Shown: piece by piece, positions 1 through 64,000 of the stretch
Position numbering within the stretch: the stretch's first letter is position 1
Layout: every line of letters starts with the position of its first letter
Origin: Guillardia theta CCMP2712
Taxonomy: Eukaryota > Protista > Cryptophyta
Direction of reading: 5' to 3'
Length of the DNA: 64,000 nt
NCBI RefSeq assembly: GCF_000315625.1
Contig: NW_005434657.1
Coordinates: forward strand, 473,319-537,318
Notes under the pieces: generated by a model
Told to the model about the DNA's origin: nothing
Databases searched by the model: none
The model's input: only the letters and a program-made list of their open reading frames with translations
Position numbers and translations under genes: made by a program

Positions 1-452
1 GAGCTCGCTTTGCTAGGGCTCTGATAGAGACGGGATAGCATTAACTTTGTTTTTAAGGATTGAAACATGCGTATTCATTGCCGACTAAGAATACAGAAAC
101 CGGTATGATTGATAAAATACTCTTTACCATTTCGCACAGATTCTCTTTCTTTCTGGGCAACTCTGAGCAGGACTGGGTCTTCAGACCCCGTCTAGTTGTT
201 GCAACATGCGAGCATCAAGTGGCTGTTTGTATGACACTGAGTCAGACAATCTGCTCAGCCTGCAGTCATACAATAAGTGAATGGTGCAAAGGAGCAGTAC
301 AGGGCAAGTTTAAACCCCATGAGTTCAAGTGACTTCTGTGAGACATCATCGGTGAGAAGCTGAAGAATTTAAGAAGGTGATGGGTGCAATTTTCAATCCC
401 ATGGGTTTAATCGTATCTGAGCATGCAGCAGCAACAGGCTTTGGTTTCTACA

Positions 453-999
453 CTAGTGAGCACCCTCGAGGTCAGAGAGATTCTCCTCGTCTCTCGTCAT
501 GTACCATGCTATCCAGCTCCTCTCAAGAGGCTCCCATCCCTCTCCCTCCTCCCAACTGCCTTCCAACCGCTGCCCTGTCTCTACCTCTGTCTCGACATGT
601 TCTGCGAATATTCTCTTCTCTCTGCTGATCCTCGTGTCTCCTTCCTCATGGCTCCCTGCTGCAGTCAAGACTGCAGCCGATTCCCGCCCTCCGCCCTCCC
701 CTCCTTTGAGAGGTTCTGAAACAACAAGCTGCTCTTGTGCAGTAGGCCAGCGAGCAAGGCCCAGCTTCCGGCAGCACGTCTTCAAGCTCGTCAGCGACAT
801 CCCCTGCCATCGTCGTCACCGCATCCACCATCGCCCCCAGCAGGCAGGACAAGGAGTGGCTTACCAGGGAGTAGGCGGCGTCTTCCTGCCTCATGTGGAA
901 GTAGGGGCTCAGGGAGTCGAGGGTGAGCTGGACGGTGACGGGGGGGCGATGGTGGACTCTGGCTCGGACGGAGCAGGAGGGAACAGGGTTTGTGGTCAT
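453..999 (-). CDS. RWP-RK domain transcription factor (2 exons, intron 804-864)
   Basis: Splicing a GTAAG...GCAG intron (864-804) joins VQLTLDSLSPYFHMRQEDAAYSL to GMSLTSLKTCCRKLGLARWP, a typical RWP-RK motif. Stop at 453. Confidence 0.88.
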
Positions 1000-1299
1000 C
1001 GTGATAACCTTTGCTGCTTGTGTAACGAGCTGCAAGTTTTCTGTCTCGGATTTGGTTTGTAGAGAAGTTCTTGTCTACTGTCACTCGTGCACTCGCTTCT
1101 GTCTACAGGGTTGGTCGGGAACTAGCGGAGCCTCTGGGTAGCTTTCATCGCTTGCTCCCCATTCATGGTCGTCAGCCCCGATATCAAATAAAGCCTCCAC
1201 ATGCAGGGCCGATGACAGTCAGCAGGTCACGCGACAGTTAAACCTGGAAGTCACGACCACGAGCCGTGCACATATCCGGGGCCAGAGATTTGAATTGGC

Positions 1300-3230
1300 T
1301 TCCTGTAAAATCGAAATTCTTTGAGAGAAGTTGGGGATTGTGAATCGGATCTGGCCGTCATCACGGAGCACATAATTGTTCCCCTAGGGGGTGTCGGGGG
1401 CAAATTATATCGTTCCTTGACGCTTGCCAGCTAGGGCATTTGCTCTGAGGCTGACACACTGCCGTGCGCCGCCGGGCCCACTGGCACCCGAGATGCACGG
1501 CACCGGGTGTTAAGACTGCCCTGGCAGGGCCGTCAACCGTGCTGATGACGTGCCAGGGTGGCAGATCGTCACCGGGCACCGTACATTGAGCCTCGGAGAG
1601 TGACCGGATAGGGTTGGTGCTCACTGTCTTTTGGTCGGAGAGCCTTGCGAGAGTCTTGCCACTCTCTGGTCAAAGCAAACTGACTGAAGCCTCCTCGCCC
1701 TCTCAGGATCTCAGGATCACCTGAGACGGCGAGGCCGAGAGACCATCCAGCGCTGCCGTTTCCTTGTTCGCCAAGCGACCCGCCAGCCACCAAAGAAAGC
1801 GCAACCGGCATCATCCTGCAGGAGTCCATCAGTGCTCAGCGGCTGGCGATGATGGGAAGAAAGGCCTTTGGCTGGACGTGCTGAGCAGATGCGTTACCCG
1901 GTATCCCAAAATCCCCTACGATCTTCAGGGCCATGTTGGGAAACGTTTTTTGCCTGGTCAGTGCCGGGAACGCCTTGCACGTGGACGCGGCATCTCACAC
2001 CTGAATCTTTGATGAGGGTACTGAGGACGGCATTGCACTTCTCATGCGCATCAAACGGGCTGCGGTGCCTGCAGGTTGCCATGTGTGTGGTCCCCCCAGG
2101 ATGACGGAGGAGATGTTGGCATTAATCACAGTGCGGCAGGAGGTCAATCGGAAGTCCATGAAGAAACTTGTCAGCTGCAGCCACTGACCAAGCTTATGGG
2201 CTGCTGCTCAAAGATCCCAAGGTTTGTACTTTCCCTAATTGAGTGTCGGTAAACTGAGACAGAAGTTCATCAACCGGATGGCCTGGTACTCGAAGTTGAG
2301 TAGAGTAGATGGAGTGATCTGCCAACAAGGATTGCTGACACTTGGAAAGGTTAGCCTGAATACTGCGGAACCGAGGAAAAACTGCAGGAGGGATTGAGCC
2401 GTGAGCACCCTCGCTGGGCTGGGATGAGAAACACACTGCCAGATGTCCCACATTATGCAGGCGAGGGGACTGTACCCCTTCACTAATACTAAGTCGTCTC
2501 CTTGACGATTCGGTTGTTGGCGCTTACCTTGCTGTGCCCGCTGTCATGTAGCTCGCCCCATCCCAGCAGATCCTATTCTTGACTGCTGCGTGGCATCATG
2601 CGGACCGCCTCTATTTCCCTGCGCTTGGCCATCTTGTTCAAGAGAAACACGCTCTTCTAATTTCAACAAGGTCTCCTATCTCCCTTGGGGGAAATGTTAG
2701 ATACGGTAGCTCACCTCCCAGCAGGTCTGGCGTAAATTGTAGCGCACTCTTCCTTTTATCAATCGTCTGGCGATTGAAGTGTTTGGTCGTGGTAATAGAG
2801 GGATTGCGAGCAAGCAGTTCCGGAAGCTTGTGAGGGCCCTGCTGAGCAAAGAGAGGGAGGGCTTTGTCCCACACAAGGCATGTCTTGTGGACACAGGTTA
2901 CGAAAGAGTGATGCCGCGCCGAAATCCGCACCAGGGTCCTCAGGGAAAAAGTTTGCAGGTTGAGGAGGGGGTGGTGGGGGTGTGGGATGTACTGTGGGCT
3001 GATCATTGGTTGTCCTCGGTAAAGCGGGTCGATGAAATCTTGCCTGCTTCCTCCGGCTGTCGTCCTACGGAAGAGAAGCTGAAGGGAAAGATTGCCTACC
3101 CGTCAAACCCGGCGTGCCAGAGAGTAAAGGTGATCAACAACAGAAGTGTGACGATGGAGGACGGCAGTCAGCTTGATGGTAACGGCTGGCACGGATTGTG
3201 CCGTTGGAGTGTTGACTGAACATAACAATA
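1300..3230 (-). mobile_element. Degenerate non-LTR retrotransposon relic (CRE/RLE-type C-terminus); limits approximate
   Basis: Minus-strand frame at about 2190-1995 reads WSVAAADKFLHGLPIDLLPHCD*CQHLLRHPGGTTHMATCRHRSPFDAHEKCNAVLSTLIKDSGV. This fits the GLP...CxxC...H...C...H...G zinc knuckle found before the endonuclease of RLE-type elements. There is an in-frame stop and I could not build a coherent spliced gene nearby. Confidence 0.45.
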
Positions 3231-3393
3231 AAACCCCGGCCGGACCTAACTAATCAACATCAATTTCAGCAATTCCCAGCAGATTTCAGTGCTATAGCGA
3301 AAAATTCTGAACATGACAACAAAATCTCTCCCAGCAATTCCCAGCGACTAGCAAAGAATTCATGCATCATCTAAAATATTTTCCAAGCGCTCT

Positions 3394-6300
3394 GCGATCA
3401 CCAAGCGAGGGCGGCAGGGAACGAGGTAGCAATGACGGGGGGGGAGGGAAGGCATAGTAGCCTGATGTCAAGTGGAAGGGAGAGGAGAGGAGTCTCGTCC
3501 TGGAGATCAGTTATGTTGGTCCAATCTTGTGTCCATCAGTGTTGGGGGGAAAGCTCGAGGCTGACAGAGCACTCTGTTGCAGGGGGAAGTTGGACATGGT
3601 TGGTAAGAAGTCAAGGTTTGTTGCGGCAGCGATCTCTCGACGTGCGCCTTCTCATAGGTACGCAGGAAGGGCAGAGCTGCTGCAAACTCTGATGAAGCTG
3701 AGCACGAGGCTGCCGCAAGCTCTCAGGTTGGCAACCGACACGACCCTCGCACTGAAGCTCACTGTTCTTGACAGAGTGAGAAGACGCTCTACGACCTGCT
3801 CAACGTATGCATGATTGACAATGAAGGCGAGCGTGCTTGTGAAGTGTGAGATGTAGGTTAGCAAGGATGCCTCCATGTCCGAGATCAAGAAGGTGAGTGC
3901 TCCGTCTCTGCCGCTAGACCTCAACGATGAGTTTGGGGTTTCCAGGCATATCACAAACTCGCCATCGAATGTCATCCTGACAAGCGACCTGACGATCCAG
4001 AGGGTATGGAATGAAGTCCTTGCCTTGATGGAGTTTAACAGTCTTGTAGCTAAAGAGAAGTTCCAACAGCTGCAAAAAGTGAAGGAAATTTTGCTAGACG
4101 AGGAAAAGAGAAAAGTATACGATGGTACCGGACAACAGCAAGTTTGGTTCCAACCGCATAAAGCTAAGATCATGTGCAGAGACAGGCGTCGTTCCGGAAG
4201 ATGGCTGCTTTGATGGACTCCAAGGAAAGTCCTTTGCCGGTACAGATGTACGATTTGCCGGACGTGTATTCACTTCGAAACATAGAGCTTTACGAATACT
4301 ATCGGGCAATTTACCAACCTGTTACCGAAGAAGATTATCAGGTGATTCATTCGAAGATACCTCAACTGTATTGATACATATGTGCAGTCTTGGGAGAAGA
4401 AGTACCCTGGAAGCGAGGAAGAGAAACAAGACGTTGCAGCGTAACTTTCATATTGTTTGGCATATTTCGATCGTGATGAATCTTGCGCAGATTCTACAAA
4501 AAGAAGGCTGGTAACATGTCACGGGTGAGTGATTGGAGTTTTCTCTTTCGATCCGAATGACGATTTCAATCAATCAAGGTATGTGCTTACATTCCATTCT
4601 GCGAGGAAGAAGATTGCTGGAGGATCAAAACGGTGAAATTATCAAACATGGCGATGCAGCATTGCTTGGCAAAAAGAAGACCGAGCAGTGACATTGAAAT
4701 GATTTGAATCAGATCATAGATGAGATGATTCAGAAAGGAGAACTGGAGGTGAGAGGATAATATTTGGGTTGATCGAAGGTTGAATTGTGGACCAGGAGAC
4801 AGCAGCTTACAAGAAGTTCAAACCCAAGCAATACCCCGAAGAAGAAGTCATTTCAAAGATCCTCTCCGTGCTGTGCTTCTGACTTTGGGGTTCCCTAAGT
4901 GAAGAAGATCAAGAGCGAAAGAGCTCCCGAGGAAGGTTGGGAAGAGGCGAAGGATGAGTTGGAGTCCAAGAAAAGAAACTCAATGGACGATCTTGCTGCG
5001 CTCATCTTGGTACGTTGACCATGCCCGTGTCTGCCTGTGATCTGTGGTCTAGGCGAAGAGACGCTATTATTGAACATGAAGTACTCCAAGGTGCGGCTCC
5101 CAGCTTCTTCCTTTTTGCACATCCAATCAATTTCTGCAGGGTAAGAGCAAACCGCCGGGGCCACTTGGCCAGGCCTACCAGGTGCCTCGAGTCGCTCCGG
5201 GCTACCAGGCTCCGGGCCGTCACCCGGCCCCGCCGGGAACTTAGTTCGCAGTTGAAGGATTTCACTTAACTTTGAGTAAAGTCACACACCGGGCCTCAAA
5301 ATCGCTCGGACGAGTTCCGGCTGGCGGGAAATTTCAAACGCGGTTCGCACCGCGATCACCAATGCGAGAGCGGCAGGGAACGAGGCAGCAGTGACGGGGG
5401 GGGAGGGAAGGCGTAGTAGCCTGATGTCAAGTGAAAGGGAGAGGAGAGGAGTCTCGTCCTGGAGATCAGTTATGTTGGTCCAATCTTGTGCCCATCAGTG
5501 TTGGGAGGAAAGCTCGAGGCTGACAGAGCACTCTGCTGCAGGGGGAAGTTGGACATGGTTGGTAAGAAGTCAAGGTTTGTTGCGGCAGCGATCTCTCGAC
5601 GTGCGCCTTCTCATCGGTACGCAGGAAGGGCAGAGCTGCTGCAAACTCTGATGAAGCTGAGCACGAGGCTGCCGCAAGCTCTCAGGTTGGCAACCGACAC
5701 GACCATCGCACTGAAGCTCACTGTTCTTGACAGAGTGAGAAGACGCTCTACGACCTGCTCAACGTATGCATGATTGACAATGAAGGCGAGCGTGCTTGTG
5801 AAGTGTGAGATGTAGGTTAGCAAGGATGCCTCCATGTCCGAGATCAAGAAGGTGAGTGCTCCGTCCCTGCCACTAGACCTCAAGGATGAGTTTGGGGTTT
5901 CCAGGCATATCACAAACTCGCCATCGAATGTCATCCTGACAAGCGACCTGACGATCCAGAGGGTATGGAATGAAGTCCTTGCCTTGATGGAGTTAACAGT
6001 CTTGTAGCTAAAGAGAAGTTCCAACAGCTGCAAAAAGTGAAGGAAATTTTGCTAGACGAGGAAAAGAGAAAAGTATACGATGGTACCGGACAACAGCAAG
6101 TTTGGTTCCAACCGCATAAAGCTAAGATCATGTGCAGAGACAGGCGTCGTTCCGGGAGATGGCTGCTTTGATGGACTCCAAGGAAAGTCCTTTGCCGGTA
6201 CAGATGTACGATTTGCCGGACGTGTATTCACTTCGAAACATAGAGCTTTACGAATACTATCGGGCAATTTACCAACCTGTTACCGAAGAAGAGTATCAGG

Positions 6301-7140
6301 TGATTCATTCGAAGATACCTCAACTGTGTTCATTCATATGTGCAGTCTTGGGAGAAGAAGTACCCTGGAAGCGAGGAAGAGAAACAAGACGTTGCAGCGT
6401 AACTTTCATATTGTTTGGCATATTTCGATCGTGATGAATCTTGCGCAGATTCTACAAAAAGAAGGCTGGTAACATGTCACGGGTGAGTGATTGGAGTTTT
6501 CTCTTTCGATCCGAATGACGATTTCAATCAATCAAGGTGTGTGATTACATTCCATTCTGCGAGGAAGAAGATTGCTGGAGGATCAAAACGGTGAAATTAT
6601 CAAACATGGCGATGCAGCATTGCTTGGCAAAAAGAAGACCGAGCAGTGACATTGAAATGATTTGAATCAGATCATAGATGAGATGATTCAGAAAGGAGAA
6701 CTGGAGGTGAGAGGATAATATTTGGGTTGATCGAAGGTTGAATTGTGGACCAGGAGACAGCAGCTTACAAGAAGTTCAAACCCAAGCAATACTCCGAAGA
6801 AGAAGTCATTTCAAAGATTCTCTCTGTGCTGTGCTTCTGACTTTATGGTTCCCTAGGTGAAGAAGATCAAGAGCGAAAGAGCTCCCGAGGAAGGTTGGGA
6901 AGAGGCGAAGGATGAGTTGGAGTCCAAGAAAAGAAACTCGATGGACGATCTTGCTGCGCTCATCTTGGTACGTTGACCATGCCCGTGTCTGCCTGTGATC
7001 TGTGGTCTAGGCGAAGAGGCGCGAGAGAGAATCTGCCTTCGATGGCATGATAGGTGCCATGGAAATGAAGTACTCCAAGGTGCGGCTCCCAGCTTCTTCC
7101 TTCAAGTTTTGCATATCCAATTTTTGCAGGGTAAGAGCAA
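3394..7140 (+). repeat. Tandem segmental duplication (unit about 1.75 kb, offset 1959 bp)
   Basis: 3394-5150 is nearly identical to 5353-7140, introns included. Confidence 0.95.
3596..5150 (+). pseudogene. DNAJC9: DNAJC9-like J-domain gene, copy 1 (probably truncated or pseudogenised)
   Basis: Spliced product MVGKKSRKGR...[48 protein letters not shown] has the HPD motif. Relative to copy 2, one acceptor is changed (ccctag to ccctaa at 4898) and the penultimate exon reads AKRRYY*. Confidence 0.75.
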
Positions 7141-7159
7141 AACCAAGGGCAAGCGATGA
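5555..7159 (+). CDS. DNAJC9: DNAJC9/ATJ6-like J-domain co-chaperone, copy 2 (intact, multi-exon)
   Basis: J-domain with HPD, then YEYYRAIYQPVTEEEYQ/SWEKKYPGSEEEKQDV and C-terminal DDLAALILAKRRERESAFDGMIGAMEMKYSKGKSKTKGKR*. All match DNAJC9-family motifs and the introns are consistent GT-AG. Confidence 0.88.
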
Positions 7160-7520
7160 ACTGAATGAAGTCCGTCAGTCGAGTCTTCTTAAGCAGAGTC
7201 TGTGTATTCCCCCGTATCATCATAGTAAAGCCCCACATGTAGATTGTGACCGTGGAGTAAAGATTTATTCAGCCATGGCTGCGCCCACCGTGACAGCCTC
7301 CGCTCGGCCGCCTCAGTACGGTAGTACCGTACTATGACGCCGGACCGCAACTGTCCGGTCTGCTGAGTGCGGCAACCGTGAACTTGCCGGCCCGGGCGGC
7401 GGCGGCCGACTCGGATCCGGGTCGGCCCGAGTTGATGCGGCCCGGCAGCCCCGGCCGGGTTTGATCCGCCCCGGGGTATAAAACATATAAGGAATGGCGA
7501 AGGTGAGTCGTGACGACTGC

Positions 7521-7522
<2 letters not shown>

Positions 7523-7552
<30 letters not shown>

Positions 7553-7553
7553 T

Positions 7554-7603
<50 letters not shown>

Positions 7604-7606
7604 CAG
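7523..7606. repeat. (GGAGCA)n hexanucleotide microsatellite
   Basis: Read directly; about 13 units. Confidence 0.95.
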
Positions 7607-8078
7607 GATTACATTGAGGACGATGGTTCGTTAGTATCGAGGAGAGGGCGGCAGGGAGGATGATGAAAAAACTAGACCATAGAATATCAAAGTTAAAGCA
7701 ACCATGCTACGAGTAGAGTCAGCAAGGACTCAAACTCGAAGACAAGGCTGCTGACAAAGAGCAACAGTGAATAGTCAATGTCGGGATACAGGGATCAACA
7801 ATAGGACTGAAACATCTTCCCCGACAAGATAAAAACACTCACAAAGTTGTTGATTTGATGAACTTTGCAGAATGTCTTTCTGCTGGGTCTGCTGGGTCTC
7901 GTTCTTGAATCCGAGGCTTTTGCACCTGGAGGTAGATACCTCCAAATGCAAATAGTGAGTAATCCAGTTTCTTTGAAGGGAATCTAATGAAATCTCTTCT
8001 TCGGACACATCCATGGTACTCTTGTATTTCTGGCTCGCTAGATTGTTAAGTCTTGATTCTACCTTTCTCTAGGAAGAC

Positions 8079-9060
8079 ATGTCAAGTACTGTATTTGTTT
8101 CTGTTGGTGATAGCATGTGACCGATGTCAGTCCCAGATGCCCGCACGCCTCGCCTGTGCTGGGACTCGTCAGACGCTCCGAGCCTCCCAAACCAATCTTC
8201 CTGGGCCCAACACTCGAGCAGACGAGCTCGTCAAGGCAAGGAGGATCGGCAGGATGTTTTTCAGCGCGATGACTGTGATGACGAGCAGTGGCTGTGGAAC
8301 GAGGCTCAGTTCCGCCCTGACTACCCCTCGATCTCGTTGGACTATTTTGCAGATGATGTTGTGTACGAGGCAAACGACAGTCATTGCAAGGCACTTTGGT
8401 GACTTTGCGATCAGGATATGGTGTACTCCGAGCCTTTCGTAGGGAAGGACGCAGTAAGGGGTAGCCGGGCTGCACTGTCAACGTTCTCCTCCCTGACATT
8501 TCCCCCAGAGTTTCTGCTCAAGACCAAGGAAATGGCTCCTCCTGACTTTGTATTTGTCGTCGACAGGGTGAGTAGCAGCAAGACAAGATTAGTGTTCCTG
8601 ATATCAAGTACAGGTCTCCGACGGCGTTAGGAGCTGCGGGCTGACTTGGCACATCGAGTGCGAACCCATGCCTCCGAAGATGTGTGAAAATTCTTTGACT
8701 TGCTGTCCAGGTTGAAGACCCGACCCGATGCAGGGAAGTTTGCCAACGGATGTTCCTTCTACGAGCTCAACAGGTGGAGTCGAGTTTCTTTCTCTTCCAT
8801 TTACATGCTATGAAATTTTTGCTGAGCCTTGCTGCAGCGAGGGGAAAATCTGCTACATCCGAGACACGGTCCTCCCTTCCGGGGTTGAGATTGTTGGTTG
8901 CTGAGTGTCCTGCTCTGCTCTCTAGGTGGAATCTCCTCTCAAGATCGGATCGTTCGGATTGGAAAGATGCGACGAGTCGAGGAGTCGAGGTCTAACGCTG
9001 GAGCAGGTACTGGCCAATCTTGCAGCTAAGGCCATCAAAATGACCCCGCCGCCGAGTTAA
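8079..9060 (+). CDS. SnoaL-like / NTF2-like domain protein (multi-exon; 5' end uncertain)
   Basis: Spliced product LDYFADDVVYE|DMVYSEPFVGKDAVR|EFLLKTKEMAPPDFVFVVDR|VSDGVRSCGLTWHIE|LKTRPDAGKFANGCSFYELNS|EGKICYIRDT|VESPLKIG fits the SnoaL/NTF2-like pattern. Stop TAA at 9058-9060. Confidence 0.8.
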
Positions 9061-9115
9061 AGTCATGATCGCTATCGTTGTTTGCTGCTGAGGTGCTGAT
9101 GGCAAAACAGGCATG

Positions 9116-9778
9116 TTACTGGAGAAGCATGGAGCAAGAGAAGGAAGGCGGAGGAAGGCGGAGAGGAGGGAGAAGAGGAGGAATACTGGGAGGGTGAGCA
9201 CCTGGAATATCTTACGAACCAGTACAACTTCGAAGAATTCAAACTTGCTGTTCTCGTCGTTCGAGTTACTGGCGGGCCATTGTCAGAGGGCCCCCACCAA
9301 GACTCACGCCTGCCACGTCACCTTGAGGACAACTTGTCCGCGAACTCGTTGCGGGGGGTCTCCCCCTCCTTCCAAAGCTTCGGGATCATGGGAGGCTTCG
9401 ACGGGGCGGACTGGCGCTGATCCCCTGCCTCCTCCCACCTCCTGCTGTTCACCCGCAAGAACCCCAGCGAGACCGTGGACCCCTCGCTCCCCAGGATGAG
9501 AGCCCCGACCTCCTGCAGCCTCATCGGCGACACGTCCACCCCGTCCACCTTCAAGGCACTCAGCACAGGGACGCAGGAAGCACGTCGGGCTCCCTTACCT
9601 GCACCAGGACGTCTCCTGGGAAGATCATCTTGCACTTTGCTGCTGGCCCCTCAGGGTGACACCCCGTCACCTTCAAGCCGTTCCTTCCCGTCTCGAACGT
9701 GATGCCCACCCCCGCCATGCCCTTGGCTGCCCCGTCAAACCTCCTGGCATGCGGAGTCGGGAACTTTTCGTTTCTCAT
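9116..9778 (-). CDS. PDZ domain protein (multi-exon)
   Basis: GVGITFETGRNGLKVTGCHPEGPAAKCKMIFPGDVLVQ|VDGVDVSPMRLQEVGALILGSEGSTVSLGFLR, with later exons ...FFEVVLVRKIFQ|stop. Confidence 0.8.
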
Positions 9779-10249
9779 CGAGCAGCAGGATAAAACTTCA
9801 CCAAGATCCCCTGCACATTTGTTACCAGCAAACTCAAATGACCGAAAGATTGAATGGATTCAATGCTTTCTCTCGCCCCTCCTGCTTCCATGTGCTCCCT
9901 CCCCGCCCCGCCACTCCCCTGCCTGTCCCTTCTTCTCTATGGAGTGTCTCCCTCATTCTCCCTGTTGATCAGTGTCTTCCCATTCTCCCTCCATGTTTCC
10001 GCTCCTTTGCTCTTACTTCTACTCTGTCGCTGTGACTCGTCCATTTATCCATCCCTGTTGTTCTCCTCTCCTGTTCCCCTCCCTCCCTTTGTTTCTCCGC
10101 CTTTCCTCCTGCTTTCCTCCTGCTTTCCTCCTGCTTTCCTTCATCTCTTTCTCCTCTTTCCCTCCTCCTATTCGTCTCTCCCTGCCTCTCCTCTCCTTCA
10201 CATGCCCTCGTTTCTCCGCTTACCTAGCATGATGGCGAAACAACTGACA

Positions 10250-10620
10250 AATTTCCATCACCCATACCCCACACTGTTGGTACCCCTACCCATGAATCTA
10301 TACCCCACCCCACCCTACTACCACAGTTAACCCACCTTATTCTCAACAATCATACGGAAAAATACAAATGATTCACCACCCCTACCCCTTGTTTTGATTC
10401 GATCATCACAGACGTCCCACCCTAATTACCTCACACCCTACCATTGATAACCCCCACCCCCTCAAATTCCTCTCGTTTTACTCCCGGAGTGTCCGTACCC
10501 GAAACTCCCGACTCGGGGCCGAGAAACGGTTACAGACCGTTATTAGAAGATTTTTTTGACCGAGAGCCGTTGGTACTACTGCCGCAAGGGATAACGTCTC
10601 CCACTGCAAGTTGACCTGGT
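10250..10620 (+). repeat. ACCCC-rich strand-biased tract followed by a GC-rich island (recurrent intergenic element)
   Basis: Many ACCCC/CCCACCCC runs at 10250-10480, then a CCGG/CTCGG-rich segment. Confidence 0.55.
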
Positions 10621-10646
10621 CAACGTGATGCACCGGCGAACAGAGT

Positions 10647-10872
10647 GGAGGAGGAGGAGGAGGAGGAGGAGGAGGAGGAGGAGGAGGAGGAGGAGGAGGA
10701 GGAGGAGGAGGAGGAGGAGGAGGAGGAGGAGGAGGAGGAGGAGGAGGAGACGCNNNNNNNNNNNNNNNNNNNNNNNNNNNNNNNNNNNNNNNNNNNNNNN
10801 NNNNNNNNNNNNNNNNNNNNNNNNNNNNNNNNNNNNNNNNNNNNNNNNNNNNNGGAGGAGGAGGAGGAGGAG
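10647..10872. repeat. (GAG)n microsatellite interrupted by a 100-N assembly gap (10754-10853)
   Basis: Read directly. Confidence 0.95.
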
Positions 10873-11099
10873 AGCACAGAAGCAGGATCATGAGTGTACG
10901 GGTCAGCGCTGTCACTACCGTACTGAGGATGATCGGATAGATACTGAGAGAGGCCGCTCAAGGGCGGAGGCGGCCGGCGTGAAATGGGTTAACATCCAGC
11001 GGTCGTGGAATATGATTGAGAAAGACAACCGTGTCGGTCAGCATTTTAATGCTGACCTTGAGACATGCTTGTACGGTAGAGATAGTGATGTAAAACATG

Positions 11100-12192
11100 G
11101 CTAAATCATTAAGAACGGAGCAGGAAGAATGACGTGCAACAAGAAGAGAGATACAAAACCAAGAGTAGGCGGTAGCGTGATGGATGATTGGATTGATGAA
11201 TGCGATCCGATCTTGAGAGACTTCTACTGTGATGTTTTGTATTCATCGAAAGGCTAAAAGACAGAGAGCAACGAGTCAGCAGATGAGGTCATGGTCGTGC
11301 TGCTGACTCTGTTACGCACAGATGTCTTGACGGGATTCAGTGATGATGCATGTAATGAGAGACTGCTGGCCGTGCGGGAGATGCTAGCAGAGGAGTAATC
11401 ATGTTCCCTTGACATCCGGTTGACTCACTGTAGACATCGATCGGCATGCGCTCTCAGCTCAGCCAGTCAGCATGATCCGGCGGCTGTTCAGCAGGTCCAG
11501 CCTGGTCCGACCGGTCGAGGTCAACGCTGATGCTGACGTGGCTGCTGCTGAGAGTGGGACAGGCGCGGTGCGAGGTGGATGTGGAGGAGGGAACAGCAAA
11601 CGGCGTCAAGTCGGAGCTGGAGATTATACCGGCAGGTTGGGGGAGGAAAGAATGCAGATGCGAGGATGCCGCTGACGATGACCGGCGCAGGTTCTGCTGA
11701 TGGTACCGGGAGCTCGCAGTTCTCAAGGAGGAAGCTCAAATCGAGGGAAGGGTGCGCCTTGCTCGCGAGGGAGGAGGATCGTTGTGTGAGGTTGAGAGCA
11801 GCTCCAAGTGGCGCTCCTTCAAGTCTCTCTTTGCAAGTCACAAGGTCCATAGCACAGGCTTCCGATCCCTTGCTCATGGGTCGCAGGCTGAACCTGAACA
11901 GAACGGGGCGAGCAGACCTCCCCGGGCAGGAATGCGGCCGGATGAAGAGGCCAAGGTGGCTGACGTGCCCATCACAGAGTATCCCGCGGTGCAAGTTGTC
12001 GTGGACAAACAGGAGGAGGAAGTTTCGCCGACAGCGGGGCGAGCGAAAGTAGCCTGGGACACAGGGCATGTTCCCAAGGTAGAGCAGGAGCTGAGAGAGC
12101 TCGCAGCCCGGGAGTGACGACGTGGGCAGGTCTCTAAGATTCCTCTCAAACGGTGGGAAGGCGACGAGGAAGTGCTGAAGATGGCGAGGTAG

Positions 12193-12254
<62 letters not shown>

Positions 12255-14306
12255 ACTCTTGCTCCTGCTCCTGCTCCTGCTTCCTCTTCTGAACTGCGTC
12301 GTCAGGTACCTGGGAATCAAAGAGGGCGAAGATTATCTCCTGGGAATCGCTGAAGAAGCTCTCAAGTGACCTGACTGCTCCTCCTCTCCCAGCTTAACTC
12401 ACAGCCAACAGCGCGACCCTCCCAAGTGGATGGGAGGAGAGGAGTACAGCGGAAGGTTACCCCTTCTACTTCTGGTGAGACGAGCCGCTGCCCTGGAACC
12501 GACGCTGAAATTTCGTTAAGTGAGGCGAACAAAACTTCTTCGTGGGAGCACCCGCGTGATGGATACTACCGGTATTGTCATGTAGAAGTAACTCTGCTCT
12601 TGCTTCCCCTTCCCGCAAAATTGCCTCCCGTCTTTTCCCGCCTCTCCTCTCCTCTCCTCTCCTCTCCTCTCCTCTCCTCTCCTCTCCTCTCCCCTCCTAT
12701 CGCCTCCTCTCCTCTCCTCTCCTCTCCTCTCTCCTCTCCTCTCTCCTCCCTCCTCCTCCCTTCTCCTCTCCTCTCACCTCACCTGTGCTTCTCATGCTCG
12801 ACCTTCTCCGCACTCCTCACCCACGACTTGCAAGGTTCCTAGTCAAGTCGATCAGGAAGATGAAGCATCAGCGGTCGAAGAAGGGGCCGCAGGTGGCAAG
12901 ATCGCCAGAGGTCACGCAGAGAGCAGGCGGCGAGGTTTGGGGGTTGAAACTTTTGCCAGGTGAGGAGGGACAGGGAGATAGCCGACTCGCTGTGGCGGAT
13001 GCATGAGGTGAACGTCCTGTGGCTGCTGAGCAGGAGGGTTGAGGAGGAGAGTAGGAGGAGAAGCAGCGGGAGGAGGTGAAGAAGTGTCAGCGACTGAGGT
13101 CACTTGAGTCCCCCACCCTTCTCTTGCTGATGAAACGGCAGCGAGGAAGAGCCGATGTCGGGATCCCTTGGGACAAACTGATTCTGGTCNNNNNNNNNNN
13201 NNNNNNNNNNNNNNNNNNNNNNNNNNNNNNNNNNNNNNNNNNNNNNNNNNNNNNNNNNNNNNNNNNNNNNNNNNNNNNNNNNNNNNNNNATCCATGGCTC
13301 ATTCTACAGCCACAGCGAGCAATAAGAAGACTCAACAGCTCGTCGAGTACCTCGGACTTTCACAGGCTGAGTTGAACGCTCCTGTTTCCGTCGAAGAGGT
13401 TTACCTCCCCTCCCCTCCCCTTCCCTCTCCACACTTCCTCTTCCTCCTCCTCTCCCTCCTCCTCTCCCTCCTCCTCTCTCCCTCACCTCCTCTCCTTCTT
13501 ACTCCCTCTTCCACGCTTTCCTTCCTGGTTCTAACGCTGCGCTGCTTCTACTAGGTTCGCAGCATGTGCGAGTACCTCGGCATCGGCGAGGAGGAGACCT
13601 TTCTCATCCGTTTCGCTGTCAGCGCATTGCAAGCTCCTATCCCCAAGGACTGGATGGTGCTCAAGGACAAGGTACGCAGACTACAGCAAGCAGGGAGGGA
13701 GCGAGGGAGGGAGACAGGGAGGGAGACAGGGAGGGAGGGAGGGCAGAAGAAGGAGGGAGGGGAAGAGGTCGAGCACGTTACGGAGGGAGAACCAAAGGCA
13801 GAGGATAAACATGGAGGGAAGGAGCATCGGGGGAGGAGGGAGACAGCCAAGTCAAGGGGCGGGTGAGGAGGAGGCAAAAGCCGCTCAAGCTGGTGATGGC
13901 AGCAAGGAGTCCCGTTCTACTGCAACAGGAGGACGAAGAAGACGAGCTACAGGCATCCGTCGGACGAGATGTTCATGCAGCGAGTCAAGGCAGAGAGGAG
14001 GAGGTGGGAGGAGCTTACCAGGAGCGAGCGAGATCGTCTGCTCCTGCAGCAGTGAGCCATCCCCCTCCCACCGCCCTCCTTCCCGCCCGTCTGACCCTTC
14101 CCCGCAGCAAATGGATGAGGTTTGAGGAAGAAGACGGCAAGACCTTCTGGTACAATTTTGCAAACAAGCAGAGGAAATTTTCCCCTCCACCCGCGGTTTG
14201 TGTTCCTTCCCTCCTCCTCCTCCTCCTCCTCCTCCTCCTCCTTCCCCTTGTAGCCCTCCTCCTTCTCTTGTGACGGTCAAATCTTCAGGAAGAAACTCTG
14301 ACATGA
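11100..14306 (+). CDS. Protein with two CEP164-like helical+WW modules (multi-exon; spans the N gap 13190-13289; 5' end approximate)
   Basis: First module YLGIKEGEDYLLGIAEEAL...W...YF...NKTSSWEHPRDGYYR; second MCEYLGIGEEETFLIRFAVSALQAPIPKDW...KWMRFEEEDGKTFWYNFANKQRKFSPP. Both resemble the CEP164 N-terminal/WW region. Confidence 0.7.
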
Positions 14307-14649
14307 CGGAGAGAAAATTCCTCCTCGTGCGCTGGTTCCTCAGACACTTCGAACAGCCTCGCACGCACAATTTCTTTCAACGTCTTTTTCTCTTGCAGCA
14401 TCTCATCTCACAGATCTCATCTCATCTCATCTCATCGCATCTTTCCAGTCTCTTGTCCCGTCACTTGTTGCCTTTTCGTTTCACTGGATCATTCATTCAA
14501 ATCTTCATGTTTATCTCTCAACAAAATGTCATCACTGGGACGAGCCCCCCTCGCCTCGCGTAACTTATATAGACATGTTAATAATATACTCGACTGACCT
14601 CTCAAGTTCCCCTACAATACTACACTCTCAACTTCCCCTACATGACGCT

Positions 14650-17200
14650 ACACATCCTCGACCGAGACTCTTCCTGGGGCTCAGGAGAATTTCTCGACTC
14701 CACTGACTTGTTGCTGCTCAGCTTGTCACTTGGCGGGTCAACTGGCAGTCAGAAATCACCTGCTGCCTCTTGACAGTAAAGTCAAACTGCCGGACGGTCG
14801 TAACTTGGGGAAACTTCCTGCTTGTTTCAGCTTTGGCAAGCTGCAAGACAAATGAGGGGACGGCAGCGGAGGAGGGAGGAGGGAGGAGGAAGGAGGAAGA
14901 AGGAGGAAGAAGGAAGGAAAACGTAGATGAAGTTGAGGAGGAAGATCATGATGTGGAGGGGAGGAGATCAGCTGCGAGAAACTCACTGGACTTCTTCGAT
15001 CTCTGCTGCGTGCAAGACATTCTTCATGAAGATTGTACTTGCGACGTCGCTTGCTTTCAGCTTCTGATGGTTCTGAACCTTCAGAAGATCGTGCAAGATA
15101 TCTGCAAACTCGTCAGTATGGAGCGACAACGTCATGAGAACACTTCTCACTTCGTTCTCTTCCATGTTTCAATAATCTCTCGACAATCTTGATGATCCAG
15201 TCAGGTAAGCAGCACAGCTCAGTCGCTCCTTCACCTTCATCTTCCCCTTTCTGCTGGCCACGTGCAACGCTGTTTCGCTGTATCTGTTCAGCTTGAACAC
15301 ATTGATCCCACGCTGAAGCAGCCGTTAGCCACGTCGACAGCGAGACAAGACGCTGGTCGATCTCCTCACCTGGAGCAGCATGTCGGCCAGCCCAAGGTGT
15401 CCGTGCCGAGCTGCGTTGTGCAATCCAGTCCACCTGAACGATGTCGTGAGATGCGCAGAGAGAATTAGGATGGAAAGAGGAGGAGAAGGAGAAGGGAGAG
15501 AGTAGAAACAGAGGGAGGACAGGGAAGTTGCAGATAGGAGATGAGCAAAGGACAGGAGGAGGACGAGAGGAGTACCCTTCTTTATCTTGTGCGTTGATGT
15601 CCGATCCCTTGTCCAGCAGGAAGCTGACTGCACTGGGAAAGTTGAACCTGATAGCCACATGGAGAGGCAGCCAGTGGTCGAAGTCCCTGCAGTCCATCTT
15701 CGCTCCACTCTGGAGGAGGAACTCCATCGCCTCGATCGATCCCTGATGGGCAAGTCAAATCTAGCAGAGATCAGGATGTTGCTTGAGATCAAATGACATG
15801 TATTCAAATGTGTTCAAATGCCGTTGGTGATCAATCATGACCCGCAGCGATTGGTGACCTACCACGCGAGCTGCGTTGTGCATGGGAGTCCATCCTATCT
15901 TGTCTTGCACATTCACCGTAGCGCACGACTTCAACAAGACCTGCATAATCTGCACGAGAACAAAAACGAGATAACTTTCAGCGGTTGTGTAATGGCGATC
16001 AAAATCTACCTGTACATTGCCAGTGCTGCTAGCAACGTGAAGGGGAGTCCATCCTTCGATGCTCGCAGCGTTGACAGCAGCCTTGTTATCAAGCAGCGAT
16101 CGCGCCACCTGCAACTCACATCAGCTTGTTCCCCACACCTCAACATCAACTCGCCTCTAGCCTGCCATGGTTGCACGCAAAGTGGAGAGGAGTCAGGTCA
16201 TGTGCGTCAGGGACGTCGATCCCGTGCAAGGCGATCAGCTCCTGCAGCCTCTCGCTGCTGCCCAGTGCTGCAGCTCGATGAAGCTCGCAGGTCCTGTTGC
16301 GATGCTTCCCCCCAGTCCTGCTCTCATGACTTTCCGTTCGACGAGCGGAATGTGAGTCTGCTATCTTGCCGGACGGGTGAGGCTCGTGGACATCATCGCC
16401 CTCCTCTGGCTCCTCCTTGATGACGCTGTAAGCCCTCCCGAGGCTCGTGAATGACGTTGTCTGGTTGGAGATGTCTGCTGTTATTTCCCCGACGGGGCCC
16501 TTGAGGATTGGTGGCAGTGCGGAACCATGGGGGGCTGCGGGTGGGGGAGGGTTGCTTCCATTCCTGCGTAGAGGAGAGAGAGCAGCGTCAGACCCACAGA
16601 CGCCACCGAAGAGGCAACGCAAGACAAGACACAAAGACAGGATTCTGACTATGTCGCCGCCATTGCAACCCCAGAAGCAGCAAGATACCCAAACACATTC
16701 TCACCTCGTCAACCCGGTGTCCTGCTTGGAAAAAATGGGAGGGACAGGCAGCACCACGACATTTTTTGGCCACGTGTTTCTTCCTAAGCTCAATGATTTC
16801 ATGAGATCATTTGGATTCCCAGGAGGAAGGGGCTGGAGAGACGAGATATCTCTTCTCTTGAAGCTTCCAGTTTGGGCCTGGGGAGGAGGGCATGATATGG
16901 AATGTGAGATGGTTCGGGGACCTTCTCCTATCCCATCCCAATCTGATCCCGGCATCGAGACAGAGGATTGTTCCGACCGATTGCTGGGGACCTGCGTTTC
17001 CATGTCCGACATCACACAGGCTTCGTCTTCCCTCTCAATCTCCCCGGTTTCCTTCATCTCTCATGAAGAAATCCAACGAGAATCAGGATGCGTGATACGT
17101 CTGAGATTGGTCCCCCAACAAGATGGCTTCGCGGAAGCCAACTTTCATTCTCTGTGGGCCAATCTCGTATTGGAAGTGGGTGAGAGATGTGCGCGTTATC
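14650..17200 (-). CDS. Ankyrin-repeat protein with low-complexity N-terminus (multi-exon; ends approximate)
   Basis: Repeated LTPLHFAC, WTPLHVAS, WTPMHNAA, WLPLHVAI and WTGLHNAA motifs in successive exons. Confidence 0.85.
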
Positions 17201-17749
17201 TTTGCCACTGGCCCTTCGCCTGATTCGTGATTTGCTTTACTTCCTCCGCCTGCCACCGAAAATCAATCAGAATGAGGAGTCGAAGAGGAGGGAGCGGGTC
17301 ATTAAGACGAAATAAGACATTTCATGACTCTGATCTCCGGCCTGCAGGTTTTCTGTACTTGTACATCTCCCAGAGCAACCGCTTGGTTGATTAGTGTTCA
17401 AGTTCCCTATTCCACTACTGAAAGAATGTGGAGCGAAACTGAACTTAGGTCTTGCATGGCTTATCGCACTTGTTTCTCAAGCATAAAAATGGTGGAACAC
17501 ACATTTATCGTACTTTCATCGCTTGTCTCTTCACGCTCCTACTCTCCCATCCGCTTCACAACCGCCCAACCGTTTTTTCACACAGGGCTCCTACCCACAC
17601 GTCCAGCCCCATACTCGTGAGCCTTGCAGGAGAAACACCTCAATGAACCTAGAGCAGTTTCCTTCTTCCGTCTTCTCCTACAATCTTGACTTCTCCTCTC
17701 CGCCTTCTCTCCGCTCCTCCTACCTCCTACCAAATTAGCCGCCTTTCAT

Positions 17750-18900
17750 TCATGCTCGACCCGCACACCACCCCCTCCCTCTACCCTGTCTACCCCCTCC
17801 ATTTAGGGTGAACTCGCGGAATAATATTGTATCGCCAGACCAGTACCCCTCCTTATCCCACACTCACCCCTCTATTCTCATATTGACTACCCCTGTCAAC
17901 CTAAGTTTTCTACCACCCCACCCATACCGCCTTCCACATTACTTCATATATTGGCCCAGATACCCCCACTACCTCCACTGAACGACTTTGCAACCCCACC
18001 CTCTGTGGAAATTGACATTCAGTACCCTCACCTCCATCTTCCCCCAGTCACTACCCCCTGATTAGCTACATGCATGGCATCGGCTTACCACACCCTACCC
18101 TATCTCTGAATTTAAAAAGGTTGTATTCATTACCCCACCACAGTCCTCCATATGTTTGTACCCCACCCTTCTTGAACCTTCATTGCTTTTTTTGACAACC
18201 CCACCCCCTGATTCCTCGTATCTTACACCCGACCCATGATTCACTCATAAAACAATAGTAAAAAAGGTGGATACCTGGACCCGTGCACCCCTACCCCTTA
18301 TTAAAGAGTCTCTAGATCCAGGGGTGAGGAAGTACCCCTTGTTGTGACTATAGTTACCCATCAAACCCTACCGGGATACCCACCCCGATGTACGTTTGTC
18401 CAAGAGCTTCCAGGACCCCCACCCCATCTTTTTCAACTACTAACCACCACTTTACGAATGTATTTTGGTCGAGTAGTGAATATTCGAAAGAGAAAGTTTT
18501 CCAAATTTATATCAGTTATAGATTTTCGCTGACAAAAAATGTGTTCGTGAGTGGGTCATTATTGAGAATATCCACTCGATCAAACGGGTACAACTTGCTC
18601 CAAACTGGGGTGTGGTCAGACTCCTTCGGTTCTATAAAAATCAAGTTGTAAAATCTTATCCTTTCAACCAAATCGGTACCACTGACATGGGTCATCATCG
18701 CTGAAAGTATTTGTTTTCGAAATACAAAGACGTACTTTTTAAAACTTTCTTCAAATCTTTCCGAAGTTCATGCGCACCGGGCTCGGGCGGCCGGGGCCCG
18801 GCCGAGCCCTGCAGGCCTGTCACTCAAGCGGGCCCGCCCGGTCGGAGAACGTCTCACAATTCCACCGAGCGGTTCTATGCCGACATGATGCAGCATGGCC
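17750..18900 (+). repeat. ACCCC-rich tract, AT-rich spacer and GC island (recurrent intergenic element)
   Basis: About 700 bp of ACCCC/TACCCC runs, AT-rich at 18460-18760, GC island at 18765-18900. Confidence 0.6.
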
Positions 18901-18926
18901 ATGCACTCGCGAGCCGAAGGTGAGGA

Positions 18927-20517
18927 TGTGCGAGGAGGAAGACTCGGGGAAGAGACTCGATGAAAATCGTGTATGGTTGACATACTGGAAACTTCCTCCA
19001 TTCACAACTAGAGATAATCGATTGCAAACGCCCAACTCCGTGTTTGTGCTGCATCCGGTTGCAGTACAGGTGGCCCTAGAATTAAGTAGCAGCGCCTCTA
19101 GGCACGTAGCTGGCACAGGCTTTTCGTGAGCTCGTGACATGCATGTTGGAACTGACTGGGGTCGTTTTGCTCAGGAAAACATATCTTGGTCGTGAGGATA
19201 GGAGGAGCAACGAGGCACAAACTTTATCATGCTGTCAAGAACCTTGGGGTACGTTTGTCTTGTGCCAACCCCGTCATCTCGAAAGGTTTCAACGACGTGA
19301 TAGACAACTGGGTGACCTACTCTTCCGAAGATAGCCTCACGGCAGTAGAGAAGGAGCTGCTCCAGAAGTTCTCGGAGTTGAACTTGAGGTTCGATGCTGT
19401 CGTCACCTTCGATGAGTTCGGCGTGCAGCTGGCGAGCATGCTCGCTGCTTCCCTGAGCCTTCCAGGGATTCCATTGAAGGTTGTGCAGTGCTGTCAGAAC
19501 AAATCCAGCTTCCGTCAGTTCTGCAAGTCTAGGGAACTACCCTGTGTAAATTTTGCATCGCTGAGCTGTTCGGAGGGTGTAGATTCGTTGGACGTGCAAT
19601 ACCCTGTGGTGATCAAGCCAAGGAATGGAGCTGGGAGTCACTTCGTGCAGCGAGCGGAAAGTAAAGTGCAGCTCCGGAGTGCGATGCTGGGAATTCTTCA
19701 CACACTCAAGACCAGGAGGCTGACGTCATACGAATGGTGCGACTACAGTAGTCTGGAGGACATCAAGTTTCATGTCGAAGAGCTGGTGGAAGGGAAGGAG
19801 GTGGATATCGACTGTGTGGTCTGTGACAATCAGATCCGGTACTGCAACGTGGTGGACAACAAGTCAACAGGCCGCCCGTTCTTCTTGGAAGATACATGCC
19901 AGGCCCCCTCCTCCCTCTCTCCTCAGGTGCAGGCGCAACTGTGCGCACTTGCTGCGCGGATCCTCGAAGAGATGGCCAGAGCGTGGCAGTGCAGGATCAC
20001 TGGGACTTTCCATGTAGAGATGATTCTCTCGGAGCACGGCCCTGTGCCCATTGAGGTCAACTGCAGGCTAGGAGGTGCAGAAACTCGTTGTTTGCATCTT
20101 GCAGCATGGGGGGTGGATCTTGGCGTGGAAACAGTCCTTGCACACATGAGCCTTCCATCACCTCGACTGCAGCCGTTTGCCAAGTTCTGTGGCAGCTTGC
20201 GGAGGAACTCCGGGCCCCTCCTCGAGGCTCTCGTTCCTAATCACCGGTTTGCCTGCTCTGCCAACTTACATCCGAGCGGCTCCGGCATTGTGAACAAGAT
20301 TGATCTTCCGCTCAACAAGTTCGGTTATGTGGACCACATGGTCTACTTTCAGGTCGGAGAGCCCATCCTTGTCCCTCCCAAGGGCTTCCAGTACCTCGGA
20401 TGGGTGGTGGTGCAAGCGAAGAGCGAAGGTGAGGCTCGTGAAAACTTGCAGAAATTCGTCGGCAGCGCGGTGATGGAAGTGCGGGGGGGTTGCACGCCTG
20501 CTCAAGAAGACAGCTGA
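18927..20517 (+). CDS. ATP-grasp amino-acid ligase, carnosine-synthase/L-amino-acid-ligase-like (paralog 1); main exon 19175-20517
   Basis: Motifs VTFDEFG, NKSSFR, YPVVIKPRNGAGSHFV, VEELVEGKEVDIDCVV, FHVEMIL and PIEVNCRLGG. Upstream short exons are inferred. Confidence 0.88.
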
Positions 20518-21149
20518 TGTCAAGAAGGTCCTCTGGGTTTTCAAAAGTTCCCCTTGGCTCCTAATGAGCACCCGCTTGTCCTGATTTGGTCCTCGATATT
20601 TTTCTTGTCGGTTTTGATTCAGTATGTTTATTTTACGAATCTACAATCATACATCCCGCCTCTCGCCATGGTGAGTGTTTGTTTGATCTTGCTGAATTTT
20701 GCATTTTCTGTTCTCCTACCTCGTTTTGACTGAACTATTCACACACGCTTATCCCAGTTTTCACCAACATCCACTTTGGACATTCCGACACTTTACATAT
20801 CTACCCATAATTACGAATACATCCTCTCTCATATGGTTCTGGAGTTTTTATCATATTTCCTTTCATCCATCATTTCAACCGGACGAAACATACCTCCCTT
20901 CTGAATCTTCCTCTGTTCACTTATTTCGTCCTCAACAATTCTTTTGTCTCACGAACCCTTTCAATCTCACCTTCGGCATGAACTGCTTATTTTAATCTGT
21001 TCCATTCGATGCAATCATTGCAAGATGTTCATCTTTCTCCACCATCGTTGTTCCTTCCATTCCCCTCCTTATTACTTCTCCTCGCGTCTCCCTCTCTTCC
21101 CCATCATATTTCCCCGTCGCAACTGGTTGACAGGTCTAAAACTCCTACC

Positions 21150-21660
21150 CTCCATTCTAGCGGACCACTATATCACTACCCGTCCAATTTTTTGTGTACC
21201 CCTTATCATTTTGATATACCCCTAATATGACTAGATATTAACCCACTAAAATCCAGTCTCTGAACCACCCTATCTATCAAAACAGAGGAATTTATTACCA
21301 CTACCCCTACTTTCAGCTTGCATTCATCCTTCCACCCTACTGCTTACTTCTCCCCCACTGCTCCCCCACCCCACCCCTTTCAAACTGACTTCCCTTGACG
21401 GTGATCACCCACTATTTTGCATACCTCACCCTTCAAATGTGGAAATTATTTGATCCCCACCCCCGCATATCCAAATCAAATTCTCTTGATACCCGTCATT
21501 TTCTTTGACAAATACAGGGTATAAGTTTTCAACACCTCTATATCTATAACCCCTACCCTCAAATATGTACCCCACCCCATTTTAACAGTGGGAGGCAAAC
21601 CGCCCCTAGGGTACAACCCCTGTATTCCTCAACCTTGCGTCCCCTCAACCTCCCCGAAAA
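21150..21660 (+). repeat. ACCCC-rich strand-biased tract
   Basis: Dense ACCCC/CCCCACCC runs between the two ATP-grasp genes. Confidence 0.55.
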
Positions 21661-22049
21661 TGACGATAAATCCAGTTCATGTTCATGAGCGACGAAGAGA
21701 CGAAAGAGAAGGAGAGCAGAGAGCAGAGGACGAGGAGGAAAGGCGAGAGATACTTGTAGTGAGATGCTACAGCGGTACTTGTGGTGAACTTGACATGTAA
21801 CATGGGTCATAGACAAGAAACATAGACAAGAGACATACGGGAAATTAACTCAACGAAGTCATTTGAGGTTATTCAGGGAGTAAGCGCTTCGTTCTTGTTC
21901 TGCTGGGAGTATACTTTCTGTGTCTTGTCCTGAGAGCACTTCCAGGTGTTGTGAAAGGATTTGTCGGCTGAAGCATTCTCGAAGATCGGATGATCGGTTG
22001 AGCGTAGGACATATTTGTTGTGGCGGACATTTTTTCTTGATTTGTTCGG

Positions 22050-23444
22050 ATGCCTAACGCGATAGCTCACATCCAAGTGGATGACACTACGAGCGTGCGA
22101 GATACACTCAGAGGAAAGACCCTTCTTGTAGTGACCACGGGAACCTCGACGAGATTTGATATCTACAAGCGTCTACAACAACTTGATGTAGATATGTATT
22201 GTTTGAACGACAGAGTGGTGGACGAGTGCAGGACCTTCTTCAAAGGATGGATTCTTCTTGACCTGCACATGGAGAGCCACGCGCTGCTGGAGGAAGTCCA
22301 TGGGAGGATGAATGAGTTGAAGCTGTATCCTGACGGAGTCGTCTGCTTCGACGAGTTCGGTGTGGAGATCTCGAGCTTGATTTGCGAGTCTTTGGGACTG
22401 CCATGTATACCGCTCGATGTCGTCAAGTGTTGTCGCAACAAGTCAAAGTTTAGGGAGTTCTGCAGAGATCACTCCCTGCCTTACGTTCGCTTCGTCAACT
22501 TCTCGTCCTCAGAGGAGCTCAAAGACATAGAGGACAAGATAACTTTCCCCGCCGTCTTCAAGCCCAAGGATGGGGCTGGCAGCCAGTTTGTGCGGCGAGT
22601 CAATAGCAAGCAGGAGCTTCAGCAGGCGTACATGTTGACCGTGTCATCACTGCAACGAAGCCCCGGCTCGTTCTCATGGTGCTTGCAGGAGGCTCAGGGG
22701 GTCTCATTTCACGTGGAGGAGCTGATTGAAGGGCAGGAGGTAGACATCGACTGTGTTGTGTCCGACAGCAAGCTGCGATATTCGCGCGTGATCGACAACG
22801 AGAGCACGGGTGCTCCTTTCTTCCTCGAGGCCGGCTGCTCTGCCCCCTCCTCCCTGCCGCAAGACGCGCAGGCCAGCCTGATACGGATGGCGCAGAGGAT
22901 GGTCGCCGAGTTTGCGAGGGAGGCCAACAGGAGGATAGACGGCGTCCTGCACGTGGAGGCCAAGTGGAACAGTCGAGGATGCGTTCCAATCGAAGTCAAC
23001 TGCCGCCTTGGAGGAGCCGAGTGCCGTTGCATGCACATTGCAGGATGGGGAGTGGACCTGGGGGTGGAGGAGGTAATGGTCGCCATGGGCAGGAGGAGCC
23101 GCACTCTGGACGAGCACGAGCGAGAATGCCGGCTGTTGCTGCAGCAGGATGACATACGCCCGCCCCTCAAGGAGCAGAGGAAGCAGGGAGTGTTCCTGCG
23201 CTCCATCAACTTCCATCCTTCTAGGTCGGGGAGGGTTGGGCGCCAGTCTGTCGCGGAGGACGCGGAGGGGTACGTGAACCACAAGCTCTTCTTCTCAGAG
23301 GGAGATCTGATCCAAGTCCCGCCCGATGGCTTCCAGTACCTCGGGTGGATGGTGGTGAGGGGGGGGACGGAGGAGGAGGCGCGCAGGCGGCTGGAGCACG
23401 CGGTCAAGCTTACCTCCCTTTGTGTACAGGATGCGGCAGTTTGA
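22050..23444 (+). CDS. ATP-grasp amino-acid ligase, carnosine-synthase/L-amino-acid-ligase-like (paralog 2)
   Basis: Uninterrupted 464-aa ORF with PDGVVCFDEFG, FPAVFKPKDGAGSQFV, VEELIEGQEVDIDCVV, LHVEAK, PIEVNCRLGG and GFQYLGW. Confidence 0.9.
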   Translation: MPNAIAHIQVDDTTSVRDTLRGKTLLVVTTGTSTRFDIYKRLQQLDVDMYCLNDRVVDECRTFFKGWILLDLHMESHALLEEVHGRMNELKLYPDGVVCFDEFGVEISSLICESLGLPCIPLDVVKCCRNKSKFREFCRDHSLPYVRFVNFSSSEELKDIEDKITFPAVFKPKDGAGSQFVRRVNSKQELQQAYMLTVSSLQRSPGSFSWCLQEAQGVSFHVEELIEGQEVDIDCVVSDSKLRYSRVIDNESTGAPFFLEAGCSAPSSLPQDAQASLIRMAQRMVAEFAREANRRIDGVLHVEAKWNSRGCVPIEVNCRLGGAECRCMHIAGWGVDLGVEEVMVAMGRRSRTLDEHERECRLLLQQDDIRPPLKEQRKQGVFLRSINFHPSRSGRVGRQSVAEDAEGYVNHKLFFSEGDLIQVPPDGFQYLGWMVVRGGTEEEARRRLEHAVKLTSLCVQDAAV

Positions 23445-23490
23445 TCTGGCAGCCAAGATTTATGATCTCCCGTTAAATGTGAAAGTTTTG

Positions 23491-24831
23491 CTAGCAAAGC
23501 GAATTTTGCCTTGAGCGAGAATAAACAATCTCTTCTTCATCCTCTTGCAGCTTCGTCTCGTCCTCAATCCCTTCAACCTCCTCCTCTCTCCTCTCCTCCT
23601 CTCTCCTCTCCTCCTCCCTCTCCTCCTCCTCCCTCTGTTCAGTCATCTCCTTCTCCTTCTCTGCGAACATCTTCTCCTCTCTTGTTTCCTCCTCTTCACT
23701 TCCCGGTTCCTCATCCTTCTCCTCCTCATGACGAAGCGTTTCTTCCTCGGCCTCTCCTTTGTCTTGCCTTTCCTCTTGCAGGATCTCTTTTCCATGCTTT
23801 GCCTTTGCGTCTGTGGATTCCTGCTCCTGCTCCTGCTCCTCCTCAAGAACTCTGATCTCATCCGCTCCTTCCGAATTCACTTCTTCCTCCTGTTTCTCCT
23901 CCTCCTTGTGTTCAATTTTTCCCGCCTGCACCTTCTCCTCCAAGGCCTCCACATTCTTCCCCTCCACCACATCCCTTGCACTTCTCGCCTCCACCTCTTC
24001 CCCGTCCCCGGCCTTCAGCACCTCCTGCACGCTGCTCTGTCTGAGCTGTAGAGAGGAAGGAAGAAGCTGCTGCTGGAGGAACTGAAGGGTCTGAGCCCAC
24101 ATCCCCTCCTGCACGCGAGATGAGGAAACGGAGCAAGGAGAAGGAGGAAGGTAGGCGGAGGGAGATAAGAGGACAAGAGAGGAGGAGCAAGGGGAGGGGA
24201 GGAAGGGGAGGGGAGGGGGACGGAGGAGGACGACGAGGAGTGGGGAAGAAGGAGAGAATGAGGAGGGAGGGGAGGAAGGAGGAAGGACAGGACAGCACAA
24301 GAGGACGGCTTCACCGAGATCTCATGCGCAGCCTCTTCATCCACGGCAAGGAGGAGCGATTGATAGTTAGAGGCCTGCTGGACCTCGACGACAGCTTCAA
24401 TCACAAACTCAACCGGACCTAGCGAGAGATTCAACATGTCAGAAGATAGAGAGAGGCGAGGAGAGCAGGAGATGAACAGGAGAGGAGGAGAGGAAGTAAA
24501 ACAGATGTGAGGAACAAGAAATGGAAGGGGGGAGAGAAAAAGAGAAATTTGAGGGAGGGAGGGAAGCAAGTGACTTGGGACAGGAACAGCCGAGCAGGAG
24601 GAGCAGGAGGAGTAGGAGGAGGATGAAAGGAGGAGGAGGAGGAGGAGCAGCAGCAGCAGATGAAGAAAAGGAGGAGGAGAAGGTTACATCGAGGATCGTG
24701 GCGACCATTGACGATCAGACAAGGTCGAGGATACAGCGACTTGAGGCTCGGACGGAGAGCATAAGATGAGAGGATTCCCTGAGAAGAGATGAGTGAAGGA
24801 GGAGAAGAGGGACTGCATGGAGGGGCATAGA

Positions 24832-24907
<76 letters not shown>

Positions 24908-27812
24908 GAAGGAGGGAGGGAGAAGGGAGGGAGGAGCGTACCGGAGTGATAGAATTCCATACAAACTTGACAGTCTCGCTGGGATGAAGGGGTTGAAGTG
25001 AGAAGGGAATGTAGCCATGAGGGGAACATCGGTAGGAGAAGCGATCGAAGAATGGACAAGACAAAATGGAGGTCGGTGGGAGAGTACGAATGAGGAGGAA
25101 AAGAGGAAGAAAGCTGAGCTGGGGAGAGGATGGAGGAAAAAGGAGGAGGAGGAGGAGGAGGAGGAGGAGGAGGAGGAGGAGGAGGAGGAGGAGTAGAAGC
25201 AAGGTTCACCTGTCTATCTCCTCCTTCCCAAGTTTCTCCCGCGCGTGCTCGAAGACGGGTCTGCGAGGGGGATGAGCTGAGGCAGGGGCGGAGAGGCTCA
25301 TAACCTGATGGTAGCGACGCGAGCATGGAAGCAAGACTCCCGCACCGCCCGGTCAAAGTCTTGCACGCCGATGAGCGGGAAGAGGAGGGAGAATCTGCGA
25401 GAGAAGTTCAGAGCCATGCCCGTGATCCGAGGGGCAGGAAGGGAGGACAGAGCAGGGGCTGCCTTGGAACAGTGTGGAGGGTTCGGGAGGGGCAGGAGGA
25501 GGAGCTAGGAAGGAGAGGATGGCGATCAAAAGGACTTGGCTACCTATCAGACGCCACTCCCGCAAAGAAAGAGATCATTCCTCCGAGCGAAATCCCTCCT
25601 GCTCCCAACCGTGAGCAGAGACATCTCCTGCCCCCAGCTGCCGCTGCGCCTGCTCCGCTTGCCCCTCCCCCCTTTCTTCTCCTGCTCCTCATCGTCCCCT
25701 TCCTCGAGCTCGCCCTTGCCCTCGCCCTCCCTTTCCCTCTCACTTCCCCCTCCCCCCTGTCCCTTCAATTTCTTCCTCCTCCGTCTCCTCCTCCTCTCAT
25801 GCCGATTGCTATGGTCGAAGTGTCCAGGGATCCATCTTCAAAGCTGCTTGACCCGGAAAACAAGTCCTTGCTCCTCCCTCGCTCGTCCAGAAACTGAACT
25901 AGTCGGAGACTGGAAACGATGGATGAGAGGAATGCAGAAATGGGGGGAGGGGGGGGGGGGTCGGACAGTCAGGAGCGAATTGGAGGCAAACGGCAAGAAA
26001 TTCGAAGAATGTGGCAAACGAAAGAGCAAGCCAGCGAGGGCAAGAAGAGAAGGAGGGAACGAGGGAGGGAACGAGGGAGGCTCACAGGTCAAAGACGTTG
26101 TCGAGGATGAATGGGTTCCGATGTCTCGAAGAGGAAGACGTCGAGTTGTTCGCCATGTCAAGAGCAGTGACCATCGCAAGCTGGAACAAGTGTTAGAGAG
26201 ACAGAGGAGGTGCGAGGAGAACCAAAGGAGTGCAAGGGATGAGCAGTGACGCCGAGCAGGTCGGAGGAAGGGAGACGAGAAAGTTCAAAATGAGCAGGGT
26301 GAAAGAGTGCCGTGGGCTGAGCCCAAATGAAAGGAAAGGATGATCGGAGATCTTGAGGTAGAGTGATGGATAGCAAAACAGATGAAGATGGGTCTGAAGG
26401 AGGGAGGTGTTCCGACTGTGAAGTGTTGAGAAGCAGGAGGAGCCGGAGGAGCAGTGAAAGAGAGTAAGGACCACCTGGTATTCGCTGCTGTCCTCCTTCG
26501 GATTGAGCTTCTTGTCCCCCCGCCTTGAATCCCTCAATCATTCCCTCCTATCCACTCGGACCTCCTCTCCTCTCCTCTCCTCTCCTCTCCTCTCCTCTCC
26601 TCTCCTCTCCTCTCCTCTCCTCTCCCTCCTCTCCTCTCCTCTCCTCTCCCTTCCTCTCACCTGTCTCCATGAAGCCGCACATCGATACAGACCCCGACCG
26701 CCCCCCTGCATCGAGCCACCTGGCACGCGGGTAAGAGCAGGGGAGGGGGAGGCAAGAAAGACAGCACGAGGTCGCAGACGTAGTTGACTGTCGCAACCGA
26801 CGACCTGCTTGCAAGCTCATTCCTTCCCTCAACCTCAAAGTCGGGCCTCACCGACAGTCCCCCGTCCCATGCATCCAGATGATCACCGGACGGCCTGCCG
26901 CACTTTGGTGTTGCTCCGAGACTTGTTTCTTGCAAGCGGCGTCAGTCGATTCCCCTCCTTCCCCCCTCCTCCTTCACCAGCTCCTGCAGTCTCCCCTCTG
27001 CCTCCCGCAGCATCTGACAGCGCTCCAGTCACCCTCGTGACAGATCGACTCCCACGAGGCACCTGCTCGTCTTGGATCGACATGTCATCCTTGCTCCATA
27101 TCGCAGTCTGCGAAGAGGAACGCGTTAGCTGAGCGGGGGAGGAGAAGGAGTGATGTGTGAGCTGAGAGGGGAGAGCACCTGGATCTCCGTAAGGCGTCTG
27201 CGGGCTTCTTCCAACTCCCCTGCCTTGGTCGCATCTGCTGTGCTTCCATCCGCAGCCTCAAAGTTTGCTTCTGCGTATATGGACACGAATACATCCTCCT
27301 CCTCTTCACTCCGGAACCTCCACTCCTCCTGCGACGATGGTCAGACATCATACCAGATCTCTCACAGTACAACTCACGTGCATCATTGTCCTCTCCTCTC
27401 CTCCTTCCTCTGAATTCTTCCCGGGGGTGAAAGTCTCCCCTGAGATCCTCTCCGCCTTCAGCTCAGCATGCAGAGTCCTCTTGCCGTCGTTCCCTACCGT
27501 GGGTGGACCCATCAGTGTCCTCCACCCACGACAACACGCGTTAGCGCACAACCAGCGATCACTTGGAGGATCGTCTTGCGAGCCTCACCAGCCTCTGGCT
27601 CAACTGAGCCTGCGATGAGGTCAGAACATACTCAGTTCATGCACTACCTCCCTTTCACCTCCCCTGCCTCCGGACGAATCTGGGCAGGTGACGAGGGTCA
27701 CCTTGGAAGGCCGTGGAGGCCTCTTGCAGAATCCTGTCGTATGCATCGATGACTGACAGTCGCTGCAAGGAGCTCCCTTCGCCTGCCGACTCTCCTCCTC
27801 TGACCCAGCCAT
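23491..27812 (-). CDS. Alpha/beta hydrolase (esterase/peptidase-like) with acidic C-terminal tail; many exons
   Basis: Spliced exons give IIWMHGTG, VGVCIDVRLHG, NPFILDNVFDL, the nucleophile elbow GGISLGGM, FPLIGVQDF, PRPCLIVNGRHDPRC (Asp) and EAAHEI (His). This is a complete Ser-Asp-His triad in the correct order. Confidence 0.85.
24833..24905. repeat. (GGCA)n intronic microsatellite
   Basis: Read directly. Confidence 0.95.
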
Positions 27813-28264
27813 GTATCCGTCGCTCGCCTGACAATCCTTCTCCTAGGCTGCAGTGTAGTGTTACTGTGAGAGTGTGGGATTAAGTGCAGCACACTATCAT
27901 CAAGAGGACGGTGTCATGATAAAACAACTTGGCATGTACACGCTTTATCCCATCAATGATGACCTATCTCTATCTCTGACCCAGCCTCCAGAACCCTTTG
28001 ATTCCTGCAGCGCTCGGTTCGCGATGCATTTCTAATTCATCCCTTCGTCCCCTTGTGACTAATTGTCTGTCTATCGTCTCCCTCATTTTTCCTGTCTATT
28101 TGGATATCCTACTTCATCACGCTGTTGTTGATCTGTGAGTTGCCAGCGTGCTGTCAACCAACAAAAATCCTACACCCCTGCTAACTCACCCTAGTCCTCT
28201 TCCACTCTCACACATCCTAGAGCGATGATCCTTGAATCATGTTCTCTATCGCCCTGTTACTGAT

Positions 28265-28345
28265 CCTCCTCCTCCTCCTCCTCCTCCTCCTCCTCCTCCT
28301 CCTCCTCCTCCTCCTCCTCCTCCTCCTCCTCCTCCTCCTCCTCTT

Positions 28346-28382
<37 letters not shown>
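28265..28382. repeat. Compound (CTC)n(ATC)n microsatellite
   Basis: Read directly; it produces the spurious poly-Leu/Ile ORF. Confidence 0.95.
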
Positions 28383-28529
28383 GGGAATCCATGTTTAATT
28401 AACGTTAAATTCTTTCTGCGAATTCATAATATGTTAACATTGTTTTCTGTTTTACCATTAAAATGAATACCCACCCCATCCCCCACAACCAGACTATCCC
28501 CTCGGACCCCAGAACTTATCAAAAGAGTT

Positions 28530-29230
28530 TAGTATGGAAATTCACTGGGGTAGGGTGATTGAGACAGGGGTACTTAGTCCATAAAACAGGAGATCTGGAT
28601 CATGGTGGGTAGTCAAAATGTACCGGTGGCATCCCGATCACCAGGTGATGGGCATGTGGAGACTAGCAGGAATTGAATGGGAAAAGGGGGGTAGGGGTCA
28701 GGTCGGATGATCGGAGTTCAAGTGGTAGGGTGTGCCACCTGATATAAGTGGACCGGGTCATAATACTTATAGAAGTGGGTAGGGGTATACCATTTAACGG
28801 GTAGTGGGTCCATGTCTGAGTGGAGGGGTACTGGGTGGACTGCTGGAAATGGGGATCAGGGGGTGGCAATGGATAGTGTGTATCTGTAGGGTGGGGTGGG
28901 GTGCCGAAACTGTTGTCGGAAGGAGGGGGGGTGGGGGTAGGGGTGTGTGGCGGTAAAAGAGAACCAGGGAATGGCAAGATTTCGATGCGGCGGAAGCGGA
29001 AGGAGGGAGAGGAGGGAGAGGAGAAGGAGAAGGAGACGAAATGAACAAGTACGTGTTAGGATCAGTTCAGGACGGATGGTGTCTAAAACGTGAGCAAAAG
29101 GAGTGTAAGAGGTGGGGAAAAGGTGGTAGATTGGTGCCCGGTACAAATCCGAGGGTGAAATGTTTGAGGGGAGGGGGAAGGGGGAGAGCTGGGGACATGG
29201 ATTTATCTGGCAACAAGGTGGTAAGAAGAT
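28530..29230 (-). repeat. GGGGT-rich tract (reverse orientation of the ACCCC element)
   Basis: Dense GGGGT/GGGGTGGGG runs between divergent genes. Confidence 0.55.
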
Positions 29231-29399
29231 AGATCAAGAGGTAGGAAGAGATTCCGTGGGGAAGATAAGGTTGTTTGACCAGGACAACGGTCAACTTGTA
29301 TTTCAAATTCTCTTTCATGCAATACAGAATCTGGGAATTTAGTCCGAAGGATAAAAAGTTGTATGTTGGCGAATGCAGAACCAGCACGTGCTATCGATG

Positions 29400-32300
29400 C
29401 TCATATGCATGTGGATGAGTTGAGACTGTCGTGTCTGCTTACGCTGCTTTGTTGCTGCAGACATGAGCAGGGGCGTGAGTGCCTAGAAGCGTGTGGATGA
29501 GCTCGAACAAGACGGACAAGAAGCCATAGTTATAGAGAGCACTGCTTGGGGCTTAGGTCCTTCACCCCTGAGGGTGGCTGCATGCGCTACCACCGGAATG
29601 CTTGAAAACTCTGGCGCGTCCCAAGATGCGGGAAATAAGATCGGTATGCAGAGGAATGACCTGCCTGAGACTCGAGGCTGAAAGTATACCAGCAACCTTC
29701 GTGAAGAGTTGTCTAGATGCGCCGGCCTCGCTGGATGCTCGCAAGAGCATCGTTCAGGTTGAGTGTGCTTGCAGCTCACCGGAGAGGTTGGTTTGCTTAC
29801 ACTCCCTCAGCTGCATTCCATCTGCAGGACGACACAGGAATCTGCTCTGCTCGTCGCCAATGGAGGAGGCATCATCGCCGGTAACTTGGACCTGAGCAAG
29901 CACGTCAATCTCATGTATTTGTGCTGCAGCCCATAGGATGCTGTCTGCCTCCAACAGCAAGGAGGCGCTGGGGATCCTGTGGACGTTGAGCTCGTACAAG
30001 ACGGTTGTCGATGGTTTCACTCCCGAGGTGCTCTGGGATGTTGTACGCATCTGCAGGACGAGCAAGGACCCATGGAGGCAGACGGCTGCGATCAGCACGC
30101 TGCACAACCTGCTCTGCTTCAACTACTACGAGAAGGTGCTAACAGCTGGGGCCCTCGAGCTAGCCATCGAGCTAGTCTGTAACCAAGAAAGCGCCACGAA
30201 TGAAGTCAAGGCGGCGTGCGCTTTGCTGCTGGATCAGTGCTGCTTCGACAAGATATCGAAGCAAGTTGCGGTCCAGTGCGAGCGTGTCGGGGAAGCTTCC
30301 CAGTGTCGTTCCCTCAACGTCGTGCAGGCGGTGGAGCTGAAACCGATAATCGAAATCCTTGAGAAGCAAACAGCAACTGTCTACTCGAGCACGAGCTCGA
30401 GTGACAGACGGGGGGGGTCAGTCCAGCTCGGCTGACGTGGCAAGAGACGCTGCAGACCTTCGAGATAGCCATGACGCCGGCAAGCTCTTGATCGGAAACC
30501 TGGTAAGGCGTCCATGGGCTGGTCGAAGGTTTCTTAACCTGCTGCTGTTGCCAGCTTTCCTTCCTGTGGAATGCGACTGACGACCTCTACTACTCTGACC
30601 CGGCTGGTTGGAGTCGCTTCACCATCAGAGCCTGCGAGGTGAGCCTCTTCTGGACTTCATCTTGACGGCGTTTGACATGCACCTGTCAGCCCGAGCTCTT
30701 GAAAGTCCTTAACAAGATTCTCGTGCACGGAGATGACAGTGAAAGACATGCAGTCGGCGCGATCCTCCACAACTTCTCTTGCAACCGATCCTTGCATGAC
30801 AGGTGAGCTGAGTTTGTAGGATTGTCCTTCAGCCATACTGACGATTTGAGACGCAAGGCTCTTGGAAAATGGCGTCGTTGACATGATTACGCAAACAGTC
30901 CAAAAAGATGAGGACGTGCACATCTGCTGCTTGCTGGCAGCAGCAGAACTTTGCGGATCTGAGGAATCTGGCAAGCACTGTAACATCCTGCACAAATTCA
31001 ATGCTGTGTATGTGCTCGTGAGCGATCTGCGAAAGCGGTGTGGCTGCTATGAGGACTACTCAGTCAACGAGAGGGTAGGCTGATCTCCTTCCCCGATGAT
31101 CTTCTTGCTCTGATGGTCTCGATCAGGAGGTGAGCCTGAGAAAGCTGCTCAGTGCTCTGGAAAACATCGCGTCCTCCGACGTCCACAAGGGCTCCCTGCT
31201 CAAGTGCGGAGTGATCGACGTCATTTACGATGTTATCTCAAAGAGGATCGTCGTGAGCCCCCATCTCCTCCTCTCATGCCTTCCTCTGACCTCCAGCAGG
31301 ACCACCGAGGGATGACGCTCGGCCTGCGGACGCTGCTGCACCTGAGCTTCGAGAGGAGCGCGATCCAGGTGATGGAGGAGTTGGAGGGGTGTATGCAGCT
31401 GATCCTGTTCCAGGACTTGTTGCATCCTCGCCTTGTCAAGCTGATAGCGGACACTGCCAAGGACGACCAGATCCCGCTGATACCCAAGGAAAGCGCCAAG
31501 ACGCTGGATTACCGGCTCAAATACTTGCGAGACCCCCTTCTCCTCTTCCCTGCCAACGACCACAAGACCCAGAGCTACGGTGCTCGCTGGCTCCGGCACC
31601 CTGAAGAGATTCGCATCCTCACGCTCTCGTACCACGAATCGGATCTGCCAGTTGTCTCCCGCATTCGCTCCTCCCTCCTGTCCGTTGGCTACGCCTTCGC
31701 TTCGAGCGAGGACTCTGTAGAAACAGGTTGGTCACCTTGACGACGAGATAACATGCTCCTTCTTGCTGTCTCGGCTCTTCCCCCTCTCTTCCTCCTTTTA
31801 CTCAGAATACTCCGCATCAAGAGCTCCTGAGAGATGCATATCGAACCCCATTCTCTTTTCTGTCATCCCCTCTGTTCCTTCCTTTCATCTATTTCATTGT
31901 CTCTTCTCTCGTTGTAGCAAAGTCTCCTCCTCTCTTCCTATAGTGATGTGCATGCATCGTGCAGGCAGCATAGACGACTTCATTCAGTGTCTTCAGTCGG
32001 AGCCAACGGATCTTCTTGTCTGCATGTCAAAGTCATACCAAGTTTCTGCCCGGGCTCGCTTCACCACAGAACTTGCTCTTTCAAGGTCTCCCTGCTTTCC
32101 TTTCCTTCTCCCTGTCTCGATCTCCTTGGCTATTTCTTGACTTGTTGAGAAGGGGGTTGCATCTTGTAAGGCTGAACATTGAAGCAAGGTTTGTCACCCT
32201 ACTCTCGTTGTTCCCTTCTCTCTACTCCTCCCTGTTTCCTCCTTCTTCCTCCTCCTTTCTCTCCTTGCTTGCAACTCCAATCCTATCCATGCTTCCAGCC

Positions 32301-34621
32301 ATTCTTCCCCTTTGCTGGCAATGACGACTTGACCACTCGCACTTTCCCCTCCTCCACCTTCGTCCTGCTGATACACTTTTCTGTGGGTAATTCGTTCGTT
32401 TCTGTTGCAGTTTCCATCCTTTCGGTTGGTTGGCGCAACTTGCAAGCATGCAGACAAAGGACGGGGACAGGGAATTTCAGAGCGAAATCTGCGTGACGGG
32501 AGCAACGGCCATGCAGTTGTCGGTACTGATAGCAGCGCTGGGCAAGGTACCGTTGCTCGAGCCTTTCTCTTGCCTTCCTCTTTTCTCTCGAATCCGCCCA
32601 GCCCCCACAGTCTTGTTGACTTTCTGACACTCACAGCGAAACATCGTGAAGCATGCGGCAACGGATCCAGCATCAAACGGTGAGCTGTGCTCATGTCCCT
32701 GCTGCTCCTGCCTTAACTTATCCTCTCCCTCTTGCCTCTTCTAGATCCCAGGAAGGGCCCCAGCAGCCCGAGGAGCGGCTTCGATCATTCGCGTCTGTGG
32801 GATGTGACACCACGAGGTCGGCCTCGACCGGCGCTGCTGACTCAGCAAGAGAAGCACCCCGACAAGCTCGGGCTGCTGCTGATCGAGAGTCCAGCTGGCG
32901 AGGTGAGAATCACTGTGCCGAGCACGTGCAACCGGTTGCTGGCCGTAACCTGCCGATGCAGATCTGTGTCGCTCGGGTCAGTCCGGAAGGATCGGCGGGG
33001 AGGAGCGGGCTGGTGCGGGAACGAGATGTCCTACTTGCTGTGGACGGGAAGGAGGTCAAGGTGAGAGAAGAGCTGCTGCCTCCTCCTCCCGCGGTGCTGA
33101 CGTGCTGGGGGAAGGGTATCAGCGTGACGCGGGTGATCGACATCATCCGGAATGCTCGAGGAGACGAAGATCGCGGGAGCCTCGTCGGGGGGAGTAGGGG
33201 GGGCGAGTCAACGCCCTCCAAGGACAAGAGCGCGTCGGTAGAGCTGCTGTTCTCCCGGGGAGGGCAGGAGCTCTGTGTCGTCCTGCCCCGTCCTCCCGTG
33301 TCATCCCACACCTCGTTCGAGCGGGTTCAGTGGGGCCTCGACCACGAGGTCATGGAAGTCTCGCGGGAAGGGAGGATGGCGTACGATGATCACTTCCTGC
33401 CCGCGAACCTCCGCGCCAGGAGCAGCACAGGAGCATCGACGGCTCGAGCGAGGATCGAGACCAGCCCAACACAGACCAACGGGGTCACTGTCACTCCTTC
33501 CTTCATCAGCAAGGGTGAGCCGTCAGCTTGCCGCGTCTCTCCTCCCCTTCTCGTTGTCTCACCCGTAGAAGCAGAGGGTTCTCCGGGCAGGCCGGCGCCA
33601 GCTCAGCAACGCCTGGCAGTCACTTCATTGGGCATTGACGGCGAGCGGGGCAAGGAGATTGGGTCCTTGGGCACAGACTTGTGGCAGGGGGCGAAGCCTG
33701 TGAAGTCAATCGTGAAGGAGGATGGGGACATTGATACCGGTCAGCCCTTCTCTACTTTCTCCTCACTCTCATTCTCCTCAAACATTCCTTCGTCCTCTTC
33801 CACCTCGTTTCGATATCATCCCTCACGCGTTTTCCTCTCCAGAGACCCGGCCGTCGGTGAGGACAGCAGCGCTCTCCGCTCGCTTCATCCTCTCATTGAG
33901 GAGCGTGATCATCGACGCTGGATGGTTTCCCAGCAGCGAGCTGTCGAGGAGAGAGGACGTGCAGCGGGTGGAGAGGTCGTGGCTGACCTGGCGCCTGAAG
34001 CCCGCGAAGGTGCTCAGCTCACCGATGCCTTGCTCCCAGCTGACTGTGAGCAGGAGACGAGGAGGGAAGCTGCCGCAATGGAGGAGGAGCTTGACAAGGT
34101 TGTAAGGATGACACCGTCGGATGTGTCAAGGTGAGGGCTGAAGGGCAGCTGGAGGTGGAGGTGACGATGGTCGTGACCAGGTGGCTGCGAGACGAGGAAT
34201 TGGAGGGGGTGGAGCAAGTTCTTCATGTCAGCCGCTTGCCGGGCAGCTGGGGTAGAACTGACTTCCTGCAGGGAGGAAGCGACGGGAGGAGCGTGGTAGA
34301 ATTGGTCAAACTGCTAAGACGGGACGAGAAGATGTGAGTGTAGTATAGGCGAAGGCACTACTAGAACAGGGACAGGAGAAGAGAGGAGCGAGATACGAGG
34401 GAGAGAGGAGCGCGAAGGAGGAGTAGGTGACGGGTTGGTGCAGGTTGGTCTCACTGCTGGACCATCAGCTGAGGGGCGATGCGACGAGGTGGGAGGAGAA
34501 GTTTGCAGTGAGGGCTGGGATGACGGGTTGGGGCAGGAGAAACAGGTGGGTGGTGGCCCTCAAGAAGCTGCTGGGGAGCTCGAGGGGACAGACGATGGCG
34601 GGTGAGCTGAGCTCCCGCTGA
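29400..34621 (+). CDS. Armadillo-repeat / TIR-like / PDZ / SAM-like multidomain protein (5' end approximate)
   Basis: ARM-like helical exons at about 29660-31520. TIR-like ILTLSYHESDLPVVSRIRSSLLSVGY...GSIDDFIQCLQSEPTDLLVCMSKSYQVSARARFTTELALSRGLHLVRL. PDZ KLGLLLIESPAGE|ICVARVSPEGSAGRSGLVRERDVLLAVDG. SAM-like VTRWLRDEELEGV...DGRSVVEL...WVVALKKLL. Exon phases are compatible from TIR into PDZ. Confidence 0.7.
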
Positions 34622-34789
34622 TGGGGCCAACGACCATGTCAAACAATAAATTACAAGGACATACAAGGAAAGCTCAACATGCTGTCCCCTCTTCCTGTGA
34701 AGCCTCTCGCTCCTGGTCGACCCTCCTCACAGCGACTGGTTGCCATCGCTCCCTCTTCAGGGGGAGCGAGGGATGGTGGGGGAAAGAGA

Positions 34790-35263
34790 CTAGGGCCCTC
34801 CCTGCCAGAGGAGAGTGCTGGGGTCGGGGATCTGCCGAGCCGTGAGACGAAGTCGATCTCTTCAGTCACGTACCTCGTTGCGATCCATGCCGACCTCTCC
34901 CGCTTCCATCCCTCCTAGGCCGTTGGGGAACAGCAGCATGTTGGGATCAGGTGCCTGCGACCGTATCAGGTGCCGCAGAGCAGGAGGCAGCGGGGCCACA
35001 GACCGAGCTCTGGTCCATCATTGATCCTTGCATCCCGTTGCCGCCCTGCTGTTGCTCTCCTCCTCCTCCACCGATGCCACTAAGGTCCATGGGAGCGTAA
35101 GAGCCCCCGAGGTTGTTCATGTAGTGACCGGAGCCCATGTAGCCCTGCCCGTTGGCGTCCTCGAAGTTCGATGAGCCGACAGGGCCCTGGGCCGAAATGT
35201 CCCGAAGGCAGGAAATACACTTCCCCGGTGAGTTCTCCAACAAGAGCTGCAGGTCCAAGTCAG

Positions 35264-35295
<32 letters not shown>

Positions 35296-38200
35296 GAGGA
35301 GGAGGAGGAGGAGGAGGAGGAGAGAGGAAGAAGCAGCAGCTTACGTTGGCTGTCCCACAGTTGCACACGACGATCTGGTGAGAAGGGCAGGAGGTCAGGG
35401 AGGACCCACGAGGCTCTCAGTGTCTCACCGCATTTCCGGACCCACATTGGTTACACTTAAACCTCTGCTCGCCTTTCGGGATCCGGTTGGGAGCGGAGCA
35501 GCTCATGCACTCGATGCTCTCGTGGGGCTCGTCCTGGTCGTAGGATGTCTGCTGGAGGGGAGGCTGGCCATTCATGTTCATCAGCCCCTGGTCGAAGTGA
35601 GAGCTTCCTTCCGGTCCTCGAGGGTCGAAAGTCTGGACATTCGTGGACCCCGCGCTCGATTGGCCGGAAGGAAACTGATACAAACGACTCAGACGAGGAG
35701 GGGAGAAGGAAGCGAGGAGGGGGGGGAGTACAGAGAATATGATTTGAGGAGGATGCACAAGACGGTGAAGGTCGCATGCTACCTGCTCCGTCATGAATTG
35801 GCCACTGAACGAGAAATCGTTGTAGCCTCCTTGCATGGAGTTTTGAAACTGGTTGTTTTGCTGCACCTGCTGCATGCTAGTGCTCGGCTGGTATTGCTGC
35901 TGTGAATGATTCACCTGCTGCTGATTTTGATAGAAAGGATCTTGAGAGGAAGAAAATTGCGAAGAGTGGAGGTGAAGTTGTTGTTGTTGCTGCTGCTGCT
36001 GCTGCTGCTGTTGATGAAGATGATTCTGATAATTCTGATCATGCTGGTGCTGGTGCTGGTGCTGGTGCTGGTGCTGGTGCTGGTGCTGGTGCTGGCTCGC
36101 TTTGGCTTGTTGCATGGCTGATTGTTGCGGAGTAAGCTGACCAATCAATTCTCTTTGAGGGAAGCTGAAAAGCAAACACAAGTAAGGGAACTATTGGTAA
36201 TGGAACGATCAAGAACCTGAATATCCCCTCACATTTTGGGCACCCGTACTTGGCCGAACCTGTAAACCAACACAAATCAAACAGAAAAAGCAGCAGGAAG
36301 TTATACACGAAACGGAGATGGGGTGAAAGTACTCAATTCACGCAAAATCAAAATATTACGCACCTTGCTTGACTGTCAACGGTTGGCCACAGCGAGAGCA
36401 AGTGAGCATGTAATCTCCTGAAGGCAAGATGCTGTAAGAAACTTCGGCTTTCTTGCCAGGTTGTGAGTTCTCGAACTCTTGAATGGCTTCTTTCTTCTGT
36501 TGATCAGTGAGCTTCTCGTCTTCGGCGTCACATATGAGACTCTCGTCCATTTCCACAGTTCGAATCATCCCCCATCTCTGCTTTGCAAATTGATCCTTCC
36601 CGTTCTGGGAAGGCGCCCTCCTCAGCATGCTCCGAAGGATCTGGTCTTTCTTCAAGGTCTCCTCCACCTCCATCTGCTTCTTCTTCGATGGCGCAGACCA
36701 TCCTTCGTCCTCCACGTCGTCCAGGTTCACTTCGTCGTGCAGAGTTAGAAGCTCCTTCATCTCAAACTCCAAATCTTTGCCCTTGAAATGCCTCTGCACT
36801 TGCCATGAGTCTACTGCACGAGCTGACCTGCTCTGCTTGTTGATCTGCCTCTTGTAGATCTTTTCTTCCATTGTCCCCCAGGACACCAAACGATACACAT
36901 AAACTGGGCGGGTTTGCCCATAGCGATAAGTTCTGAATATTGCCTGCAGATCATGGGAAGGATTGAAACTGCAATCAAACAAGACAACACGGTTTGCTGC
37001 GACCATATTTACACCCAGAGATCCCGCTCGAGTTGAGATCAGGAACAGTCGAGCACGAGAGTTGGCTATGTCGTTGAAGTTGTCGATGTCATCCTGACGC
37101 TGTTTGGAGCTCCTTGAACCATCCAAACGGTAGTAGTCATGCTCTCTTCGATAATACTTTCCGCACACGGGATTTCTCTCCAACAATTTCTCAATCACAT
37201 CCAACATGGTGAGAGACTGGCTGAAAACCAGAACTTTCTCGTCTACCCTGCTTGCTTCAGTCAGCAACTTCCACAAAACCAAGACTTTGCCAGAGTGTTC
37301 CAGCGACATCACGCTCTGCAGAAACAGATCGCAAGTGAGCAAAAGAAGTGGAATCAGTATCATTGCATACCTCTTCATTGAGATTTGCTGCTTCGAAGAG
37401 CTTCATGTACCAAGAGGCGTTATAAGGTTTGTTCTGATTACCCCTCCCAAACAGCTTCGAGAGAGGGGGAGGGTCTGTGCACTGAACATCTGAGTCATAG
37501 TCGTCACCATCCATGGTTTCGGTATTCGAGTTTGCTGTCCCAGCGTTACTCTCAGTTTGATTGTCGTCTTCGGGGTGCTTTTTGGAGTTCCACAAGATGG
37601 CAGGATGGTTCCAAATCTTCATGAGCGTGTGGAAAGCCTTGAAGACGCTTTCGATTCCGCATTCTTCTTGGTTCTCGACGGCGTATCTGTACAGTCTTTG
37701 CTGCAAAGGGGAAAGTCGAATTTGTAGGGTGAACTCAAACTTGGGCGGCAGGGCTTTGATCAGGGGGGTATAGTCCTTTCTTTGCACCATATGACACAAT
37801 TTCTGGTGCAACACGAAATTTCTTCTCTTCATCACTTGAACATCCCTTTCGTCCGCATCTTCAGCCTCACCGTTCAGAATCGGGATCTCGAAGCGGTTTC
37901 TGAAGTCTGAAAGAGATCCAAGGTAGCCTGGGTTTATGAAATCGACCATACAATGATATTCTGTCAAATTGTTTTGCAGAGGTGAACCTGTCAGGACGAC
38001 CCTCCTCTTAGTTTCGACTCCAGAAAGTGCCTTTGAAATGTTTGACTTGTGGTTTCTCAAAATGTGCCCTTCATCTGCTATAACAATGCCTGGCCCAGGA
38101 CTCTTCAGAAACCTGTGGAGCTTGCCTCGAAGTTCTTTGTCGTTGATTCGAGTACCCTGACCAAGATTTCTGTACATTTCGTACCCCATGCACATCACTC

Positions 38201-40008
38201 CCCCTCGCCTGAACCAGAGTTCAAGACAATCGCATCTACTCTTCGTAGTTCGCCCAGCTTCATCAAGGATGTATATCTGCAGTAAAAGCAGACGTCAGGA
38301 TACAGGTGCAGAGCAAGGACAAAGCAGGGAAGCAAAGTTGAAATTGAAGCAATGTTCAACCTCGATCTGTCGTCCGCATGGCAGTCTGCCACCATCGGGT
38401 AACCAACGTTCAAGTTCCGCTTTCCAATTATGTAACGTATTGACAGGCCCGAGGACAAGCATGCGCCGCAACTCAACGTTGTCACGAGGTATGTTGGCCG
38501 CAATCGTGTGAAGCAAAGTTATAACCTGTGATGAGAGATCAATCCAAGTCCAACAAAAGACAAAGTCACTATCTTCATCTATCTCACCTGAAAAGTTTTT
38601 CCGAGTCCCATATTGTGAGCAAGAATACATCCAGTGCCCTTATCATTCTCCTCCAGTGCCAACAAGGAACCTAGCCCTCCGCGTGCTTTCTTGTCCGATC
38701 GCCCATCCATCAGTCTGCGCCACATGAAACGCACACCCTCTATCTGATGATCTTTCATCCTCACAGCCAATTTAGGGTGGATTCGGATCTGGGAAGAGGA
38801 TTCAGCTTGCGGATTGATTATGTCCCGCAAGTGGTCATCGCTGCCTTTTTTAAGGATCTCTTGCTCCCATTTTCTGCGCTCTTCCTCCCGTTCTTGCAAG
38901 CTCCTTGTCTCCGCACTTAATGCAGAGTCGTCCTTGATCTTTCGGATCTTCCTTTTGTCCTTTCCAAGAACTTTTCGCTTCCGCTTACCATCTTGGCCTT
39001 CGCCATCTTTCTTCTCAGCATTATCTCCGTCTTCCTCATCACCAGATCCACTCTCTTCCTCGTTGTCTTCATTCCCAGATGCCTCCTCCTCCTCAGACGC
39101 CAGGGATTGCTGGTCTTCCCCTTCACTGTCGTTGATAATAGGCTGTGAGACTATGTCATCGGCATCCCCTTCGTCGTCTCCATCGTCATCTTCATCCTCC
39201 TCTGCATCATCACCATCGTCACCATCGTCAACACTATCCATGCTGTCTAGCCCATTCTTGCTATCCATATCCGCATCAGGAAAGGCCTGCTGCGCCGGGG
39301 CCTCCTCTTCCATTTCGCTTGCAGGCAAGGTCACGGCCGCGGCCTGGACATCCTCGTCCTGCGGCTGGAATTCTGCCTCCTGCTGCAAGTCGCTGTTGTC
39401 TCCAGCCGACACGTCACTTGATGGTTCTGCATAGCCTTCCTCCGGCCAGAATTGCGCGTTGCTCTCACCCGCAAGCTGCTCTGCCCCTGCATGGACCTCG
39501 GTCGCCTCATGTGGCATGTCGTCCGCATAGTCATGTTCAGCCCTTTCATCTCCCATTCCCTCCTCATCACCACTCGCACCGGAGTTGACCCCATCGAGAT
39601 CAACCTCCATGCTTTACAGGTGTTGAAATTCGAGACGATCTGTCTGTCAGGTAGGTCACCCCCTAGCTCTTCCAAGCTGCCCAGCAGAGAGGGGCGAAAT
39701 GGTCAGAGCGATCTCCCATCGCAGCCCACCGTCGAATGATATCAGTAGGACCACTTTTTACTCCTTTCTTTTGAAGCTGCTTGAAGCTGTTCGGCAAGAC
39801 CCTTGGTAAAGGCCACTGATCTTAGTCACGTTCAGGCGATGAAGGTAAAGTCAGACGGGCAAAATTTTAGGGGCTAGAAGCTGCACGAGGAAGAAGCAGC
39901 TGTGGCGACTGGAGCACTCAATCCCTCAGCTCTGAGAACTTCTAGAACTCGCTCGCCGTCCTGCATAAGCACGCGAATCCCTGTGCTTCGCCTCCTTCAC
40001 GTCCTCCA
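34790..40008 (-). CDS. ATRX: ATRX/RAD54L2-like SNF2-family chromatin remodeler with C-terminal Gln-rich region and zinc ribbons
   Basis: GCILAHNMGLGKTFQV, DEGH, LTGSPLQNNLTEYHCMVDF, KVLVFSQSL, YYRLDGS, LFLISTRAGSLGVN, FNPSHDLQAIFRTYRYGQ, plus the ATRX-type KIRKIKDD...ET...EEERR motif. Confidence 0.92.
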
Positions 40009-40059
40009 TGCGCTGCCATCGGCAGGGGAGCAGATCATAGCAGGGGGGTGAGGGCAGGA

Positions 40060-40450
40060 AAGGTACCCCTCAATTTGACTGAAATATGGAGACAAATGGA
40101 GGGGTACTTTTATTTTTTTTCCGACATTTAGTACCAGTGAGAGGAGAACTGTCATCGGCTCGATGAATGGGGTCTTCTAAAATTAACTTGTTGGTTGGGT
40201 GTACTGGTTTGGAAAATCTATAGTACTGTGGATGAGTGTGAGTGGTACGACAAGGTGAGACATGTATTTTATTACTGTACAAGCTGAGGAAAATATATAG
40301 AAAGATTTGTATATATACCAGTACTATCTCCTTTTTCCTAGAAATTGACTGGGAGAGAGTGGCTCTAGATTGATACGCAATAACCCTTTTTAGGAGTGTG
40401 GATGGGGTACAAAAATCGAGGGCTTGGTTTTAAAATTAAAATATTTTTAA
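40060..40450 (-). repeat. GGGGT/AT-rich intergenic tract upstream of the ATRX-like gene
   Basis: GGGGTAC, TGGGGTC and TTGGGTG motifs in an AT-rich context; weaker than the other copies. Confidence 0.35.
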
Positions 40451-41071
40451 TTTCACTCAAAAAAATCAGGACAGGAGGCGTTGCAGACTAGCAGCATTAG
40501 CATGGCTAGGAGGGGCAGAGGGCAGGGAAGGGGAAGGGATCGGGAGTGGGAGAATATGGTCCTGTTGTCGGAGTGCAAACAAACTTCTTTTGTTGTTGCC
40601 AGGTTTCCATCATGAAGAGGAATGTAGCATGATTGAAAGATCAGATTGTGAACTTGAAGTCGGAACACTGAAGTATTGATCCTCGTTGTATGAATCAACA
40701 TTCTGTTTGCAACAACATGTTATTTTCTAGATTTTTTTAATCTCTGTTTGGTCCCATTCCCGAAGCGCAGAGCTTTGTTTCATCATCAGCCAGTGTTGAT
40801 GCGAGTGTCTATTATGTCGATAGTGAAGTCAGTGATGTTTATCTGTGCACGGCGGGTTGAGCAGAGAGCATATGAATCAAATGCTCGTATGTTGTTTACA
40901 TACACAGCATGCAACAGTTTTCTGACTGATCAAGAGGAATGAGACGTATCGGAGCAAGTCCATTTGATCATTCCACGCAGCATCCTTTCCCCCCTCTCTT
41001 TCCCTCCCCTCCTTTTATCGTGCTCTGTTCCTCTTTCTTCTTAGTGTAACTACTATACTGCTAGTCTTCCT

Positions 41072-43014
41072 CTACTTGTGCATTACAACCTGCAAGTTCG
41101 TCAAGAATGCCTCCATTTCTCGGTTCTTGTGTGCTCGAGCGACTTGAAGAACACTCCATCCTTCGCCGTCCCTCATCTCCAGCAGCGGCTTATGACCATA
41201 GGAGATGAGCGTCTCAGCAACTACCAGCTGATTCCCAGCACACGCCAGGTGGAGAGCCGTTCCGCCTTCAGCCGTGGGCTCGAAGATAAGCTTCTTCCCT
41301 CCAGCCAGGCACAGGAAGCTGACGGCTTCGTCTCTCCCGTTGTACGCTGCTGCGTGCATGGGCGTCCACTCATCGACATTCCGTTCAAAGAGCATCTCTT
41401 GGGGCCCCAGCTCGAGGATCTTGCTCATAGTGTCCACGTGCCCATGCACAGCAGCCACGTGCAGCAAGTTGCTTCCCCTGTCTGTGCGTTCCCGTATTTT
41501 GCTCCGCTCCCCAGCAAGAACAAAGAATTCCAATAGATCGCTCCTCCCAAACTGTGCAGCTACATGCAGGCAAGTGCGACCCTTGTAGTCCCTCATGTCC
41601 AAGATGCCCCTTCCTCCGCACTCTATGAAGCTTCGACAAAGTTGCTCGTGCCCTCCTGCTGCAGCGTAGTGCATGGCGGTACGGTCCTTCGCATCCTGAA
41701 GCATGAGGAGCTTCTTGCCACCACGCGTTAACAGGTACTCGGCTATTTCACAGTTACCAACTCGTGATGCGACGTGCAAAGCCGTCTGAACCATCTCGTC
41801 TCCTTCAAAGAGAAGACTTTCGCCTCCTTCTGCAAGGATCCGACTGACCACGTCCACGTTGTCGTTCTCACAAGCAATATGAAGGGCGGTCCCTCCACCG
41901 GCTACCTTCTCAGATAGAATTCTCGAGCCTGCTTGCTGCAGAATGAATTCAACCAACTCGGTATTCCCATAGAAGCATGCAACATGGAGGATGGTCCACT
42001 CAAGTTCGTCTTTCTCAAAGAGGACTTCTTTGCTTCCTTGGACTATACTCCTGGCAGCTGCTAAGTCTCCTGACTTGCAAGCATGAATGAGGTTGCGAAA
42101 AGTGGAATCTTCGCAATCGCTCTCCTGCATCTTTGGCCTAAAACTTTTCTCCTGACAGAAACTTTGGGATAAGATAGAATCCCTCTTGCCTTTCACGAAG
42201 CTGCGTTCTTTCGTGTCCTCCCCGAACTTGAAGTCTTGTCCGCTCACAAACAAGAGGTCCGGGTGGAATTGCTGCTGATGATCATCTTGGAAATTTTGGT
42301 TGTCTTTGTTGTCTCTGTCATCAGGAGACCCTGGTTGACAAGTCTTCATCTCTTCCTTGCTTTTCTGCTGAGAGGTCAGCTTTCCCCTTCCCAAGTTTGT
42401 TCATCTCACATTTGCAAATCTTGGGTTCAACCGGAGGCAAGCATTGATGTCTTCCAGAGCCGCATCTGGCTGCCCAGCCTGCAGGTAGGCTTGAGACCTC
42501 CTCCCTGCGTGACGCCCGGAGTGAGAAAAATCAGTCGTTGTTGCCACATGATCAAGATTGAATGAATGGACATTTGCGGGTATACCATATATTTTGGCGA
42601 GTGCAGGGGCTGACAAATGATGCTGCCAAAAACTTGAATCAGGGGACCAACCCAAAGCGTCTGAAACACTCCAGAACATTGCTCTCACCTCTCCGACTTC
42701 CACGGCTCTTGAATAGTGAACAATAGCTTCCTCGTAGTTCTCAGCCATACTGGAGGCATGTGTCAAGAAACCCCGATCGCCTCACATCACGTCACGGACA
42801 CACTGACATGGCCTTGTCTGCTCTGGACAGCATTGCTTTGATGATCCAGTAGATGGCCCGAGGAATCTGGAAGCGAAACGATGAGCCATGGCCTACCAAA
42901 GCACAGGAATGGACTGCCAGAGCCGACCTTAGTTGGGCAAACTGCCCCGTTGCCATCGCCGTCTTCGAAGTAGGAATCAGCCAGGCTTCGTGGCGTTGCA
43001 GACTCCGAGGCCAT
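41072..43014 (-). CDS. TPR plus ankyrin-repeat protein
   Basis: Short 5' exons ENYEEAIVHYSRAVEV and RSQAYLQAGQPDAALEDINACLRLNP (TPR), then one 1.3 kb exon with about 9 ankyrin repeats (WTILHVAC, TALHIAC, TALHVAS, TAMHYAA, TCLHVAA, WTPMHAAA and others). Confidence 0.85.
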
Positions 43015-43876
43015 CGCGTATGACTGAATGCGCTCCTCTCAGCCAGCCAGGCGCTCCTTTTGCGAGGTTGCAGTGACGGAGACTCTGTCCGAGGCAGCCA
43101 CACTGCCCTGATCACCAATCCGGGGGTCGTGGCCCAGGCTCAGCCTGGCAGTGGCTCAGGCTCGTCCTCTTGCCTCACGTCCTCCTCCTTGTATCCTCCC
43201 TTGCGGGCAAGAGAGAAGGAGAACTGACGAAACGGCGGCAGTCGGAAAAGTTCTCAGCCGCTTTCGGTTCTCCGACTGTCGGCGGTTGAAATTATTTGAC
43301 TGACCGTTACTCGCTGGTTGTTCCAGGATAACTCAGTCAGTTATAACCGTTACACCGCTCTCTGCCAAAGGGCGTCTAATGCAGGTCGAGGTATGTGAAG
43401 GAGGAGGAGGGTGGTGTAGGAAGAGGAGAAGGAGAAGGAGGAGGAGAAGGAAGAGAAGGAGGAGGACAGGTGCGAGCAAGCTAGAGATTGCTCAGTATAG
43501 GGCATGATTTTCTTGTTTCTCTCTGGCCTTGCGCAAGTGCTGGTGGGAAGCGGGCAAGAGAAGTTTGGGGAGGCTCCGTTGTTTGCGGGCGGAACGATGT
43601 GCAGGCGAGTTGGAGCTGACATTGAGGCTGGGCTACATGGTGTGATATACCGTGAGGAGAGGGAAGAATCAGGCATGGTGCTCTAGAGACGAAGAAAAGG
43701 AGTCCATAACCAGTTGAGGGTGGTTCCGATTGCGATGTGCTTATTTGCAAACGCCGACCCAAATTTTGTGGCTGACTCTGACTTATTGATTCCAGGAAGA
43801 TCACTGATTTAAAATATTGAAAGGTATCTTTGACATGTCGTTCCTGCTATCCATGATCTCTCACAGGCCTCCACCA

Positions 43877-46800
43877 ATGTTGAGAACTTCTTGTCAACGG
43901 CTTCTAGTAGCCTTGGTTTGTCTTCCCTTCGCCTTCGCTGGCTCGTTTCTTTCGGGTTCCATCAGATGGAGGGTGAGGACAGGAATGTATGTTAACGTCT
44001 CAGCCCTTGATTGCCACGCTCTAGGTTGCCGATGTGAGCACCCACACAGTCGAGTTCCAAGTCGTGTCTTACTGGAACCGCTCGTTCTCGGCCTTTCAAA
44101 GCCCAACGTGAGAGCTTGTTTCTCAGGTGTTTCGTTCTGACAGGCTTGTGTAGCCTTGGACCACCTGTTTTGGGCAGCCTAGTAGACTTGCAAGCTCAGA
44201 GCACTGTGCGGTTGCGGTTTGGAGATGGTACCTGGACGGTATGGGAAACTTTCATTGATAGCTGATGTTGGAATTCTTTGAAATGACTGGCACGTCCAGT
44301 ATCTGAAAGGCATGATTACAAATATCAACGAGGCAGAGGATTGGATAGAAGTCGTCACAGCGCCCACTCCCAAAGCGTATTCACAGGCAAATTGACCCTA
44401 TGTATTGTTCGAATTTCAGGTTGATACCTTTTTTTCTAGGGCTTTGAATACAAATTCATCAATCAAAACTCTTTGTATACTGAAACTCAGGTAACTGTGC
44501 TTGTCTAAGTCAAAACAAGAATCTTCTGTGTCAAAATGCCAGGCTGATGTTTACCGTGCAGTTCATCTACGTCCCATGGAAAGTCACGTTCGAGGTTCTT
44601 GAGCATCTTACTCCCTGGACTCCTTCAACTGACCGGCACTTGACCAGGGATGTTGTCGTTACAGTGGATTGCAACGAGACAGCGATACTCCGTTCAATAT
44701 CACGTCAACAGTCCTTGTCGATGGTTCTGGTCTGTCCAACTTTTATGGTTGTGGAGGCAAATTGACCGTTTGTTCAGTATCCTTCTCCCCTGATCCCAGA
44801 GTTCTGCCTAAGGTATTTGATTTGGAGGAACCGATGGTCACGTCTGACATGCTCGATTGGAAGATTCATGTGCCAACTGGTGGTCTGTTCACGGTCACCA
44901 GCGTTGGTGAATACATTTCTGTCCGAGGCATCTCTGCCGAGTGAAATGACTCTTGGCCCAGTGCAAGATGTTAGCTACAATCAAGCTTCGAGCTCTTCGC
45001 TTCATTGGCAGGCCTGTGCAAACACGTGCGTTTCTCTGCATGATCAAATAGATTCGGTGACAAGGGTTTGGCAGTAATTTGCCAGACTTCACCAGACTAG
45101 ATGCCAATACAGGTGACAATGACTCGGAGAAACATCCACTTTGTTCGAACTTTCTGCAGGGGATATCAAGTGGGATGTCGCCATACCTGGCATATACCAT
45201 CTCTGTATCTCAGTTTCACTGGTAAGGAGTTTTTTTTGTAGCGGTTGGGGCTGGGGTGTTGATTAAGATTTTTAGGCCTCCCAGCCCACTGTGTATTCTG
45301 ATGTCGATTTCCTGGTTGTGAGTCAGGTAAGCCTTTGGAATTTGGCTCTTTGATCGGCTTGAAATACTAAAATGTCACATAAGGCTTCGCCATCTCCCAT
45401 TCAGATCAACACGGATTTCGCCAATGTTCTGAAAGGGTTGTCTGTCTCACTTCAACCTCTGAGTTGCTGATTTTGCGCAACAAGATTCGTCAATCTGAAT
45501 TTCAATGTGAATGTGCTGGCTTCGATTGAACCAACGATGATCAAGGCCGGAGACCAGATTGGCTTTCAAGGTGATAACAAACACAGAAGTGTGAGGGTGG
45601 ATCCATGAAAAACACAACCTTCTCTTGCTCGATGAGAATTTCTTATCACACTCTGGGCAGTCGGTTTCGTTCCCGCCATGAGGAACGGTCCTACAGCGCC
45701 AGACACCGGGCATTTCACAGTGGTCAGTGTGAGCTTGTCGAATCCTTTACCCTCATCCTCCGGCACTTCAGGCACAGATTGCTTCTGGAAGCGCCGAGGC
45801 GACTCTAAAGTTCACCGTACAACCTTGGATGGAAGGTGCTTGACTCGTCCTTGCGGAGGAGAGGAGAGGAGAGGAGAGGCGAGGAAGCTGAACGTTCGTG
45901 GTAGGATGGAACTCCTTCTGCTTTGCTGCCTACGTCATCAACGACATGAAGATCAGCAGCGCGAGCTCGATGAAGTGCAGCGATGCTTACTTCTTTGTGA
46001 GTGAATCCTCCACTTCGTGCTCTCTCAGCTCGCTCACACTCTTGAAAGGGCTCGGATGTCATCATGGTGGATGCGACTGCGGCAGAGCAATACAAGTATA
46101 GAGTAGCAGGGCAGGTGATGATGATCACAGAATCGTAGTTAACGACCTCAACATGGTTGCTAGGTGGTGGCCAATCACTTTGAGGTCCGTGAAGGAGTGC
46201 AGCTGAGGGTGAGTCGATCTCCTGGTTTCTCTCTCCCTTCCTCGGTCTTGCTTACCTCCTCTCACAGGTGTCCATCTCCGCTTGGATGCCCAACTCCCTC
46301 GGAGCCGTGGAGAGGTGACTGATAGACGCTGCATCCTTCCATTCCTCTTGATCCCTTGCTCTTCCTCTTCGACTTCCCACGTGGATCGCTCATTTCTCGG
46401 CAGGAGCATGGTCGCCGATCTCAACGGAAACGGAGTCCTCGATGAGTCTGAGGTAGAAGAGCTGTCCTTCCTCAGGGAGACTCAAGTAGCCTGCCAGGTT
46501 CAGATCTTCTACGGCAACAGACCTCGACCCTTGGGAGCCACTCTGACCAGTGCGTTGGAGGAGAGGCGGCGCCGCGCCGCGCCCTGACCCTCTCCGCTGC
46601 CAGATGTTTCGCTCAACACCTCGATCCTCACTTACGAGCCCCCACGGACATATGCCGGCGCGGACATTGAGATTTGCATCAACGCGCAAGGAGCGTCAAG
46701 CGCTGCAACCTTGTCGAAAGTCAACCAGGTAAAGACGAGGAGCAGATCGCGAGGAGCTCTCAGTACCTCTGACTCCCCCGTCCAGTTCTGCATCACCATC

Positions 46801-47507
46801 ATGGTGAAAAAATGCGTTTGGACCGTCAAGGTAATTCTTCTCACTGAACGATCGTTCCCTGACTCTCTCCCCGATAGACCGGAGAGTCCTTCATCTCCAT
46901 TGCACAGGTTTGCCCTCTTTCCCTGCCCCCCCCCCCCCCCCTGCCTCAACTACCGCCAGAGCATCGGGATCTCATGGCTGCAACTGTGGAACTTCAACAA
47001 GGTTCTGCTGCCTGGTGCTGGCAGTGGCCGAGAAGTGACGGTCGGGGCAGGGGAACTACTCGAGGCCGGACATCGACCTGCGAACAGGAGATCCGGTGAA
47101 TGTCGGGCAGCTCTACCAGGTGAGCCTGGTGGATCGGAGAGGATGGTGAGATAGCTGAGAATGAGCACAGGTTGATAATGGAGACACTCTGTACAACATC
47201 GCCGACAGATTTTCCTCCACAGTCCCCATCCTTTACGGTGACAGCACCTTTGTCTGTCCCTTTGCTCCCGTTCTCCCATGTGTTGCATCATGACCTCTTG
47301 ATCTGTCTTGTCATCGTGTCTCCTCCATCGCTTCACGTCTTGATGTACCACACTTGCTGATTTCGCCCGCGCAGCTCTCAACGGTGCACTGGACCCGCAG
47401 GTTCCCATCTACACAGGACAGGTGCGATCATTTGAATTGATGTTTCCAACGCTCAATCACGATCGCAGTTGATCTGCATAGCATTTGCGTCATGCGCCAA
47501 CACATAA
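43877..47507 (+). CDS. Large secreted protein with an EF-hand-like loop and two C-terminal LysM domains (many exons; continuity of the whole span is inferred)
   Basis: Signal peptide MLRTSCQRLLVALVCLPFAFA; loop DLNGNGVLDESE; spliced end CVWTVK|TGESFISIAQ|SIGISWLQLWNFNK|...VNVGQLYQ|VDNGDTLYNIADRFSSTVPILY|ALNGALDPQVPIYTGQ|LICIAFASCANT*. Confidence 0.72.
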
Positions 47508-47711
47508 CGAGGAGGTCTGGCTCTTCGACCTACAAGACCGGACAAATCTTACAGATGTTTTGATATTGTTAACTCAAGTCTAGACGAGAGAAAATAACTG
47601 ATGTGAATAGCCGACAATACAGACAAAAAGAAATTTATTCATGTGCTCTCGTCCTAGTGGCGACGTCGGCTCGGTTTTGTACAGAGGAACCTCATACGAG
47701 GCAAAAACTTT

Positions 47712-48555
47712 CTAATTTCCTTCAGCGGCCTTCTTCTCGGCCGCCTTCTTCAGCCACATCTGCATCCTGGCCTCGATTGCAGCATCCTGCGCCAAGAAGT
47801 CAACCAACATCCAAAAAGCACTCTCACATGCACATAAGGTACACAAGGCACAGCACACGAAGACAGAGCAGAAGGGTCATCATCACTGTCGCAAACTCTG
47901 ACGTTACCTCCTCGGCCTTCTGCTTCTCACGAGCCTCCCTGGCAGCCTTCAGCTCGGGATCCTCGTCGAGCCAGCTGGTGGACTGCTTCTCGAACCCGGT
48001 CACAGACTTGTCGATCCATGCAAGAGGATCCTCCTCCTTCTCCATGTCCTCGGGAGCCCCCCATGCTCCCTCCTGCACTTTGTAAGATGGCTTCACAGTG
48101 GTGATGTCATTTCCAGCAATATCGGTAACCTGTCCAACACTGAGGTCATTCTTCCGTGGCGCGTCCTCAGATCTCAGTACCTTTCCTCCACTCTCTGCTG
48201 CTCTCTTCTTCATGTACTCCTCGAAGCTTGCGGGCCCCGTCGGAATCTTGCCCGAGGCTCCTCCAGTTCCAGAGCCACTCCAGTCATCCTTGGATCGCTT
48301 CTCGATCGTCTCGAAGATCGCCTTGGCTCCTCCGCCGAACCCGTCTTTGCGATCGATGGGCTTGCCGTTGAACTGCATGTTGAGAGAGGACAAGCATCCT
48401 GCATGATTGTCAGGTAAACCGATACGACAAGATCGGAAGAGAAGCGGGAGGAGCCTACCAGATGTTCTGAGGCTGTTGCGAAGCGGAAGTGGAGTCGGTG
48501 CGAAGGCTTCAGCGATCGCCAAAGCAGTGACAGCTACAGCAGAAGTTCTCAACAT
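47712..48555 (-). CDS. Plastid-targeted protein of unknown function (bipartite targeting peptide)
   Basis: MLRTSAVAVTALAIAEA-FAPTPLPLRNSLRTS is a signal peptide with an ASAFAP-type cleavage motif and a transit peptide. The protein ends ...MQMWLKKAAEKKAAEGN*. Confidence 0.78.
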
Positions 48556-48989
48556 CTTGGTTCCTGTACCACAAGTCAATCATCTGTGAACCTCTCTTAT
48601 AATGAAACATTGGAAGTCAAGTCATCGTGTCGTGCTAGAGGCGAAGGTCGAGGAGCACAACAGAGGTTTCGCATCTATCCTGTCGCCCGCTCACTCTCTA
48701 TCTTCATAGTGATCCTCACAACACACTTGCTTTCTTCCTGGAATGCTCTCTACACGGTGGTATGTTCGTTTGGCGTTCTCAATCTAGTTCCCCGCTTCTC
48801 AAGCAACCATACAGTATTCTGCATTGCGTATTTGTTGCAAAAAAGAATTCCCCAAAGGGCTTGTTGAGACATTTCGGATGTGTGTATCTAAATGTTCTTG
48901 TTCAAATTCAAAAGTTAGCAAGTAAATCTATAATTTGTGCTAGTTTTCATATATTTTTGTGGGTCATTGGGCCTATTTTACAGCTATAG

Positions 48990-49400
48990 ATGACCCCCAA
49001 TTTGTAAGGGCGGAACCACCCCTACTAAGTACCCTACCCACGGACACTCGACAGGAAGAATGAGGGTAGTCTGCTGTAAAACTTTTGTGCCCTCGGGCGG
49101 ACTCCTCAGTGATCCCGCGGCGGGCGGCCGCCGCGGGCGTGAGCCCCGGGCCGTGGAAGTTCCGGCTCAGGCTAGTAGGTGACGGCCCGACGGTGGCGGC
49201 CCGGGGGCCCGGCCGCGGCACTGGCGGCAACGTGGCAGAGCGGCGGCCCCGGGGGGGCTGCGGCGATGCCCTCAGGGCCTGGGGGCCCGACGGCCGGCAG
49301 TACGCCGGACGGTCCGATCCCGAAGTTCAGGACTGAGCGACAGGGGGGAAACGGGCTGTTGGGCCAGTGGGGGCTCAGAGCCTCCCGGCGTACTCAGAAG
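48990..49400 (+). repeat. Short ACCC tract plus GC island (recurrent intergenic element)
   Basis: ACCCCC/ACCCTACC runs, then a very GC-rich CCGG/GGCC island at 49090-49400. Confidence 0.55.
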
Positions 49401-49448
49401 TATTCAGTACATTGACACAGTATGATTCCTTGACATTCTATTCATTCA

Positions 49449-52400
49449 CTATTCACATCGTTGATCGCGAAAGACGCGGTAGTTCTTGTGCCCTTTCTCG
49501 CTTCTCAGGTCCATGAAGCTCTTCAGCACAAGCTGCAGCTCACAAAGGTGATTGTCGACAAAGAACTTGCGTGTGTAGTCGTTGCTGACGCGAATGTTCA
49601 AACAAATGTCCCGGTAACCGCCTGACTTCATCGAGATGTAGCTTTGATCAAACCTGTTCTTAACTCGTGCGATGTAGATCGCTGGGTCGTCTCTGATGAT
49701 CTCGACGGCTTGCTTGAGCTTGACGATGTCCTCAAACACCAGTGCATACCGCACAATGTCCATGAGACGCGACACGTCACCGTTGTAGGATCGAACTACC
49801 TTTTGGATGGCGCGGTGGACGCTCTTGAGCACAGGTCGTCTGATCAAAGCTCTGCTCTCAGGGTCTTCGATGGTCTCTGCCCAGGAGATGTATCGCTTGC
49901 CCCCTCCCACCTCCTCGTCCACGAGAAAGAGACATTCGCATCGCGAGCCCAACTCCTTCATCTTCTCGAAGAAGACAGGCTGAATCACGAGAGCTTGCGC
50001 ATAGAGCTGCTCTAGCGAGTCGATCTTCAGGTGCCAGGGAACAAACGTCACTGTCCTCGTCACCTCAATGATGGACGAAAGATTAGATCCCCGTTGAATC
50101 AAACTCGGTCGTCGTTGAGACGTTCCTCCTCTCCGGCTGTTTTCCAACCCGATGGGCGTGCGACGCAAGCTTCCTGCCGTCGACGAACGCGGCAAGTGCT
50201 GGACGACCGACGCCTGCACTTCGATCTTGGCGACAATGTCGTTGAGCTCCGCCAAGTTGACTGGGTCTCGCGCAACCTCCTTCCACAGCTGGTGATATTG
50301 CTGAATGTCTCGCTCGATCTTCTTGAACGACTGAAAGAGCAGGTACTGTCTCCACACGTAGAAGAGCAGCCAGGCAAAGAAGAGGAACGTGTGGTTCGGT
50401 CGCAGTGTGACGAGAGTGATACTCAGGTGCCCTTCCCTCAGGTCGATCAGGAGTGTGTTCATGAAGGATCCAGCGACGCAGAAAACAGGCATCAAGGTCA
50501 GCGTGTGCTCTTCTTTGAATTGCATGACAAGTCCATAACCCAGCTCCAAGACGCCCCACAGAAATGATTGCCAGAACCCGAGGGTATCCAGAGGAGTGAA
50601 CACGGCGATGACAATGTCAACAACTCCTGCCACATGGAACGCGCTGGCAGAGGCTGTCTTGCCCAAGAAGATGAAGCCAGCACAGGCAAGCGCAGCAGTG
50701 CCAAAGGTCGCCGTGAGTCTCAGTACCATTCCGATGATCTCACCTACGGCCTCCCATGAGATTCTGAGATCGAAGTGATACCGTTGGTTCCGTGTCCTGG
50801 TGATGTTCGCGACCTGAGAGTGACAGAGCTCGGTTGTTGAGCTCAAGGCGCAATCAAACTTTGAAATCAAGGTCCAACGAGCTTCGCTCAAAGCAGTCGG
50901 ATCCACCTCCAAGCTCTCGTCGCTCACGTGCATTTCAAGAGCTAGAGGATCATGAGAGAAAGAAGAGTTGGATGAACCTGTGTAGAACTCCCATCCATTC
51001 ACGACAACTTGCCTGTCAAATGAGTAGAAGAATTGAGTTCCTCTCGACGCCACTAAGGTCGGATTGAACCTCTCACAGTCTTTCAAGAAACCTACCCCAG
51101 TGATGGATGCATTCTTGACATGGGGGGATCTTACTCGTAGCACAGTGATGCGGGCATGAGAAACATCGTAGCGCCGATTTTTCCAGAGAGTTACGATTGC
51201 AAGATTCTTGTTCACGATCCAACTTGCGATCATGATAACACCTGTCGCTATCAGGGCAACCTGAAATAGGCGCTTGCGAATCACATTGCTGAGAGGTCTT
51301 GAGGAAAACATTACACTTGCGGTCTTTGCATCTTGGACGCCAGCCTCTGCTGAGTGGATGAGGTAGTCTAAGAAGCCTCCTGGCAACATTCCCTTCCCTG
51401 CTATGAGGAGCGGACTTTGAGCGGCGATAGCCGCTCCACTTGAAGCTTCACTCCTGATCCTTGCTTGCATGAAGAAAGAGAATGTTTGCAGAAACTTGCG
51501 ACCCTGCTTGATGAGCAAGAGAAAGTTGCTTCCGCGCCCTCTGTCGATTCGGCGACTCTGCAGCACAAGCTTCCTGTGAAGGTACTCTTGATGCTTAGCG
51601 GGAGATATCAGAGAGTGCATCTCCATCAGAGCAAGACGAATCTCACAGATGTGTCCCAGCAAGTTGGTCTGAATGGCCACGTCGTGAATGAAGCAAATGT
51701 TTATAGTGATATCTCGGTACCCGCTGCAAGCGCAGGAGAGGCGATTTCTAATGAAGACAACTTCAATCTCGTGATCTTCCATGATTTGTTTTAAAGCTCC
51801 ATTCAGGTCTTCCAGGTTGTCAAAGAAGATGCTTTGTCGCACCACGTCAGTCAACTGTGAAACGTCGCCATTCAAGAAAGTTAGGATTTTCTCAACCGAC
51901 CTTTGAACGTTCTTGATGCTTGAGAAATATACATTTTCAACCACTGGTGAAGATTTATCCAAGTCTTTGTACGGCACATACTCTTTCCCACTGTTGTTGG
52001 CGTGCTCATTGCAACAATATCCTCTCCAATCGCTGCCGATCGCGATGACCTTGCGCAAGAAAATTGGAAGCACAACAACTGATCTCGCATACAATTGATC
52101 CAAATTTTGCACAGGAAAGGAGGGCACAGAGTCTGTAAAAGAGCTGACTGAAATCGAGATCATCGAGTCGATCGGGTGTATTTTCGAGCTCCTCGAGCTC
52201 CTGCGACTCAGTTTACCGGCAGAAGGCTGCTCCATCAGAGATGTCGGCATCATGAAAGTATGCTTGCAGTTTGGAATAGACTTGGTTGGATACACGGCGA
52301 AGAAGTCATTCAACACTCGGTCAGTTTCTTGAAGCAAAGCTTGCACTTCAGGTCTCGCCCTGATTGTTTGCCAAGCAGAATCGAATTGTGCCGCATCTTC

Positions 52401-53330
52401 TTTCATCTCTTTCGAGGCAGTTGCTTTACGCGAAATTTTCTTCACTAGTGCCAGAGTGAACAATCCCAGAGTAACCAGTAAATATACCCTGAATGTTTTG
52501 TTCAAACCATGAGCTATCACTCTGATACACAGAGAAGCTTCAATCAGCTCAAGAACAAACGCCTCCATGAATAGAATGGGGCAAGGAAAAATGAAAATGG
52601 TCTGTTGCATGCCATCAGATATCGTCAGCAATACAAACAAAGATCAGACTCACCACAAAGAACGATACCAAGCAATCATATGCCGCAAAATTAGAAGAAT
52701 TCCCGTTCGATCCAATGTAAAGGATGAGGTTTCCAATGCCATCAATCAAGCCGGAATAAGCAATTATCTACAACATTACAACGTGTTAAAGGTAAGATAT
52801 CATGAAGAAAAGTAGTCGTTTACCCGTTTTGGAGCCCTAGTGCCTCCGTAATAAGCAAACATTGCAGACAAAATCAATGCAAATCCTTGCACCTCCAACA
52901 GAACGAAATGGAGATTTTCGTCCCAAGCACAACTTGCCAGACTGAAGTCAATCCATGTTGGATTTCTTTGATAAGGAGTCTGGATCAGATCTGTATTGAC
53001 CTTTACCAACCGATGTGGGTAATCATGATAGGGCATTGACATCAGGTATGCATTGACAACCAAGTAGCATCCAACAATGAACGAGATTGCTTGAAACATA
53101 GTGTGCGCATAAAGAGCAGTTAAAGGTTCTCTGTAGAAGAATGTGGAAAGCAAGCTCTTCTTGTACAGGTCTTGTAAACCGAGCTTGGAGTTCAGGTGAT
53201 CTCCTGGCTCAAGCATGTACAACAAGGTGAAGTGCTCTTTCAGTTGTGCATCGAGCAACCTTATCGGATCTTGCTGAGAACAAGAGTTGTCATTATTCAT
53301 CGGGGTTTGAGGTAAGGAATCGATCTCCAT
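49449..53330 (-). CDS. Multi-pass membrane protein (about 1252 aa, 3 exons) with two RelA/SpoT-like nucleotidyltransferase domains
   Basis: Introns 52823-52768 and 52668-52602 join the 176-aa and 1063-aa ORFs in frame. Domain 1: IKNVQRSVEK...DVVR...SGYRDITIN...CEIRL. Domain 2: LKSVHRAIQK...DIVR...RVKNRF...GGYRDICLN...CELQL. Blocks of hydrophobic segments precede each domain. Confidence 0.85.
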
Positions 53331-54099
53331 TGCTCTGGCTGAGCTGTATACTCAAGTAAAGGGCACATCATAATGCACGTTTGTAGCCTTCCGCACAGCC
53401 ATCGTCGTCTGATACAAACAAGCGTCAGTTTGTCATCACGAGAAGCATATTACGATTCATGAATTCATTCGTTATGATCGAGTGCGTGGTATACAGTGTC
53501 ATAGATTACACACACGGTTGTACCATCCCTATCAGGGACAGTGACTCATCCAACTGCTTATCTGCTTCCTCATCCGTTTGCTCGTCTACTTCTTAAATCC
53601 ATGGTGTGTTCACACATATCTGAATCTAAACCTCATCATCGTCTCTCTCGTCCACATGGCGCTATCCCTTCCATTCCCCTCCCAAGGAGCCTGCATCCCC
53701 TTGCAGTTGCGGTTCCTTCATTTCGCCGCGGTCTCTTCACTAATAATGCACGGCTAAAATCCTTATAAAAGAGCAGGAGCTAAAAATAAAAGGGTTCTGA
53801 CAGTCAAATGTTCAGGGGACTTCCGACTCACCGCTGTCTTCCTGATCAATTCATAGGAGAGCTTCTAATACGATCTGCTGCCCCCATATTACCAGCTATG
53901 CCTTTTGGACACTTTCAGATTTGACTAAAAGAATTCATCATCATCCTGTTGAGCTGCTGATGGCTCCATTGTTGCCTTGATGGTACCGCTACCCCCATCA
54001 ACCTGCGAGAGAGAAGGGGTAGTGTACGGACAAGGGGACCATCCTGCGCGCAGTTTTAAAAGTGAATGAAGAGATCTCTTCTATTCACTGTGTCCTCGT

Positions 54100-54620
54100 A
54101 CTGATTTTTAACTTAACTTTGAGTAAAGCATTGAGCTAGAGGTCGGACATCTCCTTCACTCAAAGTCGCGGTTTTTAGTTAAATCATCACAGTGAGTCTT
54201 TTAACTCAACTTTCAGTACTGATTTGAAAAGTTTAAGTTAAAACTGGTTCAGTCACCAGGCTCCGAAGTCCCGGGCCGGGCGGGAGGCATTACGTAATGT
54301 CGGCCGAGGCAGTCCGAGGCACACACGGGCCCCGGGCTCCGAAGCTTTACGTGAGGCAGACGTCTAATGGCAGCGAACTTCCGAATACTCAAAGATGTGG
54401 TGGCTGGCGGATCGCTCGGCGAACAAGGAAACCCCCGGGCCGGGGCAGCGCTGGACTCCGACGGCTCTCGGCCTCGCAAGACCGTACGTCTCAGGTGATC
54501 CGACTTGCAAACGCATCCGGTCCAGGATCTTTCGTCAGCTCAAGGCCTCCCTGTCCTTTATGTCCTGAGTTGGACCATTCCCCCGCCGCGCATATAGTAT
54601 GGCCGCCGCTGAAGGAATGA
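54100..54620. repeat. AT-rich TTAACTTT segment plus GC island; dispersed-repeat-like
   Basis: The 18-mer ACTTAACTTTGAGTAAAG (54111-54128) is identical to 5264-5281. Palindrome CATTACGTAATG at 54288-54299. Confidence 0.5.
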
Positions 54621-55733
54621 GATAGACGCGTACCGGAATGCATCCGCGATGATGGCAGTGACGTTGTAATGTTGTAGATAAGCCAGCTGGGACATAAAGC
54701 CTTTCTCCTTACGAGTGCTGGGGCCGTGGGCATTCAATCATGAGCCTGTTCCTATTTCATACTACAACCTGAAGTTCATGTCACTGTCAAACCCCTTGCG
54801 CAGCCGAATATCATGCCACCATCGTGGATTCCGCGTACTCTTTGCTGCTCATGGCGAATGTATCGTGTTGAGCTCGCCAAACTTGCAAACACTCGTTGCT
54901 TAGACCCTGATGATAGCTTGTTCCATTCGAATTCTTCGATTGAGACAACAAGCCTGTCGACCGGCTGGCTCACGCTCCAAAGAGGTGATCTCACTCAGTT
55001 GGAGCCTTCGATTCGCAGCGAGCGATTCGCTCCCTGTGTTCATCTCCTCGCTTGCTTCATCCACCCGGACCTGGAGTCAAATAGGGAAAGGAGAAACTTA
55101 GTAGCCAGTCATCACGGCGATCAATGCCTACCCAAACCCAAACATCAGTTAGTTCGAGCTGAGAGCGAAGCAAGACAAGCCAGGCAAAGTAGGGATCTTG
55201 GCGGAGGTCACCCACCTCCTCCGACTCAATGAAATGAGGACTAGCCCTGTTGGAATTGGCCCCGAATGCGGGAGCAGGCAAGAGTCGAGGGGCGACCGGG
55301 CAGGGCAAAGTGAAACCTCTGATGTCTTGGTAAGGAGTACAGCTACATGCGGGAAATGTACCATGAAAGAGGTTTAGTCATTTTGCGACTGTATTGACCC
55401 ATTCTAGAAACATGGCCATTCACGGCGACTGCAAAGAGCCCTGGGCCTTTGGAACACAGCGGCCCTAACGAAACGCTTGTGAGCATCAGGGGCCTTCAAG
55501 TGAGATCAAGACGTCAGGAGGATCTACTTCGATGGCCGCTGATCATCGTCGGCTCGTAAACCATCGCTCCTGCTCTCAGAGGTCCGGGGGGAACACGAAT
55601 CATCACAACGATCGGCGTCCTTGACAAGTCGCTGGGCACGCATCCGTGAAAGGAGGAGAGACGAGGGTTAGTGCCCGTGCGAAAGGCTGTGGAGATGGGG
55701 TATTGTCAGTGTTGGTATTGGGGATGTATTTAT

Positions 55734-57330
55734 TCAAGGCACTCCATCCTCACCGCGGGTCCACCCGTACTTTGTAAGTATACCTCTGTTTTCCACATTC
55801 CTGATTCTGAACGTGTAGTGATTCTCCTTTGGAACGACAAATACAACCTCAACCTTCCAGGTCCCCCCTTCCTCAATGCCCAAAGATTGCAGACAATCAT
55901 ACATGTACCGCAATTTCAGGTCATGTGTCTCCGCAATAGTTATCTGTATGAAGCGCACCAGCTTGTCATTCGAGTCCACAAACCTTGCTTTCCCTTGCTT
56001 CAGAGTACCATAAAAGCTCTTGGAGCAAGCGTCTCTGACTCGCCTTCTTCCTCTGACCTGAGGGTTACCTGCAGCCCAGCCTCGCTCGTCCTATCCGAGC
56101 AAAGAACAGCATCTCAAACAAAATCCCCCGAAGAGAAGGATTCTCAGTCATGCCAGGGAGCTCCTCAATCTTCCTCACAAACGATTCTCCGAGCTTCTTT
56201 GCCAGCTCCCTAGCAACAAACCTGCCGCGACAAAAGCCCAGTACACTTGGAGTCCCATTCGATACTTCCCATGCAGCCGATGGACAAACTTTTTTGAACG
56301 GTCGCCCATGCTCTTGTCAAAGAGCGCCTGGTAATCAGAGACAAAGTCCATCGCTGCAAGGAGATCTTGGATCGCTTGATCTGTCTTTCATCATTCAGTT
56401 CGAACATATGGCGGCAAGAGCCTCCAGCAACATCTAACCTCCATTCCATCACACTAGCCACACTCATGTAGAACTTGTCGTACGTAATGGCCTCCAAATA
56501 CTCCTCAGTCCAGTGTCCACGAGTACACCATCAACTCCTCTACCTTCTCAATTCTATCTAGCTCGATATTTTTCTTTGCTCGAGAAATCATCGACGTCGT
56601 GGTCACAACCCGCCGGTTGTTCCGGTCCTCTTCTTGCTCCGGGACCATCCTCTAAGGACTCTTCTTAGCGACTCCTCTGCACCATTGCGTGGCAAGTCAG
56701 CAATTCTCAAAACTCATTCATCGACTTGTAGCACTTGAACTGAATTCCAATTCCACATCCGCACGCACATCACCATCCATCCCTCCTCTATACTCAGCGA
56801 TTGTACAAAGGACATGGTCGTCATCGACTTCCCCATCCCTGGAGGGCCTAGTAGGATCCAACCCAGACGCCCGGCCTCACACACTCTCTCCTCAATGAAA
56901 TGCCACCACTCATTGAAGCATTTTCCTGCAGTAGAGCATCCGCTGCCTTTCTTGTCCAGAGCTGTCCTGATCCCAAAACGATCCACTTGTCCTTCTCCTG
57001 GTACCCTACCGCGTCCCCTCCCTCTCGGAGACCTCTCCAACCTGCTCGAAGGTCCTCCTCCTTCTTTCGTAGGTTCTCCTTCTCCTTCTCTAGTTTCTCC
57101 TCCTGGTCCGCAAGGTCCTGCAGAACATCCTTCCAGTGTTCCTTGTTTTCCCGTTCGAGATGAAATTTCCGCCTTGCCTCTGCCCTCTTCTCTCGAAGGT
57201 CCTCCTTCTCTCGAAGAACCCTCTTCTTGTCCTGCTCTTGTCTCTTGCTCTTACGCGCGGGTTGCTCATCGTCACCCTCATCTTGTCTGCCGTGCCGAGT
57301 TTGGCCCGGGCATGTGAGCCCCCACGACGG
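55734..57330 (-). pseudogene. Crinkler/CR-effector-like pseudogene (coiled-coil header, P-loop NTPase, REase-like C-terminus)
   Basis: Fragments in different frames: EKLEKEKENLRKKEEDLR; GWILLGPPGMGKSMT (Walker A); VAGGSCRHMF; LVRFIQITIAETHDLKLRYM...VEVVFVVP. Several frameshifts with no convincing introns. Confidence 0.72.
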
Positions 57331-57399
57331 TGTACGACCAGGCAACTTCGTCGTCCGAACGTTGAACCAGGCACTGGCTAGTACGCTGGGCGGCACTCC

Positions 57400-58050
57400 G
57401 GCTGCTGGGCACTGCGGCAGCGCTGGATGTTAGATGGCCCGGCGGCCGCTCTCGCCGAGTCGGCCACGAGTCCGACGGTCGGCCGGACCGCCTGGCCGGC
57501 CGACGGCGGCGCGGCCGGGAGTGACTGCAAGATCACTCAGCGAAGGCCGGGCCGGCGGCCCGCCGGCCGCCCGGGCTCGAAATCCGGTCACCCTCCGAGC
57601 CTCATCCCCCCATGACTGCACGGGTGGGATCCTGGGTGGGATCAGGGGTCTGATGCTGGCTCTGATCAGGGGTGGTTTAGTGGTTAGAGGGATGGAGGGG
57701 AGAAGGGGTGGTATGAAAATACATTGTTTGAATACGATTGGAGGGGTGGATGAAAATTTGACAGGGAAAGCGTTCAGAAAGGTGGGTCCAGCAGTCTTAG
57801 GGTACTGCGTCATAGGATCTTCGATGAGACTCCTGGTAGGTACCATAAATTTACTTGATAGAGCTCTTTTAATATATTACATGAAAGAGACGACTGTTAT
57901 TCAACGACAGGTTGGACAAAGCTTCGGGGGGAGGGGGTTATTTCATGAGGGGTATGGGCACTCAAATATTTTTGGGTGATCATGGGTGGGGTATGTTGAT
58001 GGTCGGGTGGGGTATCTAGAAGGGGGTTGGGGAGGGGGGTTGGAAGCAAG
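57400..58050 (-). repeat. GC island plus GGGGT-rich tract (mirror orientation of the recurrent intergenic element)
   Basis: CCGG/GGCC island at 57400-57610, then GGGGT/GGGTGG runs to about 58050. Confidence 0.6.
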
Positions 58051-58185
58051 GCGGAGAGGAAGATAGGAACAAGAGGCAGGGGAAGGCATCGAAGTACACT
58101 GCCGGAGGGACGAGAAGCATAGAAGTTCTCGTGGGGAGCAAGAGCAAGAGGGAAGTCGACATCAGATCGAGTGGACAAGGCTGTC

Positions 58186-61100
58186 ATGTCTTACTCTGCC
58201 AGCGAGTCTCGAGTACGAGAGGAGCTTTCTGCGCTGCAGGCTGCTGGTGATGAGCTCAGTCAGAAAGCGGCTGCTGCCCTGCAGACTCTTCTGGACGATC
58301 TGGCACAGGCGCATGCAGATGCAGCATCAGCAACTCTCAACAACGAGCAGCGATTCCATCAGCTTGAGCAAGAGACTATCACTGCCCGCTGTGAGGCTGA
58401 AGCGAGTGTAAAACTCAAGGATGAAGCCCTCAAGCAGAAGCAGCAATTGCAGGATCAGGTTGCCGGCTTGAACAACGAAATATCTTCCATGCAGAAAAAG
58501 ATCAATGACACGAATGCCGAGTTGCAGCGTGTCAATGCACAGCTGCAAGAAGTGAAGAGAGACAAGGACGAGCTTGTGTGGACACATGAACGCAGGAGCC
58601 AGGTGCTTCAACCCCTGATAGACTTCTCCTTCTCTGCTCACATGCTCGTTTGCAGGAAGCTGAAAAGGCGAAAGAGGAAGCAAACCAGCTGCGAAAGAGG
58701 AGCTCAGAGCAAGCGCAGGAGAGGCAGCAGCTGCTGCTTCAGATCGAGGAAATCCGCGACAGTAGTCTCAAGACTCAGGCATCTTCTTGACAAGAATGTG
58801 GCACCGTCTCTGATTAGTTGATTTGTATAGAGCGAACTGAATTCAGCTCTGACGAAGCTCAAGCACGCGGAGTCCGAGCTTTCCTTCGTCAGCAACAACT
58901 TGAGTGAGAAAACGCACGAGCTCTCTAAGCTATCCACGGAATCTCACTCGAGGGTAAGATATGAGTCCTGGCAGCATGTTTGCTGTGACTTCGCTTCTCA
59001 GATCTCACGCCTCGAGCGAGAACTTGCTGCTGAAAAGACCGAAGTCTCTCGTCTGAATACTGTCGCGGAGGAGTGGAAAAAGTCCTGCAAAGAGCAGGTT
59101 CATAGTTGGTGCAACGCCAGTGTGTTTCTGAGAACGTCATGTACAGGAAGAAGCATACAGAAACCAGATCGAGAAGGCTCAAACCGTCACGCAAGAGTTC
59201 AATGCAACCAAGGCTCTCCTTGAATCAGATCTTGACAATAAGAACAAGTTGTTGAATTTGGCCAAAAGTGCACAAGAAGACAGCGACAAAGAAATCGCAA
59301 AGCTACAATCTATGAATACCGCTCATCTTAATCGAGTCCGGGTACACCAGCTTTATTCACGCAGTGCAAGTCTTAGTGTGTCTGAATCATGGATTGCTCA
59401 GGTTGCGGAAGAAACTCTTGCCAAAGAGAAAAGTGAGGCTGCCACGAAGATTGCAGAGCTCGAGAACAGATTAAAGGAAGCAGAGAAGACCCGAACTGAG
59501 TATCAGGTAAAGACCAGCCTGTCTTCCGTTTGCGCATGCCAGCTCATCTTCATTTCAGACGAAAGTCAACGAGTTGAGATCTGTGGGACAGAATGTACTT
59601 GGCTCACCGTCTATGATCTTTTCCCTCATCTTGACTTTGCTTATAGGGAGAGGGCAACAATGAACTTCTCGAGAAGATCTTGACAAGCTCTCCAGCTGCA
59701 GTTGCTTCTGAATTTGTTCGTGATGGCCGCATTGCTGAAATCTACAAGGTCAGACGTCACCAAGGTTTTCCAGGTCTAAATATCGTACCTTCTTTAGGTC
59801 CTGGAGGATACATGCGAATTGCTACACAGAGAGCGACATGAGCGAGTGCAAGCTGAAGCTTGTCTCTCTGAAGTGGTCAAGGAGCTGCAAGATAAGGGCC
59901 CTGCTATTCTCAGGCAAAGGCAGGAATGGGAAAGCGCAGTGCAGGTTTACTGATCGCGAATTTTGTTGTGGTGTCAAAATGAGCTTACCCTGTTCTCAGG
60001 CCAATCAAGTTACCAATCACAAGCTAGAGGTAGCTCTTGGTGAACTACAAGAAATGAAAGCAGCCATGGAATTTCTGCGCCTTCAGGTTTCTGGAATAAA
60101 AGCTCTTTTTGAATTGATTTAACGATTTTTGCTCTCAGCGCGAGCGAAGCATGTCTGATGCTGCTTCATTGGAACGGCAAAACAAAGATCTCACTATGCA
60201 ATGTCGTGCTCTATTGGTATCTCATGTTCAACTTCCATTTCATTTTGGTTATGCGATTTTCAGCGAGAAGTGGAAGAGCTGAGAAATCAGCTTGCGTCAC
60301 CTGCTGTTCAGCGTGCGTTGGTCAGGAGTAGTTCGCAGGGACAGAACCAAGGCACACCCAACATTGATGAGAACAACATGCCCGAAGTTGGAACTGGAGT
60401 AGATGCTCAGAATTTCATCACACAACATCTTGTGATTTATAAGAATGTAAATCAACTTCAGGAACAGAACCAGAAGCTTCTGAAGGTGCACTTGATTTGT
60501 AGATTATGTTTTGATTCTGATTCATGTTCCTCTTCAGGTCGTTCGCCAACTAAGTGCTGACAACGAGAGAGAAACAGAGAAGATGATGCAACAGCTGCGC
60601 GTGAGTTCAACATCTTGGATTTCATCTTCTTTTGATTCACTTTTGCGTAGGAGGAATATGGTAATAAGATAGACGTGGCTCTAAAGGAGGTAAGTTACAT
60701 GTGACATGACACCAAAGGACACTGATTGACTGGTTTGGTACAGGTCCAGGAGATCCGACAGGAACGCCAGGAGCTCGAAACACGTGTTGCCAACCTTGTG
60801 CAACAAAGAGACATGTACAGAATTCTTCTTGCAGAGGCGGACAGGTCTGCTATTGGAGAAGCCATGGGAGAGCAGAGCTCAGCAGCAGTTGGAATCTCAA
60901 CTATTTCAGAGGTGATGTCTCCCGGCTCAAGTGGAGTGAGGACCACAAAGGACGCAATCAAGATGTTAGAGCAAGAGAACAACGAGCTCAAGGAGAGAAA
61001 TGAGGCTGCCTTGTCCCTCCTTCGCTCTGAGTTAGCGACTGCACAAGATGCAAAGTTGAAGGTAACAACCAGTCTAGATCCCTCGTGTCTCTCTCTTGTT

Positions 61101-64000
61101 GTAACATACCTACTGCAGGCTGAACAGCGTGCTGCACAGTCTGAGAGCGATGCCTCGTTCCTCCGGGACAGGTGAAATCTCTTATCTAGCTTGGTTCTAC
61201 ATTCTGGAATTAAGCGGTATTTCTCAGACACAAATCACTCCAGTCTACCATGGACTCGATGAATACTGAGATTACGGGGCTCAGAGCCAAGATCTCTGAG
61301 CTCTCCATGAATGTCTCGTCATATGAACGCAAAGTTTCGGATCAGCAGACTGAACTCTTGAATGTCCGTTGGGAGAAGCAGAAGGAGAGTGATTCTAAGG
61401 TGAGCCTGACTGTTTTTATCCATAATCTGAGCCAATGACTGTCGTATTGAATCTTTCGTTTCCGTAGATTACAGCAGAGACGTCTCTGAAGCACTCAGAG
61501 GCCAAGATCAATCAGCTCAACCAGGTACCTTTTTCATGACTCGACGTGTTGTGCTCAATACATGCAGGAAATTGAAGCAATCAAGAATGAAAAGAATCAA
61601 GTATTGCTCATTCCTTCCCTCCAGTTGCTTGCTCACAAATTTGCTCAGATGCAAAGACTCCTAAACCAGATTTCGATGTCAAGAGATGAAGATCAGCGAC
61701 GATGGTCGGAGGACCTGAAACGAATGAGTGAAGACTTGGAAAGAAAGGAGAAGGATCTCACAGACCTTCGCAGCGAGGTAGATTCTCCTCTGATTTTCAG
61801 ATTTGATCATGTATCGATTTTCAGGTTGCCAAAGAAAGATCGAAGCTTGATGAAATGAGGGTAGCTTATGAGTACAAGATTGGAGAATTGCGAGCGGTGA
61901 GACGTTGAAGATCGAAGAGTTTTCCTGTCATCTGATTTGGTCTGGAAGTCCATGAGAAAGTCAGATGAAGAAATGGCTCATTTGCGTGAAGATAACATCA
62001 AGCTGGAAAGTGCTGCGAAGGTTGAAAATGAGAATCATTTGATCTGAGTGTAATTGTTTTTGATCGAATACTTCCTTTACAGAACTCTCAAGAAAAGGCG
62101 GACTTTTTCCAGAAGCAGCTCGAGTCTGCAGAGTCAAGATTCAGAGAAGCTCTTTATCAACAGCAGCAGTCAAGATGTGATGATCCCTTCACTGATCCCT
62201 TTCTCCTGACAAATCTCGAACAGCACTCGCAATCGAGGATTCTTCGAATCAGGTTCTCCACACATAGGAGAAATTCAAGGTAGATGACGCTTTCTCAGAA
62301 CCAGATTGCAGCCCCATCGACCAGCCTTGAATCAACAGAAGCTAGTCAAGGATCGCGATACAGAATTGTGATTCTGCTTTTTATGGATGACCTTGAGATT
62401 GAAAGATACTTCAACAGGCAGAGAACGATATTGCAGCACTGAAGAGTGAGATTGAACAGTTGAAACACGTCTGCCTCTTTTGTTTTCTCACGACTCCTTT
62501 GACTTTCCCTTCCAGCATCGCGACAACTGGAAGTCGATTGCAACGCAGGTAAATAATCGTGGCAAACATAGAGCTTCCAATGCAATAGCATTTATCATGA
62601 AGGACCTGCAGTCTCCATGTAGGATTCTGATGTTGATCGTCTCCAGCATGAGCAGGAGCTTACGACTCTCCGCCAGCATCTCGACACTAGCAGGGTAATC
62701 GATGAGTTTCAATGGATAGGACAGGCAGAATCTTATGCATACCTACAGGAGAGGGCAGAGAAAGAAAGGGCAGAGCTTGAGGTATCCATCTCACACAGAC
62801 ACCAGTCTTGGTCAACTTTCTCTTCTTGATCCGGATTTCAGGCCCTCCTCTCCGAGAAGACCACCCTCTTAGCACAAAGACAGGAGGTACCTGCAACCTT
62901 GCTTCGTGACCGACTGCTGACGTCATGTTTAGGCCATTTCCAAATTGACCGAGCAGGTTTCACATCTTGTGAAAACATTCTTCCAGGGCGCTAGTGACCG
63001 AGTGAAAGGTTCGGACTGCGACTTCTGAACGAGATCAGCTTCAGCAGCAAGTCGACACCCGAGAAGGAGGCTTGAAGGCCCAGATCAACCAGGTTGGCAT
63101 CTGCAGTTAAAAAGGATGTGCAAATGACATGGACTCAGCTGGAGCTGGAGCGAGATGGTCTTCGTGAACGATACAAGCTGAGCGTGGAAGAAAACGAGCG
63201 ACTTGATGAAATGAGAAAGCAGGTCGGTACTTGTCTGCTGTCTGAGGGACAGATGATGATGAAAGCAGGCCCTTGCAGATTACGAGCGAGAAGTGTCGCA
63301 AGTATAAAACTCCTGGTTCTCCAAAGAAATGAGATTGATAATGTTCTGTGCTCAGCATGCCTCCAAGCTGGAGGAACTGCGGCAGATCCGCTCTCGGCTT
63401 GGGTCAGTCATGATCAAGCTCGTTGGTAGCAGACGATGTGACATGAATGTTCAGAGAGGTCGAGGTTCAACTCAAAGAATCCCAGACAGCTCTCGAAGTG
63501 CGTCATTCCCATCTCATATCGAGTTGCCTGTAAAGGTAATTTTTCTAAAAGGCCTCCAATGGCGAGACTGCTCGCGAGACTGGTCGACTGAAAGAAGAAA
63601 ACAGAAATCTTCAGGTACGATCATTATCTCACCCTGTTTACCTCCTTGTCTCTAAAATACTATTATCTAGTTGCGCATTCAAGATTTGGAGCAGAAGGTA
63701 AATTCCTCCTGACACAATTCTTGTTATACTGACTGTGCAAAAAGATCCAAGACCTCGATGAAAGAAACACTCTGTTGGATTCACAGGCATTGAACAGGCT
63801 CTTGGAAACTTTCGATCGGTCACACTGTGCACTTGCAGCTCGCAAAGATTGACAAGGAGAAGGAAGAACGTCTGCTGTCTTTGTCGGCCTCCATCTCGAA
63901 TGCGGGTATGGCATGCTGCATGTGAATTGGACGTTGACGTGGAGACGAAGATGAGAGCATGGAGCTTCAAGATGACAATGACAAGCAGATGCGAGAGATG
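58186..64000 (+). CDS. TPR: Nuclear basket protein TPR/Mlp1/NUA homolog (5' part; runs off the window end)
   Basis: Long coiled-coil exons with family motifs VVKELQDKGPAILRQRQEWE, FITQHLVIYKNVNQLQEQNQKLLKVVRQL, LVQQRDMYRILLA, NWKSIA, YEREV...HA and IQDLDERNTLLDSQL. Confidence 0.88.

Follow-up and report, generated by a model that had tools for sequence, protein, structure and literature searches.

RelA/SpoT-type synthetases have been described in three settings: as bacterial stress enzymes, as plastid descendants, and as toxins of bacteria and phages. The window analysed here, a 64,000-nucleotide stretch of the Guillardia theta genome, raises the question of what two domains of this type are doing in a eukaryotic protein that spans the membrane many times. 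A sequence-only reading of the window had singled out such a protein on the minus strand, to which all coordinates given below refer.

The gene, GUITHDRAFT_104621, has three exons. An open frame of 1063 aa (49449-52640) and an upstream coding piece (52800-53330) are joined in our own three-exon model (53330-52824, 52767-52654, 52601-49449). Its product has 1257 aa, close to the roughly 1250 aa that had been estimated, and is identical at every residue to the annotated protein (P0168). Coding exon 1 starts with the ATG at 53330 and covers aa 1-169 (52824..53330; transcripts and annotated protein), exon 2 covers aa 170-207 (52654..52767; gene model and transcripts), and exon 3 covers aa 208-1257 plus the stop codon (49449..52601; open frame and annotated protein). 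Intron 1 (52768..52823, 56 nt) and intron 2 (52602..52653, 52 nt) have GT..AG boundaries and are excised precisely in transcript contigs (joints 52767|52824 and 52601|52654). These contigs come from three studies (runs X1, X2, and X7) and represent a single spliced mRNA spanning 49428-53410, with the 5' end near 53410 and the 3' end near 49428. Two studies provide it as a single contig (X1, 3889 nt; X2, 3886 nt), while X7 provides overlapping pieces. The assumption that the exons belong to one mRNA is borne out, as spliced single contigs cover the whole gene. A mis-joined gene model was rejected.

The protein is polytopic, with one unit occurring twice in tandem. The internal duplication that had been read from the sequence is confirmed by BLASTP, which aligns aa 218-547 with aa 920-1248 (E 1e-27). 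In each unit, TM1 is followed by an extracytosolic loop or beta-sandwich and then by TM2-TM6; a juxtamembrane helix and a linker connect these to a RelA/SpoT-type nucleotidyltransferase domain, the enzyme-like part, which is about 190 aa long. The first membrane block comprises six hydrophobic helices according to hydropathy (aa 76-263; 52434..53105); both introns lie inside it, and its TM5-TM6 align with the second unit. It is followed by juxtamembrane helix 1 with its D-x3-F-x3-W motif (aa 264-300; 52323..52433; hydropathy and duplication alignment). The linker between the units and a conserved segment preceding the next membrane helix (aa 553-650; 51273..51566) show 80% identity to the Hanusia ortholog. 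In the second unit, the AlphaFold model of the membrane module (pLDDT 90.8) shows one helix, a beta-sandwich, and five helices, the last of which extends into a long helix. TM1 (aa 651-670; 51213..51272) is taken from this model, and TM2-TM6 (aa 823-965; 50328..50756) are taken from hydropathy and the model. The helix count is thus 6 + 6, based on hydropathy for unit 1 and on the model (1 + 5) for unit 2. The juxtamembrane helices running on from TM6 (aa 966-1007; 50202..50327) stand out in homolog conservation as well as in the model: the Y/F-x3-W motif is near-invariant, with Y976 and W980 each reaching 90% conservation or more among 50 homologs.

The second unit has a confidently modelled beta-sandwich between its TM1 and TM2 (aa 685-818; 50769..51170), which is also delimited by homolog conservation. 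The sandwich carries three N-x-S/T sequons (N704, N752, and N806) and three Cys. Unit 1 has merely a 40-aa loop at the corresponding position, and the architecture of the protein was scored as NEN. A discoidin/galactose-binding beta-sandwich had been proposed between the halves of the protein. The model upholds a beta-rich sandwich flanked by membrane helices, but the Pfam families PF00754 and PF22633 were unmatched at E<=1 in all eight ectodomain segments searched. No other Pfam match was obtained for these segments, nor any significant family match for the sandwich in the searches run. A discoidin-like identity is plausible.

With the order 6TM-cat-6TM-cat, which is found by hydropathy and in the AlphaFold model, both catalytic-type domains come to lie on the same side of the membrane and the beta-sandwich on the opposite side. 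From helix counting, the glycosylation sequons, and the requirement for ATP, we infer that the enzyme-like domains are cytosolic and that the sandwich is outside or lumenal. The TM-C1-TM-C2 layout that had been likened to adenylyl cyclases is thereby recovered. The likeness to membrane class III adenylyl cyclases (6TM-C1-6TM-C2) is one of architecture only: there are twelve helices in two sets of six, and after each set come a helix and a nucleotide-converting domain in the cytosol. EN forms, with a single unit, exist beside ENEN and NEN forms, in which the unit is covalently doubled, just as bacterial homodimeric cyclases exist beside animal pseudo-heterodimeric ones. The catalytic fold of class III cyclases, however, is unrelated to the RSH-type fold of GUITHDRAFT_104621. 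Because the RSH active site sits within one domain, dimerisation is not required for RSH catalysis. A complex prediction for domains 1 and 2, for which controls were not run, had a score of 0.00 and speaks neither for nor against an intramolecular pseudo-dimer.

The assignment of the enzyme-like domains rests on structure and on profiles. Domain 1 (aa 366-552; 51567..52127) was delimited by the family profile and the duplication alignment, and domain 2 (aa 1063-1257; 49452..50036) by profile, Foldseek, and structure model. The first delimitation of these domains had covered their cores, but the full domains are larger. When the structure model of domain 2 (pLDDT 86.6) was searched with Foldseek, the best 50 matches were all RSH synthetases (RelP, RelQ, CapRel, Tas1, FaRel2, Rel, RelA), with a best E of 5.6e-6. 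Domain 2 as modelled shows the alpha/beta nucleotidyltransferase fold of (p)ppGpp/(p)ppApp synthetases, which is set apart from other Pol-beta nucleotidyltransferases. The family profile, when run against PDB sequences, had Tas1 as its best match (E 0.01) and also reached YwaC (E 0.26); the alignment to these proteins pairs K-x7-K, D, K, G-Y-R, and E-x-Q. The twin RelA/SpoT-type folds proposed from the sequence are supported by these structural and profile matches.

Pfam is less responsive. Domain 2 scores 15.8 bits (E 0.018) against RelA_SpoT (PF04607), below the gathering threshold of 27 bits; among 20 paralog domains, the best value is E 2.7e-4. Searches with the whole 1063-aa open frame (E<=1) and with exon 1 returned noise only, RelA_SpoT not being among the matches, and four domain segments had nothing relevant in NCBIfam. 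Some homologs have a precomputed PF04607 match or are named "RelA/SpoT domain-containing protein" in UniRef.

Domain 2 contains K1133, R1137, K1141, R1144, D1155, R1158, K1188-N-R, G1202-Y-R-D1205, N1209, and C1227-E1228-L-Q1230. Domain 1 keeps K437, R441, K445, D459, R462, G501-Y-R-D504, N508, and E527, departs from the domain-2 consensus at T448, L450, and R529, and has a loop that is 5 aa shorter. All motifs quoted in the sequence-only reading are present, including E-I-R in domain 1 and E-L-Q in domain 2. Invariant in 20 domain copies are Q-L-Y of the L(D/E)QLYA motif, the basic residues K, R, and K, D-x-V-R, G-Y-R-D-x3-N, and C-E. The Asp/Glu pair of domain 2 is D1155/E1228 and that of domain 1 is D459/E527; we take D1155/E1228 to be equivalent to D264/E323 of RelSeq, relying also on the HMMER alignment to YwaC. 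The catalytic Asp is found in all 37 N-terminal and all 37 C-terminal copies of 37 twin proteins, and the Glu of E-x-Q in 36 of each. In the region corresponding to R-x-K-x3-S-x3-K, the basic residues for the ATP phosphates (K1133, R1137, K1141, and R1144) are invariant in the C-terminal copies; domain 1 keeps K437, R441, and K445, with T448 replacing Arg. Both domains thus retain the predicted Mg-binding Asp, catalytic Glu, and phosphate-binding Lys residues.

It had been suggested that one domain is active and the other degenerate. The argument for this is weak: 11 of 37 C-terminal copies likewise have R for Q in the E-x-Q motif, Asp and Glu are present in both domains, and the G. theta and Hanusia orthologs are as similar in the first domain (76% identity) as in the second (77%). 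N-terminal copies are relaxed family-wide at several basic and aromatic positions, domain 1 of GUITHDRAFT_104621 having T448 for R82 and L450 for Y84. Across the family, constraint is stronger on the C-terminal domain; the N-terminal domain is probably functional as well in this protein.

One motif that departs from proven synthetases is the acceptor G-loop, which has G-Y-R followed by D-x3-N and lacks the His of G-Y-(R/K)-S-x-H. This departure, together with the subthreshold Pfam score, would fit catalytically dead domains that act as a nucleotide-binding regulator or scaffold on a 12-helix transporter or channel. We regard this as improbable, since the Asp, the Glu, and the phosphate-binding Lys/Arg residues are near-invariant in 74 domain copies, which is hard to explain without catalysis. 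The G-loop may mean that the acceptor differs.

Overall, a membrane receptor-enzyme with active ATP-dependent pyrophosphokinase domains is the best explanation and the one towards which we lean, on the basis of residue conservation and structure models. The domains would transfer pyrophosphate from ATP to a purine nucleotide at its 3'-OH, yielding a ppApp- or ppGpp-like product; alternatively, the acceptor might be the end of an RNA. The membrane module would set the activity via the conserved juxtamembrane helix, and the protein would therefore act as a receptor-enzyme. Among the observations that stand against this explanation are the unusual acceptor motif, the Pfam score, the fact that no cytosolic degrader was found, and the failure of the sandwich to match any family significantly.

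Plant and algal RSH enzymes have the same synthetase fold, which might suggest an ordinary plastid RSH of (p)ppGpp metabolism. The canonical enzymes act in plastids (PMC6881373, PMC5633626) and combine the synthetase with an HD hydrolase, whereas GUITHDRAFT_104621 has neither the hydrolase nor the plastid features. As had been noticed from the sequence, no hydrolase domain is visible: HD_4, TGS, ACT, and other RSH accessory domains have no Pfam match in the protein, so that the layout of long RSH enzymes (HD_4 N-terminal to the synthetase, with TGS/ACT) is not found, and the protein has twelve membrane helices. A plastid presequence had likewise not been seen, in agreement with hydropathy, by which the N-terminus is hydrophilic and has no signal-peptide-like hydrophobic core. 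HD_4 has just two matches in the G. theta genome (contigs C47 and C24), both within canonical HD_4 + RelA_SpoT genes, which are separate and lie on other contigs. The Pfam model that detects these two genes misses the GUITHDRAFT_104621 family at E 0.001. A plastid RSH is contradicted by the domain content and was rejected as exceedingly improbable. The genome-wide Pfam search revealed no stand-alone HD_4 hydrolase and no obvious cytosolic degrader of a reversible (p)ppGpp signal.

The closest prokaryotic relatives found are not the two RSH genes of G. theta but domains within phage-type polyvalent proteins, followed by the effector Tas1. A RelA_SpoT-like region of a polyvalent protein is 30% identical across some 185 aa (E 9e-22). 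Domains of polyvalent and MuF phage proteins share with the cryptophyte domain K-x3-R-x2-E-K, L-x-D-I/V-V, K-N-R-F, G-Y-x-D, H-x-C-E-L-Q-L, and G-H-K-x-Y, and they, too, remain below the Pfam RelA_SpoT threshold. The functions of both are likewise predictions. This kinship to conflict-system domains was judged by sequence matches. Polyvalent domains are soluble parts of huge multi-enzyme proteins, whereas GUITHDRAFT_104621 is an endogenous, intron-containing eukaryotic membrane protein that has the domain in two copies and carries an ectodomain as well. Polyvalent proteins of phages and conjugative elements and MuF-fused phage proteins are predicted to be delivered together with the DNA of the phage or plasmid (Iyer et al., 2017, PMC5512222; Zhang et al., 2012, PMC3482391). 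The context of a delivered toxin (secretion signal, virion protein, immunity gene) is absent here, where an endogenous spliced nuclear gene codes for an integral membrane protein.

Other relatives of the fold differ in similar ways. Tas1 of Pseudomonas aeruginosa, reportedly described by Ahmad et al. in 2019 as a (p)ppApp synthetase and type VI secretion effector, is a secreted single-domain toxin with an immunity protein and has no membrane module (PDB 6ox6). RelQ/SAS1 and RelP/SAS2 (PDB 5ded, 6ewz, 6fgk) are soluble bacterial proteins with 10-15% identity to the cryptophyte domain, and their G-loop has G-Y-R-S-x-H instead of G-Y-R-D-x3-N. Small alarmone synthetases are homotetramers. Soluble single-domain proteins of about 200-250 aa, they contrast with GUITHDRAFT_104621, whose 1257 aa comprise two domains and 12 predicted helices. 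CapRel and FaRel2 (PDB 7ztb, 8pu4) are soluble bacterial toxin-antitoxin or phage-defence proteins controlled by a fused or separate antitoxin. Both pyrophosphorylate the 3' CCA end of tRNA, while Tas1 causes massive ATP consumption.

Active domains might act on a macromolecule, for example by pyrophosphorylating the tRNA 3' CCA end, or drain ATP as Tas1 does. The large, fast-diversifying, receptor-like family could then serve innate immunity or abortive infection, with the sensing of a virus or bacterium at the surface leading to shutdown of the cell. The nearest sequence kin are conflict-system domains (polyvalent and other large phage proteins, Tas1), the ectodomains vary among some 50 paralogs, and a stand-alone HD_4 hydrolase for signal reversal is not seen in the genome. 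Nevertheless, we consider this unlikely, though less so than dead domains: the gene is constitutively present in the transcriptomes of several studies, and the fold scores do not split nucleotide-making from tRNA-modifying RSH enzymes.

In GUITHDRAFT_104621 the RSH catalytic fold occurs twice within one polytopic membrane protein, its catalytic residues intact, and an ectodomain lies on the opposite side; the gene is one of about 50 family members in the nuclear genome of a eukaryote. A literature search on cryptophyte RSH/ppGpp and eukaryotic transmembrane alarmone synthetases found no paper describing the GUITHDRAFT_104621 family. Returning to the receptor-enzyme, a more specific version can be offered tentatively, and we would not yet bet on it: a large cryptophyte surface receptor family with an output domain from phage or bacterial conflict systems, which would make an alarmone-type nucleotide ((p)ppApp- or (p)ppGpp-like) or pyrophosphorylate RNA in the cytosol when the sandwich binds an extracellular ligand. 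If true, eukaryotes would have a hitherto unknown type of transmembrane signalling or innate immunity, with an adenylyl-cyclase-like build and RelA/SpoT chemistry. Active domains would place alarmone-like nucleotides or RNA pyrophosphorylation in the eukaryotic cytosol under the control of a membrane receptor, and would bear on whether (p)ppGpp/(p)ppApp signalling occurs beyond plastids in eukaryotes and on the reuse of prokaryotic conflict enzymes in eukaryotic signalling or immunity. Expression of the gene and the small size of the domains make the chemistry directly testable.

The profile search yielded 94 domain matches in the G. theta genome, and all named homologs are from cryptophytes. 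Homolog architectures are EN (47), NEN (23), and ENEN (13). Nothing usable came from Pfam searches with four distant paralogs that contain introns, or with three long stretches of homologs taken from N-terminal or linker regions. No single duplication event was resolved by a quick FastTree analysis covering 24 N-terminal and 26 C-terminal copies along with 30 single-unit domains and 2 outgroups; the largest clade made up purely of N-terminal copies had 9 members (support 0.45). By nearest neighbour, N-terminal copies pair with N-terminal copies in 18 of 24 cases, while the 26 C-terminal copies are closest to other C-terminal copies in 14 cases and to single-unit domains in 10.

The window covers bases 473319-537318 of contig C17 (genome G000), which database proteins matching it assign to Guillardia theta CCMP2712. 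On its minus strand, it carries a 1063-aa open frame (49449-52640) and, upstream of it, another coding piece (52800-53330). Analysis of the junction region resolves these into a single gene, GUITHDRAFT_104621, with three exons (53330-52824, 52767-52654, and 52601-49449, minus strand) and two short introns, both GT..AG. The 1257 aa that it encodes agree in every residue with the annotated "hypothetical protein GUITHDRAFT_104621" (P0168). Public transcript assemblies from different studies contain single contigs of 3889 nt (RNA run X1) and 3886 nt (X2), and overlapping pieces occur in run X7; these extend over 49428-53410, and both introns are spliced out at exactly the predicted joints. The exons are thus on one mRNA, as the sequence-only reading had assumed. 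A Hanusia phi transcript codes for a full-length ortholog of 1253 aa (72% identity). Raw reads came from one run, from 2026 (X19); its 41 reads map at 49347-49787, at the 3' end of the gene only, in the expected orientation (first mates on the minus strand), pointing to 3' bias of the library or to weak expression in the sample.

Pfam found nothing in the whole protein. Several separate analyses nevertheless agree on a RelA/SpoT synthetase fold for the C-terminal domains of the two units (domain 1, aa 366-552; domain 2, aa 1063-1257). When domain 2 was compared to PDB sequences by phmmer, the (p)ppApp-synthetase toxin Tas1 ranked second (E 0.37), with an alignment covering K-S-x-x-R-A-x-Q-K...D-x-x-R; the top match, a designed helical protein, was taken for noise. 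A profile made from 20 domain copies of the G. theta genome (alignment A1) matched Tas1 with E 0.01 and the small alarmone synthetase YwaC with E 0.26, the latter alignment running through all synthetase motifs. With the Pfam model RelA_SpoT, domain 2 by itself reaches E 0.018, over 98 of the 113 profile positions, and the best paralog E 2.7e-4; neither score passes the 27-bit threshold. Domain 2 was also modelled with AlphaFold (pLDDT 86.6, pTM 0.84), and the best 50 Foldseek matches of this model are without exception RSH synthetases (RelP, RelQ, CapRel, Tas1, FaRel2, Rel, and RelA; best E 5.6e-6). These results together indicate that the predicted fold of domain 2 is that of the RSH synthetase family specifically, beyond Pol-beta nucleotidyltransferases (NTases) in general, in line with the RelA/SpoT-like fold proposed from the sequence.

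Residues were matched by HMMER alignment to YwaC, combined with the known RSH motifs. On this basis, we take K1133 and K1141 to be the phosphate-binding lysines, D1155 the Mg-binding Asp (D264 of RelSeq), K1188 the Lys of the K-D-Y-I motif, G1202-Y-R the G-loop, and E1228-x-Q1230 the catalytic E-x-Q (E323/Q325 of RelSeq). Across 37 twin-domain proteins, the C-terminal copies are near-invariant at all of these positions. The near-invariance of the catalytic residues speaks against a non-catalytic role, in which the domains would regulate a transporter, and we regard such a role as rather unlikely. In the N-terminal copies of the same proteins, the Asp and K79 are retained in 37/37 and the Glu and R96 in 36/37, whereas R75, R82, R128, Y141, and D143 are variable. 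In domain 1 of GUITHDRAFT_104621, T448 replaces Arg, L450 replaces Tyr, R529 replaces Gln, and a loop is five residues shorter. E-I-R cannot serve as evidence that domain 1 is degenerate, because 11 of the 37 C-terminal copies also have Arg at that position. Between G. theta and Hanusia, domain 1 is 76% and domain 2 77% identical. We read both domains as constrained, the C-terminal one being nearer to the family consensus. The active site of RSH enzymes lies within one domain, so the likeness to adenylyl cyclases is one of layout only.

The internal duplication is evident from BLASTP of half against half (aa 218-547 vs. aa 920-1248, E 1e-27), and the segments ahead of the first helix of each half also align, weakly. 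Hydropathy places six hydrophobic segments of unit 1 within aa 76-263. For unit 2, an AlphaFold model of aa 636-1012, built on a 50-sequence family alignment (A2), reached a pLDDT of 90.8; in it, a membrane helix (651-670) leads into a beta-rich domain (685-818) and then a set of four helices (823-930). Next comes a long helix (942-985), which is TM6 at its beginning and then projects out of the membrane, and a further helix (987-1007) follows. The D-x3-(F/Y)-x3-W motif seen in the sequence corresponds to Y976 and W980 on this helix continuing from TM6; they are the sole positions of the whole module conserved in at least 90% of the 50 homologs. Six helices per unit would place the two C-terminal domains on the same side of the membrane as the N-terminus and the two linkers, with the beta domain opposite. 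The enzyme-like domains are probably cytosolic, because they would need ATP and have an invariant free Cys beside the catalytic Glu, because three N-x-S/T sequons and three Cys lie in the beta domain, and because the N-terminus is hydrophilic and devoid of a signal-peptide-like core.

The beta-rich domain is confidently modelled as a genuine beta-sandwich. Its consensus in alignment A2 is G-W-x-F...D-P...W...D-L-R..W. The label "discoidin-like" is reasonable but unproven: ESM language-model neighbours are mostly F5/8 type C and galactose-binding clusters (scores 0.87-0.89, graded by the tool as leads only), atlas fold matches are mixed beta-sandwiches with TM <0.5, and the sandwich has neither a Pfam match nor a Foldseek match below E 0.1. 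Unit 1 has only a 40-aa loop at this place, and the sandwich family profile matches GUITHDRAFT_104621 once, giving the architecture N-E-N (N, NTase-like domain; E, sandwich ectodomain). The architectures of 91 long homologs (EN in 47, NEN in 23, ENEN in 13) indicate an ancestral unit of sandwich, six membrane helices, and enzyme domain, which occurs singly or doubled, the first sandwich often having been lost.

Matches to the domain profile number 94 in the 87-Mb G. theta genome; grouped by hand according to contig and spacing, they represent some 30 twin and some 18 single-unit genes, plus about 10 distant matches, with intron-containing forms among the latter. Among 1.84 billion representative proteins, 5022 match at E<=1e-3, of which 377 reach E<=1e-30. 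All organism-named matches are from cryptophytes (Guillardia, Hanusia, Rhodomonas, Hemiselmis, Baffinella); since most matches are unnamed metagenome or transcriptome proteins, we do not claim restriction to this group. In UniRef, two G. theta paralogs are automatically named "RelA/SpoT domain-containing protein", and precomputed PF04607 matches exist for a few homologs; GUITHDRAFT_104621 itself has neither such a name nor such a match.

When 185,579 prokaryotic genomes were scanned, two relatives emerged, both in metagenome-assembled genomes: proteins of 1219 aa (JBDRRP010000115.1, locus L021:2933-6592, plus strand) and 1769 aa (CALJLV010000086.1, locus L022:2621-7930, plus strand), which also hold InPase, ddrB-ParB, ART-PolyVal, and PBECR1 domains. 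RelA/SpoT domains have been noted within such "polyvalent proteins" of phages and conjugative elements (PMC5512222). Judged by sequence, these are the nearest prokaryotic relatives found; their domain is 30% identical to the cryptophyte domain (E 9e-22) and shares the motifs K-N-R-F, G-Y-x-D, H-x-C-E-L-Q-L, and G-H-K-x-Y. IMG/VR contributed four weaker relatives (L023-L026). One is a 1220-aa phage protein (IMGVR_UViG_3300009149_000007, locus L026:773-4435, plus strand) with a C-terminal RelA/SpoT-like domain containing K-N-R, G-Y-R-D-x2-V-N, and A-E-V-Q; the matches on viral contigs L023-L025 are weaker still.

The G. theta genome has only two canonical RSH loci, both outside the window (G000:C47:131263-132737 and G000:C24:131220-132315), each matching the Pfam models HD_4 and then RelA_SpoT with scores that exceed the cut-offs. 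These two genes presumably code for the plastid (p)ppGpp enzymes. That GUITHDRAFT_104621 is itself a plastid RSH is contradicted by its domain content and is highly improbable. The Pfam models detecting the two canonical genes do not match the family of GUITHDRAFT_104621. This split, together with the closeness to polyvalent and phage domains, argues that the domain belongs to a conflict-associated branch of the RSH superfamily, a placement based on pairwise and profile scores.

Such an ancestry fits the main rival explanation, in which pyrophosphate transfer would be put to destructive use, through tRNA pyrophosphorylation or ATP depletion, in an immune or abortive response. The family expansion fits as well, and so does the negative outcome of the HD_4 search of the G. 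theta genome with respect to stand-alone (Mesh1-like) hydrolases; we consider this explanation less likely than the best reading. The best reading, which we hold to be somewhat probable, is a membrane pyrophosphokinase that resembles a receptor. Its RSH-type domains would be controlled by the extracytosolic sandwich together with the bundle of six helices, via the conserved helix continuing from TM6, and would move pyrophosphate from ATP onto a purine nucleotide or perhaps onto the 3' end of an RNA. The catalytic fold is of a known kind; architecture, host, and family size are new. Algal RSH reviews treat canonical plastid forms, and no paper on the family of GUITHDRAFT_104621 was found in the literature searched.

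Four distant paralogs, on contigs C4, C37, C71, and C149 (L027:831-3329, plus strand; L028:1942-3999, L029:1712-4924, and L030:1806-4001, minus strand), retain the membrane block, the F/W juxtamembrane motif, and the domain start K-x3-R-A-x-Q-K...L-T-D-L-V-R-C. Introns or long acidic inserts interrupt the remainder of their domain, and Pfam has no match in these paralogs. Adjoining the C149 member is a frame (L030:2-1411, G000:C149:9501-10910, plus strand) with a putative class III nucleotide-cyclase-like motif, G-D-A-Y-M-V-A-G ... R-I-G-I-S-V-G. Local clusters of family members point to recent local duplication: a near-identical inverted pair (G000:C206:46645-49452, minus strand, and 54238-57045, plus strand), a tandem pair (G000:C1:833989-836481 and 840439-842931), and a group of four genes spread over about 50 kb (G000:C30:477365-529490). 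The copy at G000:C72:221346-221804 (plus strand) has three in-frame stops (two TGA, one TAG) and is probably a pseudogene.
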